A DNA stretch of 64,000 bases from a bacterium (GCA_965200485.1 CBDAUD010000001.1:123858-187857); one strand, 5' to 3'; positions 1 to 64,000 are shown, counted from the stretch's first letter. Numbers and translations are program-made. Notes: generated by a model from the sequence alone, not told the origin.

Positions 1-1
1 C

Positions 2-958
2 GACAGATCTCATGCGCAGCAGGACATATTCGTGCACGCGTTCGTCCAACGTAAGTGTTTCGTCCATTTCAATGGCGTCGCCCCGCGCGTCCATGGCCGT
101 TAGATAATCCGCGAGGCTGCGTGTATTGGCCAATCGGCGTCCGAGCACGTGTGAATGGGCGGACGGGCCCAGGCCCAGATAGTCGCCGCCGTTCCAGCAG
201 GCCACATTATGCCGGCATTCCGCGCCCGGTTTCGACAAATTGGAGACCTCGTAGTGCCGGTAACCCGCTGCGGAAAGGCGGTCCAGCGCCTCATAGTAAC
301 AGGCCATGTGAAGCGCTTCGGCCGGCAGATCCAGGCGACCTTCCTTATCCATCCGGGCGAATTCGGTTCCCGACTCTATAGTCAGCCCGTAAACCGAAAC
401 GTGCTCCGGGTCGAGGGCAACGGTGCGTTCCAGTGTATCCGACCAGTCCGACGCGGTCTGGCCGGGCGCGCCGAACATCAGATCGAGATTGACGTTTTCG
501 AAACCGGCTTCTCTTGCGCGCGCAATCGCCCTCGCGGCCTGGTCCGCCGAATGGCGACGTCCGAGTCGTCGCAGCGTCTCATCGGAAAAGGACTGAACAC
601 CGATACTGAGCCGGTTGACACCCAATGCGCGGAGTCGCAGCAACTTGGAAGTCCGGACGGTTTCGGGATTCGCTTCCACGGTGATTTCGGCATCCGGGTC
701 GACGCGGAAGAAATCATGGATCATCCCGAAGACGCGGGACAGCTGCCGATCCGTCAGGCAGGTGGGGGTGCCACCTCCCAGGAAAACCGTTTTTACGCGG
801 GCCTCCGCCCAGGGCGATGCGCGACTGAGGCGTTCGGCCTCGGTTTCCAGGGCGGCAAGCAACCGGTCCACCTGGCCGTCTTTGAGTAGTTCGAAGGAAA
901 AATCGCAATAGGGGCAAGCGTGCGCGCAGAACGGAATGTGAAAGTATAAGCCGGCCAA
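2..958 (-). CDS. hemW: Radical SAM heme chaperone HemW (HemN-like); C-terminus runs off the window edge
   Basis: Manual translation from TTG at 958 gives LAGLYFHIPFCAHACPYCDF (CxxxCxxC), then FLGGGTPT, EITVEANP, NRLSIGVQSF, NLDLMFG and YEVSN. It is absent from the ORF track because its stop lies outside the window. Confidence 0.9.
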   Translation of the reverse strand, partial: MAGLYFHIPFCAHACPYCDFSFELLKDGQVDRLLAALETEAERLSRASPWAEARVKTVFLGGGTPTCLTDRQLSRVFGMIHDFFRVDPDAEITVEANPETVRTSKLLRLRALGVNRLSIGVQSFSDETLRRLGRRHSADQAARAIARAREAGFENVNLDLMFGAPGQTASDWSDTLERTVALDPEHVSVYGLTIESGTEFARMDKEGRLDLPAEALHMACYYEALDRLSAAGYRHYEVSNLSKPGAECRHNVACWNGGDYLGLGPSAHSHVLGRRLANTRSLADYLTAMDARGDAIEMDETLTLDERVHEYVLLRMRSV

Positions 959-1095
959 GGGTACGATTCCAGATGCGCTTCCGGGGGGATCCGCCGGCGA
1001 ATCGGACGGTTTCCCGGATTCAGATGGTAACGGCATCCCTTGCCAGGCCAGCCGGTTTCCGGACGCCGCCCCGCGCGCCTCCGTCGCCTACCGGT

Positions 1096-1800
1096 CTACA
1101 TGACGATTCTGCCGATGCGATTCCAACGAACGCGCCAAGGGACATGGACGATGTTGTGACCCAGCACATAGACGAGGGAGGCAACGCTCTCCAGCGGCCT
1201 GGATGATTGCCACACGAGTTCGGGGTCGTCCCGGTGCCGCTCCCAGGACCAGTAGATGACGAAGGCATTGCCCACAACGTCCTTCGTTTCCACGAATCCC
1301 CAGTATCTGCTGTCCGAACTGTAGTCCCGGTTGTCCCCCAGGACGAACAGGGCGCCAGCAGGAACGATCCTGGGTCCCCAATTGTCGCGCGTACTTCGCA
1401 TGGCAGTCCGCACCGTCGGATCATCGAACTTGACCTGCGGGGGATTCTTTGCCGGCACATCGTCTACGTATACGCGCTTGTCCCGGATCTCGACCTTCTG
1501 CCCGGCGACGGCGACACATCGCTTGATGAACATCTGAGCCGGGTTTCGGGGGTAGGGAAACACCAGCACATCGCCCGGTTGCGGATCGCGCCAGGCGGGC
1601 AGACGCAGGTCCGTGAAGGGAATGCCGGGGCCGAAAATCATTTTGTTGACGAGCAGGAAATCACCCACCTGCAGCGTGGCTTCCATGGATTCGGACGGAA
1701 TACGGAACGCCTGAACAACCTCGGCGCGGATGACGAGAAAGAGCAACACGGTGAATAGCACGATTTCCGCGTACTCTCGAAGCAGGGACTTCTTCTTCAC
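1096..1800 (-). CDS. lepB: Signal peptidase I
   Basis: N-terminal TM helix, catalytic Ser box IPSESMEATL, Lys box FIKRCVA and GDNRDYSSDSRYWGFV; lies downstream of lepA. Confidence 0.95.
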   Translation of the reverse strand: MKKKSLLREYAEIVLFTVLLFLVIRAEVVQAFRIPSESMEATLQVGDFLLVNKMIFGPGIPFTDLRLPAWRDPQPGDVLVFPYPRNPAQMFIKRCVAVAGQKVEIRDKRVYVDDVPAKNPPQVKFDDPTVRTAMRSTRDNWGPRIVPAGALFVLGDNRDYSSDSRYWGFVETKDVVGNAFVIYWSWERHRDDPELVWQSSRPLESVASLVYVLGHNIVHVPWRVRWNRIGRIVM

Positions 1801-1856
1801 CAGGAGCTATATCCTCTTGCGGTAGTGCGTTGTCCGATTGACATCCGGGCCGGCGC

Positions 1857-3674
1857 CTATCCTCCGACAGCCGCGCCTTCGCCCCGGATGTCAAGCACCG
1901 CCAGAAAGGCTTCCTGCGGCAATTCGACGTTCCCGACCTGCTTCATGCGCCGCTTGCCTTCCTTCTGCCTTTCCAGGAGTTTGCGTTTCCGGGTAATGTC
2001 GCCCCCATAGCACTTGGCTGTAACGTTCTTGCGCAGGGGACGGATGGATTCCCGCGCGATGACCCTGCCGCCGATGGCGGCCTGGACGGCGACCTCGAAC
2101 ATCTGTCGCGGTATGATCTTTCGCAGCCGCTGGCATAGCTCGCGGCCCCACTCGTAGGCCTTGTCCTTGTGGATGATAATCGAAAGGGCGTCCACCAGGT
2201 CCCCGTTGAGGAGCAGGTTCAGCCTGACCAGGGGCGAGGCGCGGTAGGCCAGGAAGTCGTAGTCGAAAGAAGCATACCCCCGGCTGATCGACTTCAGCCG
2301 GTCGTAGAAATCGAAGACGATCTCCGACAGCGGTAGTTCGTACTGCAGGGCAACCCGGGTCGCGTCGAGGTATTCCATGGTCTTGTATACGCCTCGCCGA
2401 TCCCGGGTCAGCTTCATGATATTGCCGATGTAGTCCTTCGGCACCACGATCTGCGCCTGTATGAAAGGTTCTTCCACATAGCCAATGAGCGAGGCGTCGG
2501 GCATGTCGGCCGGGTTGTCCACCCTGAGCACCTCGCCCGCCGTGGTCGTGATCCGGTACTCCACACTGGGCATGGTGGCCAAAATGGTGAGTCCGTACTC
2601 CCGCTCAAGGCGCTCCTGCACTACCTCCATGTGCAGGAGTCCCAGGAACCCGCAACGGAAACCGAATCCGAGCGCTGCCGAGGTTTCGGGCTCGTACACC
2701 AGCGCCGCGTCGTTCAACTGGTATTTTTCCAAAGCCTCCTTGAGGGGTTCGTAGTCTTCCGAAGACGCCGGGAACAAACCGCTGAACACCATGGGCTTGG
2801 CCTCCCGGTAACCGGGAAGGGGCGCATCGCATGGACGGACGGCATCAGTGACCGTGTCCCCCACGCGGGCATCCGCCACGTTTCTGATATTGCCGATCAG
2901 ATAACCGACTTCCCCGGCCGTGAGCGCATCCACGGGGGCCTTGTCGAAACGAAGGATGCCGGTCTCCGTAACTTCGAATCGTTTGCCATTGGAACACATC
3001 ACGATTTCCATGCCCGGCTTTATTTCTCCACTCACGACGCGCACGTAAGGCACGGCGCCGCGATACTGATCGAATATCGAGTCGAAGACGAGCGCCCGCA
3101 ACGGACCGTCATCGGGTTCGGGAGGCGGGACACGGTCCAGGATGGCCCGCAACACTTCCTCGACCCCGATCCCGTCCCTCGCGCTGGTCAGTATGATCTC
3201 GTCGGGGTCGATACCCAGGAGGTCCACGATCTGTCCCGTAACGACATCGACGCGGGCATTCGGAAGATCGATCTTGTTGATCACCGGGACAATGGTCAAA
3301 TCGTTTTCCAGCGCCAGGTACAGATTGCTGATCGTCTGCGCCTCAATACCCTGGACCGCGTCGACGATCAGGAGTGCGCCTTCACAGGCGGCCAGGCTGC
3401 GGGAGACTTCGTAGGAAAAATCGACATGACCGGGGGTATCGATCAGATTGAGGGCGTAAGCCGTGCCGTCCGGCGAGGCATAGGACATGCAGATCGCATG
3501 CGCCTTGATTGTGATGCCCCGCTCCCGCTCCAAATCGAGATCATCGAGCATCTGGGCACGCATTTTCAAGGGAGACACGGTGCCCGTCATCTCCAGCAGG
3601 CGATCCGCCAGCGTCGACTTGCCGTGGTCGATGTGCGCGATGATGGAGAAGTTTCGAATATGTTCCGTGGACAT
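1857..3674 (-). CDS. lepA: Translation elongation factor 4 (LepA)
   Basis: [38 protein letters not shown] and C-terminal [25 protein letters not shown]. Confidence 0.98.
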
Positions 3675-3742
3675 GAAAACCCCTGCAGCCGCCCGGAGAA
3701 CCGCAACAACGTCCTTGTTGGCCAGCGCATGCGACAGGGCGA

Positions 3743-3771
3743 AATAAAACGTTTGTACCGCCGGATGTCAA
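3743..3771 (-). promoter_or_regulatory. Putative sigma70 promoter for lepA-lepB-hemW
   Basis: Minus strand TTGACA-N17-TTTATT about 70 nt upstream of lepA. Confidence 0.4.
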
Positions 3772-3799
3772 CAAGTATGCGGGTTGCAGAGAAGCCGTA

Positions 3800-4375
3800 C
3801 TACGGGCGGGAATCGCTTAGCGTCTCGGCCGTGCGTATCAGCACGTAACCGACCAGCAGCGTGGTGCTCACCAGCAGGAGGGAACTCCAGTCGACGGAGG
3901 CGGATACCGGTTCGGGCACGAAATTCGCCAGTGCGCCGACCCGGGTTTGCGCGTAGGTCTGCAGGTCGCGAACAAACGTCCCCACCGGTCCGACTACAGC
4001 CTGCACGGGGAGGGCATCTTCCACAATGCCCGCCAACGCTGCGCGGTACAACCAGACCAGTACGGCAACCATCAGCGTGCCGGCGAAGACTACGCGAGGG
4101 AAGACCAGGGACAAGACGGCCCGCCAGGACCGCCGGGGCGCCGGAAGCCTTGCCAGCACGTCGGTCAGGAAGGCGTCGGAAGGTGCTGCCGGAGGGGCCG
4201 TCTCTACCGCGTCGATCAGGGCGTCGCGCACGGCCAGCTCCGATCTGCAGCCCGCGCATTCGGTCAGATGGGCGTCTACCAGATCGCGTTCATCCGAGGC
4301 AAGCGTCCGGTCAACGGCCTCATACATCAATCGTCGTACGGATTCGCAATGCATGGTCATTCGGCTCTCCGCCAT
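3800..4375 (-). CDS. Zinc-binding (zf-HC2) membrane anti-sigma factor
   Basis: N-terminal HCESVRR...AHLTECAGC (HxxxCxxC ZAS motif) followed by hydrophobic helices; 9 nt downstream of the ECF sigma gene. Confidence 0.85.
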   Translation of the reverse strand: MAESRMTMHCESVRRLMYEAVDRTLASDERDLVDAHLTECAGCRSELAVRDALIDAVETAPPAAPSDAFLTDVLARLPAPRRSWRAVLSLVFPRVVFAGTLMVAVLVWLYRAALAGIVEDALPVQAVVGPVGTFVRDLQTYAQTRVGALANFVPEPVSASVDWSSLLLVSTTLLVGYVLIRTAETLSDSRP

Positions 4376-4384
4376 GCGTCCGGG

Positions 4385-4972
4385 TCAACCCGGCGGATCG
4401 GGCTCCATGGACTGGCCAACCAGGTTCCGCAAAGCGGCGCGCGCGCGGAACAGCCGGGCCTTGACGGTGCCAATCGGCAGTTCCAGCACGTCCGCGATCT
4501 CGTCATAAGACAGACTTTGCATATGATACATTGAAATCACCGCGCTGTAAATAGGCGGAAGCGCGGAAACCAGATTTCTGACCTGCGCGCTGAATTCAGC
4601 CTGCTCGAACCGTTCCGCGGGATTTGCCGAAGTGTCCGGTATCTGCATCGGCAATCCGTCCTCGGCGTCTTCCGATTCCGAAAGGGAAGTGGTGGAGACG
4701 GATCGCCGGGACCGCCGCGCCGCGCTCAGGCTGACGTTCACGGCGATCCTGTACAGCCACGTGGCGAACCTGGCGTCTCCCCGGAACCGGTCCAGGCTTT
4801 TGTACACCCGGACAAATACGTCCTGCGCCGCCTCTTCTGCGTCTTCCCGGTTTCCAACGATCCTGAAGGTCAGGTTGAAAACGGAAACCCGGTGTCTGTC
4901 CACAAGATGGGCAAACGCGGACCGGTCGCCTTTCCGGGTCCTTGCGACGAGTTCTTCATCGCTCAAATCCAT
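4385..4972 (-). CDS. ECF RNA polymerase sigma factor (SigW/RpoE-like)
   Basis: Region 2 DAEEAAQDVFVRVY...FATWLYRIAVN and region 4 SYDEIADVLELPIGTVKARLFRAR. GAGG sits 6 nt before the ATG at 4972; alternative start 4984. Confidence 0.92.
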   Translation of the reverse strand: MDLSDEELVARTRKGDRSAFAHLVDRHRVSVFNLTFRIVGNREDAEEAAQDVFVRVYKSLDRFRGDARFATWLYRIAVNVSLSAARRSRRSVSTTSLSESEDAEDGLPMQIPDTSANPAERFEQAEFSAQVRNLVSALPPIYSAVISMYHMQSLSYDEIADVLELPIGTVKARLFRARAALRNLVGQSMEPDPPG

Positions 4973-5080
4973 GGGTCGCCTCATCCCTGTCTAAAGCGAG
5001 TCTCAGCCGCATGCAGGGCCGTTCCCCGGACAGATGCGACCCCCATCAGGCATCCCGGACCGGTTCCCTGTTCATCAAAA

Positions 5081-5107
5081 GACTACGGAAAATCTACAAA
5101 TGTTTCA
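5081..5107 (-). promoter_or_regulatory. Putative ECF-sigma promoter for the sigma/anti-sigma operon
   Basis: Minus strand TGAAAC-atttgtagattttccgta-GTC (GAAAC-N18-GTC), resembling ECF -35 AAC / -10 CGT-GTC elements. Confidence 0.5.
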
Positions 5108-5165
5108 CTGCATGCGTTCACTTTTTCTATGGCCATACCCGCAAATAGATTTAATTTGCAATTTT

Positions 5166-5192
5166 CGAAACAACCGTATCGGTTTTCGTGTC
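5166..5192 (+). promoter_or_regulatory. Putative ECF-sigma promoter for DUF6249-pspC
   Basis: Plus strand CGAAAC-aaccgtatcggttttcgt-GTC, with the same GAAAC-N18-GTC spacing as the divergent element. Confidence 0.45.
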
Positions 5193-5259
5193 GAAAAAAA
5201 GAGCGGTGCCGTCAGACAGACGCGGCGCATGAGCAAGTGGGACTCTTCTGGAGGCTGGT

Positions 5260-5724
5260 ATGGACAACTGGAAAGCGTGGACGGCTTTGTTTCTGAGCGT
5301 TTGCGTCATGGTTGTGACGCTTGCCTATCTGGATTACTGGGTAGTAGCCATCGTGGCGGTTTCCGTTTCATTCGGACTCGGCATGGTCTGCGCGCTGCTG
5401 GGTTTTCTGAAGCGAGGAAGGGAAATCAGACACCGGGAACGTCTGGCGATGATCGAGAAGGGAATCTACATCGAAGCCACCAGGAAGCACGAGACAGGCG
5501 TGCCGTCTTTGGCCGTGGTGCTCCTGGTCGGTATCGGCCTGGCCGCGGTCGTCGCAAGCGACGTGGCGTTTTTCGGATTCGTACTGCTGTTCGTGGGTCT
5601 GGGCCTGATTGTGCGCTCCCGGCTGCAGCATAACAGGAACCAGGAGCAGGCCAGCCTTGAACAAGACCAACCCGGTCCCGGCGCCGAAGAACATGCGACG
5701 CCGGAAACGCGGAGTGCGACATAA
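5260..5724 (+). CDS. DUF6249-like membrane protein
   Basis: About four TM segments flanking the RHRERLAMIEKG motif typical of DUF6249 proteins found next to ECF sigmas; GGAGG RBS. Confidence 0.7.
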   Translation: MDNWKAWTALFLSVCVMVVTLAYLDYWVVAIVAVSVSFGLGMVCALLGFLKRGREIRHRERLAMIEKGIYIEATRKHETGVPSLAVVLLVGIGLAAVVASDVAFFGFVLLFVGLGLIVRSRLQHNRNQEQASLEQDQPGPGAEEHATPETRSAT

Positions 5725-5727
5725 CCC

Positions 5728-6429
5728 GTGCCCAGGAAAATCCTCTACAGATCCTCTTCCAACCGGATGATAGGCGGCATCTGCGGCGGGCTGGCCGAAT
5801 ACTTCGACGTGGATACCTCCGTGCTGCGGATCGCGCTGGTCGCCTTCACGCTGATCACCCTGCCCGCTTTCGGTCCCTTCGTCTTTCTGGCGTATCTGGT
5901 ATGCATATTCATCATACCTCGAAACCCCGACCCGGATTCAGCGGAAAAGGCCGGCGCGCCAGCGGTTTCCGGGGAATCCGACCAAACTGAACCGGTCGTC
6001 CGGGAAGGCCGGGGAAACCCGGTGTCGGTCCAGAGCAACAGCACGGTCTGGGGCATTCTGCTGGTGCTCGCGGCCGTGATCGTGTTGACCTATTCCGTCG
6101 CGCCGGACTTCGGGTACTTCTCCTTCCTCCTTCCACTGGTGCCCATCGCGATCATCGTCGCCGCGATCTTCATCCCGTTTGCTTACAGAGGACAAATCAT
6201 GGCGTTCTTCAGACATCGACGGCTGTACAGGCTGGATGAAGGCAAAAAGATCTTCGGCGTGTGCAACGGACTTGCGGATACGTTCGACCTCGATCCGACC
6301 CTGGTGCGCATCGTGTTTTTCATCGCCTTCTTGTTTTCCGTGGGCACCGTGACTCTGCTCTATCTCTTCATGGCATTTATCATGCCCGTGGGACGTCCGG
6401 AAATGCCCATTGAGCAGGCTGAGGCTTGA
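5728..6429 (+). CDS. pspC: PspC domain protein with two PspC domains
   Basis: N-terminal LYRSSSNRMIGGICGGLAEYFDVD and C-terminal LYRLDEGKKIFGVCNGLADTFDLDPTLVRI PspC motifs, with a central TM hairpin. Confidence 0.85.
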   Translation: MPRKILYRSSSNRMIGGICGGLAEYFDVDTSVLRIALVAFTLITLPAFGPFVFLAYLVCIFIIPRNPDPDSAEKAGAPAVSGESDQTEPVVREGRGNPVSVQSNSTVWGILLVLAAVIVLTYSVAPDFGYFSFLLPLVPIAIIVAAIFIPFAYRGQIMAFFRHRRLYRLDEGKKIFGVCNGLADTFDLDPTLVRIVFFIAFLFSVGTVTLLYLFMAFIMPVGRPEMPIEQAEA

Positions 6430-6478
6430 ACCGACCCCTTGCACCCCGCCAAAGTTCGGTTCAGGTGCCGGATTCAAC

Positions 6479-6507
6479 TTGACATAGGGCGTTCAAAAGC
6501 CTAGAAT
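6479..6507 (+). promoter_or_regulatory. Sigma70 promoter for the small ORF-surE-sulfotransferase unit
   Basis: TTGACA-N17-TAGAAT, close to consensus. Confidence 0.75.
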
Positions 6508-6563
6508 ACATCGGTGTTTTCAGCGTCCCAGACCGGTTTTGGGCATTCCATTTTTTGAAGGAC

Positions 6564-6803
6564 ATGGGTAAGAGAAGACAGAGCAATCTGCGTCTGGCGC
6601 GCATCATACAATGGATCAGCGGCGGGCTGGCCATCCTCGTCATCTACCCTGTATTCCGCGTGATCCTGCCGTGCTGGCGCAGGATACGCGGTGACCGAAG
6701 ACCCGGGGAAACGGGCGTTCGGCGCGCATCGGCATCCTCCGATTCCTCCCGATCACATCGCCATCCGGAAAATCCATTTCCCAAGACAAGCGAGCCGCGG
6801 TGA
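6564..6803 (+). CDS. Small single-TM hypothetical protein (79 aa)
   Basis: Follows the strong promoter, has GAAGGA before the ATG and one hydrophobic segment (IIQWISGGLAILVIYPVFRVIL); its stop overlaps the surE start (GTGA). Confidence 0.45.
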   Translation: MGKRRQSNLRLARIIQWISGGLAILVIYPVFRVILPCWRRIRGDRRPGETGVRRASASSDSSRSHRHPENPFPKTSEPR

Positions 6804-7483
6804 AACTGATAGTCGCCAACGATGACGGCATTGAGGCGCAGGGACTGCAAACGCTTGTCGACCTCGCGTCACGATGGGGCGAGGTGGTCGTCGTTGCACC
6901 GGCCGAACCACAGTCCGGCGTGGGACACCAGTTGACCAACAACCAACACATCCGCGTGGACGAACTTGCCGGACGACGATACAGGGTATGGGGCACGCCG
7001 GCCGACTGTACCCGTCTGGCGCTCAACCGGTTCGCAACCGACGCGGACTGGGTGCTGTCCGGCATCAACCACGGGGGCAACCTCGGGGTGGACGTCTACG
7101 AATCCGGCACGGTGGCCGCCGCCAGGGAGGCGGCGATCCACGGGTGCAAGGCCATGGCGCTGTCGCACTATACGGCGGACGATCGCGAGATAGACTGGCC
7201 GCTGGCCGCGGAACGGCTGCGGCAGCTCCTGGAACGGCTGCTGCGCGAGGACCTGGAGGCCGGGTTTTTCTTCAATATCAACCTGCCCCACCCCGAACAC
7301 GACGAAACCGGTCTGGAGACGAAAAGCGCACCGGTAGACACCAGTCCCTTCAGCATCCGTTTCACTCCCAGCGGAAACGGGTATCTCCATACCGGGCCCT
7401 ACCAAGAAAGACACCGGAAACCCGGCGGCGATATCGACCAGTGTTTCAGCGGACACATTTCCCTGTCGAAGATCGGAATCTGA
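6800..7483 (+). CDS. surE: 5'/3'-nucleotidase SurE
   Basis: ANDDGI, VVAPAEPQSGVG, GTPADC and SGINHGGNLG...SGTVAAAREA. Confidence 0.92.
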   Translation: MKLIVANDDGIEAQGLQTLVDLASRWGEVVVVAPAEPQSGVGHQLTNNQHIRVDELAGRRYRVWGTPADCTRLALNRFATDADWVLSGINHGGNLGVDVYESGTVAAAREAAIHGCKAMALSHYTADDREIDWPLAAERLRQLLERLLREDLEAGFFFNINLPHPEHDETGLETKSAPVDTSPFSIRFTPSGNGYLHTGPYQERHRKPGGDIDQCFSGHISLSKIGI

Positions 7484-7501
7484 GCGCCGCCGACAAGCAC
7501 C

Positions 7502-8221
7502 ATGCCCATCATCACCGTCATCGGCCGGGGACACTCCGGAACGCGGCTCATGTCGCACACGCTCTATTCGAGCGGCGTGTTCATGGGCCGAACGATCAAT
7601 CCGTCGGGCGACAAGGTACCGCCGCAAGACCTGTACGACGCCTGCCGCATCTTCGCCAAATACGTCGTCTGGAAAGGTGGACTTGACTGGGATTTTTCTC
7701 GGGTTGTGGAGATGGACCCCGATCCTGAATTCGTGGAAAAAGTGGAAAACTACCTGGCCGACGTGCTGGAAAACGGAAACCCGTTTCGTGGTTGGAAACT
7801 ACCGGAAACGACGCTCGTATACCCTTGGATCGTCCGCATGTTTCCCGATATCCGGTATATTCACTGGATTCGGGACCCTCGGGACGGCATCCTGGCCGAC
7901 CACAAGACGGACGATCTCCGCGATTTCGGTATTGCGTATCCTGCCACCCCGAATTTACGCAGGCAGCGGGCCATTTCCTGGCTCTATCAGTTCCAGCTCA
8001 TGAAGGCGACGCCAAAGCCGGCCTACGTGCTGACTGTACGTTTCGAAGACTTCGTGTTGAACCGGGAAGAAACGCTGGCGCGCCTGGAAGCCTACCTGGA
8101 CCTGCCCCTCAGCAGGTTGACCGTCCGTCCCGAGGCCGTAGGCCGTTGGAAGATCACGGAAGGCGATCTTCCCATGGACCTGCTGCACGAAGCGCTGGCC
8201 GAACTCGGATATGCCGTCTGA
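7502..8221 (+). CDS. Sulfotransferase family protein
   Basis: PAPS-binding loop GRGHSGTRLM, WKLP, IHWIRDPRD and VRFEDFV. Confidence 0.8.
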   Translation: MPIITVIGRGHSGTRLMSHTLYSSGVFMGRTINPSGDKVPPQDLYDACRIFAKYVVWKGGLDWDFSRVVEMDPDPEFVEKVENYLADVLENGNPFRGWKLPETTLVYPWIVRMFPDIRYIHWIRDPRDGILADHKTDDLRDFGIAYPATPNLRRQRAISWLYQFQLMKATPKPAYVLTVRFEDFVLNREETLARLEAYLDLPLSRLTVRPEAVGRWKITEGDLPMDLLHEALAELGYAV

Positions 8222-8290
8222 GCAGGTGCCCAACTGCATGCATGCGGGCGCCCCCGACGCGTGTCTTTCGCAAGACGTCCGTAGCGGGTC

Positions 8291-9487
8291 CTATCCCTCC
8301 CGCCGCAGCATATCCGCCAGCTTGTCTACGCAGCGATCGATTTCGTCTGTGGTGTTGTAATAGTGCGTGGAGATGCGGATGCCGTAGTGCCCGTTCCGGT
8401 CGTGGTCGTCCACATGCATCTTCGCTTCCTCCTCCATGGGGCCCCGCCACCTGGTCGCGTTTATGCCGTCGAATTCGAAGATGGTCGAACCCGGAGACGA
8501 GATATCGTGGGACAGGCTGGTGAGCAACCTCAGCCCGGGGAGCGCCGCAAGGGCCTGTTTCAGGTGGTCGGACAACATGCGGAGCCGCTGCTCGATGTTT
8601 TCTATTCCGATACCGTTCAGATGGTCAAGCGCGGTTCCGAGGGCTGCGCGAACCGGAAGATCGTACGTCCCCTGTATCTCGTAACGAAGAGCATCCTCCC
8701 CGGTTTCCGCCGCCGGTGCGTACAGCGTGCCGAAGGCGGATTGCATGGCGGCGTTGACGTATAGGAACCCCGTGCCGGCTGGTCCCAGAAACCACTTGTG
8801 CAGGCTGTTGGTATACAGGTCGCATTGGATTTCGCCCAGGTCGACGTCCAGCATCCCGACCGCCTGGGCGCCGTCTATGGCCGATACGAGCGCTCGTTCC
8901 CTGGCCAGGGCGCAGAGGCGCTTGACCGGATACAGATATCCCCCGCGGGTTACGTGGCAGAAAAAAAGCACCTTCGTTCGTTCGTCGATCGCTTCCGATA
9001 TGCGCTCCACGATATCATCCGCGCCAATCAGCGGACTGGGTATGTCGACTTCCTTGATCTCTATCCCGTCCCGTTCCGCCCTGACCTTCCAGGGGCGCAC
9101 TGCGCTGGGATGTTCCTGGTTTGTCATCAGCACCCGGTCGCCAGGCGCAAGATTCAGGCCGTTGACGATATGATACAGGCCCTCGGTCGCGTTGCGCGCC
9201 AGTGCGATTTCACCGGTTTCCGCCCCGAGAAAACGGGCGATGGCCGGGCGCAGCGCGCCTTCGATGTATTCATGAAAAACCCGCTTGGCCTTCGACGGAT
9301 TCTCCGACATCAGGCGAAAGCCGTCTGCCACAGCGTCCCGAACGGACCTGGGCGGCATACCCAGCGCGGCGTTGTTGAGGTAGGTGTGGCCCGGTTCCAG
9401 TATAAACTGCGACCGGATCCGGGACCAGTAGGCGCGATCGTCGGGATCGATACGCCGCGTGCGGGGTTCGGAGATGGCACTCAGCAT
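8291..9487 (-). CDS. Class V PLP aminotransferase (cysteine desulfurase / isopenicillin N epimerase-like)
   Basis: YLNNAALG, NATEG, EHPS, IDGAQAVG, PLP-lysine motif SLHKWFLGP and RISTHYYNT. Confidence 0.88.
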   Translation of the reverse strand: MLSAISEPRTRRIDPDDRAYWSRIRSQFILEPGHTYLNNAALGMPPRSVRDAVADGFRLMSENPSKAKRVFHEYIEGALRPAIARFLGAETGEIALARNATEGLYHIVNGLNLAPGDRVLMTNQEHPSAVRPWKVRAERDGIEIKEVDIPSPLIGADDIVERISEAIDERTKVLFFCHVTRGGYLYPVKRLCALARERALVSAIDGAQAVGMLDVDLGEIQCDLYTNSLHKWFLGPAGTGFLYVNAAMQSAFGTLYAPAAETGEDALRYEIQGTYDLPVRAALGTALDHLNGIGIENIEQRLRMLSDHLKQALAALPGLRLLTSLSHDISSPGSTIFEFDGINATRWRGPMEEEAKMHVDDHDRNGHYGIRISTHYYNTTDEIDRCVDKLADMLRREG

Positions 9488-9557
9488 GGGGATGGCTCGA
9501 TGTCCTGTTTCCGGATAGGAAACCCGTTTGGAGGTTGCGTGTCCCGTGCCAGGGCCA

Positions 9558-10427
9558 TCAGATCTTCTCGAGACCGTCCTGAGGGAGCCAACCGGTCTTG
9601 CCGTCCGGCAGGCTGATTCTCAACCAGTCGTCCCGGTGTTCGATCAACTGCACCTTGGCGCCGGCGTGTAGCGAAAAAACCGGTTCGGATGCGGCGTCCG
9701 GGCTTGTTCTGACCACGACCGCCGGACGCAGGATGATGCCTTCGTCGCGCCCCATGCTGTCGTAGATCTTGGCACCCGCAAAAACGATGCTCGTCAGCAG
9801 CAAAATGCAGACGACCAGGAGCGCGCAGCCTAACGCGGCTCTTGCGCGCGGTTTCCTGGCAAGCAGATAGCCCATCAGGACCAGCGAGGCGATGAATCCC
9901 GTTACGGTCGTAATGACCGTCGCTTCATTCACCGTCACCGCGTCAATTGCCTGCCGGCCGAACCATGACCATGGCACGGCGCCGACAATCTGGTCGACCG
10001 TCCTTTCATTGGCCAGGGCCAGATTGCTCTGCAGATCGTCGTCCCGGGGCATCAGGCGGGAAGCCCTTTCGTATGCCAGGATTGCCCGCCCGATCTGTTC
10101 CTGCTTGTAGTACGCATTACCCAGGTTGTAGTACACGTGTCCATTCCGTACCCCGCCCTGGATGATGCGTTCGTACGTCCGGATCGCCTCCGCGTATTTC
10201 CCGGTTTCGTAGAGCCGGTTGCCCTGCGAGTACAGGTTCACGGTCTGACGGTCCGCCGGGGCTTGGGCACAGCCGGCGGCAACGCAACCGGCAACCAGCA
10301 CGATGTTGATCAGGATCAGCCACGAGGCCGGGCCGCGGCGACCAGGTTGCTCCGAATGCCCCGTCGCCTTCAAAGCGGTCCGCGCCATGTCCCTTGCGTC
10401 CATGATGGGTATCGGCATGGGTTTCAT
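9558..10427 (-). CDS. batE: BatE-like TPR + SH3 membrane protein
   Basis: TPR (YYNLGNAYYKQEQIGRAILAYERA), two TM helices and a C-terminal SH3b domain (LHAGAKV...WLRISLPDGKTGWL). The start was trimmed to the ATG overlapping the batD stop. Confidence 0.8.
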   Translation of the reverse strand: MKPMPIPIMDARDMARTALKATGHSEQPGRRGPASWLILINIVLVAGCVAAGCAQAPADRQTVNLYSQGNRLYETGKYAEAIRTYERIIQGGVRNGHVYYNLGNAYYKQEQIGRAILAYERASRLMPRDDDLQSNLALANERTVDQIVGAVPWSWFGRQAIDAVTVNEATVITTVTGFIASLVLMGYLLARKPRARAALGCALLVVCILLLTSIVFAGAKIYDSMGRDEGIILRPAVVVRTSPDAASEPVFSLHAGAKVQLIEHRDDWLRISLPDGKTGWLPQDGLEKI

Positions 10428-12295
10428 CGGTCCTTCGCCATCTGCAATTCGATGGACTCGATGCCCGACCGGGCCTTGTCGAGGACGTCCTCGGCGTGCT
10501 CCGCCGTGAGCGCCGTCGGGGCGAACCGAGCCAAGTCGCAAGCGTCCAGGCAGTCCTTGACCAGCGAAGCCGCGCCTTCGTTCACGCCCCCTTCCCTGAG
10601 GCGTTCGACGACGTTGGGCGACGTCAGGCCGGCCGTTGGCAGATTGAACAGGTCCGCGACATAACCGTACAGGGCATTGGATATGCCCGTGAAGGTCTGG
10701 CCCAGCGCACCCTGATCCAGCTGCGCCTTCGATTGCCCGAGTGCGTCGAGGGCATTGCTTTTCGCCCGGCGGCGGCGCGCATAGCCGGCGTCGCTTCGCA
10801 GGCGATGGGCATGGGAACGGTAGAGGACCGTGGCCAGGATCGCTGCGACGGGCAGGATATGCAACAGCAGATACCAAGTGGACCTGTACAGGACCTCTCC
10901 CTGGTCGCCGAGAAATACCGTTTCGGGCTTGATGTACTGTATATCCTCCCGTATTTGTCGGACGATTGTCTTTTGCGGCACGTCGACGACGGCAACCTGG
11001 CCTTCGCTGGGCGGAAGGACGGTGATGGTCAACGCATCCGTCTTCGCAACCCGGTAGGCGTCCACATCGGGATTGAAGAAGGAAAGCGCAAGCGACGCGA
11101 CGGCATGTTCGCCCGGATGGGTTGGAATAAGCACATGCTCCCAAGTCTTCGTTCCCGAAATACGCGATCCGCCCGATGCGTATTCGGCCCTGTTCCCGGA
11201 CTGGTACTCCTTGAAAAAATCGAGCTCCGGCAGGACGGGATCTGCCACCGTCTTCAGATTGCCCTCGCCGGAAAGCACGATCGTCAGCGTCACAGGCTGG
11301 TTGACCTCCGTCGTGGTCTGGTCGACCATGGCCTTGAGCGAGAAGTCGCCCACGGCGTTGCTGAAACCATCCGGGCGTCCCCTTTCCGGCAGCGGAACAA
11401 CCGTGACGGTCTGCTCCGCGGAAGCCACCCTGATCTGGCGCGTGGTCGAGAAGAACGTATCCAGGGGATCACTCAGAAAGCGGTCGATGAGGCTTCTGCG
11501 GGAGCGTTCTCCCTGTACGTCGCAGATCATGACCAGCGGCGCGATTTTCAATTCGCCCGTCACGGTGGGGAACAGGGCGATCTGCCGCAGTTTCGCTATG
11601 GCGTACCGCTTGCCGGCGATGATTTCTTCCTGGAAATCAAGGTGTTGCGCGGTAAAAAGATCCTCCAGCCAGAATCCGGTATAGGAGGGCACCTCTTCGT
11701 ACCGGGCATTCGAGAGGCCCAGACGGGTATACAGCGTATAGGTCACCGTTACCTGCTCGCCGATGTGAGCCCGCTTCTTGTCCAGGGTTGCCCGGATGTA
11801 CACCATCTCGTCCAGGTCCGGCAAGGTCGCCTCCTGCTGCGACGGACCTGCAGGCCTGTTCGGAGAACCGCCAGGCGACGATGATGCACCCGAAGCGCCC
11901 TCCGACACCTTGATCGAAATGGGCTTCGTCCGATGGGCGGTTCCGCCATAGTTGATTTCGGCCGAGCCGATGACCAGGGTTCCGGTCTCCCGGGGCCGCA
12001 AACGATAGATGAACCGTACGGATCTGGAGGCGGTCAGGTTTCCGTTGACCAGATTGAAGCTGGTGGATGAGGAGGAGGTGTTGCCGATGACGATGAAAGA
12101 TTGCATCTCGGGCAGTTCGGGCTTCGGGACGTCCTCCAGACTGGACCCGGACACCGTGATGGTCAGTACCAGCGTTTCGCCAGTCGTCACCCGGTTCCGA
12201 TCCACCTCGGACGTTACGGAGATTTCCTGCCCCGCCACGGAAAACGGCGCCAAAAGCAGGAACCAGCATAGGCTTCTTCGCATCCACGTTCTCAT
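10424..12295 (-). CDS. batD: BatD family protein
   Basis: Signal peptide, repeated Ig-like BatD modules (TLDKKRAHIGEQVTVTY, NAVGDFSL, SGEGNL), EDIQYIK, a TM helix and CDLARFAP. Confidence 0.88.
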   Translation of the reverse strand: MRTWMRRSLCWFLLLAPFSVAGQEISVTSEVDRNRVTTGETLVLTITVSGSSLEDVPKPELPEMQSFIVIGNTSSSSTSFNLVNGNLTASRSVRFIYRLRPRETGTLVIGSAEINYGGTAHRTKPISIKVSEGASGASSSPGGSPNRPAGPSQQEATLPDLDEMVYIRATLDKKRAHIGEQVTVTYTLYTRLGLSNARYEEVPSYTGFWLEDLFTAQHLDFQEEIIAGKRYAIAKLRQIALFPTVTGELKIAPLVMICDVQGERSRRSLIDRFLSDPLDTFFSTTRQIRVASAEQTVTVVPLPERGRPDGFSNAVGDFSLKAMVDQTTTEVNQPVTLTIVLSGEGNLKTVADPVLPELDFFKEYQSGNRAEYASGGSRISGTKTWEHVLIPTHPGEHAVASLALSFFNPDVDAYRVAKTDALTITVLPPSEGQVAVVDVPQKTIVRQIREDIQYIKPETVFLGDQGEVLYRSTWYLLLHILPVAAILATVLYRSHAHRLRSDAGYARRRRAKSNALDALGQSKAQLDQGALGQTFTGISNALYGYVADLFNLPTAGLTSPNVVERLREGGVNEGAASLVKDCLDACDLARFAPTALTAEHAEDVLDKARSGIESIELQMAKDR

Positions 12296-12299
12296 GCGT

Positions 12300-13358
12300 T
12301 TAATCCAGATATCCCCGGGTTCGCAGCAGTTCCGCGTTCATGATGGCGGTACCTGCAGCCCCCCGGATCGTATTGTGGGAGAGTACTACGAATTTCATGT
12401 CCAGCACCGGGCAGGGGCGGATTCGGCCGACTGTCACGGCCATGCCGTCTTCGGCGTCCCGGTCCATCCTCGGCTGCGGCCGGTCCGGTTCGTCGCGCAC
12501 AATGATCGGGCATCTCGGAGCAGACGGCAAGCCGAGTTCCTGGGGCAGCCCGCGGTGGTTGCGCAGGGCTTCGGCGAAATCCGTTGTGTCGACTTCATGC
12601 TCCAGGACCACGGAGACGCATTCCATGTGGCCATCCCGGACGTGGACCCGGTTGCACTGCGCACTGACAGTCATCCGGGCATGGCTGATCCGATCACCCT
12701 GCAACCTGCCCAGCAGTTTCAGGGTTTCCCGTTCCATCTTGTCTTCCTCTTCCCCGATGTAGGGCAGCACGTTATCCAGGATTTCGAGGGAGGGGATACC
12801 CGGGTAACCTGCCCCGGACAGCGCCTGCATCGTGGTGACCGCGACCTGCCGCACCCCAAAGCGGTCGGCGATCGGCTTCAGCGCCATAACCAGGCCGATG
12901 GTGGAGCAGTTGGGATTGGTTGCGATGAATCCACGATCAAATCCTCGTCGTTTTCGCTGATAGTCGATGATCCCGCAGTGGTCCGCGTTAACCTCGGGGA
13001 CGAGCAGCGGCACGTCATCCTCCATCCGGTGGTTCTTCGCATTGCTCACGACCGCATAGTTGGACGCGGCGAAGGCCGTCTCGATCGGACCGGCCACCGC
13101 GGAATCCAGGCCGGAGAATACGAGATCGCAGTCCAGATCCGGTTCACAGCGCGCAACAGGCATATCGCGCGTGGCCGCCGGAATCGGCGTATCCAGCCGC
13201 CAAGCCACGGCCTCCGCGTAGGGCTTTCCGGCCGAACGTTCCGACGCCGCCAGGGCGGTTATCCTGAACCACGGATGGTTTTCGAGCAGCTGGACAAATC
13301 GCTGCCCCACCGCTCCGGTGGCGCCCAGAACCCCGACTTTAATCTCCTGCATCGACAT
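12300..13358 (-). CDS. asd: Aspartate-semialdehyde dehydrogenase (archaeal/eukaryote-like subtype)
   Basis: [44 protein letters not shown] and HNTIRGAAG. Confidence 0.95.
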
Positions 13359-13400
13359 TTCAGGTTCCCAGTTCCGATACAACGGTTGTATTGGCCGGGT

Positions 13401-14504
13401 TTACTCATCGCCGGCGGGCTGCATCCTTGCCGCCTTGATCAGATCGCCGAACAGACCGCCCGCCGTTACTTCCGGTCCCGCACCCGGCCCCCGGACAATA
13501 AGCGGGTTGTCCCGATATCTCTTCGTGGTGCACACCACCATGTTATCGGGACCGGTCAAGCTTCCCAAAGGACTTACGCTGTCCACGCTTTGGAGGCTGA
13601 CCCTGCATGTATGGTCCGCTATGGCGGCGACGTATCGCAGCACTTGTCCGCGTTGCCTGCTGGATTCCACCCGCTCCGCGTAAGCGGCGTCCTCCTGCGG
13701 CAACATCTTCATGAGCGCATCCACCGATGGCGCGCTCAGCACGGAGTCGGACAGCATGCCCGCGACCTCCACCTCGTCGAGTTCAAGACGGTATCCGATC
13801 TCGCGCGCCAGGATCAGGGCTTTCCGCGCCACGTCCATACCGTTCAGGTCATCCCGGGGATCGGGTTCCGTATAACCAAGCGTTTTCGCTTCCCGGACGA
13901 TTTCCGAGAAGGCGAGACCGTCGTCCAACCGGGAACAGATATAACCCAGCGTACCGCTCAGACATCCGACGATTTCGGTTACTTCGTCGCCCGTGTCCAC
14001 CAGTTCCCTCACCGTACTTACGACCGGCAGACCGGCGCCCGCCGTCGTTTCGTACCAATATCGCATCCGACTGAAACGGCCAAGCTCCTGGATCTCGTCA
14101 TAGACGTTCCCTCGGTCGGTGACGGGCTTTTTGTTGGCCGTTACCACCGGGATACCCCGGCGGAGGCACGCCAGGTGCACTGCCGTCATATCGGCGGCCG
14201 TCGTATCGATCACGCAAAGCCGTTCAGGAGGATCATGCAACAATCGATCGATTATGGCCGGCGCTCCGGGGTAATCCGTGCGCCTGTCGCTGTTGCTCAG
14301 CAACCCGTCAAGCCCGTCGGGGCTGCGTAGCGCCGCATTGAGTCCTCGCGGATCGAAGACCAGCATGTTCTGGCCGCATATCCCGACATACTCGAAGGAA
14401 AGACCGCAGGTATCCGCCAGCGTTTCGGACCTTTGCACCACCTGCCGGATCAACGCGCCGCCTATGTTCCCTTTGCCGAACTGAAACAGATTAATTGCCT
14501 TCAA
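13401..14504 (-). CDS. hom: Homoserine dehydrogenase (corresponds to the C-terminal half of ThrA)
   Basis: [52 protein letters not shown] and [10 protein letters not shown]; TTG start with upstream GGAGG. Confidence 0.88.
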
Positions 14505-15900
14505 GGCCTCCGTCTCCTCCCAGTCCAAAGGCCGCGTGCACCAGTTGAACCGTTTTCCGCAGGTCATTCCGTTCGACGACGAAAGAGATGTTCAGTTCCG
14601 AAGAACCCTGGGCGATGGCGATGATGTTGATTTCGTGTTCGCCGAGAATGCCGAACGTCCGCGCCGCGATACCGGGCGTTCCCTTCATGCCGCCGCCGAC
14701 CACCGCCACAGCGGCCAGATCGGGTTGAACCGAGATTTCCTCCACACGGCCTTCGGAGACCTCATGACGAAACTCCTCCTTCAGCGCCTGCAGGGTTGCG
14801 GGGTTGTCGCGTTCGTCGACTACCAGGCAGACGTCGTGTTCGGAGGAAGCCTGCGTAATCATGATGATCCGGACCTTGTGTTCGGCCGTGGTCCTGAAAA
14901 GGCGGGCATGGGTGTCCGGGGTTCTGCTGAAGCTTGCGCCTTTGACCATGATCAGACACAGCCGATCGATACTTGTCACGGCCTTCACGCCGAGCGGAGC
15001 CGCACCGGTGCGCGACGATATCACCGTTCCGCTGCGCTCGGGGCGGAAGGTGTTACGGATTCGGACGGGAATTTCGTGTTTCACCGCGGGCAGCATGGTC
15101 ATGGGATGAAGTACCTTGGCGCCGAAATAGGACATCTCGGCGGCCTCGAGATACGAAATTTCCTTGAGGACGCGCGCGTCCTCGACGATTCTCGGATCGG
15201 CCGTCATGACGCCGTCCACGTCCGTCCAGATCCAGATTTCCTCGGTGCGCAAGGCGCCGCCGACCAGGGAAGCGGTGTAGTCTGAGGCGCCCCGTCCCAG
15301 GGTCGTGGTGGCGCCTTCGTCCGTCGATCCCAGAAATCCCGTTATGACTGGAACACAGCCGTCGCGTACCAGGGGGGCCAGTCCATCCGAAAGGCGACGG
15401 TCGGTTTCCGCGAATTGCACTTCCGCCTCGGTATGACGCCCGTTGGTCTTCACGTACTCGCGCGCGTCGACGGGAACGGAAGACAGACCGACGGATCTGA
15501 GCGCCGCGGAAACCACGATCACCGACAGACGTTCGCCGAAGGAGCTGACCAGATCGAACGAGCGCGGGGTAAGTTCGCCGAGCAATCTGATGCCATGCAG
15601 AATGCCCGATAGCTCGTCAATCAGTCTGGCGCAGGCATCAAGCGCGCCCGTCCGTTCATTCCCCCTTGCCACGGCGCAAACCGTCTCCTCGTGGCGTTTC
15701 CGCAAAGCGTCCAGGGTATCCGCGGGCGGCGTGCCGGTGGAGGCCTCGACGGCCATGTTCCGAAGGGTGTCGGTCACCTTGCTCATGGCGGACAAAACCA
15801 CCGACAGGCTGTGTTCGCGGTAGCTTTCAACGATTTCGACGACTTGTCGAATAGCCTCCGCACTACCTACGGATGTGCCTCCGAATTTCATGACAATCAT
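14491..15900 (-). CDS. lysC: Aspartate kinase with two ACT domains (corresponds to the N-terminal half of ThrA)
   Basis: VMKFGGTSVG, GERLS, TTTLGRGASDY, WTDVDGVMTADPR, GAKVLHP and ACT motifs TQASSE and AQGSSELNIS. Confidence 0.92.
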   Translation of the reverse strand: MIVMKFGGTSVGSAEAIRQVVEIVESYREHSLSVVLSAMSKVTDTLRNMAVEASTGTPPADTLDALRKRHEETVCAVARGNERTGALDACARLIDELSGILHGIRLLGELTPRSFDLVSSFGERLSVIVVSAALRSVGLSSVPVDAREYVKTNGRHTEAEVQFAETDRRLSDGLAPLVRDGCVPVITGFLGSTDEGATTTLGRGASDYTASLVGGALRTEEIWIWTDVDGVMTADPRIVEDARVLKEISYLEAAEMSYFGAKVLHPMTMLPAVKHEIPVRIRNTFRPERSGTVISSRTGAAPLGVKAVTSIDRLCLIMVKGASFSRTPDTHARLFRTTAEHKVRIIMITQASSEHDVCLVVDERDNPATLQALKEEFRHEVSEGRVEEISVQPDLAAVAVVGGGMKGTPGIAARTFGILGEHEINIIAIAQGSSELNISFVVERNDLRKTVQLVHAAFGLGGDGGLEGN

Positions 15901-15925
15901 AATACCACTCTATTCATCGAACCGA

Positions 15926-16591
15926 TCACCAGTCTTTCTCCGGGTTGATCTGCGTAGCCTCTTGTCTGCGCAGCCGATGCTGCAAGTCCTGCTCATCCCG
16001 GTTCAGGGCATCCAACAGACGCTGCGCCTGTTGCCGGTTCAGCTCCCCTTCCTGAATTTCCTGCTCTTGTTCCGGGTTCTCCTCTTCTTCAGGTTGCTGT
16101 TCCGGATCGTCCTCCGGATCGTCCTGGTTATCCTGCTGGTTCTGATCTTCCGGTTGATCCTGGGGGTCCTCGCGGCCCTGCGCCTGTTGGGCCTGAAGCT
16201 GCCGGGTTACGAATTCCAGGTTGTATTTCATGTCCAAATCGTCCGGCGCGATTCGGAGGCCCGCCTTGTAGGCCTCAATGGACTCCTGCAGCCGACCCAT
16301 GCGATACAGGCTGTTGCCCATGTTGTAGTGGGCGCTGCCGCCCAACGACGGCGCGCCTTCCACTGCGTTCGTATATGCCTCCAGGGCCGTGGGAAACTGC
16401 TCGGTGCGATACAGCGCGTTGCCTCGGTTGTAATGGAGCGCGGGATTTTCTTCGTCCGCCGCCAGCGCCTCGTCATAGGCGGCGAGCGCCTCGCTGTATT
16501 TCTCCTGGCTATACAGTTCGTTTCCGCGGGCGTTCTTTGCTGCGGACGGCTGCCAGCCGAACAACAATACGACAACCAATATGGTGCTCAT
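15926..16591 (-). CDS. batC: BatC-like TPR protein
   Basis: Signal peptide, TPRs (YNRGNALY, YNMGNSLY), a Q/D/E-rich linker and the characteristic C-terminal EKDW. Confidence 0.88.
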   Translation of the reverse strand: MSTILVVVLLFGWQPSAAKNARGNELYSQEKYSEALAAYDEALAADEENPALHYNRGNALYRTEQFPTALEAYTNAVEGAPSLGGSAHYNMGNSLYRMGRLQESIEAYKAGLRIAPDDLDMKYNLEFVTRQLQAQQAQGREDPQDQPEDQNQQDNQDDPEDDPEQQPEEEENPEQEQEIQEGELNRQQAQRLLDALNRDEQDLQHRLRRQEATQINPEKDW

Positions 16592-16614
16592 GATTGACTC
16601 CGAGGCTTGCGATG

Positions 16615-17625
16615 CTACGATTCGGTGCGCAGGCTGCGATTCCGGATCACGGTATCCGCAATCAGGAACATCAGGCCAAACAACAATATAACCTGGAACC
16701 GTTCAACATACTGCGTAAATTCCCTGCTTTCGTATTCCGCCTGCTCCAGCGACGCCAGGGTATCGTAAATCAAATCCATCTCTTCGCCGGCAGCCGATAC
16801 CCTGTAGTAGGCCCCGCCGGTCGTCTCCGCGATCTGGCGCAGGGTGGATTCGTCCAGCCGGCTCATGACCACTTCTCCCGAACGATCCCGCCTGTGGCCG
16901 GTGACTGTGCCGTCTTCGCCCTTGACCGGTATGGGAACGCCCTGCGGTGCGCCAACACCCACCACGTAAACACGCACATCCCGGGCAGCCAGTTGTCGGG
17001 CCATTGCGGCGGGGTCCTCCTGGTGATCCTCTCCGTCGGTGATCAGTACAACCGCCTTGTACCCTCTATGATTCTCCTGGAACGAGCGGCCCGCGATGCG
17101 CAACGCCTCCGAGATTGCCGTGCCCTGTGTACCCACCGTCCCGGTATCGACGCCTTCCAGAAAGAGTTCCACGACACTGTAGTCGGTGGTCAGGGGGCAC
17201 TGAAGAAAAGCCGACCCGGCGAAAACCACCAGACCGACCTGGTCGCTACGGAGTTTCTGTACCAGGGACCGGACCGCATACTTGGCCCGTATGAGGCGGT
17301 TCGGCCGGACGTCCTCGGCCAACATGCTATTGGAGACATCCAGCGCAACCATCACCGAAAAACCCGTCTGACGCACCGTTTCGGAACGGGTACCAAACTG
17401 GGGCCGGGCGAGCGCCATAATGAAGCAGAACAGAGCCGCGAGCACGAGCGCCGCCTTGACCGACTGCCTGCGCTCCGCGGAGTACGGCGACAGTCTGCTC
17501 AGCAGCGCCGGTTCTCCCAAAGCCCCGAGCATGTCCCGCCGGTGCCGGAACCGAACGACAAAAAACACGATGAGCAGCGGGATCAGCGCAAGCAGATACA
17601 GAAACTCGGGCTGGGCAAGTTGCAT
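16615..17625 (-). CDS. batB: BatB VWA domain membrane protein
   Basis: ALARPQFG, MIDAS DVSNSM, PNRL, QCPLTTDY, ITDGEDH and SRLDESTL. Confidence 0.9.
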   Translation of the reverse strand: MQLAQPEFLYLLALIPLLIVFFVVRFRHRRDMLGALGEPALLSRLSPYSAERRQSVKAALVLAALFCFIMALARPQFGTRSETVRQTGFSVMVALDVSNSMLAEDVRPNRLIRAKYAVRSLVQKLRSDQVGLVVFAGSAFLQCPLTTDYSVVELFLEGVDTGTVGTQGTAISEALRIAGRSFQENHRGYKAVVLITDGEDHQEDPAAMARQLAARDVRVYVVGVGAPQGVPIPVKGEDGTVTGHRRDRSGEVVMSRLDESTLRQIAETTGGAYYRVSAAGEEMDLIYDTLASLEQAEYESREFTQYVERFQVILLFGLMFLIADTVIRNRSLRTES

Positions 17626-17658
17626 GTGTACTCCGTCGACCCGAAGGCAAATGCCTGC

Positions 17659-18666
17659 CTACGGCAGTTTTCTTAACCGGGTTTGCGTCAACAGGGTTTC
17701 CGCCAGCAGCAGCAACATGGCCGGCAACAGCAGAAAACCGAACAATTCCGTGTATCTCGAGTAGGAGATGACTTTCATCTCCGTGCGTTCGAGGGCGTCG
17801 ATACGTTGATAGATGTGGGACAGCATCTCGCCGTCGGTCGCCTTGAAGTAGTATCCTCCGGTGATGCGCGCGACCTGTTCCAGCGTTTCCTCGTCGATTT
17901 CCGTGAGGGCGAGGCTGCCATCCCGATTGCGGGCGTACGTCCGGCCCACGACCGGATCGTCGACCGGAATGGGCGCGCCTTCCTCTTTTCCTATCCCGAC
18001 CGAGTAAATCCTGACGCCCAGCGCCTTGGCGGCCTTGGCCGCAGTAATCGGGTCGATCGCCCCCGTGTTGTTCACCCCGTCGGTCAACAGGATAACCACC
18101 TTGCTTTCGGCGCTGCTCTGCCGCAACCGGTTGACGGAATTGGCGATGCCCATTCCGATGGCCGTGCCTTCTTCGGTCAGCCCGATCTCCACCTGGTCGA
18201 GCAGGCCGAGCAGCACGTCGTAGTCCAGCGTCAGCGGACATTGCGTGAAGCTGCGCCCCGCGAAGACGACCATGCCGATTCGGTCGTTTGTCCGTTCCCG
18301 AATGAAATCGGAGATCACGGTTTTGGCGACGTAGAGCCGGTTGCGGGGCTTGTAGTCTTCGGCCCCCATGCTGCCGGAAATGTCAAGCGCCAGCACGATG
18401 TCGATACCTTCGGTCATCACTTCCGCACCTTCGGTCCCCGTCTGCGGTCGGGCAAGAGCCAATATCGCCAGGCCGACGGCGGCGGCGCGCAGCGCGAAGG
18501 GGACGTGGCGGTACTTCAGGATGGACGGACGTTTCAGCCGGTCTACGAAGGAGATATCGGAAAACCGAAGTGCGCCTCGCCGTCCCTTCATCTGGCGGCG
18601 ATACCACCACAGCAGCACGGGCAGTACGGCGAGCAGTCCAAGCATCACAGGCATGGAAAAGAACAT
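17659..18666 (-). CDS. batA: BatA VWA domain membrane protein
   Basis: ALARPQ, EGIDIVLALDISGSM, QCPLTLDY, GTAIG, LLTDGVNNTG and EIDEETL; start trimmed to MFFSMP. Confidence 0.92.
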   Translation of the reverse strand: MFFSMPVMLGLLAVLPVLLWWYRRQMKGRRGALRFSDISFVDRLKRPSILKYRHVPFALRAAAVGLAILALARPQTGTEGAEVMTEGIDIVLALDISGSMGAEDYKPRNRLYVAKTVISDFIRERTNDRIGMVVFAGRSFTQCPLTLDYDVLLGLLDQVEIGLTEEGTAIGMGIANSVNRLRQSSAESKVVILLTDGVNNTGAIDPITAAKAAKALGVRIYSVGIGKEEGAPIPVDDPVVGRTYARNRDGSLALTEIDEETLEQVARITGGYYFKATDGEMLSHIYQRIDALERTEMKVISYSRYTELFGFLLLPAMLLLLAETLLTQTRLRKLP

Positions 18667-18671
18667 GGGCG

Positions 18672-19742
18672 TCAATCCTTTTCCGGTGTCCGCGTTGCAT
18701 CGGCGGATCCGCCTGCGGCCTGGTCGGCCTGGCCGGAGACCGGCGCATGGTCGTCGGGCGGCTCGTCGGGCGCAGCAACATCCGGGACCTCGGGCGGGCG
18801 CGTAAACTCGACGATCTCGCGTCCTTCCTGTACCGAAAGCGCCTGACGGCCGGACTCCGGCGTATGTTTCGCGAATTTGACCATGTCGCACTCTTCAAAC
18901 AGTACCCGGACTGCGCGGGTCTCCTCGTGCCCGAAATCAAGCGCATCCAACGCCGTCATCAGTTCGGAGGTCGTGTATTCCATGGCGTTTATCCGATAGC
19001 GCGCGGACAGGTATCGGCGCAGGATTTCCGACAACGCCGAATAATGCGCGTTCACGCGTCCCTCGCTCAGCCATTCCCTGCGGGCCAGCCGATCCAGCTC
19101 TTCCAGGGCGAGATCCTCGGCAGGACGCTCGACTGCTGCGACCGATTCGATCGGTGCGTCCCGATTCCGGCGACGCCTGATGTACAGCATAATCGCCACG
19201 GCCGCGGCGATCAATACCAGTCCGCCGATCACCCACCAGTACCAGGGCAACTCGTCGGGTATCTCCGCCGGATCCTTCAGATCGCGTATATCCGTTGCCT
19301 CATCGTCTATCACGCTGGCAACGGTGATCGATATGGTATCCGATACGGCGGAAAGCTCGGTACCATCCGGGAGAATGCAAGTAAGTGAAAACGGCGGTAT
19401 GGAATACTCGCCCGTTCGATACAAGGTCAGTACGTAGCGGAGGGAATCGATGTTCGCATCGCCCGGGCCCGGAAGCGGTCCGTCGTGTTCGAAGGACAGC
19501 AGATCGAAGCCTTCGGGGGGCCGGTCGGATTCAGACCACGCTATCGCGGCGTCGCCGGGACTCTGTACGACGATCCGGTACAGGATGGGATCGCCCACGG
19601 TGATCCGGTCGCGGTCCACCGAGGCCGCGATCGAAAATACACTGTCTTCCTGTGGCAACGGACCGGCGTAGACTGGATTCGGCCAGACAACCGCCAGGAT
19701 GGAGACGAATAAACAGGAACACCTCACCGCACGCCGCCTCAT
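18672..19742 (-). CDS. Bat-operon membrane protein (BatD-like N-terminus, DUF4381-like)
   Basis: ASVDRDRITVGDP, IRDLKDP, a TM helix, YSALSEILRRYL...AMEYTTSEL and CDMVKFAK; occupies the usual position upstream of batA. Confidence 0.75.
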   Translation of the reverse strand: MRRRAVRCSCLFVSILAVVWPNPVYAGPLPQEDSVFSIAASVDRDRITVGDPILYRIVVQSPGDAAIAWSESDRPPEGFDLLSFEHDGPLPGPGDANIDSLRYVLTLYRTGEYSIPPFSLTCILPDGTELSAVSDTISITVASVIDDEATDIRDLKDPAEIPDELPWYWWVIGGLVLIAAAVAIMLYIRRRRNRDAPIESVAAVERPAEDLALEELDRLARREWLSEGRVNAHYSALSEILRRYLSARYRINAMEYTTSELMTALDALDFGHEETRAVRVLFEECDMVKFAKHTPESGRQALSVQEGREIVEFTRPPEVPDVAAPDEPPDDHAPVSGQADQAAGGSADATRTPEKD

Positions 19743-19743
19743 G

Positions 19744-21522
19744 TCACGATTTCGGTGTCTGGGCGACCATATCACTGATTCGAGCTACGAAACCGCCCTT
19801 GGCCAAGGACACGACGGGGCTGTTTCGCTGCTTGACGTAGACCAGATTATCGTCACCGGGAAAGGATTTGCCTACCAGGAGCGATATGCGTTCTTCCGGC
19901 ACATCATCCCGGCCACCGACCTGCAGTGTAAGCTCCATGACCGGCCTGTCCAGTCCATAGGAGGCCAGGTCCGCATCGGGATCTGCCGTTACGAAAGCCT
20001 GCGAATACAATGAATCCAGCTCGCTAAAAGCCCGACCAACCGTGATCGCGTCCGCGTCGCCCGTCGCAGGCTCCTCCATTTTCCACACGACTCTTTGCTT
20101 CTGGTCCCGGCGCACACGCACGCGTTCCTCCGGCGTGACCACCTCGAACATGTGGACCTGATAGCCCTTGAACCGCACAATCTTGTTATCGCGCAGGTCC
20201 AGCGCGCTGGTCGGCAGACGCTGCAGCCTGGATGCGTCGACCGCGTAGATCCACTCCTCGGCAGGGTCTAGAACGTACATGAACTGCCCGTCGTCGGAGA
20301 CCGTTCCAACCTGGATATCCTGGGGCTTCATCCGGTCTTCAATCGTAAGGGACAGGCTGGCAACCGGGGTCTCGAAACCATACCTCGCCCTGTTCTCGGA
20401 AGTAGCCGGGATGTGCTCGCGCACTCGCGCGACCTCCAAGCTGTCCAGCATGGCCGTAATGAAACGGTCATTGGCCCGGAGCGCATACGGAGCGGTCATC
20501 CGCCAGTCCTCGAACGCATGCTTGACCAGTGTCACGGACTCGTTTCCCAGGTTCATCGAGAACTCGGGAACCTTGTAGGACTGAAAATCGAAAGCCGTGA
20601 TCCGCCTGTAGAAGTCGGGTTCCCGGTCCAGCTGTTGAAGGATGGCCGTCGAAACCGAATACACGTTGCGTCTTTCACTGGTCATGGCATAGACGCGGCC
20701 CATTTCTTCCTTGCCCAGTGAAATCGTATGTCGGATACTGCCGTCGGCGGATTTCACGGTTGCCTTCATTACCGGATTCGCCAACCCGTATGCTTCAAGC
20801 GAAGCCGGGGCCTCGTCAACGAAGGAGATGGCCGAAGCACCGGTGATGGTGTTTACGGCATTGACCACTTCGTCGCGCTCCGCCGGCAGGCGATACGGCG
20901 CTTCCACCCGCCAGGTCCCCATCGGATCCTTTTTGATGAAGATGCTGCGGTCTCCCTTCTCGAGAACAACCTCTTCCACCAGGTCGCGATCCACCCGCAT
21001 CAGCCCGCGGTCCCGCAGCGCATCGGCCGACCTGCGCAGATTCCCATTGATCTGAGCGGAGATGAGAAACACCCGGCGCGTGCCCTTTTCCAAGGCGTAA
21101 TAGGCCGCGCCCGTGGGATTCACGTCTCCCAAAAGCAGCACCATGGGCTTTTCAAGACCGCGGATCACCTCGACGGACGCCGATGGCGACTCGAGCCCGT
21201 ATTCCGAAAGGGCTTCCGCCGAATCAGCCACGGTGCGGGCCGGGGACAGGTTGGCGAATTCCCGAAGCAACGTCCCCACGATATTCGGATCCGCCGCGTA
21301 TCTGATCGGATCCGTTATCTCCCACCCCTTCGTCGGCACCTTCTCTATTTTGGTGGCGGCGCCGTCCACGGTGACGCTGATCTCGACGACCTCTTCCGCG
21401 TCGATCGCGAACACGCGCTCGGGTTCCGGGATCGGCTCATCCTCGAAAACGACGAAGAAGTAGCCGGTCGCCAGCAATCCCAGCACGACGGCCAGCACGA
21501 TCGTGTAACGCCCACCGCTCAC
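19744..21522 (-). CDS. DUF4340 domain protein (three tandem repeats)
   Basis: N-terminal TM and repeated W-x3-P...YGL-x2-P...LRD units; follows the GldG-like gene as is usual for this module. Confidence 0.8.
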   Translation of the reverse strand: MSGGRYTIVLAVVLGLLATGYFFVVFEDEPIPEPERVFAIDAEEVVEISVTVDGAATKIEKVPTKGWEITDPIRYAADPNIVGTLLREFANLSPARTVADSAEALSEYGLESPSASVEVIRGLEKPMVLLLGDVNPTGAAYYALEKGTRRVFLISAQINGNLRRSADALRDRGLMRVDRDLVEEVVLEKGDRSIFIKKDPMGTWRVEAPYRLPAERDEVVNAVNTITGASAISFVDEAPASLEAYGLANPVMKATVKSADGSIRHTISLGKEEMGRVYAMTSERRNVYSVSTAILQQLDREPDFYRRITAFDFQSYKVPEFSMNLGNESVTLVKHAFEDWRMTAPYALRANDRFITAMLDSLEVARVREHIPATSENRARYGFETPVASLSLTIEDRMKPQDIQVGTVSDDGQFMYVLDPAEEWIYAVDASRLQRLPTSALDLRDNKIVRFKGYQVHMFEVVTPEERVRVRRDQKQRVVWKMEEPATGDADAITVGRAFSELDSLYSQAFVTADPDADLASYGLDRPVMELTLQVGGRDDVPEERISLLVGKSFPGDDNLVYVKQRNSPVVSLAKGGFVARISDMVAQTPKS

Positions 21523-21535
21523 AGCCGCTACGCTC

Positions 21536-23155
21536 CTACCTTCTTCTCCACCATACCATGACGCCAACGATCAGGATGCCAATAGGCGAAAGTATGCCGG
21601 TGACGATAAAGATATCTCGCATCTGGCTCAGCGAAATCTGAACCAGTCTGGTATCGCTCGACTTGGGGCGGATCGCGAGCAGATCCTCCTCCTGGGCGAG
21701 CCAGTTGAAGATGTTCAGGGCCAGATCCCCATTGCCCGGCAGCATGATATAGGCATTGGAGACAAAGGTCGAGTTGCCGACGACCACGATACGTGTTTTC
21801 ACCTCGTGCTCCTCAGGCCGCAGCGCCATCTCCTGAGGCGTCAGCGTGGACATGTCTCTGCGCGGCAGGGCCCTCGGTACGGCTGTTATGGCGACGGCTA
21901 TGGAAACCGGTCCGGACTCGTCTTCCTCCGGATCCAGTTCGGGCGTGTAGGCCATGGCCTCGTCCGGCGTGGCCGGCAGGGTGGATTCCGCCCAGCTGCG
22001 GGTGCCGGTCATGGCAATGGTCTGTATCTCGACCGTGTCGTCGGAAGCCGACGCCGGGGCGATGGATCGGACCAGCGGAAAGAAACTGACCGTATTGCCG
22101 AGTGCCCGCGTGATCGGATGCGCAGGATATTGCATGACGGCAGGCATGTATTCGTTCATGCCCGGCAGGCGACCCACGGCACTCTGATCAATCACCACGT
22201 CTTCCCCGATCTCCACGTTCCATCGCGCAAGCAGTGCGGACAGATCGGCATGTTCGTCCGGATAGTCGGGATTGAGCAGGAACAACGCGCGGCCGCCCCT
22301 GTCGAGGTAGTTGCGAATAGCTTCCTGTTCATTGCCCACCAGGTTGGTCCTGGGACCGGCCACCACCAGTACATTACAGTCCAAAGGTACTTCCACTTCG
22401 CTGAGCAACGAGAAACTCCTGACTACATAACTCTGGTTCTCGAGCAACTGCATGATCCGGTTGTAGCCGGCCTGATCGGTCAGGTTGATATTGTGCTCGC
22501 CGTGGCCTTCCAGGAAGTATATGCTCTTCTGCCCTTCGCGCGTGACCTTGACCAGCGCATTGGTAACGCTCTCTTCCAGGTAACGGTTGATGTGCTCGGT
22601 CTTGCCTTCGCTCTCGAACACGATTGTTCCGTAGGAGGTGATATTGTATTGGCGCGCGATACTAGGCTCGAGGTCCGGATCGATGAACTCGTAGGTGATG
22701 TGATCGGAGTGGTACCGGAACTGGTTCAACATGTCGTCGAGCTGGTGCTGAATCGTGGCGTCCGATCCGCTGGAACGCAGGAATCCCACGATGTGAACGT
22801 CCTGGTCCAGGTCTTCCAGCACGCTGACGGACAGATCCGCGAGGCTGAACCGCTGGTTGGATGTCGTATCGAACCGCTGGGCGTAGCGCGAACCGATCAG
22901 GTTCACGAACGCCAGGATGCCGATGACGAGCAGGACCATGACGGCGGTATTGGCGCCGTATCTCGTCGTACGTCGTCCGAGCAGACTCCACACCCGTTCC
23001 CATTCGAAGACCAGCCAGATTGATCCGAGCGCCAGGCCGGCCAGCAGAACGATCAGAGCCGTACGCGGAACCACCGCATCCGAGGCATATAGATAACCGC
23101 TGACCAGGATCAGGATACAACCCAGGTAACCGGCCGACGATACGAGGTTTTTCAT
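21536..23155 (-). CDS. GldG-like ABC transporter auxiliary component
   Basis: RFDTTSNQRFSL, FIDPD, YFLEGHGE, LVVAGP, YLDRGGR, GNGDLALNIFNWL and a C-terminal TM ending WWRRR. Confidence 0.85.
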   Translation of the reverse strand: MKNLVSSAGYLGCILILVSGYLYASDAVVPRTALIVLLAGLALGSIWLVFEWERVWSLLGRRTTRYGANTAVMVLLVIGILAFVNLIGSRYAQRFDTTSNQRFSLADLSVSVLEDLDQDVHIVGFLRSSGSDATIQHQLDDMLNQFRYHSDHITYEFIDPDLEPSIARQYNITSYGTIVFESEGKTEHINRYLEESVTNALVKVTREGQKSIYFLEGHGEHNINLTDQAGYNRIMQLLENQSYVVRSFSLLSEVEVPLDCNVLVVAGPRTNLVGNEQEAIRNYLDRGGRALFLLNPDYPDEHADLSALLARWNVEIGEDVVIDQSAVGRLPGMNEYMPAVMQYPAHPITRALGNTVSFFPLVRSIAPASASDDTVEIQTIAMTGTRSWAESTLPATPDEAMAYTPELDPEEDESGPVSIAVAITAVPRALPRRDMSTLTPQEMALRPEEHEVKTRIVVVGNSTFVSNAYIMLPGNGDLALNIFNWLAQEEDLLAIRPKSSDTRLVQISLSQMRDIFIVTGILSPIGILIVGVMVWWRRR

Positions 23156-23228
23156 ATGCGGATTGCTCTCCCCTGCCTGATGCGCACCATCCGGGGTGCG
23201 GGCATTTCGGCCTGCGAGTGCATGTGGT

Positions 23229-24002
23229 TTAACCGCGCCAGCGTGTTGACTCCACCGACCGGACCGTGATGAACAGACCCAGGAAGATGAAACTCAGGAA
23301 AAAAACGCAGTCTGTCGAGTCGATGATCCCCTTCTCAAAGGTATTGTAGTGCCTCAGCACGGAAAGGTATCCGACGATCTCCCCCAAAGTGCCCGTCATC
23401 GACTCCGAGGCGAAATCCATCATCCAGAGTATCAGCGCCGCGCCGAAGCAGATCACGGCGGCAACGATCTGGTTCTCCGTCAGCGACGAGGCGAACAACC
23501 CGATGGTGATCACGCCGCCCCCGAGGAGCAGAAGTCCCAGATAGCCTGCCCATATGGGGCCCCAGTCGGGATCGCCGTATATCTGGAGCACCAGCGGATA
23601 GATCATCGTCAGTCCGATCATGGCCGTGTACAGCGTAAAGGCCGCCAGGAATTTGCCCGCGATTACGTGCCAGTCCCTGACCGGCGAGGTCAGCAACAGC
23701 TCGATCGTGCCGGATTTCTTTTCCTCGGAAAAGACCCGCATGGTGAGCATGGGCATAAGCGTCAGCACGGCCACGAAACTCATCGTATTGAAGAGCGGAC
23801 GCATGATCATCTCGTTGATGTTGATCCGTTCCATCATGGGCGGGTACTGAGCGGCCTGCATGAAATACTGGGTATAGTACTGCAAGCTCTGGAAGAACAT
23901 GAAGCTTACGATAAAAATGAATACGGTCGAAAGGGCGTAGAAGATGGGCGAGATGAAATAGGCCCTCAGCTCCCGGCTCCATATGGCCAACATGCCCTGC
24001 AT
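23229..24002 (-). CDS. GldF-like ABC-2 permease
   Basis: RELRAYFISPIFY, PMLTMRVFSEEKKSGTIELLLTSP, GKF and SSLTENQIVAA. Confidence 0.88.
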   Translation of the reverse strand: MQGMLAIWSRELRAYFISPIFYALSTVFIFIVSFMFFQSLQYYTQYFMQAAQYPPMMERININEMIMRPLFNTMSFVAVLTLMPMLTMRVFSEEKKSGTIELLLTSPVRDWHVIAGKFLAAFTLYTAMIGLTMIYPLVLQIYGDPDWGPIWAGYLGLLLLGGGVITIGLFASSLTENQIVAAVICFGAALILWMMDFASESMTGTLGEIVGYLSVLRHYNTFEKGIIDSTDCVFFLSFIFLGLFITVRSVESTRWRG

Positions 24003-24004
24003 CG

Positions 24005-24979
24005 TCAGGCAACCTCCTCTTCCTGCGTCGTCAACTCCAGGAAGATCTCTTCCAGGCTCATACCGAGTGTGGTCAGTTCCAGGAGTTCCCAGTTGTTTTC
24101 GACCACGGACGAAGCCACTGCAGGCCGCAGGTCCTTGCCGGGAACGACGCTGATGTCATATTGCCACAGGCTGTCTCCGAGGGAAGACCTCGTCTTCACT
24201 TCCACAACGCCGTCCTTCTGCTTCAGCATGTCCATCACATCCCTGGCCGGACCCCGAATCTGCGTCGAGATGGATTGCGAACCCCGCAGCCGGGCATCCA
24301 GGTTGGCCGGCGTGTCCCCGGCCACGAGGCGACCCTGATTGATGATGAGCACGCGCTGGCAGGTTTTGCTCACCTCGGGCAGAATGTGGCTGCTGAGAAT
24401 GATGGTATGGTCTCCGGCCAAGCTCTTGATGACCTCCCGGACTTCATTGATCTGCTTGGGATCCAGACCGTTGGTCGGTTCGTCCAGGATCAGGACTTCG
24501 GGATCGTGTATCAGCGCCTGGGCCAGTCCCACCCGCTGCCGAAACCCCTTGGAACAATGCCCGATGATTCGGTTTTCAACCTCTTCCAGAGCGGTCAGCG
24601 CGATTACGCGGTCAACCGCCCTTTTCCGGTCACGGGAAGGAATGTCCTTGATCCTGGCGATAAACTCCAGATAGGGCCGAACCCGCATGTCCAGGTAAAG
24701 CGGTACGTTCTCCGGCAGATAGCCCACTCTGCGTCGCACATCCAGGGATTGGCTGAACGTGTCGAATCCCGCCACGCGGACCGTGCCGGCCGTCGCGGGC
24801 ATAAAGCAGGTGAGCACACGCATCGTGGTGGTCTTGCCAGCCGCGTTCGGTCCGAGAAATCCGAGTATCTCACCCTTCTCCACCTCGAAACTCACGTCCC
24901 GGACGGCGGTGAAATTACCGTATCTCTTTGTCAGATCCCTTACTTCGATCACATCCAGGCTCCCGGTGCCTTCCCGCAA
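24005..24979 (-). CDS. GldA-like ABC ATP-binding protein
   Basis: Walker A GPNAAGKTT, SKGFRQRVGLAQAL, LILDEPTNGLDP and SSHILPEV; alternative GTG start at 24952. Confidence 0.9.
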   Translation of the reverse strand: MREGTGSLDVIEVRDLTKRYGNFTAVRDVSFEVEKGEILGFLGPNAAGKTTTMRVLTCFMPATAGTVRVAGFDTFSQSLDVRRRVGYLPENVPLYLDMRVRPYLEFIARIKDIPSRDRKRAVDRVIALTALEEVENRIIGHCSKGFRQRVGLAQALIHDPEVLILDEPTNGLDPKQINEVREVIKSLAGDHTIILSSHILPEVSKTCQRVLIINQGRLVAGDTPANLDARLRGSQSISTQIRGPARDVMDMLKQKDGVVEVKTRSSLGDSLWQYDISVVPGKDLRPAVASSVVENNWELLELTTLGMSLEEIFLELTTQEEEVA

Positions 24980-25015
24980 CTTGGCGCAAAACGGGTGAGT
25001 TATACAAAGTAACTT

Positions 25016-25044
25016 AATCTACCGCGCAGAGCGATACAAATCAA
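25016..25044 (-). promoter_or_regulatory. Putative internal sigma70 promoter upstream of the Gld-like ABC genes
   Basis: Minus strand TTGATT-N17-TAGATT in the short DUF58-gldA gap. Confidence 0.4.
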
Positions 25045-25054
25045 GCCTTTGTTG

Positions 25055-25936
25055 TCATCGCGCGAATTTGCGTTCGCGCAACCTGAAGAACTGCAACAGC
25101 GGGTCGATATAGGGCTGATCCGTCCGGATGTGGATGGCATCCACGCCGGTAATGCTGAACTGTCTGTCGCGTTCGCTTCGGACGGCCGCGTTGTACTCGG
25201 CGTACTGCCTTCGCCATTCGGGGTCGCCCGTATCGATCAGGACCTCTTCTCCCGATTCCGCGTCTTCCAGTTCGATCAGGCCGACACCGGGCAGGCTGAG
25301 TTCCCGCGGGTCGGCGACCGTGATGGCAACGACATCATGCCGTTTGCTGGCTGCCCGCAGCGGCTTGGTATAGTCCGCGGTCAGAAAATCGGATATGAGG
25401 AAAATGATGGCTTTGCGCGTCAACAGCCGATTCAGGTATTCAAGCGCCTGTGCGATGTCGGTGCCGGTGTGCTCGGGCCGGGCGTATAGCACTTCCCGTA
25501 TCACCCGCAGAATATGGGTGCGGCCCTTCTTCGGCGGGATGAACTGCTCGATCTGGTCCGTGAACATGAGGAGGCCAACACGGTCGTTGTTCTTGATCGC
25601 CGCGTAGGCGAGCAGGGCGCAGATTTCCGCGGTGATCTCACTCTTCAACTGACTTGCCGTACCGAAATGACCCGACGCGCTGACATCCGCCATGAGTATG
25701 ACGGTCAGTTCCCGTTCCTCGATGAAGCGCTTTACGTACGGACGCCCCAGGCGTGCCGTGACGTTCCAGTCGATCGACCGGATTTCGTCGCCCGGTTCGT
25801 ACTCGCGCACCTCGGCGAATTCCATGCCGCGGCCCTTGAAAACGCTGTGGTACTCCCCGCTGAACACGTCGTTCACCAGATGCCTGGTCCGGATCTCGAT
25901 CTGCCGGATCTTCTGGATGATCTGCCTGGGTATCAC
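25055..25936 (-). CDS. DUF58 (VWA-like) MoxR-associated protein
   Basis: GEYHSVFKGRGMEFAEVREYEPGDEIRSIDWNVTAR, EERE, NNDRVG and ISDF; the GTG start overlaps the moxR stop. Confidence 0.92.
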   Translation of the reverse strand: MIPRQIIQKIRQIEIRTRHLVNDVFSGEYHSVFKGRGMEFAEVREYEPGDEIRSIDWNVTARLGRPYVKRFIEERELTVILMADVSASGHFGTASQLKSEITAEICALLAYAAIKNNDRVGLLMFTDQIEQFIPPKKGRTHILRVIREVLYARPEHTGTDIAQALEYLNRLLTRKAIIFLISDFLTADYTKPLRAASKRHDVVAITVADPRELSLPGVGLIELEDAESGEEVLIDTGDPEWRRQYAEYNAAVRSERDRQFSITGVDAIHIRTDQPYIDPLLQFFRLRERKFAR

Positions 25937-26946
25937 GGGATCTCCACACAATCGAAGACGCGCTGCAGGATCTGTTCGGAAGTCATGTCCTCCGCCTCCG
26001 CCTCGTAGGTGATAATGACGCGGTGACGCAGCACATCCATCCCGATCGCCTTGACGTCCTCGGGTGTCACGTAACCCCTGCGTCGAAGGAATGCGTGCGC
26101 ACGCGCGGCGGTGGCGAGGAAGATCGTCGCTCTGGGCGAAGCGCCGTACTCGATCAGGTCGCGGATTTCGCCGAGTTCGCGATAGTCTTCCGGTCGACGG
26201 GTTGCGGAAACCAGCTCCACGATGTACTGCTTGATCTTCTCATCCATGTAGACCTGGTTGATGATGGTTCGCGCCTGGACGACTTCCTCCAGCGATACGA
26301 CCTGCTCCGCTTCCACCGGCTCGCCCGACGTCATGCGGTCCAGGATCTCCAGTTCTTCTTCCTTGCCGGGATAGGTCGCGATCAGCTTGAGCATGAACCG
26401 GTCGACCTGGGCTTCCGGCAAGGGATAGGTCCCCTCCTGCTCAATAGGATTCTGTGTGGCGAGTACGAGGAAGGGATCCTCCAGCGGGAAGGTCTCGTCG
26501 CCTATGGTCACCTGGTGCTCCTGCATGGATTCCAGGAGTGCGCTTTGCACTTTCGCGGGCGCCCGGTTGATCTCGTCCGCCAAGATGAGATGCGCGAAAA
26601 TCGGGCCCTTCTTTGCAACGAACTCGCCACTTCCCGCCTGGTAGATCATGGTGCCGGTCAGATCGGCGGGGAGCAGATCCGGTGTGAACTGTATGCGTTG
26701 GAACCGCGCAGAGACCGTCGAGGCCAGGGTGCGTACGGCTAGGGTTTTGGCCAGGCCCGGCACCCCTTCCAGCAGGATGTGCCCATTGGTCAACAAGCCG
26801 ATCAGGAGACGCTCGATCATGTACTGCTGACCGACGATGACCTTCCCGATCTCCGAGATCAGGCGGTCGACAAAAACGCTCTGCTCGTAGATCCTGTCGT
26901 GGATTGCCTTGATGTCGTCCGGTGATTTCGCTTCTGCTGATCGCAT
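25933..26946 (-). CDS. moxR: MoxR family AAA+ ATPase
   Basis: LEGVPGLAKT, RIQFTPDLLPAD, LADEINRAPAKVQSALLE, ATQNPIEQEGTYPLPEAQVDRF and GASPRA. Confidence 0.96.
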   Translation of the reverse strand: MRSAEAKSPDDIKAIHDRIYEQSVFVDRLISEIGKVIVGQQYMIERLLIGLLTNGHILLEGVPGLAKTLAVRTLASTVSARFQRIQFTPDLLPADLTGTMIYQAGSGEFVAKKGPIFAHLILADEINRAPAKVQSALLESMQEHQVTIGDETFPLEDPFLVLATQNPIEQEGTYPLPEAQVDRFMLKLIATYPGKEEELEILDRMTSGEPVEAEQVVSLEEVVQARTIINQVYMDEKIKQYIVELVSATRRPEDYRELGEIRDLIEYGASPRATIFLATAARAHAFLRRRGYVTPEDVKAIGMDVLRHRVIITYEAEAEDMTSEQILQRVFDCVEIP

Positions 26947-26970
26947 GATGATCCTTCAGTTGGAGGCGGT

Positions 26971-27300
26971 TTAATCGGAGGACGAATCGACCTTCGCGGA
27001 GGCATCGGATTTCGATTTGCCGTCGGACGCATCGGAAGATCCCCCGGAGTCGGACTTGGATCCGCCCGACTTGGATGAAGCGGACTCCGTATCCGCCTTT
27101 TCGGCTTTCTTGTAGTTTTCGCTGCGATAATCCGTGGTATAGAATCCTTCGCCCTTAAACAAAAAGCCCGCACCGCCGCTGATGAGACGCCGCACCACGC
27201 CGCCGCATTTCGGACACGTCGAAAGCGGATCCGCCATGATCGACTGGAATTCCGAGAACTCGTGGCTGCATTCGTTGCAACGGTACTGATAAGTAGGCAT
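26971..27300 (-). CDS. FmdB family zinc-ribbon protein
   Basis: MPTYQYRCNEC...CPKCGG...FKGEGFYTTDY followed by an S/G/K-rich tail. Confidence 0.9.
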   Translation of the reverse strand: MPTYQYRCNECSHEFSEFQSIMADPLSTCPKCGGVVRRLISGGAGFLFKGEGFYTTDYRSENYKKAEKADTESASSKSGGSKSDSGGSSDASDGKSKSDASAKVDSSSD

Positions 27301-27312
27301 GCGTTCCTTCCT

Positions 27313-27349
27313 AACAAAACCGGCGCCGACTGCTACCGCCGACGCCGGT
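27313..27349 (-). terminator. Probable intrinsic terminator after groEL
   Basis: Minus strand ACCGGCGTCGGC-loop-GTCGGCGCCGGT stem followed by TTTGTT. Confidence 0.55.
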
Positions 27350-27381
27350 CCTGACCGTTCCGATCTTTCGGCTGCGGCCTA

Positions 27382-29046
<1,665 letters not shown>

Positions 29047-29096
29047 TCAGGTTCAACCGCAACCGGAACCCGGTTACGGTTCAAGCACGCTGTGAT

Positions 29097-29387
29097 CTAG
29101 GACACGATACCCAGGATGTCTTCTTCACGCATCATGAGGTACTCGTCATCGTCCAGCTTGACTTCCGTACCGGAGTATTTGCCAAAGAGGATCTTGTCGC
29201 CGACCTTGACTTCCAGCGCAACCCGTTCGCCGCTGTCGCCGACGCGTCCGGGGCCGGCCGCCACGACCTGGCCCTGCTGCGGCTTCTCCTTGGCCGTATC
29301 GGGAATGATAATCCCGCCACGCTGTACCTCTTCTTCCTCGAGGCGCTTGACCAGAACGCGATCGCCCAAAGGTTGTACATTCATCAC
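29097..29387 (-). CDS. groS: Co-chaperonin GroES
   Basis: [23 protein letters not shown] and KYSGTEVK. Confidence 0.98.
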
Positions 29388-29476
29388 TGTCCGCTCCTTT
29401 CAGGTGGGATAGATGATGCTGATTTGGATATCAGCACGATTTCAATTCCGATTCGTTATTCACTGTCAATTTATTG

Positions 29477-29491
29477 GCAAATTTCGTGCCA
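29477..29491 (-). promoter_or_regulatory. Sigma54 (-24/-12) promoter of groESL
   Basis: Minus strand TGGCACGAAATTTGC matches the consensus TGGCACG-N4-TTGC exactly (GG-N10-GC), about 90 nt upstream of groES. Confidence 0.75.
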
Positions 29492-29637
29492 TCATCGGAT
29501 GCGCAATCTGTCGTATCATTTCTCCTGGATTCTTAACACGCTGTAACAGATACGGTTAACGCATCCCGACAGCAAGTCGTTGAACTTAATACCCATACCG
29601 TCCGGACGATTCCATGACGGCCGGAAATCACAATACA

Positions 29638-29695
29638 GCCATTATGGCATGTTCAATATGGCCTGTTAATGTCAATTTAATTGCGCCTTTATGGC
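29638..29695. promoter_or_regulatory. Putative upstream activator sites (palindromes)
   Basis: GCCATTATGGC (29638-29648) and GCCTTTATGGC (29685-29695), 150-200 nt upstream of the sigma54 element. Confidence 0.4.
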
Positions 29696-29836
29696 AAGTC
29701 AAGGTCGTTTCAGAATTCTGTATTGTCAACGAACCGCGATGCGATATCTTGTATAATCTGATTCGGGAAACGACAGTCCGAAGTTGCCATTCCCGACCAA
29801 ATCCAAAAGATCGAAAGAGACCGGAGGAGTCGGCGC

Positions 29837-30877
29837 ATGCCTGTAGTTCCTTATGAAACACTGAACAGTCTGAGCCGCGAGATTTTCGAGGCGACCGGCA
29901 TCCCCAGAGAAGACGCGCATATTCTCGCCGATCATCTGACGACCAGCAACCTGCTGGGTCATGATTCCCATGGCGTGTGGTTCCTTCCGCGGTACGTCCC
30001 GGGCCTGCGGTCGGACTACCGTCCATGGGAAGAGCATACCGTGCTCGTGGACCGCTCCGGCTTCGCGCAGATCGACGGGAAAGGCGCCAATGGTATCGTG
30101 GCGGTGACCAAGGCCCTGTCGCTGGCCGTGGCAAAGGCGCGGAACGCCACGGTCGGCATGGTCGCCCTGAGAAACGTCAGCCATATCGGTCGACTGGGGG
30201 ATTTTCCTCCAAGAATAGCCGAACAAGGCATGATCGGCATGGTCGGGTTGAACGGCGGCGGCGAATTCGTAGCGCCCTTCGGTAGCGCCGATCGACGCCT
30301 GCGGCCCGAGCCCGTGGCCTTCGCCGTGCCGCGCGAAAAGGGTCCGCCGCTGATGCTGGACATGACGCTCAGCGTGGTCGCCGGCGGGAAGGTGGAGCAG
30401 AAGATCGAACGCGGAGAACCGATGCCCGACGGCTGGCTGATCGACCAGCAGGGACGCTACGTGAATGACGGGAGCCGGTACCACGCCGAGCCGGACCAGG
30501 TTGCCGTACTGCCGCTGGGCGGTTTGCAGTTCGGTCACAAGGGACACGGACTGGCCATGATGATCGAGATGATCATCGGCCCCCTGTCGAATGCCGGGTG
30601 TACGGGGGGCAAGGGCGGCGGCGGGATCCTCATCGCAGCAATGGACATAGCGGCGTTCATGGATCTGGATGCGTACAAGGCGGAAATCGAAGCCCATGTC
30701 GCCTACGTGGGTTCGGCGAAACCGTTGCCGGGATTCGACAAAGTCCACGCCCCCGGCGAGATAGAGGAGGTGGTGCGGCGGCAGCGGCTCGCCGAAGGCA
30801 TCTATATACCCGACAAGACCTGGAACACGATCGGCGACACGGCCGATGAGATGGGCGTCGCAATGCCCGTGATTTAG
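29837..30877 (+). CDS. Ldh_2 family (type 2 malate/L-lactate/sulfolactate-like) oxidoreductase
   Basis: GHDSHG, SHIGRLG, VAPFG, LDMTLSVVAGGK, GHKGHGL and PGE. Confidence 0.88.
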   Translation: MPVVPYETLNSLSREIFEATGIPREDAHILADHLTTSNLLGHDSHGVWFLPRYVPGLRSDYRPWEEHTVLVDRSGFAQIDGKGANGIVAVTKALSLAVAKARNATVGMVALRNVSHIGRLGDFPPRIAEQGMIGMVGLNGGGEFVAPFGSADRRLRPEPVAFAVPREKGPPLMLDMTLSVVAGGKVEQKIERGEPMPDGWLIDQQGRYVNDGSRYHAEPDQVAVLPLGGLQFGHKGHGLAMMIEMIIGPLSNAGCTGGKGGGGILIAAMDIAAFMDLDAYKAEIEAHVAYVGSAKPLPGFDKVHAPGEIEEVVRRQRLAEGIYIPDKTWNTIGDTADEMGVAMPVI

Positions 30878-30892
30878 CAAACAGGAGCGGTT

Positions 30893-31903
30893 ATGCCTGA
30901 AAACTCCATCCGCGTGGGCGTTTACGGCACCGGCCGGTTCGCTCGGGCCACCCATCTGCCCAACCTGAGCCGAATCGACGGCGTTGAAATCGTGGCGCTG
31001 TGCGATATCAATGAAGACGCGTTGCGCGAAGCGGCCGCGCAGTTCGGGGTCGCCCGTACCTACACGGATGCCCATGCCATGCTCAGGACCGAAAAGCTCG
31101 ATGCCCTCTGGTCCATCGTGCCGGCCTTTGCGCGCACAAATGTGGAAATCGCCGCGGCCGAACGAGGCATTCAACTCTTCAGCGAGAAACCCCAGGCCAT
31201 GGATCTGGCCCTGGCAAAGCGAATCGACGAAGCGGTGCGAAAGGGCGGCGTGATCAGTACGGTCGGCTTCAGGGAGCGGTACCGTCCGATCTTTCAGGAA
31301 GCCAGGCGGCTGCTCCGGGACAAGCGCGTGGTGCACGTCCGTTTCCAGCAAATCGCACAGCGCACGAAGGCTGCCGGTCGGGACGGAACCGAATGGTCGG
31401 CACAGATGGAGAAAGGCGGGGTGCGTTTCTTCGACTGGGGGGTGCACGCCACCGACTACATCCGGTTCATGACCGGACAGGACATCCGCAGGGCACAGGC
31501 CTTCCTCTGCCATCCGGACGATTCCCATACGCCGCTTTCTTCGTCCTTTCACTACCAGCTTTCGAGCGGCGCCACGGCCACGCTGACCTTTATCGAATCC
31601 GATCCTGCCGGACCGGGGGAAGAACCCTACTTCAGAATCCACTTCGACGGTGGCCGGCTCGGTATCTTTGGCTACGAACGCATCGAGCTGAACGACAAGA
31701 CAGTCTACGAGGCCGATCCTTTCGACCCGTGGATGGTCCAGGACCAGACCTTCGTGGAGGCGGTCCGATCGCATAATCCCAGTCTGCTTCGGAGCGATTA
31801 CCATGACGGACTTAAATCGCTCGCCCCCATCCTGGCCGGATGGGCTTCTGCGCGCAAGGACGGGGTCTGCGTGGACGTGGAGCGGTTTATCGAAGAGGCG
31901 TAG
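30893..31903 (+). CDS. Gfo/Idh/MocA family oxidoreductase
   Basis: GVYGTG, EKP and DWGVHATD motifs. Confidence 0.85.
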   Translation: MPENSIRVGVYGTGRFARATHLPNLSRIDGVEIVALCDINEDALREAAAQFGVARTYTDAHAMLRTEKLDALWSIVPAFARTNVEIAAAERGIQLFSEKPQAMDLALAKRIDEAVRKGGVISTVGFRERYRPIFQEARRLLRDKRVVHVRFQQIAQRTKAAGRDGTEWSAQMEKGGVRFFDWGVHATDYIRFMTGQDIRRAQAFLCHPDDSHTPLSSSFHYQLSSGATATLTFIESDPAGPGEEPYFRIHFDGGRLGIFGYERIELNDKTVYEADPFDPWMVQDQTFVEAVRSHNPSLLRSDYHDGLKSLAPILAGWASARKDGVCVDVERFIEEA

Positions 31904-32052
31904 TTCGCCCGGCGGGTTGTTTGCGATTCAATCCCGCAAGACTTCGGTGGTTTGACGAAGCCGCTTATGATACTTTATTGCATTGTCAGGGGTTCTTACC
32001 GACCTATGCGTTTGCCAGCCGCGACACTTCACGCTATCTGGAGATTCCGGGT

Positions 32053-34851
32053 ATGACTTTCGTAAGGAATATCTCCGAAAAGTGGCATGGGGACGTCCCC
32101 GGGGCGAGGTGGTTCAAGGCGGACCTTCATGTTCACACGATTGATGATATGCCTGGAGGCAAAGTTGGGTTACCGGACGATTTAAACGGTCCTTTGGACT
32201 CGGAAGAAACGATTTGCGCCTATGCCCGACTGTTCTTGCAAAGCGCGGTGGAAAGGCAGGTGGGCGTAATAGGTGTGACGCCTCATTCACCACACATCGA
32301 TACGAACCCAAACTTCAGCGCGGTCTGGCGCATCGTGGAAGAATGGAATAGCGGTGTAGACGATGACGAAATACCGTTCAGAGAGAAGATTTACGCTGTA
32401 TTCCCCGGGTTCGAGCCCTCGTTAGACCATGGTCGGTCGGGGCTGCATCTGCTGTTCCTTTTCGATCCCGAGATAGGTTATGAAAGTTTCCTTCGGGCAT
32501 TTTCGATTGTGATGGGCACCCAGTCATCGTCATGGCGCGATAACCAGCTTCAGCTTTCAAGCATTGGTCCGGAAGAAACCTTCCGAAAACTTCGCGAATT
32601 CCATCACCAAGAACAAAGTGAACACTCCTCGACCGGCTCGTCCGTTTGGAATTACATCACACTCGCTCCCCATATCGATAGCGAGAAAGGGTTGCTCGGG
32701 GCACAGAGAGCGCAAGTCCTGAGTTCGTTTCAGCATGGCGAGGTAGCCGGTCTTGAACTTGGTGATGAAAAAATGCCTGACGAGACTTTAAAAAAACGCC
32801 CTTGGCTGGCATCGGGGATGAAAGACCATCATCAGGCTTTTTTCCACAGTTCCGACGCGTACGCACTGGGCGATATTGGAAGACGTCATACATGGATCAA
32901 ACTGGCCAGCCCGAAGATAGAAGCCCTTCGCCAAGCTTTTATCGCCAATGATTCAAGAATACGCCTGGGCTACGAAAGGAACGGGGACGGGTGCTTGAAG
33001 GAGATCACGGACTCGCCAGACGTAACGGTGAACAAACGACCGTGGCTCAAATCCGTCACAATCAAGGGCAGTGCTTCGTTCTTCAGCAGCGGCGGGGACG
33101 GACTTGATTGTCGTTTCGACCTCAGTCCCGACCTCACCTGTATAATCGGTGGCAGCATGACGGGGAAAAGCACTTTCCTTGATGGTCTGCGGGTGTACGT
33201 CAAAGCTTCGTTGCCCGAAGATGAGAATCTCGGGAAACAGGTAGAGGCACGTGGGAGGAACAGGTTTCTCGGAGGATCGCCCGATGTGGCATTGGATTGT
33301 CCGGGTAGCGAGCCGACTGCGCCTAACCACGAAAAATGGCCAGCTGTTTTTTTCGCGCAGAACGAGTTACAGCGATTGGCCGAGGAATCGGAGCAGATCG
33401 AGAACATTCTTAGTCGGTTAGTTATTTCGGAAACGCACGATATTGCAGACCGTGAAAAACGCATGAAAGCGTTTGACCTGGAGTTAAAATCAACTGCTAG
33501 GCGCCTCGCAAAACTTGATGGTGATCTCGCGGACGCGGAACAAGCTTGGGATCGAAGCCGGAGTGCGAGCGAAGCGCTAGAGGCTTTTTCGGATGCCGGA
33601 ATCGAAAAACTCCACGAAGCTTCTCGCTATTTGAGACAATGGCAGGATTTCGAGAAATCAATCGATGATGTGGGCGCCAATCTCGACTGTACCTTAAAAT
33701 CAGTGGAGGTAACCGATCCACCGCAAATAGACGCATATCTCTCGAATGTGCTTCGCAACGCGGAAAAGGACCTCATTGCGTCCGCAGAGGCAGCGTTGCA
33801 GGATGAGGAGTTTAAAACTGTATGGAAGAACGTCCATACCTACCTGCAACGCGCGAGAAGCGAGATGACCCGTACCGAGATCATCACTCGAATCGTCAAG
33901 GAAGTACTCACAGCTAACGAACAGGCCGTTCGTACCGAAGTAGATCAAGCACTGGCATCCCGCGGGATGGATGCGGCCAAAATACGAGAATATCAAGCGC
34001 TGAGCCGACAGGCCGGTCTGAAGGTGAGTTACAAGGCCAACCTCGACCAGGTTCGTGAAACGCTCGAATCCGAAGAGCGTACATTCGAGAATCTGCTTGC
34101 CGAAAGAAGTGACCTCCGCAACCAGCAGCGTGCAGCGTTCGATCGTGTGATTCAGACGGTCGACACGGATTTCGGTGGAAGAATCAAGGCCCGACGATTG
34201 GACGATGGCAACCGCGCGCCTCTTGATCGCTTTCTAACTGATCTAGGTAAACGTGGTATTACAAGATGGTGGCATGAGCTGGAGGACGAGAGGCGGCCGT
34301 CCCCCGAAACCCTGCTTTCCGCGTTCAGAAACAATCGATTGGCAAAGGTCGGGATGAGCAATGCGGTTCAGTCCACATTCCGGGAAGCCCTGGATAAATC
34401 GAAACAACGGGAATTGGAAACAATGCGGTGTCGCGACCGCTATATGCTGGAACTTGCCATGGATGATGACAGCTATCGTCCACTAGAAGACCTTTCCGGA
34501 GGTCAGCGAGTGAGCGTATTGCTCTCCCTGCTTCTAGAAACGAACGATGAACGTCCCTTGGTGATAGATCAACCGGAGGATGAATTGGACAATCGCTTCC
34601 TGATCGACACGGTACTTCCGGCCTTGAAGAAACTCAAGGGACGTCGGCAAGTCATCGTTGCAACGCACAATGCCAATATTGTGGTAAACGGAGATGCCGA
34701 TCAGGTCATTCAACTCGAGGCAACCGCAAACCGCGGCCGGATAGCATGTGCGGGAGCTATAGAAGTACCTGCCGTTAGAGACGCAACCGTCCGCACCGTT
34801 GACGGCGGGGACGACGCATTTCGCCTTCGGCGATTGAAATACGGATTCTGA
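32053..34851 (+). CDS. PHP-phosphoesterase + SMC/ABC-type ATPase fusion (Ppl/TrlF-like), candidate anti-phage protein
   Basis: N-terminal PHP domain: WFKADLHVHT, GFEPS, LHLLFLFD, APHIDSEKG, SSDAY, TWIK...EALRQAF. ATPase: Walker A GGSMTGKST, Q-loop FAQNE, coiled coil, LSGGQR, Walker B LVIDQPEDELD, ATHNAN. Start moved from 31840 to the ATG after GGAG. Confidence 0.85.
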   Translation: MTFVRNISEKWHGDVPGARWFKADLHVHTIDDMPGGKVGLPDDLNGPLDSEETICAYARLFLQSAVERQVGVIGVTPHSPHIDTNPNFSAVWRIVEEWNSGVDDDEIPFREKIYAVFPGFEPSLDHGRSGLHLLFLFDPEIGYESFLRAFSIVMGTQSSSWRDNQLQLSSIGPEETFRKLREFHHQEQSEHSSTGSSVWNYITLAPHIDSEKGLLGAQRAQVLSSFQHGEVAGLELGDEKMPDETLKKRPWLASGMKDHHQAFFHSSDAYALGDIGRRHTWIKLASPKIEALRQAFIANDSRIRLGYERNGDGCLKEITDSPDVTVNKRPWLKSVTIKGSASFFSSGGDGLDCRFDLSPDLTCIIGGSMTGKSTFLDGLRVYVKASLPEDENLGKQVEARGRNRFLGGSPDVALDCPGSEPTAPNHEKWPAVFFAQNELQRLAEESEQIENILSRLVISETHDIADREKRMKAFDLELKSTARRLAKLDGDLADAEQAWDRSRSASEALEAFSDAGIEKLHEASRYLRQWQDFEKSIDDVGANLDCTLKSVEVTDPPQIDAYLSNVLRNAEKDLIASAEAALQDEEFKTVWKNVHTYLQRARSEMTRTEIITRIVKEVLTANEQAVRTEVDQALASRGMDAAKIREYQALSRQAGLKVSYKANLDQVRETLESEERTFENLLAERSDLRNQQRAAFDRVIQTVDTDFGGRIKARRLDDGNRAPLDRFLTDLGKRGITRWWHELEDERRPSPETLLSAFRNNRLAKVGMSNAVQSTFREALDKSKQRELETMRCRDRYMLELAMDDDSYRPLEDLSGGQRVSVLLSLLLETNDERPLVIDQPEDELDNRFLIDTVLPALKKLKGRRQVIVATHNANIVVNGDADQVIQLEATANRGRIACAGAIEVPAVRDATVRTVDGGDDAFRLRRLKYGF

Positions 34852-34860
34852 GGACGAAAA

Positions 34861-36048
34861 ATGAAATGGCTGGAAATCCTAGAACGAATCGAAGCGGGTG
34901 AAAACGAAGAGACGGAATTCAAACGCGGCTTTGAAGACCTGTCGAAGATCGGCAAGGCGATTTGCGCTTTTGCGAATACAGAAGGCGGCGTAATCATCCT
35001 CGGGGTCGATAACGCGCAAGAAATCGTAGGAGTCAGAGAAGATAGTGAGGAGGTTCAGGAACGATTGACTTCTTTTCTCCAATCGGGTTGCAGTACCCCG
35101 GTTTATGCGCGTTGCGGTTGTCATCAGGACCCCATAGGCTGGGTTCATTGGATCGAAGTCCCGCGTCAACGCGGATTCGAACCTCTGTACTACGGTGGCA
35201 GGGTCTGGGTTCGTCGATTGCGTAGCAGCGTCCAACCATCACCAACCGAGCGGCAGGAACTGTACAATGTCTTTGGATACATCCTGACCGAGGAACGAGC
35301 AATACAGGCAGCCACGTCTGCGGACATCGACCTGCAGACGTTCCGCGCCTATTTGAATAAACTTGAATTCGACACCGAAGCGGAGCCTCAACCGTCGGGC
35401 GAGGATGATCTGCGCAATCGCGGCGTGCTCGCGGAACTTGGCGGTTCATTACACGGGACGCTCTACGGCGTGCTCGCGTTCGGAAAGGAACCCCAGCGTT
35501 TCCCGCAGACGAGTAGTTTTAGGATTCAATGCGTTGCCTATGGAGGTCGCGACCGAACCTCAGCCGTATTGCAAGTAGCCGACATAAAGGGAACCCTCGA
35601 CGAACAAGTTAGCAGGGCGGTAGGATGGTTCACCGGCCTTGGTACGTTTGAAGACTACGACGAGCTGGTTCGGCGCGATCGTCCGCTGCTGCCTCGAGCC
35701 GCGATTCGGGAAGCGCTCGTCAACGCGGTCGCACATCGGGACTACGCCATATCCGGCTCGAAGATACTTTTCGAGGTCTTTGCGGGACATGTAGACATTA
35801 CAAGTCCGGGCACTTTACCGAACCACATGCGTGTTGAGAGCGTCCAGGCCGGCGCCCATCCCAGGTCGCGAAATGAACTAATGGCGAATTACATGGCCGG
35901 CATGGGCTATATGGAGCAAAGAGGAAGAGGGTGGCCGTTGATGCGAAAGGCGATGCGCGAATTCAACGGCACCGAACCGGAGATGGACCAGAACGAAGAC
36001 AACAAATACGTCCGGGTGAAATTCCGTCTTGATAACATTCGTCAATAA
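34861..36048 (+). CDS. Schlafen/AlbA_2 domain + HATPase_c_4 protein
   Basis: AlbA_2: GENEETEFKR and ICAFANTEGGVIILGVDN. HATPase_c_4: IREALVNAVAHRDY, ITSPG, RNELMA, GYMEQRGRG. No C-terminal HTH. Confidence 0.88.
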   Translation: MKWLEILERIEAGENEETEFKRGFEDLSKIGKAICAFANTEGGVIILGVDNAQEIVGVREDSEEVQERLTSFLQSGCSTPVYARCGCHQDPIGWVHWIEVPRQRGFEPLYYGGRVWVRRLRSSVQPSPTERQELYNVFGYILTEERAIQAATSADIDLQTFRAYLNKLEFDTEAEPQPSGEDDLRNRGVLAELGGSLHGTLYGVLAFGKEPQRFPQTSSFRIQCVAYGGRDRTSAVLQVADIKGTLDEQVSRAVGWFTGLGTFEDYDELVRRDRPLLPRAAIREALVNAVAHRDYAISGSKILFEVFAGHVDITSPGTLPNHMRVESVQAGAHPRSRNELMANYMAGMGYMEQRGRGWPLMRKAMREFNGTEPEMDQNEDNKYVRVKFRLDNIRQ

Positions 36049-36071
36049 CGAAAACTGAGTCGACCCCAATT

Positions 36072-37241
36072 TCAACCTATGCCGACCAACTCGTTCCAGA
36101 GGTCTTCCAGCAACGCCCATCGCCGGACTGCCTCCCGTCCGTCCGCGATCCCGTCCACCAAGGGCGACAACCTCGTTTCAAGGTTCGCCGGAACGATGTC
36201 AAACAGAGGAATTTGCTTGTGCGTCCATCCGGGCGTACTCAAAAACCGCCCATTCCGTATGTACAGCGCGATCAGAAAGTCGTTCACCGCCTGGTTGGCC
36301 AGACAGTAGAGGTGTGTCCGATCATCGGCGGCCACAGCTTTATGCAATAATTCGCGAAACCGGGGACGCCGACCCCGCACCGCTCCAGTTACAGCCCTCG
36401 CCGTCTCATCGGGTATATGCGCCAGCGCGCCCTTCCACCGAGCCAACCGTCCATCCGGATCGATCAGGACGCGGCCGTTCTGCAACGCCTCGGCGAGGAT
36501 CCGCTGCCGGGGCGGCGTTGGAAATCCCGCCAGCATATCTTCCACAGTCTGACTGGTCCAGTAGCGGACATGGACCATCGCGCCATCAAGTACGACACTG
36601 TCGCAGGCCTGCTCAATCACCGGTCCGCAACGCAAGTCCGGCCAGGCCGAGATCAGCCCGCGGCGATCGGTCTCCTGGGGAATGCCCGGTCCGAAAACGA
36701 GCAGGTCGATATCCGACTGGCAATCGGCGAAACCCCTTCCGAGGGATCCGCCCAGGGCGACGGCATGGACACCCCTGAGCGACCGAAGGTTTCCCGCTAT
36801 TTCCTCCGCAAACCGGTTCAATTCGTCAGGACCCCGAGATCGGTCCGGTTTGAATGACCCGACCTGGATATCCCGATCCAGTACATCCCTTCCCCTTCCG
36901 GGTACGTTCAGCAGGGCCAGGGTATCCCGTATCAGCCGCGCCGCCGCCGCCCATGCGATCTCGGGTACGCGTTCCGAGGCCAGGCTGGTCAGGGTTCGGC
37001 CCGCGCCCTCCGGCGTCCTGGGCAACCCGCTCAGGCGAGCTCGCGCGTTTTCAAGACGCGATGGATAGAACATGGTTTCCGGCAGACCGTTCATGCCGTA
37101 CAATACGGTGGCAACCTGGTGGATGATCAGGTAGAGGGCATGGCGAAACCGGACGTGATCGCTCCGATCGATCAGGTTGGTCGGGGGAAGTCGCAGCCAC
37201 CAGTGAAGCTGCGCCGCCGCTTCCGCTACATGGTTCGACAT
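36072..37241 (-). CDS. Pol-beta superfamily nucleotidyltransferase with flanking helical (DUF4037-like) domains
   Basis: ALGGSLGRGFADCQSDIDLLVF (GS...DxD) and LIDPDGRL. Confidence 0.75.
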   Translation of the reverse strand: MSNHVAEAAAQLHWWLRLPPTNLIDRSDHVRFRHALYLIIHQVATVLYGMNGLPETMFYPSRLENARARLSGLPRTPEGAGRTLTSLASERVPEIAWAAAARLIRDTLALLNVPGRGRDVLDRDIQVGSFKPDRSRGPDELNRFAEEIAGNLRSLRGVHAVALGGSLGRGFADCQSDIDLLVFGPGIPQETDRRGLISAWPDLRCGPVIEQACDSVVLDGAMVHVRYWTSQTVEDMLAGFPTPPRQRILAEALQNGRVLIDPDGRLARWKGALAHIPDETARAVTGAVRGRRPRFRELLHKAVAADDRTHLYCLANQAVNDFLIALYIRNGRFLSTPGWTHKQIPLFDIVPANLETRLSPLVDGIADGREAVRRWALLEDLWNELVGIG

Positions 37242-37292
37242 GGGAAGTGGGCCCGGCTCGCCTGTCGCCCGAACAGGCAGGTTACGGCAGAA

Positions 37293-37883
37293 TCAACGGG
37301 GAACGGGAGATGGCATGATGAGGGTGGGGTCCTGTTGCAAGACCGGCAGGACCGGCTCCGGACCGCGCTGGTCTTCGGGGATCAGCGTCCGCGCCATGGC
37401 CGTCTCATCGCAATGGGTGAAGCGGGCACAGTGCGCGCAGTCCTTCCAGACCTTGTGCGGCAGCGTCTCCCGGTCCACCACTTCGAATCCGTAGCGGGCG
37501 AAGAAGCTGGTTTCGTAAGTCAGGGCGAAGACCCGCGCGACACCCAGTTCCTCCGCTTCCCTGATCAGTGCGTCGACGATGCGCCCGCCGATGCCTCCGC
37601 CCTGGCTCCCGCTTCGGACGGCCAGCGATCGGACTTCAGCCAGATCGTGCCAGACGATCACGAGGGAACCGCAGCCGATCACCTGGCCATCGCGTTCGGC
37701 GACGACGAAGTACCTGATCTGCTCGAACAAACGGTAGATCGAAACCGGAAGGAGGATCTCCGCTTCGATGTAGGGCTGGAGGATCTCCGTAATGTCGTGG
37801 ACATCCGAAATGACGGCCGGTCGAACGACCGCCTCGTCGCCATGCGAATCCAGCATTCCGGACGCGTTCACTTTTCTCGTCAT
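37293..37883 (-). CDS. argA: Short GNAT-type N-acetylglutamate synthase
   Basis: LAEVRSLAV, RVFALTY...FF...GF and LPHKVWKDCAHC...CDETAM; located in the arg operon. Confidence 0.82.
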   Translation of the reverse strand: MTRKVNASGMLDSHGDEAVVRPAVISDVHDITEILQPYIEAEILLPVSIYRLFEQIRYFVVAERDGQVIGCGSLVIVWHDLAEVRSLAVRSGSQGGGIGGRIVDALIREAEELGVARVFALTYETSFFARYGFEVVDRETLPHKVWKDCAHCARFTHCDETAMARTLIPEDQRGPEPVLPVLQQDPTLIMPSPVPR

Positions 37884-37961
37884 GACCGGCCTGCTCTCCG
37901 TGTACCGAAGACAACTACAACCGCCAAGGCCAATCGCAACCGTCGAGGTCAACCGCCGAGG

Positions 37962-39326
37962 TCAACCATTACGAATGATCTCGCGGGCATGTTCCAGCTG
38001 CCGCAGCACGGAGCCCTTACCGGTGCCGCCGGGAAGGTCGCGCTTGTCGGCGCTGTCATCGAACCTGAGCTGTCTGATCGCAGCCTCGTCGAAATGTTCC
38101 GAATGCCGCCGGTAGATGCCGATCGGCAGATCCCGCAGGCTGCAGCCGCGGCGCGCAGCTTCGTCCACGAGCGTAGCCACAATGCCGTGTCCTGCCCGGA
38201 ACGGCACACCGCACCGGGTCAGGTAGTCCGCCAGATCCGTGGCCAGCATCGCGTCGTCCATGCGCTCGTGCAGCCGTTCCTCCCTTATTTCCAGCGTCTC
38301 CCAGATCGCCATGAACACGGTAAGGGCGACGCTGACCGTATCGATGGCGTCGAAGAGCGGCTCCTTGTCCTCCTGCATGTCCTTGTTGTATGCGTGAGGC
38401 AAGCCCTTGAGCATGGTGAGGAGGGAGACCAGGTCGCCCAGCACCCGGCCGGTCTTGCCCCGAAGCAGTTCGGCAGCATCCGGATTCCTCTTCTGCGGCA
38501 TGATGCTGCTGCCCGTGGCCAGCCTGGGGTGCTGTGCAATATAACCGAATTCCGTGGACGACCAGATGACCAGGTCCTCGCAGGCGCGGCTGATGTGGAT
38601 CATCAACATCGAACAGGCGGCGAGGAATTCGGCGATGAAATCGCGATCGCTGACCGCGTCGATGCTGTTGGACGACAGGCCGTCGAAACCGAGCGCTTCG
38701 GCCAGAAACGTCCGGTCGATGGGGAAGGCGCTGCCCGCCATCGCCCCCGCGCCGAGCGGCAGTACATTGATACGCTTCCGGCAATCCGCCAGACGTTCCC
38801 GATCCCGCTGGAGTCCCGACAGGACGGAAAGCGCGTAGTGGGCGAACCGGATCGGCTGCGCCTGCTGCAGGTGGGTATAACCCGGGAAGACGACGTCCAC
38901 CGTGCGTTCGGCCAGACCCAGCAGCGCTTCCTGGCAGCCCCGAATGCGCTGCGTCAGATCGTCCACCGTCTCGCGCAGATAGAGACGCTCGTCCGTTGCG
39001 ATCTGGTCGTTGCGACTTCGACCCGTGTGCAACTTGCCCCCCACCGGCCCCACTTTCTCGATCAGGCGCTGCTCCACCGCCATATGGATGTCTTCCAGAT
39101 CGCGGGTCAGCGTATACGTGCCGCGCTCGATCTCATGCTCAATCTCCGCCAGCGCCGTTTCGATCGTCCGGCCTTCCTCCCCGGTGATTACGCCGATGCG
39201 CACCAACCCGCGGGCATAGGCTATGCTACCCCGGATGTCCACGCGAAACAAACGGCGGTCCACGTCGATGGAAGCATGAAAGTCATCCATCAGCTTTTTT
39301 AACGCTTCATCCCGGTTGTCAGTCAT
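37962..39326 (-). CDS. argH: Argininosuccinate lyase
   Basis: EDIHMAVE, LHTGRSRNDQ, PGYTHLQQAQP, TGSSIMPQKRNPD and YNKDMQEDKE. Confidence 0.97.
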   Translation of the reverse strand: MTDNRDEALKKLMDDFHASIDVDRRLFRVDIRGSIAYARGLVRIGVITGEEGRTIETALAEIEHEIERGTYTLTRDLEDIHMAVEQRLIEKVGPVGGKLHTGRSRNDQIATDERLYLRETVDDLTQRIRGCQEALLGLAERTVDVVFPGYTHLQQAQPIRFAHYALSVLSGLQRDRERLADCRKRINVLPLGAGAMAGSAFPIDRTFLAEALGFDGLSSNSIDAVSDRDFIAEFLAACSMLMIHISRACEDLVIWSSTEFGYIAQHPRLATGSSIMPQKRNPDAAELLRGKTGRVLGDLVSLLTMLKGLPHAYNKDMQEDKEPLFDAIDTVSVALTVFMAIWETLEIREERLHERMDDAMLATDLADYLTRCGVPFRAGHGIVATLVDEAARRGCSLRDLPIGIYRRHSEHFDEAAIRQLRFDDSADKRDLPGGTGKGSVLRQLEHAREIIRNG

Positions 39327-39383
39327 GATTTTCCAATCGAGTCATGGCGGTATCGTGCGGAGGGAACGCACAGCGCAGGCGAT

Positions 39384-40577
39384 TCACCGCGCGTCCAGCA
39401 CCCCGCCGATAATCCCCAGCGCCTCGTCGACGTGCTGCGCATCAATCACCAGCGGCGGCGCGCACCGGAGCACGTTTTCACCGGCCGTTCCCACGATCAG
39501 GCCTGCCTTCCGGCACGCATCCACGATGTCCCCCACCTTGTCTTCGAATTCCACGCCGATCAACAGACCCGCGCCCCGAATGTCCCTGATGTCCCCGTGG
39601 GTTGCGGCGAGCGCATGCAGTCCTTTCGTCAGTCTTCCGCCCATTTCCAGCGCCCGGTCCGCCAGCCCCTCGTCGATCATCTTGCTGACGACGGCGTGCG
39701 CCACATGGCAGGCAACCGGATTCGCCCCGAAGGTGGAGCCGTGCATGCCCGGCTTGAGTACCTCGGCGATGTGGGGCTTCATCATGACGGCGCCGATGGG
39801 GAGACCGCCGGCCAGCGGTTTGGCCAGGGTCATGACATCCGGTTCTATGCCGTGATGCTGGTAGGCGAAGAGCTTGCCCGTCCGGCACAGTCCACATTGG
39901 ATTTCGTCGAAGATCAGGGCGACCCCGCGTTCGTCGCAAAGGTTGCGCAGGTGCGTCAGGAAATTCACGTGCGCGGGGTTGACGCCGCCCTCTCCCTGAA
40001 CGGGCTCCACCATCACGGCAGCGGTTCTATCCGCCGATATAGCCGCTTCCAGGGGCTCGATTTCGTTCAGCGGCAGATAAACCATGCCCGGGAGCATGGG
40101 TTTGAATCCTTCGTGGTATTTAGGCTGTGCCGTGGCGCTGACTGCGCCGTAAGTCCTGCCGTGAAAGGCATTTTCAAACGTTACGATCTCGTGCTTGGAC
40201 GCACCGCCCACTTCGGACGCCCATCTTCGGGTGAATTTCAGCGCCGCCTCGATGGACTCCGAACCGCTGTTGCAGAAGAACACCCTGGAAGGGAAGGCGT
40301 TTTCCACCAGCAGCTTTGCGAGTGCCACGTGGGGTTCGGTATGGTACAGGTTGGAAACGTGCATCAGTTTCGCGGCCTGCTGCGCCACGGCCCCGATGAC
40401 TTCGGGCACCGCGTGGCCCAGGGAGTTTACGGCGATGCCGCCCAGAAAATCAAGATATCGCTTGCCTTCAAGGTCGTAGACGTAGGCTCCGCTGCCCCGG
40501 TCGAACACAACAGGCGGACGCACGTAAGTGGGTGCGATGTAAGCTTCCTCCAGGGCGATGATCTCTTCGGTAGTCAT
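39384..40577 (-). CDS. argD: Acetylornithine aminotransferase
   Basis: DFLGGIAVNSLGH, NSGSE, FHGRT, EPVQGEGG, FDEIQCG, LAKPLAGG and HGSTFG; start trimmed to MTTEEII. Confidence 0.93.
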   Translation of the reverse strand: MTTEEIIALEEAYIAPTYVRPPVVFDRGSGAYVYDLEGKRYLDFLGGIAVNSLGHAVPEVIGAVAQQAAKLMHVSNLYHTEPHVALAKLLVENAFPSRVFFCNSGSESIEAALKFTRRWASEVGGASKHEIVTFENAFHGRTYGAVSATAQPKYHEGFKPMLPGMVYLPLNEIEPLEAAISADRTAAVMVEPVQGEGGVNPAHVNFLTHLRNLCDERGVALIFDEIQCGLCRTGKLFAYQHHGIEPDVMTLAKPLAGGLPIGAVMMKPHIAEVLKPGMHGSTFGANPVACHVAHAVVSKMIDEGLADRALEMGGRLTKGLHALAATHGDIRDIRGAGLLIGVEFEDKVGDIVDACRKAGLIVGTAGENVLRCAPPLVIDAQHVDEALGIIGGVLDAR

Positions 40578-40588
40578 GCGTATTCCTT

Positions 40589-41377
40589 TCATCCACTGGT
40601 TACCACGGTACCATAGACACTGTCTTCGGACGACAGTTCCTTCCGTAGCGTTTCCGGTCCCTGCCAGGCAATGATGCGGGCGCGGCGAACACCGTGCGAA
40701 AGGCATTCGAGGGCGGAGCGTACCTTGGGGATCATCCCACCCGTGATCTCGCCCGATTCAATCAGCGTGTCGGCCAGCGCGGGAGTAACCCGGCGAAGAG
40801 GTCGTCCATTCGAACGGTGGATCCCGGCCACGTCCGAAATGAACACGATGTCGTCGCAGGCCATCGCGCGGGCTATGTCCAGCGCGGCATGATCCGCGTT
40901 GACGTTGTAGGTCTCTCCGTTCGCGCCCCCTGAAACAGGCGAGACCACGGGTGTGACGCGGTTCGACGCGCAGAGATCGAGCAGGGCGGTGTTTACTTCG
41001 ACGATCTCCCCCACGAATCCGATGTCAACACCGTCCTCGCAGTACTTCACCGCCCGCAGCAAATCCATGTCCTTCCCGCTTACGCCGAGGGCGTTCACCC
41101 CGCAGCGCTGCAAGCGGGAGACCAACGCCTTGTTGACCTTGCCGGACAGGACCATTTCCACGATTTCGACCATGTCGCCGTCCGTGACCCGAAGTCCGTT
41201 TACGAAGGCGAACTCCTTGCCGAGCAACGCCAGGTGACGGCCGATCTCCGCGCCGCCGCCATGAACGATGATGGCCGACACATCCGGCATATCCCGCAAA
41301 TCGGCGGCCAACTCCTCGATTACGCCCGCCTGTTCAATGGTCGCGCCGCCGAGTTTTATCACAATGCTTCGTTCCAT
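40589..41377 (-). CDS. argB: Acetylglutamate kinase
   Basis: VIKLGG, VHGGGAEI, GLRVTD, NVNAD and GGMIPKV. Confidence 0.95.
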   Translation of the reverse strand: MERSIVIKLGGATIEQAGVIEELAADLRDMPDVSAIIVHGGGAEIGRHLALLGKEFAFVNGLRVTDGDMVEIVEMVLSGKVNKALVSRLQRCGVNALGVSGKDMDLLRAVKYCEDGVDIGFVGEIVEVNTALLDLCASNRVTPVVSPVSGGANGETYNVNADHAALDIARAMACDDIVFISDVAGIHRSNGRPLRRVTPALADTLIESGEITGGMIPKVRSALECLSHGVRRARIIAWQGPETLRKELSSEDSVYGTVVTSG

Positions 41378-41405
41378 CGCGATCCCAATCGCATGTCATG
41401 CCGGG

Positions 41406-42425
41406 CTAGCGCAATCCCATGGTTTCGTCCAGGCCGTTCATGACGTTCACGTTCTGCAACGCCTGGCCCGCGGCGCCTTTGACCAGATTGTCGATAGCGG
41501 AAGTGACGATGGCCAGATTCGATCCATCGACCCGGTCGACGCGCAGATCGCAGTAATTCGTCCAGGTCACGAACCTTGTCTCCGGATAGCCCGTGCGCGA
41601 CAACCTGATGAAGGGCTCGTCTCCATAGCGCTTCGCGTACAGTGCGGCCAGATCTCTGTCGGCGGCTGCGTTCTTCAAGTGTACATAGGTCGTTGCGAGG
41701 ATACCCCGGCTCATTGGGGTCAGGTGCGGCGAAAAGACCACGTAGGGCTGTTGCCCGGAGAACCTGGAGAGTTCCTGTTCGATTTCTCCCACATGGCGGT
41801 GCGTATGACCGATGTTGTATGGCGTAATACTGTCATTCACCTCCACGTAGAGATTCCGCAATTTCAGACTCCGGCCCGCACCGCTGACGCCGGACTTGGC
41901 ATCCACGATGATCTGCCCGGCGTCGATGGCGTCCGCTTCGAGCAGCGGAACCAGCCCGAGAATCACGCCGGTGGGATAACAGCCCGGATTGCCCACGAGC
42001 ACGGCGGTCCGTATGCGCTCCCGGTTCAGTTCGGGGATCCCGTAGACCGCCGAAGAAAGAAGCGACGGCGCGGTGTGCGGGCGCTTGTACCAGGACGTGT
42101 ACACGTCTGGATCGTCGAACCGAAAATCGGAACTCACGTCCACAACGCGTATGCCCCGGTCCAGAAAGGTTCCGACCCGGTCCATGGCCACCCCGTCCGG
42201 CGTGCAGAAACAGACCACGTCCGCCCGGGCGCCGGTCACCTCATCCAGCCCGCGCAACGTGATGTGCCTGTCCGGATCAATCCGGGGGAAGACCGCTTCC
42301 AAGGGCTGCCCGCGGTATTGTTCCGACGTGGCAAAAACAACCTCGATGGCGGGATGACGCGACGCCAACCGGTACAATTCCATGCCGGTATACCCCGTCG
42401 CGCCAATGATGCCCAGTTTAATCAC
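41406..42425 (-). CDS. argC: N-acetyl-gamma-glutamyl-phosphate reductase
   Basis: GATGYTG, SSDFR, NPGCYPT, SGVSGAGR, HRHVGEI and DNLVKGAAGQA; GTG start. Confidence 0.95.
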   Translation of the reverse strand: MIKLGIIGATGYTGMELYRLASRHPAIEVVFATSEQYRGQPLEAVFPRIDPDRHITLRGLDEVTGARADVVCFCTPDGVAMDRVGTFLDRGIRVVDVSSDFRFDDPDVYTSWYKRPHTAPSLLSSAVYGIPELNRERIRTAVLVGNPGCYPTGVILGLVPLLEADAIDAGQIIVDAKSGVSGAGRSLKLRNLYVEVNDSITPYNIGHTHRHVGEIEQELSRFSGQQPYVVFSPHLTPMSRGILATTYVHLKNAAADRDLAALYAKRYGDEPFIRLSRTGYPETRFVTWTNYCDLRVDRVDGSNLAIVTSAIDNLVKGAAGQALQNVNVMNGLDETMGLR

Positions 42426-42448
42426 GTGCCTACCCTCTCTGTGACAAT

Positions 42449-42916
42449 TTACCTCTTCTGCTCCAAAATCAGCCTGATGCGTTTCAGCGTTTTTCCGGCC
42501 TGGACCGGCGACTTGGTGAGCAGAATTATCGTGTTCTCCCCTGCGACGCTGCCTACAATTTCCGGCCATTCGGCCCGATCGATCGCCTCGCACACACCCG
42601 ACGCATGACCGGCTGACGTTTTCAGGACCACCTGGTTCATGGCGTCTTCCGCGCTAACGACGAAATCCCGGATCTCGCGTTCGACCAGTTCGTCCCGGGT
42701 CTCCAGCGAATAGTAGCGTGGCAACACGTACCGGTACCGTCCGTCTGGGAGGCGCGTCTTGATCACGTTCAACTCCTTGAAATCCTTGGACAGCGTGCCC
42801 TGATTGGTGTCGATCCCTTCCGCGTGCAGCGCGGCAATCACCTCCTTGTGCGTGTGGAAGTGATCCCGGTCGATGAGTGATCGAATACTTCCCTGGCGCT
42901 GGCGCTTGGTGTTCAT
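42449..42916 (-). CDS. argR: Arginine repressor
   Basis: wHTH motif TNQGTLSKDFKEL, VVLKTSAGHA and VGSVAGENTI. Confidence 0.92.
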   Translation of the reverse strand: MNTKRQRQGSIRSLIDRDHFHTHKEVIAALHAEGIDTNQGTLSKDFKELNVIKTRLPDGRYRYVLPRYYSLETRDELVEREIRDFVVSAEDAMNQVVLKTSAGHASGVCEAIDRAEWPEIVGSVAGENTIILLTKSPVQAGKTLKRIRLILEQKR

Positions 42917-42927
42917 TTTTGGCCTGA

Positions 42928-42965
42928 TACGAATAAAAATCCCTGATTTGGAATGATTATTCCAA
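42928..42965. promoter_or_regulatory. Tandem ARG boxes (ArgR operator)
   Basis: TACGAATAAAAATCCCTG and the palindromic TTGGAATGATTATTCCAA, 2 nt apart, directly upstream of argR. Confidence 0.75.
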
Positions 42966-42979
42966 TCTGTTGTGGTCGC

Positions 42980-43007
42980 AATATAGGCGGGATTTCAGAC
43001 TCGTCAA
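42980..43007 (-). promoter_or_regulatory. Sigma70 promoter of the arg operon
   Basis: Minus strand TTGACG-N16-TATATT just upstream of the ARG boxes. Confidence 0.6.
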
Positions 43008-43102
43008 GGGAAACAGCTTTTATCGTCGCACTGCCTTGCCGGGAAAGTTCGGGGGGAAAGCGTTGCCACGGCATGCGAGACCACACCTTCGGACTGCCCG
43101 GC

Positions 43103-43594
43103 CTATCCGGGATGCTCCCATCCCGGTCGCCTGAACACGCCCGACCTGCCGCCCTGCTTCTCCACCAGCAGGATAGAGGCGATCTCCATGGTGCGGTCCA
43201 CGGCTTTGCACATGTCGTAGATGGTCAGCGCGGTCGCGGAGACGGCCGTCAGGGCTTCCATCTCCACGCCGGTCCTGCCGGACGCGACGGCCGTGGCCAG
43301 GATGCCGACACTGCCCCGGTCCTCGTTCAGCGCGATCTCGATGTCCACGTGCGTCAGCGGGACGGGATGGCACATCGGAACAAGGTCGCCCGTCCGCTTT
43401 GCCGCCGAGATACCCGCGATCTTCGCGGTGGTCAGCACGTCGCCCTTGCCCATCTCGTCGGCGGAGATTCTCCGAATCGTTTCAGCCAGGGATCTGACCT
43501 CGCCGTAGGCTGTCGCCCGCCTTTCCGTTACCGGTTTTTCCGTCACGTCCACCATGCGGACGCGTCCCCGTTTATCGAGATGCGTGAGGTCCAT
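43103..43594 (-). CDS. moaC: Cyclic pyranopterin monophosphate synthase MoaC
   Basis: LTHLD...MVDVTEK, KGDVL, PMCHP, TGVEMEALTA and TIYDMCKAVD. Confidence 0.97.
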   Translation of the reverse strand: MDLTHLDKRGRVRMVDVTEKPVTERRATAYGEVRSLAETIRRISADEMGKGDVLTTAKIAGISAAKRTGDLVPMCHPVPLTHVDIEIALNEDRGSVGILATAVASGRTGVEMEALTAVSATALTIYDMCKAVDRTMEIASILLVEKQGGRSGVFRRPGWEHPG

Positions 43595-43739
43595 AACCTC
43601 TCCGTTGCAAGAATTTTCTTAAAAGGATCGACAGAGGCGGGGCCAGCGCCAGAGCCAAACCGGCCTCCACCAGGTTGCGCGGGAGCTCCGTCATCGCGGC
43701 GACGCCTCCGAACACCAGCGCGATTTGACACAGTAACAC
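43572..43739 (-). other. Possible 55-codon hydrophobic ORF or gene remnant
   Basis: GTG-started frame VLLCQIALVFGGVAAMTELPRNLVEAGLALALAPPLSILLRKFLQRRG..., below the ORF-track length cutoff; overlaps the moaC start. Confidence 0.3.
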
Positions 43740-43764
43740 ATCGCCTTGACTTCGGTTACGTCTC

Positions 43765-44202
43765 CTATCCCTGCCAGTGGTACAGCATCAGATACACCAG
43801 CACGCCGGTAACGGACACGTACAGCCAGATCGGCAGCGTCCACCTGGCCAGCGGCGCGTGGCGCTGGAAACGGCCCTTCCACGCGTGCCGCAGCGTCAAC
43901 ACGACCATGGGCGCCATGGCCGTCGCCAGGATCGTATGGCTGATGAGGATGGAGAAATAGACGTAGCGGGTCCATCCTTCGCCGGTGAATGGCGTGCTCC
44001 CGTGATAGAAATGGTAAATCAGATAGGTCGCGAGGAACAGGCTCGACGCCGCAACGGCGCCCAGCATGCAAGTCCGGTGCGCGGTGATCCTGCGTTTTCG
44101 GATATAGGCATAACCTGCGACCAGGAACGTTGCGCTGGTCGTGTTCAGACAGGCGTTCACAATGGGCAGGTCGGAGATCTCCAGCATGCCGAGCGGGCTC
44201 AC
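43765..44202 (-). CDS. DUF420 (YozB-like) membrane protein
   Basis: LPIVNACLN, HRTCM, FLATYLIYH, ILISHTILA and ARWTLPIWLYVSVTG. Confidence 0.88.
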   Translation of the reverse strand: MSPLGMLEISDLPIVNACLNTTSATFLVAGYAYIRKRRITAHRTCMLGAVAASSLFLATYLIYHFYHGSTPFTGEGWTRYVYFSILISHTILATAMAPMVVLTLRHAWKGRFQRHAPLARWTLPIWLYVSVTGVLVYLMLYHWQG

Positions 44203-44239
44203 CTCCCCTGTATTTCCGCGTTACGGTACGATGCCACAA

Positions 44240-45085
44240 CTACACCTTGTCATACGCCATCACGGAGAACTGAACCAGCAGGAACACCAGCGACGCAAAA
44301 AAGAGATTCCGCGCCGAGGCGTGTGTCCGGGTCACGGTCAGGTGGATGGCGAAAGCGAGCAGACCCATTCCGGCGGAGAAAGCCGCGTAGAAATACAGCG
44401 CTCCGGCGATGCCGATCAGCGTCGGGACCAGACTGAACGTGGTCAGGACCAGACAGTGGATCAGGATCTGCACGCTCGTGAACCGTCCATCGGGATCTAT
44501 GGCCGGCAATAGCTTAAAACCCGCGCGGGCATAGTCTTCCCGGAAAAGCCAGGCCAGCGCGAGGGCGTGGGGCATCTGCCACAGAAAGAGGATGGCGAAC
44601 AGCACGCCAGCCTCCAGCCCCAGTTCGTTGCGGGCGGCTGTCCAACCGGCCACCGGGGGCAACGCGCCCGGTATCGCGCCGAAAACGGTCGATAACGTGG
44701 TGCGGTGTTTTAGCGGCGTGTAGAGAAACAGGTAGGTGGCCGTGATCATTATAGTAACCAAACTGCTAAGCAGATTGATCACCAGGGCCAGGTAGAGCAC
44801 GCCCGCGGCGGTGATGGCCAAACCGAACCACAACACCTGGACCGGACGCAACCGGCCCATGGGGAGCGGCCGCTTTCGGGTCCGCAGCATCAACGCGTCC
44901 CGATCTCTCTCGATGAACTGATTAAGCGCGAGCGTTCCCCCGGCCGCCAAGGCGGTTCCGGCCAGCGCGTGAAACAAACGCAGCCAGTCCATCGTCCCTT
45001 CGGAACCCAGATAGAACCCCACGCAGGTGGTCAGCGCCACCATGGTGACAAGACCGGGCTTGGTTAATGCGATGAAGTCCTTCAT
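44240..45085 (-). CDS. cyoE: Protoheme IX farnesyltransferase (heme o synthase)
   Basis: LTKPG, NQFIERDRDALMLRTRKRPLP, YTPLK, GALPP, FLWQMPH and EDYARAG. Confidence 0.93.
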   Translation of the reverse strand: MKDFIALTKPGLVTMVALTTCVGFYLGSEGTMDWLRLFHALAGTALAAGGTLALNQFIERDRDALMLRTRKRPLPMGRLRPVQVLWFGLAITAAGVLYLALVINLLSSLVTIMITATYLFLYTPLKHRTTLSTVFGAIPGALPPVAGWTAARNELGLEAGVLFAILFLWQMPHALALAWLFREDYARAGFKLLPAIDPDGRFTSVQILIHCLVLTTFSLVPTLIGIAGALYFYAAFSAGMGLLAFAIHLTVTRTHASARNLFFASLVFLLVQFSVMAYDKV

Positions 45086-45093
45086 GGGCAGAT

Positions 45094-45594
45094 TCAGGCA
45101 GAGCCATTCAGGGTCAGCAGGATCAGGCCCAGCAGGATCGCCACGGCGAATAGCACCGCGCCCACGATGCCCGACGCTTTGGACTTGAATCCGATACTGC
45201 CGTCTGCAAGGACCCGGGGTTCCAGGAGCCTGACCGCATGGTGTACGATCAATGCGACTACGATCAGGAGCTTGACGGTCATCAGGGCTTCGTACCCGGG
45301 CGGAAGCAGCGCATATTGCGCCGGATCGGACGACATCGCCCGGGCAGCCAGGCCATCCATGATCCGGTTATAAAGACTGAACGAACCACTCACAACCAGG
45401 ATGATGATCGCGGTCCAGGACACCCGGCGAAAAACGGCGCCGGTTCTGCGCATGATTTCCACGCGTTCCTCCGATGCCCTCCCCGACCGGAGCGCCGGGA
45501 CAAGCGCGACCAGAATGTAGAAAAAACCACCCGCCCACAGTACAACGCCGAAAACATGCAGCCACATCCACAATATCTTCGTATCCAACAGCAT
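45094..45594 (-). CDS. CopD/DUF4149-like membrane protein
   Basis: WLHVFGVVLWAGG...PALR, LVVSG and KLLIV...HH; four TM helices. Confidence 0.65.
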   Translation of the reverse strand: MLLDTKILWMWLHVFGVVLWAGGFFYILVALVPALRSGRASEERVEIMRRTGAVFRRVSWTAIIILVVSGSFSLYNRIMDGLAARAMSSDPAQYALLPPGYEALMTVKLLIVVALIVHHAVRLLEPRVLADGSIGFKSKASGIVGAVLFAVAILLGLILLTLNGSA

Positions 45595-45775
45595 CTGCCG
45601 TCCTCCTCCCTTCCCGAGCAGGCAATGCAACAGCCGGATCGTCGCGCGTCGAGTTCAAGCGCCGGCCACACCGGCAATCGGCCTGGTCGACTCCTGCCAA
45701 AATGCCCGGATCGGACGGTAGCTGTCAATCAGTTTTTGGCTGCTCGCAAGGAGGTCCCACCGCGGCTGAAAGCAG

Positions 45776-45804
45776 TTGACACGATCCGTTCACGGGATTA
45801 AATA
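45776..45804 (+). promoter_or_regulatory. Putative sigma70 promoter of the ROK-peptidase-PPP cluster
   Basis: TTGACA-N17-TAAATA. Confidence 0.45.
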
Positions 45805-45853
45805 ACTGCATGCTTGCCGTAAGGCAGGAAAGCGCCTGCGAAGCCCGGAATTC

Positions 45854-46870
45854 ATGCGCTTACCCATGACTATGCCCCAGTCAGACCGAAACGCTCCGTA
45901 CCTCCTGGGCCATGACATAGGCGGCACCAAGCTGGCCGTGGTCATCGCGGACCGGGAAGGAAATATCCTCCACAAGGTCCGAAGGCCCACAGCGGCCGAA
46001 CGGGGTCCGGAAGCCGTGGTCGCGTCCCTGATCGATATGTCCCGCGAGGCCATGGCAAGCACTGCATTTGCCGTCGAAGAAATGGCCGGGATCGGGATCA
46101 GTTGCGGAGGACCGCTGGACACGAAGACGGGCGTGGTCTACGCGCCACCCAATTTGCCGGGCTGGGACGAAGTGCCGCTGAGGGCGTGGCTCGAAAGCGA
46201 AATGGCGCTGCCGGTCCACGTTGAGAACGACGCCAATGCCGGCGCCCTGGCGGAATGGACCTTCGGGGCAGGTCGGGGTTGCCGCCACATGGTGTACATG
46301 ACCATGAGTACCGGAATCGGGGGCGGCATCATACTCGACGGCAGGCTCTACCGCGGGCCGGGCGACACGGCCGGCGAAGTGGGACACATGACCATCGTCG
46401 AGAACGGACCCGCCTGCGGTTGCGGCAAGCGCGGCTGTCTGGAATCCCTGTGTTCGGGGCCGTCGATCGCCAGGAGGGCACGGGAGCGGTTACAAAAGCG
46501 GCCGGGATCCGCTATGGTCGATCTGGTTGACGGCGATGTTTCCCGCATTACGGCGGAAACCGTCATGGCGGCTGCCAGGAAAGGCGATCCCTGCGCACGG
46601 GAAATCGTGGACGAGACGGCCCGCTACATGGCCGTCGGACTGGGAAACATTGTGAATATCCTGAACCCGGAGATCGTCGTCATCGGCACCATTCTGGTCA
46701 AGGCCCGGGACCTGCTGATGGAACCCATCCGCGACTATCTCCGGCGCGAGACCTGGTCGCGAGTCTACGACACGGTGCGGGTCGTACCCGCTGGACTGGG
46801 CGACGCCGTGGGCGATCTCGCCGCCATCGCCGTAATCAGGCAAGCGGTTCAACCTGAAGGGAGCATATAG
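45854..46870 (+). CDS. ROK family sugar kinase (glucokinase-like)
   Basis: DIGGTK, ENDANAGALAE, STGIGGG and GEVGH...CGCGKRGCLE. Confidence 0.9.
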   Translation: MRLPMTMPQSDRNAPYLLGHDIGGTKLAVVIADREGNILHKVRRPTAAERGPEAVVASLIDMSREAMASTAFAVEEMAGIGISCGGPLDTKTGVVYAPPNLPGWDEVPLRAWLESEMALPVHVENDANAGALAEWTFGAGRGCRHMVYMTMSTGIGGGIILDGRLYRGPGDTAGEVGHMTIVENGPACGCGKRGCLESLCSGPSIARRARERLQKRPGSAMVDLVDGDVSRITAETVMAAARKGDPCAREIVDETARYMAVGLGNIVNILNPEIVVIGTILVKARDLLMEPIRDYLRRETWSRVYDTVRVVPAGLGDAVGDLAAIAVIRQAVQPEGSI

Positions 46871-46874
46871 GCCG

Positions 46875-48188
46875 TTGGACTGGAACGCAATGGGGCAGAA
46901 AGCCGTACGACTGCTGAGCGAGTACCTGCGAATCGACACGACGAATCCCCCCGGCAACGAGGGTCGCGCGACCGCCTTCCTCAGCCGTGTACTCTCTGAA
47001 GAAGGCATCGGCTGCCAGGTTTTCGAGTCCGCTCCGGGGCGCACCAATCTCTACGCGAGGCTGAAAGGGGACGGTTCGAAACGGCCCGTGGTCCTGCTGA
47101 GTCACAGCGATGTGGTGCCGGCCGACCGCCGATACTGGACCGTCGATCCTTTCGGCGGCGTGATCAGGGACGGTTACATCTGGGGGCGGGGTGCGCTCGA
47201 CATGAAGAACCTGGGCATCGCGGAGCTGGTGGCGTTTCTCGCGCTGCACCGGAATCATTTCCCATTGAAGCGAGACGTAATCCTTCTCGTCACTGCCGAT
47301 GAGGAAGCCGGAGGTTCGGCCGGCGCCGGCTGGATGGTCCAGCACCGCCCAGGGCTGGTCTCGGACGCGGAATATCTGATCAACGAAAGTGGCAAGGCAC
47401 GCCTGGAGAACGGCAGGGCCGTCTATTCCATCGACATCACGGAAAAATCGCCCTGCTGGATTCGTCTGGTTGCCCGCGGCGAACCGGGCCATGGTTCCCG
47501 TCCCAGGCCCAATTCCGCCGTTAACCGGCTCATCCGGGCCCTGAACGCGATCATGAAATACACGCCGCCGATCAAGGTGACGGATGCGGCTGCTTGCTAC
47601 TTCGAAGGCGTTGCGCATCTGCAGAACGAGAGATATCGCGAACACTTCAGGGACATCCGCGCCTCCGTACGGAACAAAAGGTTCCTGGCCGACCTGCTCC
47701 GGAACCCGCATCACGCGGCGATACTTCAGAACACCATCGCGATAACCATGTTGCAGGGCAGCGAGAAAATCAATATCATACCTCAGGCGGCAACAGCCGA
47801 GCTGGATTGCAGGCTGCTGCCCGAAGAGCGTCCGGAAGACTTCGTTCGGGCGTTGAGAACGGTAGTCGGTGACGACCGGATCGAAATGGAGACGACACTG
47901 AACTTCGGCAATTCGTCCTCACCCTTCGAGACGCCCCTCGTAGACGCGGTAAGGGCGGTCGTCTCCCGATACCATGCACAGGCGGAAGTCGTGCCGAACA
48001 TGCTCTCGGGCTTCACGGACAGCCATTATTTCCGCGACCTGGGGATTCGCTGCTACGGGTTCACGCCCTTTCTGTTGACCGACGAAGAACTTCGTCGCAT
48101 CCACGGCAACGACGAGCGCATCTCTGTGGAAAACATGGAACGAGGTCCGCGGTTGCTCTACGAAGTGATCGAAAAACTGTGCGATTGA
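46875..48188 (+). CDS. M20/M25/M40 family metallopeptidase (ArgE/DapE-like)
   Basis: SHSDVVPA, GRGALDMK, ADEEAGG, GHGS, TDSHYF and IHGNDERI. Confidence 0.9.
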   Translation: MDWNAMGQKAVRLLSEYLRIDTTNPPGNEGRATAFLSRVLSEEGIGCQVFESAPGRTNLYARLKGDGSKRPVVLLSHSDVVPADRRYWTVDPFGGVIRDGYIWGRGALDMKNLGIAELVAFLALHRNHFPLKRDVILLVTADEEAGGSAGAGWMVQHRPGLVSDAEYLINESGKARLENGRAVYSIDITEKSPCWIRLVARGEPGHGSRPRPNSAVNRLIRALNAIMKYTPPIKVTDAAACYFEGVAHLQNERYREHFRDIRASVRNKRFLADLLRNPHHAAILQNTIAITMLQGSEKINIIPQAATAELDCRLLPEERPEDFVRALRTVVGDDRIEMETTLNFGNSSSPFETPLVDAVRAVVSRYHAQAEVVPNMLSGFTDSHYFRDLGIRCYGFTPFLLTDEELRRIHGNDERISVENMERGPRLLYEVIEKLCD

Positions 48189-48210
48189 TTCCGTATTGAG
48201 GAGACGTGCC

Positions 48211-49173
48211 ATGGAAGCGATTCGAATTCACCAGTTCGGTGAACCAGACGTAATGAAACTCGAAACCTGTGCGGATCTTGAAGTAGGCGGCGGGCTGATC
48301 CTGGTGGACATACGAGCGGCCGGCGTAAACCCGGTGGATACCTATATTCGCGCGGGGACCTACGCCATGAAACCCAATCTGCCCTTCACGCCAGGCATGG
48401 ACGGCGCCGGCACCGTTGTCGCCGTCGGCGACGACACCGCCCACGTGGCGGTAGGCGACCGCGTATACCTGGCCGGCGCGCTTACAGGCTCCTACGCTTC
48501 CCAGGCGCTGTGCTCCGCGGACCAGGTGCATCCGCTGCCCGATAACGTTTCCTTCAAGCAGGGCGCGGGAGTATACATTCCCTATGCCACGGCCTGGCGC
48601 GGCCTCTTCCAGCGCGCGGCAGGCCGTGCCGGCGAAACAGTACTCGTTCATGGCGCCAGCGGCGGCGTGGGGATCGCGGCCGTACAGCTCGCGCGGGCTG
48701 CCGGCATGACGGTCGTCGGCACCGCCGGTTCGGAGCGGGGGCTGGCCCTGGTGGCGGAACAGGGCGCCCATCACGTGGTCAACCACAACGACGCCGACTA
48801 CACGAACCAGATCATGGAGATCACCGGTGGCCTGGGCGTCGACGTGATTCTGGAAATGCTGGCCAATGTCAATCTGGACAAGGACCTGAATCTGTTGGCC
48901 TATGGCGGCAGAGTGGTCGTCATCGGCAACAGGGGGGTCATCGAGATCAATCCCCGGGATGCCATGGCGCGTGACGCCAACATCCTGGGCATGGTCCTGC
49001 TGCTCGCTTCGCCGGAGGACCTTGCAGCCATCCATGCCGGGTTGTACGCCGGACTGGAGAACGGAACGCTCAACCCGGTGATCGGAACGGAGTTTCCCCT
49101 TACCGAGGCAGCCCGTGCCCATGTCGCCATAATGGAACCGGGCGCTTATGGAAAAACCGTCCTGATACCCTGA
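48211..49173 (+). CDS. NADPH:quinone reductase (zeta-crystallin-like MDR)
   Basis: AAGVNPVDTY, PFTPGMDGAG, HGASGGVG, EMLANVNL and GKTVL. Confidence 0.9.
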   Translation: MEAIRIHQFGEPDVMKLETCADLEVGGGLILVDIRAAGVNPVDTYIRAGTYAMKPNLPFTPGMDGAGTVVAVGDDTAHVAVGDRVYLAGALTGSYASQALCSADQVHPLPDNVSFKQGAGVYIPYATAWRGLFQRAAGRAGETVLVHGASGGVGIAAVQLARAAGMTVVGTAGSERGLALVAEQGAHHVVNHNDADYTNQIMEITGGLGVDVILEMLANVNLDKDLNLLAYGGRVVVIGNRGVIEINPRDAMARDANILGMVLLLASPEDLAAIHAGLYAGLENGTLNPVIGTEFPLTEAARAHVAIMEPGAYGKTVLIP

Positions 49174-49279
49174 GTCCGGGTTCAAACCGCGCATCGACAG
49201 TCCGGGAACGAACCGGGGGATCATGAACCGGCGCGAACCACGCGTTGAAGCCGCTATCCGGCGCACAAAGGAATCCGCC

Positions 49280-50407
49280 ATGGCTAATCCGCTCATCCAA
49301 CTCGCAGGCCACGGCCAGAGTTTCTGGCTGGACAACATCAGCCGCGATCTGATTGCTTCCGGCCGTTTGCAGAGACTGATCGGGGAAGACGGGTTGAAAG
49401 GGATAACCTCGAACCCGGCCATTTTTGAGAAAGCCATCGCCGGCAGTACCGATTACGACGCCGACATCCTGCGGATGGCGGCACAGGACCGGAACGCGGT
49501 GGAAATCTATGAAGCGCTTGCGATTTCAGACATACGGGATGCCGCCGACCAGTTGGCCGCGGTGTATGAATCCACCGATGGCGCTGATGGATACGTGAGT
49601 CTGGAAGTGTCCCCGGAGCTGGCGGACGACACCGACGGCACCGTCGCGGAGGCCAGACGACTCTGGGCGGCGGTGGAGCGCAGGAACGTCATGATCAAGG
49701 TGCCGGCGACCAGCGCAGGCATTCCCGCCATACGGCAGTTGATCGGCGGGGGCATGAACGTCAACGTGACGCTGCTTTTCTCCCGCGACGTGTACGAAAA
49801 GGTTGCCGAAGCCTATATCGGCGGTTTGGAAGACCGTCGCGCGGCCGGCGGATGCATCAGCGAGATCGCCAGTGTGGCGAGTTTCTTCATCAGCAGAATA
49901 GATACGCTGGCGGATACGCTGCTGGCAGAACGCGCGGCACAGTCAGCCGACCGGGCGGAACGCGCCCGCTTCCTGGACCTCGTCGGAAAAACCGCCATCG
50001 CCAACGGAAAGACGACCTACCAGCGGTACAAGACGCTCTACGCGACACCGCGCTGGAACGCGCTGGCGCGTCAGGGGGCCAGGACGCAGCGCCTCCTGTG
50101 GGCCAGCACGAGTACCAAGAATCCTGACTATCGGGACGTGCTGTACGTAGAAGAGTTGATCGGAAAAGACACCGTAAATACCCTGCCCGATGAAACTCTG
50201 CGCGCCTTCCGCGACCACGGGCGCCTTTCCGATACGCTGGAGGCGGATATCGGCGAAGCCAGATCGGTCATGGAAAACGTCGAAAAAGCCGGGATTTCAA
50301 TGGACCGGGTCGCGGAACAGCTCGTCGAAGAAGGGGTGAAGAAATTCGTGGACCCCTTCAAGAAATTGATAGACGCCATCGAACAGAAACGGTTACAGCC
50401 GGCCTGA
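49280..50407 (+). CDS. tal: Transaldolase (type 2)
   Basis: GQSFWLDNISR, GITSNPAIFEKA, VSLEVSP, MIKVPAT, NVTLLFS and QRLLWAST. Confidence 0.95.
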   Translation: MANPLIQLAGHGQSFWLDNISRDLIASGRLQRLIGEDGLKGITSNPAIFEKAIAGSTDYDADILRMAAQDRNAVEIYEALAISDIRDAADQLAAVYESTDGADGYVSLEVSPELADDTDGTVAEARRLWAAVERRNVMIKVPATSAGIPAIRQLIGGGMNVNVTLLFSRDVYEKVAEAYIGGLEDRRAAGGCISEIASVASFFISRIDTLADTLLAERAAQSADRAERARFLDLVGKTAIANGKTTYQRYKTLYATPRWNALARQGARTQRLLWASTSTKNPDYRDVLYVEELIGKDTVNTLPDETLRAFRDHGRLSDTLEADIGEARSVMENVEKAGISMDRVAEQLVEEGVKKFVDPFKKLIDAIEQKRLQPA

Positions 50408-50485
50408 TTTCCAGTTGAAATCGCGGCGCGGGACGCCAGCCTACCATGGTCAGACGCCGATGCGTCGGCGTCCGGAGAGGAATGT

Positions 50486-51496
50486 ATGCAACTGGGCATG
50501 GTCGGACTTGGCCGGATGGGCGGCAACATGACCCGCCGACTGTTGCGAGGCGGCCACACCGTCATTGCGTACGACCCCGACCAGGAAGCGGTCCGCGAAG
50601 CGGTTGCAGCCGGAGCCGCTGGTTCCCCGTCCCTGCATGATCTCGTGGCTGGCCTCGAAGCGCCTCGCACGGTGTGGGTCATGGTGCCGGCCGGCGACAC
50701 TACGGAAAAAACCGTTGGTGAACTGGCGGAACGACTGTCCCCTGGTGATACCGTCGTGGACGGGGGAAACACCTATTTCAAGGACGACGTAGTCCGCGCG
50801 GAGAAACTGGCCGCCAGAAAGCTGCATTACATTGACGTAGGCACCAGCGGGGGCGTGTGGGGTCTCGAGCGAGGCTATTGCATGTCCATCGGGGGGCCCG
50901 CGGAGATTGTCGAACGTCTGGTCCCGCTGTTCGAGACGCTGGCCCCGGGGCCCGAGACGGAAAGTTCATCTGAATCGAACGCCCCGGACCGTTCCAGAAC
51001 CCGGGAAAAACGCGGTTCCAATGCCCGGAAGGGCTACGTCCACGTGGGACCGGCAGGGGCCGGGCACTTCGTCAAAATGATCCACAACGGGATCGAATAC
51101 GGCATGATGCAGGCTTTCGCGGAAGGGCTTGAAATCCTGCACGAAGCCGGATCCGGCCGGGTAGACCCGCGTCATCGGTACGACCTGGACCTGCACGACA
51201 TAGCCGAAGTATGGCGACACGGCAGTGTGGTCAGTTCCTGGCTGTTGGATCTTCTTGAAATCGCCTTGCGGGAGGATCGGGATCTGACGGCGTATTCCGG
51301 TCACGTCCAGGACTCGGGAGAAGGCCGTTGGACGGTACAGACGGCCATTGAGGAGGACGTACCCGCCCACGTGCTTACGGCTTCGCTCTTCACGAGGTTC
51401 CAGTCCCGGCAGGACGTATCCTACGCCGCGCGGGTGCTTTCGGCCCTGCGTCACCAGTTCGGCGGCCACGTGGAACCTGGCAAGAATCGGGGATGA
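50486..51496 (+). CDS. gnd: 6-phosphogluconate dehydrogenase (decarboxylating, short type)
   Basis: GLGRMG, DGGN, GTSGG, GHFVKMIHNGIEYG, DSGEGRW and FGGH. Confidence 0.93.
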   Translation: MQLGMVGLGRMGGNMTRRLLRGGHTVIAYDPDQEAVREAVAAGAAGSPSLHDLVAGLEAPRTVWVMVPAGDTTEKTVGELAERLSPGDTVVDGGNTYFKDDVVRAEKLAARKLHYIDVGTSGGVWGLERGYCMSIGGPAEIVERLVPLFETLAPGPETESSSESNAPDRSRTREKRGSNARKGYVHVGPAGAGHFVKMIHNGIEYGMMQAFAEGLEILHEAGSGRVDPRHRYDLDLHDIAEVWRHGSVVSSWLLDLLEIALREDRDLTAYSGHVQDSGEGRWTVQTAIEEDVPAHVLTASLFTRFQSRQDVSYAARVLSALRHQFGGHVEPGKNRG

Positions 51497-52152
51497 CCAT
51501 GATTCAAATCTCTCCATCGATCCTGTCCGCAGACTTCACCCGCCTGGCTGATCAGGTCCGTGCCGTGGAACACGCGGGCGCCGATCGAATACATGTTGAT
51601 GTGATGGATGGTCGATTCGTTCCGAATATCACCATGGGACCCTTTATCGTAGAGGCCATCCGCTCCGTTACGGACCTCCCGCTGGAAGCCCACTTGATGA
51701 TTGAGGATCCGGATCGTTACATCGATGTTTTTATGGATGCCGGGGCGGACGTGATCATCGTGCACCAGGAGAACACGGACCACCTTCACCGCGTGGTGCA
51801 GTCCATCAAAGAACGGGGCAACCAGGCGGGAGTCGCCCTGAATCCTGCGACGCCCGCTCAGGGAATAGACGAGATCATCGACGATCTCGACCTCGTGCTG
51901 ATCATGTCGGTCAACCCGGGGTTCTCGGGCCAGCGCTTCATTGAATCCGTGCTGCCGAAGATCCGCCAGATCCGGGATACCATTGCGGAACGGGAAATCA
52001 CCTGCGACCTTGAGGTGGACGGCGGCGTGAACGGCGACACCGCGCCGGCTGCCGTGTCGGCCGGCGTCAACGTCCTTGTGGCCGCCACAGCGGTCTTCAA
52101 GCATCCGGAAGGCATCGTCGAAGGCGTTCGATCCCTTCGCGAATACGCCTGA
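51493..52152 (+). CDS. rpe: Ribulose-phosphate 3-epimerase
   Basis: SPSILSADF, HVDVMDGRFVPNIT, HLM, MSVNPGF and VDGG. Confidence 0.97.
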   Translation: MTMIQISPSILSADFTRLADQVRAVEHAGADRIHVDVMDGRFVPNITMGPFIVEAIRSVTDLPLEAHLMIEDPDRYIDVFMDAGADVIIVHQENTDHLHRVVQSIKERGNQAGVALNPATPAQGIDEIIDDLDLVLIMSVNPGFSGQRFIESVLPKIRQIRDTIAEREITCDLEVDGGVNGDTAPAAVSAGVNVLVAATAVFKHPEGIVEGVRSLREYA

Positions 52153-52291
52153 TCCCCGAATCTCCAGTGTGCAGGGCTGAATCTGCGGTGCGCTGGCCGG
52201 GATACCCGGCACACTGGCTAGCATCCACCGGCGTTGCGAATCCGTTCCCCGGACAGTCCGTCTCCGTTCCCCCGGAACTCGGCGTCTTCGG

Positions 52292-53677
52292 TCAGACCAC
52301 CGTCCTTTTCCAAGTTCCCTTGAAGTAGCGTCTTAGCGTAAGCATGCCCTGCAATGCGGCCGCGGCAAGCCAGGCAAGCCAGATTCCCGTCACGTCGAGT
52401 CCCAGCGGGAAGGCCAAGACGTAGGCGAACAGGAGCATGATACCCCACTGGGAGACGAGGGTGTAGTAGAGCGACGGACGGGTCTCGCCGCCGCCTGACA
52501 GCACGCCGCTGGCCACGATGGACAGCGCGGAGAAAACCTGCGCGATGGCGAAGAAACGCAACATGGGACCGCTGATGTCCAGGACGGCTTCGTCGGCCGT
52601 GAATGCCGCGGCGATGGCATGGGTGAATGTCCATATCACCGCCGAGCCGGCCACGACCAGGATCATACATGCGAGGATGGTCTGTCCGCCGTACTGCTCC
52701 GCCGACCGGACTTGGTGTCCGCCGAGCTTCTGTCCGACCAGAGAGGTCGCCGCGACCGAGAAGGCCAAGGCGGGCATGATGGCGAAGAGGCGGATCTGAA
52801 ATCCCATGGTCAGCGCCGCGATGGCCGCCGTGGGGCGGGCGACGCCCGACACCACCCGGTAGAGCAGCACGCGCGCGCCGTTACGAAAGAAACCGGACGC
52901 GCCGGACGGCAGACCGATCTCGAGCATGCGAGACATGATATGCCAGTCCGGCCTGATGCGCCACTTGCGAGAAAGCCGCACCTGGCCGCGGCCCCGCACC
53001 AGTATGGAGAAACCGATGACACATCCGGCCAGCCGGGAGACGATCATGCCCAAAGCCGCGCCAGCCACACCCAGGGCGGGCAATCCCCAGGCGCCGAAGA
53101 TGAATCCGTACGAGATCAGGCATTTCACGATAATGACGATTACGGAGATCTTCAGCGGTGTGCGCGTATCGCCCACGCCCCCGAAGATTGCGCTCATCAC
53201 GTAGTTCAGGATCATGAAGATCATGCCGGCGCAGTAGAGCCTCAGGAAGAGGATGCCATGGACCAGCACTTCTTCAGGAGCACCGAGCAGAGACAACGCG
53301 GGCCTGGTGAGCACGATGCCCAGACCCGCGAGGACCAGGGCCAGACAGGCGCCCATCAGAAGCGCCTGCTGGGCGGTCCGGCCGACGTCCCCGTGTCGCT
53401 CGGCGCCATAGAACTGGGCCACCAGCGTTCGGGTGCCTCCGGTAATCGAAATGGCCATGACCATGACGATGAACACGATCTGACGGCTCATGCCAACGGC
53501 GGAGATCGCCGCGGGACCGAGAAATCCCACCAGATAGAGGTCGACGAGGCCTTCTGTGGCGTCGATCAGCGAAGCGACGACTACGGGCCAGGCTATGGCC
53601 CAGACATGGCGGAGCACCTGCGAAGGAGGATCATCTTTGTCGGCCGGTTTCGGGGAAACGGCGTTATGGTCGGGCAT
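52292..53677 (-). CDS. MATE family efflux transporter
   Basis: AWP, D...VGFLG...SAVG, VAQFYGA, GDTRTPL, IGLP, VGQKLG and GGETR. Confidence 0.9.
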   Translation of the reverse strand: MPDHNAVSPKPADKDDPPSQVLRHVWAIAWPVVVASLIDATEGLVDLYLVGFLGPAAISAVGMSRQIVFIVMVMAISITGGTRTLVAQFYGAERHGDVGRTAQQALLMGACLALVLAGLGIVLTRPALSLLGAPEEVLVHGILFLRLYCAGMIFMILNYVMSAIFGGVGDTRTPLKISVIVIIVKCLISYGFIFGAWGLPALGVAGAALGMIVSRLAGCVIGFSILVRGRGQVRLSRKWRIRPDWHIMSRMLEIGLPSGASGFFRNGARVLLYRVVSGVARPTAAIAALTMGFQIRLFAIMPALAFSVAATSLVGQKLGGHQVRSAEQYGGQTILACMILVVAGSAVIWTFTHAIAAAFTADEAVLDISGPMLRFFAIAQVFSALSIVASGVLSGGGETRPSLYYTLVSQWGIMLLFAYVLAFPLGLDVTGIWLAWLAAAALQGMLTLRRYFKGTWKRTVV

Positions 53678-53895
53678 GGCGTTCAAAGTACCTCCGCGCG
53701 ATGTGAACGACAAGGCAATTCAGCGCCGGTGCCCTGCTGGTTCGGGTTGTGATCCGGAGCGATGGATGGCGAGAGAGATAAGCAATGACAGGTCAGGCCG
53801 TACACCGTATATTTCTGTTGCGAATCTGGAACCATTTGGCTTGACGCGACGAACTGTTGTGTATGGACGGGCGGTATCCAAACGGAGGCATCAAC

Positions 53896-55191
53896 ATGCG
53901 TGGCATGCGAGGGGCGTCGTGCCCCACGGGATCTTGGCTGGCGTTCAGTCTGTTGCTCGCGGTACTCCTGGCGTGCGGCAAGGAGGATCCGGTAACGCCC
54001 GAGCCGATGGAACCGGCGGAACCGGTCGAACAACCCGCACTGAAGATCGGCCTGTTGATCGACCTGACCGCGAGCGGATCGGAACACGGCATACCCATGC
54101 GGCGGGGCTTCGAAATGGCAATCCGGCATATCAACGAGGTGGGCGTCCTGGGAGAGCCGGTCGTGGGGGTGGTGGGCGACACGCAACTTGACGCAGACAC
54201 GGCCGTATCCCAAGCGACCGAAATGATAGAGCTGGAAGGCGTCCACGCCATTGTGGGGGCGTGGGCGAGTTCTTCAACGCTTGCCATTGTCGATAACGTG
54301 ACTGCCGAAGCCGGCATTCCCACTATTTCCCCCGCCTCTTCTTCACCCGCACTTACGACCGCCGTGGACAACGATTTCCTGTTTCGTACCACCCTTTCCG
54401 ATCGCGACCAGGGACCGGTGCTTGCGAAGATCACGCTGGATCAGGGCTTCGGCAACGTAGGCCTCATCTACCGCGACGACGTCTGGGGCAGGGGGTTGGC
54501 AGATGCCTTCACGGAGGCCTGGGAAGGCAGGCTGAACCGGATCGCGGTAGATCCTGCACAAACGGCGTTTGCAGATGAATTGAATCAAAGCAAAGGGACC
54601 GCGCTCGCTGACGAATTTCAGACTCAGGCCCTGGTTGTCCTGGCCTTTCAGCCCCAGCAGGAATCCATCGTGCGCGAGGCCCTGGACGCGGGACTTTTCA
54701 CCCACTTCATCTTCGGACCCACCGGCAGGAGCCTGGACCTGCTCCGATCAATCGGTCCGGCGCACCTCGCCGGCATGCGGGGCACTTCGCCCGGCGCGGC
54801 GGAGAATACCCGTTCAGCGCTGGCATGGGAGGACGCCTACCGGAACGCCTATGGGACGCCACCGCCCTATCCCTACGTGCGGCAGACCTACGATGCAACC
54901 GTGGCGCTGGCGCTGGCAACCCAAGCGGCGGGCAGTCTCGAAGGCGCTGCAATACGGGACCAGCTTCGCAGCATCAGCAAACCGCCCGGCGAGTCCATCA
55001 TCGCGGAGGCCAGCAGCATCGCGAGCGGTTTGCGCGTCCTGGCAAGTGGTGGACAGGTCAACTACGAAGGGGCGTCCATGCCTTTGGACTGGGACGAAAA
55101 CGGCGATCTTGGATCCGGTTTCGTGGCAGTATGGCAGTTTACCGAATTCGGAACCATTGAAGTGATCCGGACCGAACCGTTCGCACACTGA
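53896..55191 (+). CDS. Branched-chain amino acid-type ABC substrate-binding lipoprotein (orphan)
   Basis: Lipobox LLAC, ISPASSSPALT, FLFRTT...D..QG, YDA and YEGAS...DWDENGD. Confidence 0.88.
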   Translation: MRGMRGASCPTGSWLAFSLLLAVLLACGKEDPVTPEPMEPAEPVEQPALKIGLLIDLTASGSEHGIPMRRGFEMAIRHINEVGVLGEPVVGVVGDTQLDADTAVSQATEMIELEGVHAIVGAWASSSTLAIVDNVTAEAGIPTISPASSSPALTTAVDNDFLFRTTLSDRDQGPVLAKITLDQGFGNVGLIYRDDVWGRGLADAFTEAWEGRLNRIAVDPAQTAFADELNQSKGTALADEFQTQALVVLAFQPQQESIVREALDAGLFTHFIFGPTGRSLDLLRSIGPAHLAGMRGTSPGAAENTRSALAWEDAYRNAYGTPPPYPYVRQTYDATVALALATQAAGSLEGAAIRDQLRSISKPPGESIIAEASSIASGLRVLASGGQVNYEGASMPLDWDENGDLGSGFVAVWQFTEFGTIEVIRTEPFAH

Positions 55192-55228
55192 ACCGAACGA
55201 CCCGGAAGACGCAAGGCCCACCTGGACG

Positions 55229-55260
55229 AAAAAGGGGAGCGCGTGTACGCGCTCCCCTTT
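55229..55260. terminator. Bidirectional intrinsic terminator
   Basis: Perfect hairpin AAAGGGGAGCGCGT-GT-ACGCGCTCCCCTTT between the convergent SBP gene and tRNA. Confidence 0.8.
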
Positions 55261-55282
55261 CGCATGTCCTGTGCGACGTGTA

Positions 55283-55357
55283 TGACCCCAACGGGATTTG
55301 AACCCGTGTTGCCGCCGTGAAAGGGCGGTGTCCTTGGCCAGGCTAGACGATGGGGTC
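55283..55357 (-). tRNA. tRNA-Glu (TTC), CCA not encoded
   Basis: Minus strand GACCCCA...TGGGGTC acceptor stem, anticodon arm CCGCC-CTTTCAC-GGCGG and T-loop GGTTCAAATCC. Confidence 0.95.
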
Positions 55358-55378
55358 GGCTTCTTCCAAAACCGTCCT

Positions 55379-55407
55379 AAAATACGAGACGAAGCCGGAA
55401 AACGCAA
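55379..55407 (-). promoter_or_regulatory. Putative sigma70 promoter of tRNA-Glu
   Basis: Minus strand TTGCGT-N17-TATTTT about 20 nt before the tRNA. Confidence 0.5.
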
Positions 55408-55511
55408 GTTTTTTTGCCGCAGGCGCCATCACACCGACACGGGCGTTCACGTTGCCACGAGCCGTATCTTCACGGCACCCGACATGCGCTCAGCGAAAGA
55501 TTTGCCGTGCC

Positions 55512-56216
55512 TCATGATATGCCGATCAAACGGGGGACGTCCGTCAGCCGCCGGATGGAGGGAAGCCGATAACGCGCGTACTTTTCATGACGGTCGATGA
55601 GGAGCGCGTCCAGGCCGATGCGTTCGGCAGGCAGTATATCCTCCTCGGGATGATCACCGATGTAAAGCGTTCGGTCGATCGGAGCTTCCGCGCGATCGAT
55701 GGCCATCCGAAAGATCGTCTCGCCGGGTTTTTCGCAACCTGCTTCGGCGGAAACGACGAGGAATTGGAAGTATCGGGCGAGGTCGTGTCGCTCAAGCACG
55801 AGCCTGAGATGTTCCGACCAGTTCGACAGCACGCCGAGACGCACACCGCAGGCCTTCAGGGATTCGAGGGTGGGCCGGACGTCGCGGTACACATCGAGAT
55901 ACCTGCCGTCCTGAAACCGTTCATAGTATCTCTGCAATCCGGGTAGCGGGTCGCCCGCGATACCCGCCGCTCCGAATACCTGCGCATAGAGATCCAGAAA
56001 GTACCGCCGCGTCTGCTCCGGCGTACTCATGCGGCCTTCACGCAACCGGAATCGGGGTTCCTTCATGACCTCTGCCAAGGCCGCTTTTACCTGGTCCAGC
56101 GTGATCGGCGTACCGAGCTCCCCGGCCGCAACAACGAAGAACTCCTCGAAGAAATCCGGAGAATCCCTTCCTATCAGGGTGCCCGCCGCATCGAAAATCA
56201 CGGTATCGTAGAACAT
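55512..56216 (-). CDS. HAD-IA family hydrolase
   Basis: FDAAGTL, LSNW, EKPG...IF and IGDHPEED; alternative start 56237. Confidence 0.88.
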   Translation of the reverse strand: MFYDTVIFDAAGTLIGRDSPDFFEEFFVVAAGELGTPITLDQVKAALAEVMKEPRFRLREGRMSTPEQTRRYFLDLYAQVFGAAGIAGDPLPGLQRYYERFQDGRYLDVYRDVRPTLESLKACGVRLGVLSNWSEHLRLVLERHDLARYFQFLVVSAEAGCEKPGETIFRMAIDRAEAPIDRTLYIGDHPEEDILPAERIGLDALLIDRHEKYARYRLPSIRRLTDVPRLIGIS

Positions 56217-56238
56217 GGTGAATCCGTGCCGATTCAAG

Positions 56239-57249
56239 TCATTCGGCGGGCATGCCCCATTTTTCTGCAGCGAGATGCTTCACGGCGGGGTTGACCAATC
56301 CGTCTTCGGGCCAGCGGCCGCTGAGGATGCTGACCAGTTGCCTACCGGCCTTTTTTGCTCGCTCTACGGTGCCCCGCACCGAGGAAGAAGCGTAATGGGG
56401 GGTGAGGACCACCTGCTCCATGCTGCGCAACGGGTTGTCCGCAGCCGGCGGCTCCTGTTCCTGCACATCCAGTCCCGCACCGGCGATCCATGCTTCCTGT
56501 AGCGCCCGGATCAGCGCTTTTTCGTCCACCACCCTGCCCCGGCCGGTATTGATAAAATAGGCGGAAGGTTTCATATGCCTGAAGTCCCGCTCTCCGATGA
56601 GGTGGTGCGTCTTCGGCGTGAGCGGCACGTGACACGAAACGAAGTCCGATTCGGCAAACAGCGTCTCCTGATCGACCATGGTCACCCCCCAGGGAGCGGC
56701 CTCGGCCTGGGTGACGGCGGGGTCGCTGGCCAGGACGCGCAGCTCGAAACCCGCGGCGATCTTTGCCATGGCCCGTCCGATGTTCCCGAAGGAAACAAGA
56801 CCGAGCGTCTGTCCATAGAGATGCTGTATCGCGCCCCGCGCGACGGGCCTTCTCTCGATCATGGCCCGGTTGATCGGCATCAGCCGACGCGCCAGCGCGA
56901 GCAGCAGCATCATGGCGTGCTGGGCGACTTCCCGTTCGAATACGCCGGGAATATTGTAGACGATGATGCCCCGTTCCGTGGCCGCTTCCACATCAATGAA
57001 ATCCACGCCGATCCCGCCGGCGCCCACGACGCGAATCCGCTCGGGCAACCGTTCCACAGCGTCTCGGGAATAGGTCAGGCCGCCCTGGGTGAATCCGTCC
57101 ACGTCCCGCGCGTCCTCCAGCATTTCCTCCATCGTTCGGCAGGGGCGGATCTTAAGCTCGGCGCCAATGGTTTCCAGTTCGTCCCTGATGTACTGGTTGG
57201 GACCCGGATGATCGGGATCGCCTGCCGCGAGGATGGTAAATCGAGCCAT
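56239..57249 (-). CDS. D-isomer specific 2-hydroxyacid dehydrogenase (CtBP-like)
   Basis: GIGVDFID, FGNIG, HVPLT, INTGRG, LDVQEQEP and TPHYA. Confidence 0.88.
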   Translation of the reverse strand: MARFTILAAGDPDHPGPNQYIRDELETIGAELKIRPCRTMEEMLEDARDVDGFTQGGLTYSRDAVERLPERIRVVGAGGIGVDFIDVEAATERGIIVYNIPGVFEREVAQHAMMLLLALARRLMPINRAMIERRPVARGAIQHLYGQTLGLVSFGNIGRAMAKIAAGFELRVLASDPAVTQAEAAPWGVTMVDQETLFAESDFVSCHVPLTPKTHHLIGERDFRHMKPSAYFINTGRGRVVDEKALIRALQEAWIAGAGLDVQEQEPPAADNPLRSMEQVVLTPHYASSSVRGTVERAKKAGRQLVSILSGRWPEDGLVNPAVKHLAAEKWGMPAE

Positions 57250-57397
57250 GCGAACTCCTTCGGATGAGGCTATCGGGTGATAATGACGTTCGGAATTCTA
57301 CTAAGCGTGGCATCGTAATGCAAGAGACGATTGGATCGAACACGAAATAGGGAAGGCATGGACGGCGTCGACGGATGGCCGAGGTGACGCGCTGCCC

Positions 57398-57426
57398 TTG
57401 ACTAACAGGAAAGAAACCTATACATA
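57398..57426 (+). promoter_or_regulatory. Putative sigma70 promoter of the dipeptidase-lar cluster
   Basis: TTGACT-N17-TACATA. Confidence 0.5.
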
Positions 57427-57486
57427 ACGAACATCCTCGAAGCCGCAGACCATGGTCGATATGGCACAGATCGATACCTGTTCAAC

Positions 57487-58797
57487 ATGAATACAAGGCA
57501 CCGGGAGCACTCAATGCATACGTTCGCCCTTTGGCTGACCGGCCTCTGCTTTGTCGCGCTGACCACCACTTGCTCACCGACGGAGGAGCCCATGCCTGAA
57601 GACCCCGTCGAGCGCGCCAAGGCGCTGCATGCGAAAGTCCCGTTGATCGACGGACACAACGACCTGCCCTGGCAATACCGCAACCGAGCGAACCGGGATG
57701 TCTGGGCGATGGACATCGCCGAACCGCAGCCAGATCTGCACACCGATATACCGCGGCTGCGCGAAGGCATGCTGGGCGCCCAGTTCTGGTCGGTTTACGT
57801 CCCCACTTCGATGCAGGGGAAGGAAGCCGTGCGGGCTACGCTTGAGGAAATCGACATCGTATACCAGATGATCGCGCGGTACCCGGACACGTTTCAGCTG
57901 GCCACAACGGCCGACGAGGTGGAGGTGGCCTTCGCCGCGGGAAAAATCGCGTCCCTGATAGGCATGGAAGGCGGTCATTCCATTGATTCTTCTCTGGGCG
58001 CGCTCCGCATGTTTCATCGACTGGGCGTCAGATACATGACGCTGACCCACAGCTGGAACGTGCCCTGGGCGGACTCCGCCACCGACACCGTGGGGGTCGG
58101 CGGCCTGACGAAGTTCGGAGAGGAAGTGGTTCGGGAGATGAACCGCCTGGGCATGTTGGTGGATCTGTCCCATGTCTCCCTGGCGACCATGCGGGACGCC
58201 CTGCGCGTGACGGAGGCCCCGGTCATCTTCAGCCATTCCTCGTCGCGTGCGAAGTGCGACCATGTGCGCAACGTCCCGGATGACGTGCTGCGGCGTCTGG
58301 CCGAAAACGGCGGCATCGTCATGGTCACTTTCGTTCCCGCCTATATTTCGGAGGAAACACGCCTGCACGGCGTGAAACGCGGCGAAGAACGGGAGCGGCT
58401 CACGTTGATGCCGGGCAGTACGGATGAATCCGTGGCGCAAGGCATGGCCGCCTGGAACCAGGCGCATCCCGCGCCGCGCGCCACCCTCGAGCAGGTCGCC
58501 GATCATATCGACCACATCCAGCAGGTGGCGGGCATGGATCACGTCGGCATCGGGGGAGACTATGACGGCATTTCGACGGTGGTGGCAGGGCTGGAGGATG
58601 TCTCCACGTACCCGATGCTGACCGCAGAACTGATCCGGCGCGGATACGCGGACGAAAGTATCATGAAAATCCTCGGACGCAACGTGCTTCGCGTGATGCG
58701 CGAAGCGGAGGAAGTAGCGGTCCGTTTGCAGCGGGAGCGCAATGCCTCGGGTGCCCGGATTGAAGTCCTGGACGGGACCTTGCCAAGTGGGGAATAG
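57487..58797 (+). CDS. Membrane dipeptidase (peptidase M19), probably a lipoprotein
   Basis: [41 protein letters not shown] and GGDYDG. Confidence 0.92.
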
Positions 58798-58905
58798 GCT
58801 GGACGGACGCAGGTGCGCCGCGTGGGAAGACACGGCGTGGAGACCACGGCGCATCTATTGGAAAGTCGGCGGCGGAGCATGCCTCCTCCGATCGCTCGGC
58901 ATGCC

Positions 58906-59658
58906 ATGAACGAATCACAGATCAGACAACTGCTTGAGCAGGTCCATTCGGGCGAAATGCCCGTAAACGAAGCGACCATGCGACTGCGATCCCTGCCCTT
59001 CGAGGACCTGGGTTTCGCACAGGTGGACCACCACAGAGCACTGCGCTGCGGGTTTCCCGAGGTGATTTTCTGTGCGGGGAAAACCGACGCGCAGGTCGGC
59101 GCAATCGCGGAACGCATTGTCGCGTCGGGCAACGATCTGCTCGCCACGCGGGCGACGCCGGCCATGTACGAAGCCGTGAAGGCGCAGTGTCCCTCCGCGG
59201 CGTATCATGATGCCGCCCGCACCATCGTGGTCCAGGAGACCTGGCAGGACCAGGGCAGCGGCGAAGTCCTGGTCGTCTCTGCCGGAACGAGCGATATCCC
59301 GGTGGCCGAAGAGGCCGCAGTGACCGCCCGGGTGCTGGGAAACAGGGTCGAACGCCTGTTCGACGTCGGCGTGGCCGGCATCCACCGCCTCTTTTCCCAC
59401 CGCGAGACCATCATGAATGCGTCCGTACTCATCGTCGCGGCGGGCATGGAAGGCGCATTGCCCAGCGTAGTCGGCGGCATGGTCTCCAGACCGGTGATCG
59501 CCGTGCCTACAAGCGTGGGGTACGGCGCCAGTTTCAACGGACTAGCTGCGCTCCTGGGCATGCTGAACAGCTGCGCCTCCGGGGTCACCGTGGTGAATAT
59601 AGACGGCGGATTCAACGCCGGCTACGCGGCGGCCCTCATCAACAGGAAACACGCATAG
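58906..59658 (+). CDS. larB: Nickel pincer cofactor biosynthesis protein LarB
   Basis: DLGFAQVDHHR...GFPEVIF, AGTSDIPVAEEA, DVGVAGIHRL, AGMEGALPSVVGG, PTSVGYG and LNSCASG. Confidence 0.93.
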   Translation: MNESQIRQLLEQVHSGEMPVNEATMRLRSLPFEDLGFAQVDHHRALRCGFPEVIFCAGKTDAQVGAIAERIVASGNDLLATRATPAMYEAVKAQCPSAAYHDAARTIVVQETWQDQGSGEVLVVSAGTSDIPVAEEAAVTARVLGNRVERLFDVGVAGIHRLFSHRETIMNASVLIVAAGMEGALPSVVGGMVSRPVIAVPTSVGYGASFNGLAALLGMLNSCASGVTVVNIDGGFNAGYAAALINRKHA

Positions 59659-59672
59659 AGACGGCGGGTCCG

Positions 59673-60818
59673 ATGGCTCTGGCGGGGTATTTCGACCAGT
59701 TATCCGGTTTCGCTTCGGACCTGCTGCTCGGTGCGCTGATCGACGCGGGAGCGAACCGGAACGCGCTTGAAGCGGCCTTGAAACGCCACCACGGCGTGGA
59801 CTGCGAGATCCAGGTCGCACCGGGGCGGACCAGACACGGGCACGGAACGTGCGTTTCCCTGTCGTACGCCGACGCGTCCGTGCCAGAAACCTACCGGGCC
59901 ATAGCGGAAGGCGGAGCGGATTCCCCGGTCGGCGTGCTGCTCGGCAGGGTGATCGACCATCTCGAAAGGAACGTGAACGCGCTTTGGGGGGGGCGGGATC
60001 ACCCCCCGACCGCGCAGGAGTTGGGCGGTCGTCACACCGCATTGCGTATCCTCACCCTGTGCCACGCCCTTCATCTTCACGAAATTGATGTCCTCTACCA
60101 TGGCGCGCTCCCCTTCGCCTCGGGCATAGAGGCCACACCGCCGCTCCTGGCCGCTCTGATGCGAGGCGCCGTCATCCATCCTGTCGACCACGCCCCGACC
60201 GACCTGCCCGGCTGTGCCGTTTTGACTGCGCTCTCGGCGGGGTCCTTGTATCCGTCCCGCTTTACGTTTCGAACGGTGGGCTACGGGAGCACGGAGGCCG
60301 GCCGTGATCATGGAGACGTTGTTCGGCTGTGCGTAGGCCGCGTCGTCGGCCAACCGGTCGATGCGGAGGACGCCGTGCAGGTTCTGGAAACACAGATTGA
60401 CGACATGAATCCGCAGTTCTACAGCCATGTCCTGGACCTGCTGCTGGAAGCCGGCGCGCGAGACGCCTTCCTGACGCCCGTGATTATGAAAAAAGGCAGA
60501 CCGGGCGTTCTGCTCACCGTGCTGGCGCCGGTCGCGCTGGCCGGCCGGCTTTCCGACGTGATTTTCCGGGAAACGACAACAATAGGCATCAGAAGCCATC
60601 CCGTTTCCCGGAGCGTGCTCTCCCGAAGCGAAACAACCGTCGAAACCCGATATGGCGGGATCCGGATCAAAATCGTACGGCATGGCGATGCGCGGCGCTA
60701 CACCCCCGAATACGAAGACTGCCGCCGGGCAGCGCGAAAAAACGAAGTACCGCTTGCCGACGTGTATACGGCCGTCCACGAGGCCGCCGGGCGTCTGGGA
60801 CTGGACCATCTGCCGTGA
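59673..60818 (+). CDS. larC: LarC-family nickel insertion protein with a divergent N-terminal half
   Basis: YFDQLSG...DLLLGALIDAG, GYG, LETQIDDMNPQ, MKKGRPG, ETTTIGIR and PEYEDC. Confidence 0.82.
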   Translation: MALAGYFDQLSGFASDLLLGALIDAGANRNALEAALKRHHGVDCEIQVAPGRTRHGHGTCVSLSYADASVPETYRAIAEGGADSPVGVLLGRVIDHLERNVNALWGGRDHPPTAQELGGRHTALRILTLCHALHLHEIDVLYHGALPFASGIEATPPLLAALMRGAVIHPVDHAPTDLPGCAVLTALSAGSLYPSRFTFRTVGYGSTEAGRDHGDVVRLCVGRVVGQPVDAEDAVQVLETQIDDMNPQFYSHVLDLLLEAGARDAFLTPVIMKKGRPGVLLTVLAPVALAGRLSDVIFRETTTIGIRSHPVSRSVLSRSETTVETRYGGIRIKIVRHGDARRYTPEYEDCRRAARKNEVPLADVYTAVHEAAGRLGLDHLP

Positions 60819-62668
60819 TCGTCGCCGAGGATCTGACCTACAGCTACTCCCTTCAGCCCGGGCAAGCGGTTCCCACGCTGCGGGGCTTGTCCCTAGAGAT
60901 CGCCGAATCCGAAAGCCTGGCCGTAATCGGTCCCAACGGCTCGGGAAAGAGCACGCTCGCCCGCTGTCTCAACGGGTTGATCGTTCCCCAGTCGGGCCGT
61001 GTCCTGGTGGATGGTCTGGATACGGCCGAACCGGAAAACAAATGGCGGGTTCATCAGCGGGCCGGGATGATCTTTCAGCATCCGGACAATCAGCTGGTCT
61101 CGACCACGGTCGAACGGGAAGTGGCATTTGGACTTGAAAACCTCGGTCTGGCTTCCCGGGAGATTCACCATCGCGTCGCGTGGGCGCTCGACCGGTTTCA
61201 CCTGGAGAAATACCGCCACAATCCGCCGCACAGGTTGTCGGGTGGCGAAAAGCAGAGGCTGGCCATCGCTTCGGTGGCGGCGATGCGACCACGGTATCTG
61301 ATCTGCGACGAGCCCACCTCCTCGCTTGATCCCGCCGACCGGCGAGACGTGCTTGACCTCCTCCTGGCCATCGCGAACGAATACCGGTTGAGCGTGGTCT
61401 TCATCACCCAGTCGCCTGAGGAAGCAGCCAGGATGGATCGCATCGCGCTGGTGGTAGACGGTGAGGTCGTCGCGGCGGGAACGCCGGAGGAAGTATACCA
61501 GGGTTCGGAGCGCCTCGCGGGATACGGTCTCAGTGCACCGCTGGCCATTCGGCTGGCCGATGCCCTGCGCGAACGCGGATTGGAAGTGCCTGCCGATACC
61601 GCCCGACCCGAGTCCCTGGTACGGTGGATCTCGGAGCAGAAGCCGATGTCGCCGAAAACCGGGGAACCGGCGCAACCCGTTTCACCATCCGTTGCCCGTC
61701 CGCACGCACGCAACGCGGCATCTCCCGCAACGCGGGACGGAACACCTGTCGGACGGTCTTCCGGCGACCGACCCGGACCGCCCGTCATCGAGTTCGACCG
61801 GGTATGTCATACCTATGCGCCCGGTACTTCGCTGGAGATCGCGGCATTGCGCAATGTGACCACGCGGGTGTTTCCGGGAGAATGCGTGGCATTGACGGGG
61901 CCGAACGGCTCCGGAAAGTCCACGATGATTCAGCACCTCAATCGCCTGCTGAAAGCGGATTCGGGCACGGTTCGGGTCGTGGGCGCGGACGTATCCGCTC
62001 CGGATACCGACCTGCGGTTCCTGCGCCAGACGGTGGGGCTTGTTTTCCAGTTTCCCGAGGCCCAGTTGTTCGAGGAAACCGTGTTCGACGACGTGGCCTT
62101 CGGTCCCAGACAGTTCGGCACGAAAGAACCGGACATTCCCGGGATGGTGAACAGGGCGCTCCAGCGGGTCGGCCTCGATCCGGATCGGTTCTCGCACCGG
62201 CATCCCCTGTCCCTGAGCGGCGGAGAAAGGCGCCGGGCGGCGATCGCCGGGACGCTCGTCACCGAACCGGCCGTGCTCGCACTCGACGAGCCCACATCCG
62301 GCCTCGATCCGCGAAGCGCCGGCCAGGTAGAGACGATTCTCAAGGGCTATGGCGATACGGGGGCGACCGTGTTTCTGATCACGCATGACATGGATCTGAT
62401 CGCTCGCCTGGCGGACCGGATACTGGTCATGGAGCATGGCCGGATCTCGGCCGACGCCACGCCGCGCCGTCTATTCTCTTTGGCGCACGACGATGCTTCG
62501 CGGTCGCCGGGAAGGCCCGGGCTGAGCCGGCTGTTGACCGCACTGAGGGAGACCGGACTCCCCGTCGATACCGGCTGTGTGAACCTGGAAGAGGCCGCGG
62601 ACATGATCCGCGCATGCGTTTTCAACGGCAACCATCACGTCAAAACCGAGGACAACCGTACATGTTAG
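60815..62668 (+). CDS. ecfA: Energy-coupling factor transporter ATPase, fused EcfA1-EcfA2
   Basis: Two ABC domains: GPNGSGKST / FQHPDNQ / LSGGEKQR and GPNGSGKST / FQFPEAQLFEETV / LSGGERRR. Confidence 0.9.
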   Translation: MIVAEDLTYSYSLQPGQAVPTLRGLSLEIAESESLAVIGPNGSGKSTLARCLNGLIVPQSGRVLVDGLDTAEPENKWRVHQRAGMIFQHPDNQLVSTTVEREVAFGLENLGLASREIHHRVAWALDRFHLEKYRHNPPHRLSGGEKQRLAIASVAAMRPRYLICDEPTSSLDPADRRDVLDLLLAIANEYRLSVVFITQSPEEAARMDRIALVVDGEVVAAGTPEEVYQGSERLAGYGLSAPLAIRLADALRERGLEVPADTARPESLVRWISEQKPMSPKTGEPAQPVSPSVARPHARNAASPATRDGTPVGRSSGDRPGPPVIEFDRVCHTYAPGTSLEIAALRNVTTRVFPGECVALTGPNGSGKSTMIQHLNRLLKADSGTVRVVGADVSAPDTDLRFLRQTVGLVFQFPEAQLFEETVFDDVAFGPRQFGTKEPDIPGMVNRALQRVGLDPDRFSHRHPLSLSGGERRRAAIAGTLVTEPAVLALDEPTSGLDPRSAGQVETILKGYGDTGATVFLITHDMDLIARLADRILVMEHGRISADATPRRLFSLAHDDASRSPGRPGLSRLLTALRETGLPVDTGCVNLEEAADMIRACVFNGNHHVKTEDNRTC

Positions 62669-63555
62669 TCGATATTCATACCAACCTGATGTGGTATCCG
62701 GACCATATGTCCGACGAATTCGTGGAATTCGCCTATGCAGCCAAGAAGGCCAAGATGCGGCTGTCCGAAGACGTATACTACGCCGGCCACGAGGACCGGT
62801 ACAAAAACGCTTTCGACTCCACGCCCGAAACACTGCTGAAGGCGACCGAAGACTGCGACAAGGTGGTGGTATTCGGGCTCAGAGCACCCTACTGCGGGGT
62901 GAATGTACCCCAGGAACTCGTCGCGGAATTCGTGGCGAGACATGCTGACCGGTTCATCGGCTGGTGTTCAGTCGACCCGAACGACGAAGACGCCGTCGAA
63001 CAACTCGAATACAATGTCAACGTGCTTGGGCTGCGCGGATTGAAGGTGGCCCCGATTTACCAGCATTTCGATCCGCAGGACTCATCCTGTCTTCCGCTGT
63101 TCAGGAAAGCGGAAGCGCTGGACATCCCCGTGATCTGGCACCAGGGGACTTCCTTCGTGCGGCCGGGGCCGCTCAAGTGGGCCAACCCGATTCAACTGGA
63201 GGACATCGCGGTAGCGTGTCCCGACCTGCGCATGATGATCGCCCACATGGGACATCCTTGGGAGGACGAATGCGTGGTCCTGATCCGGAAGCATCCGAAT
63301 CTCTACGCGGACATTTCAGCGCTGCACTACCGCCCGCTCCGGCATTACATGGCGTTCATGTCCGCCCTGGAGTATGGGGTGGAACACAAGTTGATTTTCG
63401 GTTCCGACTTCCCCTCTGCCACGCCTGCGCAAGTCATCGCGGGACAGTGGAAGGTGAATGATATAGTGCGGAATACGTCCTTGCCCGTGTTTCCAGAAGA
63501 AGCCATTCACAATATGATCTATGAAAACTGGAAACCGTTTTTGGGGGAGCCCTAA
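62662..63555 (+). CDS. Amidohydrolase 2 family protein
   Basis: VDIHTN, RGLK, IWHQG, AHMGHPW, NLYADIS and FGSDFP. Confidence 0.85.
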   Translation: MLVDIHTNLMWYPDHMSDEFVEFAYAAKKAKMRLSEDVYYAGHEDRYKNAFDSTPETLLKATEDCDKVVVFGLRAPYCGVNVPQELVAEFVARHADRFIGWCSVDPNDEDAVEQLEYNVNVLGLRGLKVAPIYQHFDPQDSSCLPLFRKAEALDIPVIWHQGTSFVRPGPLKWANPIQLEDIAVACPDLRMMIAHMGHPWEDECVVLIRKHPNLYADISALHYRPLRHYMAFMSALEYGVEHKLIFGSDFPSATPAQVIAGQWKVNDIVRNTSLPVFPEEAIHNMIYENWKPFLGEP

Positions 63556-63588
63556 AAAAACCGGGACAACCCTTTCGGGCCGCCCCGG
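63554..63588 (-). terminator. Intrinsic terminator after pal
   Basis: Minus strand CCGGGGCGGCCC-GAAA-GGGTTGTCCCGG followed by T7. Confidence 0.8.
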
Positions 63589-63628
63589 TCTTGTGAAACC
63601 GGACGGACGATGCGGAGCGGCCGGCCGC

Positions 63629-64000
63629 TTATTTGCGCATCAACTCCACGCGTCGGTTCTTCGCCCAGGCGCTTTCATTGTCACCCATGACCGCCGGTTT
63701 CTCCTTGCCGAAACTGACGGTTTCGATGCGGCCTTCGGCCACGCCGGCATCCACGAGGTACGTCTTGACCGCCTGGGCACGTCTTTCGCCCAGCGCCAAG
63801 TTGTATTCGATCGTACCCCGCTCATCGCAATGGCCCTCGACAACCACCGCGTCTTCGGGCTGATACTCCCGCAACTTGCGGGCGTTGTCATCCATGGCCG
63901 ATCGCTGGTCATCCCTGATGTTCGCCAGGTCGTACCCAAAGTAGATGGTTGCCAGGGACATCATCTCCCTGTGCCGGGCCTCGGCCGCGAGACGCGCTTC
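63629..64000 (-). CDS. pal: Peptidoglycan-associated lipoprotein Pal (OmpA-like); N-terminus outside the window
   Basis: IYFGYD, EGHCDERGTIEYNLALGERRA, SFGKEKP and WAKNRR. Confidence 0.93.
   Translation of the reverse strand, partial: EARLAAEARHREMMSLATIYFGYDLANIRDDQRSAMDDNARKLREYQPEDAVVVEGHCDERGTIEYNLALGERRAQAVKTYLVDAGVAEGRIETVSFGKEKPAVMGDNESAWAKNRRVELMRK

Follow-up and report, generated by a model that had tools for sequence, protein, structure and literature searches.

A distant trlF-trlG gene pair in a chromosomal defense hotspot: a likely two-protein anti-phage module

The window analyzed here, a stretch of bacterial DNA of 64,000 nucleotides, contains two adjacent genes, A and B, that sequence comparison identifies as trlF and trlG, a pair already named in Photorhabdus and found here without trlR. 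We consider it likely that this distant version of trlF-trlG was gained horizontally in a chromosomal defense hotspot and functions as a two-protein anti-phage module of the abortive infection type. The anti-phage role, which we infer for the pair as a whole, is probable; the mechanistic details given below are proposals.

ORF calling placed the two reading frames on the plus strand at 31840..34851 and 34861..36048, and the features within them are listed in Table 1. Because the ATG at 32053 is preceded by GGAG and the homologs of gene A begin at the same methionine (alignment A3), the start of gene A was set at this position, downstream of the GFO/IDH oxidoreductase gene that ends at 31903; the boundaries 32053-34851 of the initial annotation therefore stand. 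The junction of the two genes reads TTC TGA GGACGAAAA ATG, with a 9-nt spacer between the stop codon of gene A (34849-34851) and the ATG of gene B at 34861, and with a GAGGA motif overlapping the stop, an arrangement that suggests translational coupling. A search of the upstream gap for sigma-70-like sites gave nothing beyond what shuffled sequence yields. RNA-library contigs, which come from one study with DNA carry-over possible, span most of genes A and B, and one of them (31848-32264) runs across this gap. The cassette is a low-GC insert amid conserved housekeeping genes: the GC content is 0.52-0.55 across 32000-35500 versus 0.60-0.64 on either side (0.527 for gene A and 0.550 for gene B, with 0.595 and 0.620 for the flanks), and the neighbors encode GroEL, Ldh_2 and GFO/IDH upstream, and an NTP_transf_2/DUF4037 protein, argininosuccinate lyase, a class-III aminotransferase and an amino-acid kinase downstream. 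Thus, the layout originally described, namely two co-oriented genes 9 nt apart with GAGGA on the stop, A/T-richer codons than those of the neighbors, and unrelated metabolic genes on both flanks, is confirmed by the ORFs, the junction sequence, the GC values and the identified neighbors.

Table 1. Coordinates of the features of the trlF-trlG cassette, counted from the first nucleotide of the window.
Feature	Coordinates	Strand	Basis or remark
Upstream intergenic gap, 149 nt	31904..32052	+	holds the GGAG ribosome-binding site of gene A
Gene A, TrlF-family, 932 aa: PHP-like phosphoesterase and Rad50/SMC-like ABC ATPase with coiled-coil insert (predicted)	32053..34851	+	NF045780, PADLOC, AF2
N-terminal alpha/beta domain, PHP-like, residues ~17-300	32101..32952	+	alignments A2, A3; ESM Atlas
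ABC ATPase N-lobe, Walker A G366-S373, Q-loop Q436	33040..33417	+	alignment, AF2
Antiparallel coiled coil, residues 458-706	33424..34170	+	AF2 secondary structure, Foldseek
ABC ATPase C-lobe: LSGGQ signature, Walker B, D-loop, H-loop	34180..34848	+	motifs, alignment, PDB profile search
Gene A stop codon and 9-nt spacer, GAGGA overlapping the stop	34849..34860	+	
Gene B, TrlG-like stand-alone Schlafen-GHKL protein ("Schlatpase"), 395 aa (predicted)	34861..36048	+	Pfam, AF2, Foldseek, pYR3 homology
Schlafen/AlbA_2 domain, residues 14-124	34900..35232	+	Pfam
GHKL/HATPase_c_4 ATP-binding domain, residues 299-386	35755..36018	+	Pfam, alignment, Foldseek

Profile comparison assigns gene A to the TrlF family: the protein scores 379.2 bits against NCBIfam NF045780 ('TrlF family AAA-like ATPase'), with residues 17-931 aligned to model positions 2-944, a narrow margin over the cut-off of 350 bits, and a search of the genome with the same model recovered gene A at 378.7 bits. 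Gene A has a Rad50/SMC-like split ABC head with a coiled-coil insert. Walker A reads GGSMTGKST, with lysine K372 encoded at 33166-33168; the C-lobe carries S815 and G817 within LSGGQ, the Walker B/D-loop residues D839-D843 and the H-loop histidine H872; Walker A and B, the signature and the H-loop are conserved in the alignment of gene A relatives. In the AF2 model (pLDDT 80.6), two helices, at residues 458-553 and 584-706, form the coiled coil, whose apex falls near residues 554-583. A Foldseek search with this model retrieved Smc (9.9e-10) along with the heads of MukB, Rad50, JetC, LmuB and RecN with their coiled coils, and a PDB profile search matched SMC3 (1.5e-11) and AriA (1.2e-5).

For the N-terminal domain, a set of conserved residues (D24, H26, H28, H78, E121, H132, H207 and D268; alignments A2 and A3) and ESM Atlas features (0.94 and 0.90 to PHP-bearing clusters) favor a PHP domain. 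The Pfam PHP models (PF02811 and PF13263) did not match gene A, no PDB sequence match to the PHP-like domain was found, and PHP_C was weakly detectable in 3 of 22 gene A relatives (best E value of 0.032). The initial annotation described gene A as a Ppl-like PHP-ABC ATPase, and the relationship holds: PADLOC matched the protein to Ppl (5.6e-30) and mad3 (4e-15), and Ppl (DefenseFinder 'Gao_Ppl'; NF042955; PDLC02208), a single-gene anti-phage system, combines a PHP-type N-terminus with a Rad50-like ABC ATPase, the arrangement proposed for gene A. However, gene A is not Ppl proper because it scores 144.8 bits, in two stretches, against the NF042955 cut-off of 1000; on the PDLC02208 model, the best stretch covers residues 763-926 alone (102 bits).

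Gene B is predicted to encode a prokaryotic Schlafen, or Schlatpase, with an intact catalytic motif, in agreement with its original description as a Schlafen/AlbA_2-HATPase protein. Pfam detects SLFN_AlbA_2 and HATPase_c_4 (E values of 2.3e-17 and 1.4e-18, respectively), and the Ex4ExK motif consists of E14, E19 and K21 within ENEETEFK (residues 14-21; 34900-34923); across 26 sequences, E19 and K21 never vary, and the conservation of E14 is 90% or higher. Also invariant are SPG 315-317 and, just upstream of the GHKL coordinates, residues E284, N288, H292, R293 and Y295 of the E284-Y295 stretch, which we take to be the N-box of the GHKL domain. The AF2 model (pLDDT 86.5) retrieved 3lmm, SLFN11/12/13/14/5 and histidine-kinase CA domains in Foldseek, and the protein matches the N-terminal positions 55-390 of the PADLOC SLFN-pAgo model (4.4e-22). 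The Schlatpase supradomain has the same composition as gene B, namely AlbA_2 (PF04326), GHKL (PF13749) and Ex4ExK. In contrast to the fused Schlafens, gene B has no C-terminal HTH and no pAgo, NACHT, Ig-like or DUF262 domain, and a separate gene would supply the sensor. Members of the gene B family are widely mis-annotated as RecG-like.

The initial annotation did not recognize this pairing as a named system. It does have a name: trlR-trlF-trlG make up the "temperature restriction locus" (TRL) operon of Photorhabdus laumondii DJC (Hapeshi et al. 2020, PMC7554251), and TrlF is the family name in use at NCBI. According to the accessible part of that paper, the core of TRL consists of these two genes in an identical order, with trlF directly followed by a trlG of ~390 aa; the large protein is annotated 'histidinol phosphatase'/TrlF, and the domain boundaries of TrlG (AlbA_2 at 14-128, HATPase_c_4 at 298-365) are comparable to those of gene B. 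Full-length alignments of genes A and B to the plasmid pYR3 copies cited in the same text gave E values of 5e-34 and 1e-33 and identities of just 23% and 27%, respectively; the host here is an uncultured organism of another phylum. On pYR3, a 79-aa ORF lies upstream of the trlF homolog, and the trlF and trlG homologs overlap by 22 nt; trlR (79 aa) is absent upstream of gene A, where the 149-nt gap is too short. In Photorhabdus, TRL restricts growth at 36 C and is induced on temperature upshift, loss of trlG relieves the growth arrest, and in temperature-tolerant mutants trlG alone, and never the much larger trlF, was affected (PMC7554251, accessible part), so that TrlF may be dispensable for TrlG toxicity. 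Deletion of the whole operon was tolerated, and the authors did not expect mutations in trlF alone to be deleterious. Neither 'phage' nor 'Schlafen' appears as a word in the accessible part of this paper, and we found no published phage challenge of the trlF-trlG pair in the literature.

A and B form a conserved, co-inherited cassette, and their pairing is beyond chance. On the question raised in the initial annotation, an AlbA_2-HATPase gene is conserved downstream of the ATPase gene: of 26 related loci, which span Acidobacteriota, Chloroflexota, Latescibacterota, Gemmatimonadota and Pseudomonadota, 23 have gene B directly 3' of A, as do all 9 TrlF loci from 33 genomes of the window's own phylum. 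In an evenly drawn sample of 400 gammaproteobacterial genomes, B follows A in 19 of 28 TrlF loci, or in 18 of 27 when the centre genome is left out; in the other 9, the downstream genes encode a ResIII helicase, an Mrr-type nuclease or something else. In the tree of A, B accompanies 44 of the 48 rows of one clade, and the 4 losses are scattered. The trees of A and B have 25 of 41 splits in common (mean of 0.17 and maximum of 3 in label shuffles), and the patristic correlation between them is 0.98. The adjacency is kept over four deep clades at 22-28% identity, and a second A-B pair in the same genome is merely 24% and 28% identical to that of the window. Broken or pseudogenised cassettes are frequent (loci L002, L022, L026, L044 and L045), and in L002, L044 and L045, B is retained beside a broken A.

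This deep adjacency and near-perfect congruence of the trees argue against the possibility that A and B are two independent single-gene defenses that travel together, with TrlF acting as a Ppl-like DNA-end nuclease and the Schlatpase relying on its own GHKL sensor, without cross-talk. The 9-nt coupling here and the 22-nt overlap on pYR3 point to co-translation, and in the phage panel of PMC13056530, where histidine-kinase fusions were also tested, singly, robust defense was obtained from the DUF262 and Ig-like Schlafen fusions only. Independence is compatible with the absence of B from 9 of the 28 gammaproteobacterial loci, the mutation of trlG alone in the Photorhabdus screen and the absence of any A-B fusion from the best 120 relatives out of 992; furthermore, Ppl is annotated and was tested as a single gene (in Pantoea, it is followed by a DUF3800 gene, with no Schlafen partner there), TrlF relatives are solitary on many enterobacterial plasmids, including an E. 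coli plasmid, and single-gene Schlafens are protective (PMC13056530, PMC13552941). Taking both sides into account, we regard two unconnected defenses as rather unlikely.

The spread of TrlF is patchy, with representatives in 8 of 33 genomes of the window's phylum and 27 of 400 Gammaproteobacteria, and with TRL reported in 21 of 46 Photorhabdus in the accessible part of PMC7554251; a TrlF-family member is encoded in 978 plasmid records, and the tree of A contains mixed-phylum clades that point to horizontal transfer. The site occupied by the cassette in the window is a defense hotspot because same-genus relatives carry at this position type IIG restriction-modification enzymes, a NACHT STAND gene, or Dcm together with HD-CE and ORC/CDC6-like genes instead; in one such relative, the pair itself adjoins a type IIG enzyme. 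The second pair in the same genome closes a DISARM-like operon (DruE/SNF2/DrmMI), and its copy of A matches the PADLOC Ppl model over the full length (1.9e-138). A methyltransferase is encoded directly 5' of the cassette in 4 of the 26 loci and also in L068. These contexts are defense-like. An improbable alternative is that the pair regulates growth in response to stress or temperature, or serves in DNA repair, with a role of the housekeeping type first described for TRL rather than an immune one. The sole published experimental phenotype, restricted growth at 36 C and induction by a temperature upshift (PMC7554251, accessible part), the Rad50/SbcC-like fold of A and the widespread RecG-like mis-annotation in the B family are in line with such a role, but the patchy spread, the mixed-phylum clades, the low GC content of the insert, the restriction-modification and NACHT genes found at the site elsewhere, the link to a DISARM-like operon and methyltransferases, and the frequent pseudogenisation are not.

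Under the anti-phage reading that we prefer, TrlF would form dimers through the ATPase heads, as Rad50 and OLD do, and would sense foreign DNA, or DNA ends that are free or aberrant, arising in infection; its PHP-like domain might attack the sensed DNA, as proposed for its relative Ppl. [quoted passage not shown] Gating of the Schlafen nuclease by the ATPase and tRNA as the target are both inferred by analogy. In the accessible parts of the respective reports, ATP-driven oligomerisation by GHKL is described as building the Schlafen tRNase of SLFN-pAgo (10.64898/2026.05.29.728809), and DNA-end sensing by OLD as leading to tRNA cleavage (10.64898/2026.09.30.755081); the latter source also proposes that Ppl attacks DNA ends and describes its toxicity without RecBCD, and these two points are, by analogy, the best functional lead for A.

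A tentative, more specific possibility is that TrlF acts as a Rad50-like guard, binding TrlG and keeping TrlG inactive until TrlF encounters DNA ends or is attacked by a phage anti-restriction protein; TrlG would then be released or switched on and would cut tRNA, so that translation would stop. The triggering ends would be those piling up in phage replication or after RecBCD inhibition. If so, the pair would be a PARIS/OLD-like back-up for neighboring restriction, DISARM or BREX systems, the growth stop of Photorhabdus at 36 C would be an immune misfire, and the limitation of robust defense to DUF262 and Ig-like fusions in PMC13056530 would be accounted for. Restraint of TrlG by TrlF is also the essence of another scenario, a toxin-antitoxin-like addiction pair that stabilizes the island or the adjacent restriction-modification genes, with TrlG as the toxin and no phage sensing. 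This scenario predicts the relief of arrest by trlG loss alone and the failure to recover trlF mutants (PMC7554251, accessible part), and restriction-modification or methyltransferase genes and mobile plasmids often adjoin the pair. [quoted passage not shown]

The proposed two-protein organization follows the logic of OLD, PARIS (AriA/AriB), Gabija, Lamassu and ParA-effector systems, in which an NTPase sensor is combined with a variable nuclease effector; tRNA cleavage is the end point in OLD and PARIS, ParA is paired with a histidine-kinase-Schlafen effector, and LmuB, JetC and Rad50 are akin to gene A in fold. The homology of gene A to AriA, GajA, PtuA and LmuB is weak and partial. Membership in PARIS or OLD was rejected, the matches to AriA models being partial (5.8e-11 and weaker), that to Old being 0.0027, and Pfam detecting no TOPRIM domain. 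In the cassette, the presumed effector is a Schlafen-GHKL protein rather than TOPRIM or HNH, and the presumed sensor would bear a PHP-type domain of its own; whereas Ppl is described as acting alone, trlF-trlG keeps a Schlafen-GHKL partner. ABC, SMC, Ppl or PHP partners are not mentioned in the accessible text of PMC13056530 and 10.64898/2026.05.29.728809.

The relatives of the window's clade alone amount to 992 protein clusters, and a TrlF-family gene is present in ~7% of the sampled Gammaproteobacteria; yet all that has been published on the phenotype of this widespread pair is temperature restriction, in a single insect pathogen. Among bacterial Schlafens, the combination with a histidine kinase is the commonest architecture, with 34% of 5,930 proteins in one survey (PMC13056530) and 58.6% of 103,533 proteins in the accessible part of another (10.64898/2026.05.29.728809). 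The window provides one more example of trlF-trlG, with the additional features of two divergent copies in one genome and a clearly delimited defense hotspot. The pairing joins two families that annotation tools keep separate, and their strict co-inheritance makes a Rad50-like, Ppl-related ATPase a candidate sensor for the Schlafen-histidine-kinase architecture.

By sequence comparison, the two-gene cassette of the window can be assigned to the trlF-trlG pair of the Photorhabdus laumondii temperature restriction locus (TRL; PMC7554251), so that the initial annotation, which held the pairing to be no named system, has to be corrected in this respect. As described by Hapeshi et al. 2020 for strain DJC, the TRL operon consists of trlR (79 aa), trlF (a 'histidinol phosphatase') and trlG, formerly mis-annotated as recG, whose product contains AlbA_2 (14-128) and HATPase_c_4 (298-365) domains (PMC7554251). 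Temperature upshift induces the operon, which is present in 21 of 46 Photorhabdus genomes, and plasmid pYR3 of Yersinia ruckeri is named as another carrier; the words 'phage' and 'Schlafen' are absent from that paper (PMC7554251). In pYR3, a 22-nt overlap joins the trlF gene (875 aa) to a gene for a 382-aa 'RNA-binding domain-containing protein'; the window TrlF (932 aa) matches the former protein from end to end (23% identity, E = 5e-34) and the window TrlG (395 aa) matches the latter (27% identity, E = 1e-33). Thus, the window harbors a distant copy of the same pair but, unlike the TRL operon, without trlR, because the 149-nt gap upstream of trlF is too short to hold this gene. The trl genes of Streptomyces tropolone biosynthesis came up under the same name and are unrelated. 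A description of the cassette as part of Hma found no backing in the main text of the PADLOC paper, where neither Ppl nor Schlafen nor AlbA is mentioned.

Coordinates of the trlF-trlG cassette, its surroundings and related loci
Sequence	Position	Strand	Feature
Window	25933-26946	-	MoxR-type AAA ATPase (AAA_3, AAA_lid_2; bpMoxR match), unrelated to the pair
Window	31840-34851	+	Open reading frame containing trlF
Window	32053-34851	+	trlF
Window	34861-36048	+	trlG (open reading frame and gene)
Window	31904-36071		Hotspot gap, GFO/IDH gene to NTP_transf_2/DUF4037 gene
Window	36072-37241	-	389-aa protein, NTP_transf_2 and weak DUF4037; 23 nt between its stop codon and that of trlG
Host genome (G000:C1)	about 654-659 kb	-	Second trlF-trlG pair
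Host genome (G000:C1)	654000-670900 (L037 8207-19001, L038 1-6706)	-	17-kb low-GC operon ending in the second pair
Host genome (G000:C1), L034	1509653-1509991		Third AlbA_2 match (85 bits)
L001, L005, L009, L023	about 2987-5935	+	Type III-like methyltransferase
L068	4721-5533	-	Related methyltransferase
L026	6001-11327		Decayed copy of the pair
L011 (Longimicrobiales)	4006-5055	+	349-aa protein, HATPase_c_4 and Fic-like_C, without AlbA_2; a second GHKL-type protein in this neighborhood, the pair being about 1 kb downstream

The layout of the site was borne out in every point noticed at the outset, namely the co-oriented gene pair, its junction, the drop in GC content and the unrelated flanks, by the open reading frames, the GC profile and the flank domains. 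The real start of trlF lies at position 32053, given that the upstream gene for a GFO/IDH-type oxidoreductase ends at 31903, that GGAG precedes the ATG, and that the aligned methionine is the start in the relatives. The two genes are joined by TGA GGACGAAAA ATG, with GAGGA over the stop codon. The GC content is 0.52-0.55 over the pair and 0.60-0.64 on either side, where housekeeping genes are found, those for GroEL, Ldh_2 and GFO/IDH upstream and the NTP_transf_2/DUF4037 gene and those for argininosuccinate lyase, a class-III aminotransferase and an amino-acid kinase downstream. The NTP_transf_2/DUF4037 gene, which converges on trlG and whose product has no PADLOC match, belongs to the flank rather than to the insert because its GC content is host-like and its position is kept in the relatives. 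A promoter and terminator scan returned 2 promoter-like and 3 terminator-like sites, not above the shuffled sequences (2.8 and 5.4). Both genes are largely covered, at low depth and with at least 99% identity, by contigs from two RNA libraries of a single study, and one of these contigs spans the upstream gap into trlF, a weak hint of expression for which DNA carry-over is a possible alternative source; in RNA run X8, only 0.06 of the sampled words were contained.

Along its entire length, the window TrlF matches the NCBIfam model NF045780 ('TrlF family AAA-like ATPase') with 379 bits (cut-off 350), compared to only 145 bits against a cut-off of 1000 for the model of the single-gene anti-phage protein Ppl. 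The PADLOC matches to Ppl, mad3, AriA, PtuA, LmuB and GajA are partial, and the Pfam matches are limited to AAA_21, SMC_N and AAA_15. In the AF2 model (pLDDT 80.6, pTM 0.54), an alpha/beta N-domain (residues about 20-300) is followed by the N-lobe of an ABC ATPase, an antiparallel coiled coil of 250 residues (458-706) and the C-lobe. Foldseek relates this structure to the heads of Smc, MukB, Rad50, JetC, LmuB and RecN, and a profile search of the PDB retrieved the SMC, Rad50 and AriA heads and no solved member of the TrlF family. The initial designation of the N-domain as PHP is less secure than assumed: profile searches gave no PHP match to TrlF in Pfam and no sequence match in the PDB, and PHP_C was found in no more than 3 of the 22 relatives (best E 0.032), whereas D24, H26, H28, H78, E121, H132, H207 and D268 are kept in the alignments even between clades at 24% identity, and the language-model features of the domain fall with PHP-bearing clusters at 0.94 and 0.90.

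TrlG combines SLFN_AlbA_2 (14-124) with HATPase_c_4 (299-386), the commonest architecture among bacterial Schlafens, and has neither an NCBIfam match nor a C-terminal HTH. Across 26 sequences, E19 and K21 are invariant, E14 is conserved to at least 90%, and in the ATP-binding domain the stretch E284-Y295 is invariant. The AF2 model (pLDDT 86.5) resembles DIP2311 (3lmm, 1.9e-19), the human and rat Schlafens and the CA domains of histidine kinases, and the protein matches the Schlafen-GHKL portion at the N-terminus of the PADLOC SLFN-pAgo model (4.4e-22).

The expectation that homologs of the ATPase would be followed by an AlbA_2-HATPase gene was confirmed in three samples (23/26, 9/9 and 18/27 loci). 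When one genome was scanned for each species, TrlF relatives with 49-63% identity were identified in 26 loci of Vicinamibacterales, Dehalococcoidia, Latescibacterota, Terriglobia, Longimicrobiales, and Alpha- and Gammaproteobacteria, and in 23 of these a single full-length trlG lies directly downstream. The exceptions are L022 (trlF split, trlG remnant of 55 aa), L020 (trlF intact, trlG absent) and the decayed L026, in which TrlF breaks off after about 230 residues and TrlG is in two frames; a further C-terminal fragment of TrlG lies 3 kb downstream in the latter locus. Apart from the pair, nothing is common to all 26 loci. Among the 33 genomes of the window's phylum, 8 carry 9 trlF loci, all with a trlG homolog directly downstream; trlF is broken in two of the nine (L044 and L045/46). 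An even sample of 400 gammaproteobacterial genomes yielded 27 with a match and 28 loci with DNA, 19 of them with trlG downstream. Of these trlG copies, 16 are complete, one is split, one runs into a contig end, and one is partial, next to a split trlF. The count is 18/27 without the centre genome, which was picked for having the pair, and 18/25 when L050 and L075/78, which lack trlG and come from genomes flagged unpublished, are also set aside.

We compared the phylogenies of the two proteins after removal of broken or cut copies (L002, L022, L026, L044, L051, L063, L072, L074 and L075) and one duplicate (L073). In the resulting TrlF tree of 52 sequences, a basal group of four without TrlG (L049, L050, L053 and L071), which are the top scorers on the NCBIfam model, is separated from a clade of 48 (support 99) in which 44 have TrlG and four are scattered losses. 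For these 44 pairs, the TrlF and TrlG trees have 25 of 41 splits in common (mean 0.17 and maximum 3 in 1000 label shuffles), and the correlation between the patristic distances is 0.98 (permutation maximum 0.27). Thus, the two genes are inherited and transferred as one unit; because kin share history, it is this, and not binding, that adjacency and congruence indicate. Among the best 120 of 992 TrlF relatives, the 'longer' length class being outside the search, no fusion with PF04326 or PF13749 was detected.

The proposed physical complex was modelled with TrlG and residues 330-932 of TrlF, that is, with the PHP domain left out, from our own alignments and with no interface supplied. The three runs gave ipSAE values of 0.46, 0.42 and 0.46 (best of three controls 0.00), with a partner pLDDT of at least 75 and an agreement of contacts between runs of at least 88%. 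Of 80 solved complexes, 58 attain the ipSAE mark, as do 2 of 110 mismatched pairs; at values up to 0.60, it is attained by only 7 of these 80 and by both passing mismatches. The median of 0.46 gives weak support that is not counted here as evidence.

The window site is a variable defense hotspot of the genus. Its flanks, which are 72-85% identical at the nucleotide level in all 27 same-genus genomes, enclose a gap of 0.6-13.7 kb. Within the genus, only the window's genome and G003 carry the pair at this position, the latter copy being 67% identical, with a frameshifted trlF and an adjoining gene for a type IIG enzyme. The gap in G002 contains genes for a NACHT STAND NTPase (1630 aa) and a type IIG restriction-methylase; in G015, the same NACHT gene is found with IIG fragments and a 165-nt remnant of the 3' end of trlG, and G023 has Dcm, HD-CE, an ORC/CDC6-like protein and a type IIG enzyme (loci L091-L093 and L098 for these four relatives).

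In 4 of the 26 related loci (L001, L005, L009 and L023), which come from three phyla, trlF is directly preceded by a co-oriented gene for a type III-like methyltransferase (about 980 aa, N6_N4_Mtase, PADLOC MTase_III 1393 bits), and a related gene is upstream in L068, suggesting that methylase-TrlF-TrlG may be a three-gene variant of the system. A tblastn search with seven defense proteins against 60 loci, a query set too narrow to address island enrichment, recovered only the methyltransferases of these five loci and one weak SNF2 match. Where trlG is missing, trlF is followed by genes for a ResIII helicase (L050, from an unpublished genome), an Mrr-type nuclease (L067) or a lipase-like or unknown protein, or adjoins a PvuII endonuclease gene (L052). 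Family members are found in 978 plasmid records, including 356 from Escherichia and 203 from Klebsiella, and on one E. coli plasmid a solitary trlF lies beside a type II restriction-modification system and serine recombinases. In another plasmid case, a Pantoea ppl gene has a DUF3800 gene directly after it.

The host genome encodes a second pair, with 24% (TrlF) and 28% (TrlG) identity to the window pair; the TrlF of this second pair is a full-length match to PADLOC Ppl (1.9e-138). This pair occupies the 3' end of an operon with a GC content of 0.47-0.53, preceded by genes for a 1758-aa DruE/DrmAB-like helicase (DEAD, MZB and DUF559), an SNF2 helicase, a 1182-aa DrmMI-like Eco57I-type methylase and a 234-aa protein with weak similarity to the C-terminus of type IIG enzymes. 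This operon resembles a class 1 DISARM system to which the pair has been appended. Multiple trlF genes per genome recur, with three above the cut-off in the Paracoccaceae genome of L014 and two in the Longimicrobiales genome of L011. The third AlbA_2 match in the host genome, in a 137-aa open frame with no adjoining trlF gene, may be a broken Schlatpase gene, judging from weak TrlG-like similarity that goes on in another frame.

To the family membership, intact motifs, co-inheritance and defense context that we observe, characterized relatives add candidate activities. Ppl is reported to turn toxic upon inhibition or inactivity of RecBCD and 'likely' attacks DNA ends, with a Rad50-like ATPase as in OLD and Gabija; for OLD, sensing of DNA ends across the dimerised ATPase is reported to be followed by tRNA cleavage (10.64898/2026.09.30.755081). 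The AlbA_2-GHKL module, named Schlatpase, shuttles among pAgo, NACHT and restriction-modification systems, and its tetramer forms a Schlafen dimer that cuts tRNA, resulting in abortive infection (10.64898/2026.05.29.728809). By analogy, TrlF would be a DNA-sensing, nuclease-bearing ATPase, and TrlG would be a translation-arresting effector under its control. In Photorhabdus, clones tolerant of 36 °C carry mutations in trlG (substitutions, stop codons or IS insertions) but not in trlF, and deletion of the whole operon confers the same tolerance as loss of trlG (PMC7554251); this result fits TrlG as the toxic arm and is compatible with TrlF as either activator or restraint. Among single Schlafen genes tested, histidine-kinase fusions included, the preprint version reports robust defense for DUF262 and Ig-like fusions only (PMC13056530). 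Next to BREX loci, Schlafen-minimal histidine kinase-wHTH genes have been counted in at least 1017 taxa and termed back-up suicidal effectors, in a study that cites work on ABC ATPases by Krishnan et al. 2020 for 'Schlafen-linked systems' (PMC12839542). We found no follow-up work on trlG among the literature matches listed, and no tests of the pair as an immune system or of TrlF-TrlG cross-talk in the literature, supplements and Krishnan et al. 2020 being outside the scope.

The pair already has a name, and the TrlF family is already curated in NCBIfam. The useful features here are the presence of two deeply divergent pairs in one genome, the attachment of one of them to a DISARM-like operon, and a well-delimited defense hotspot.
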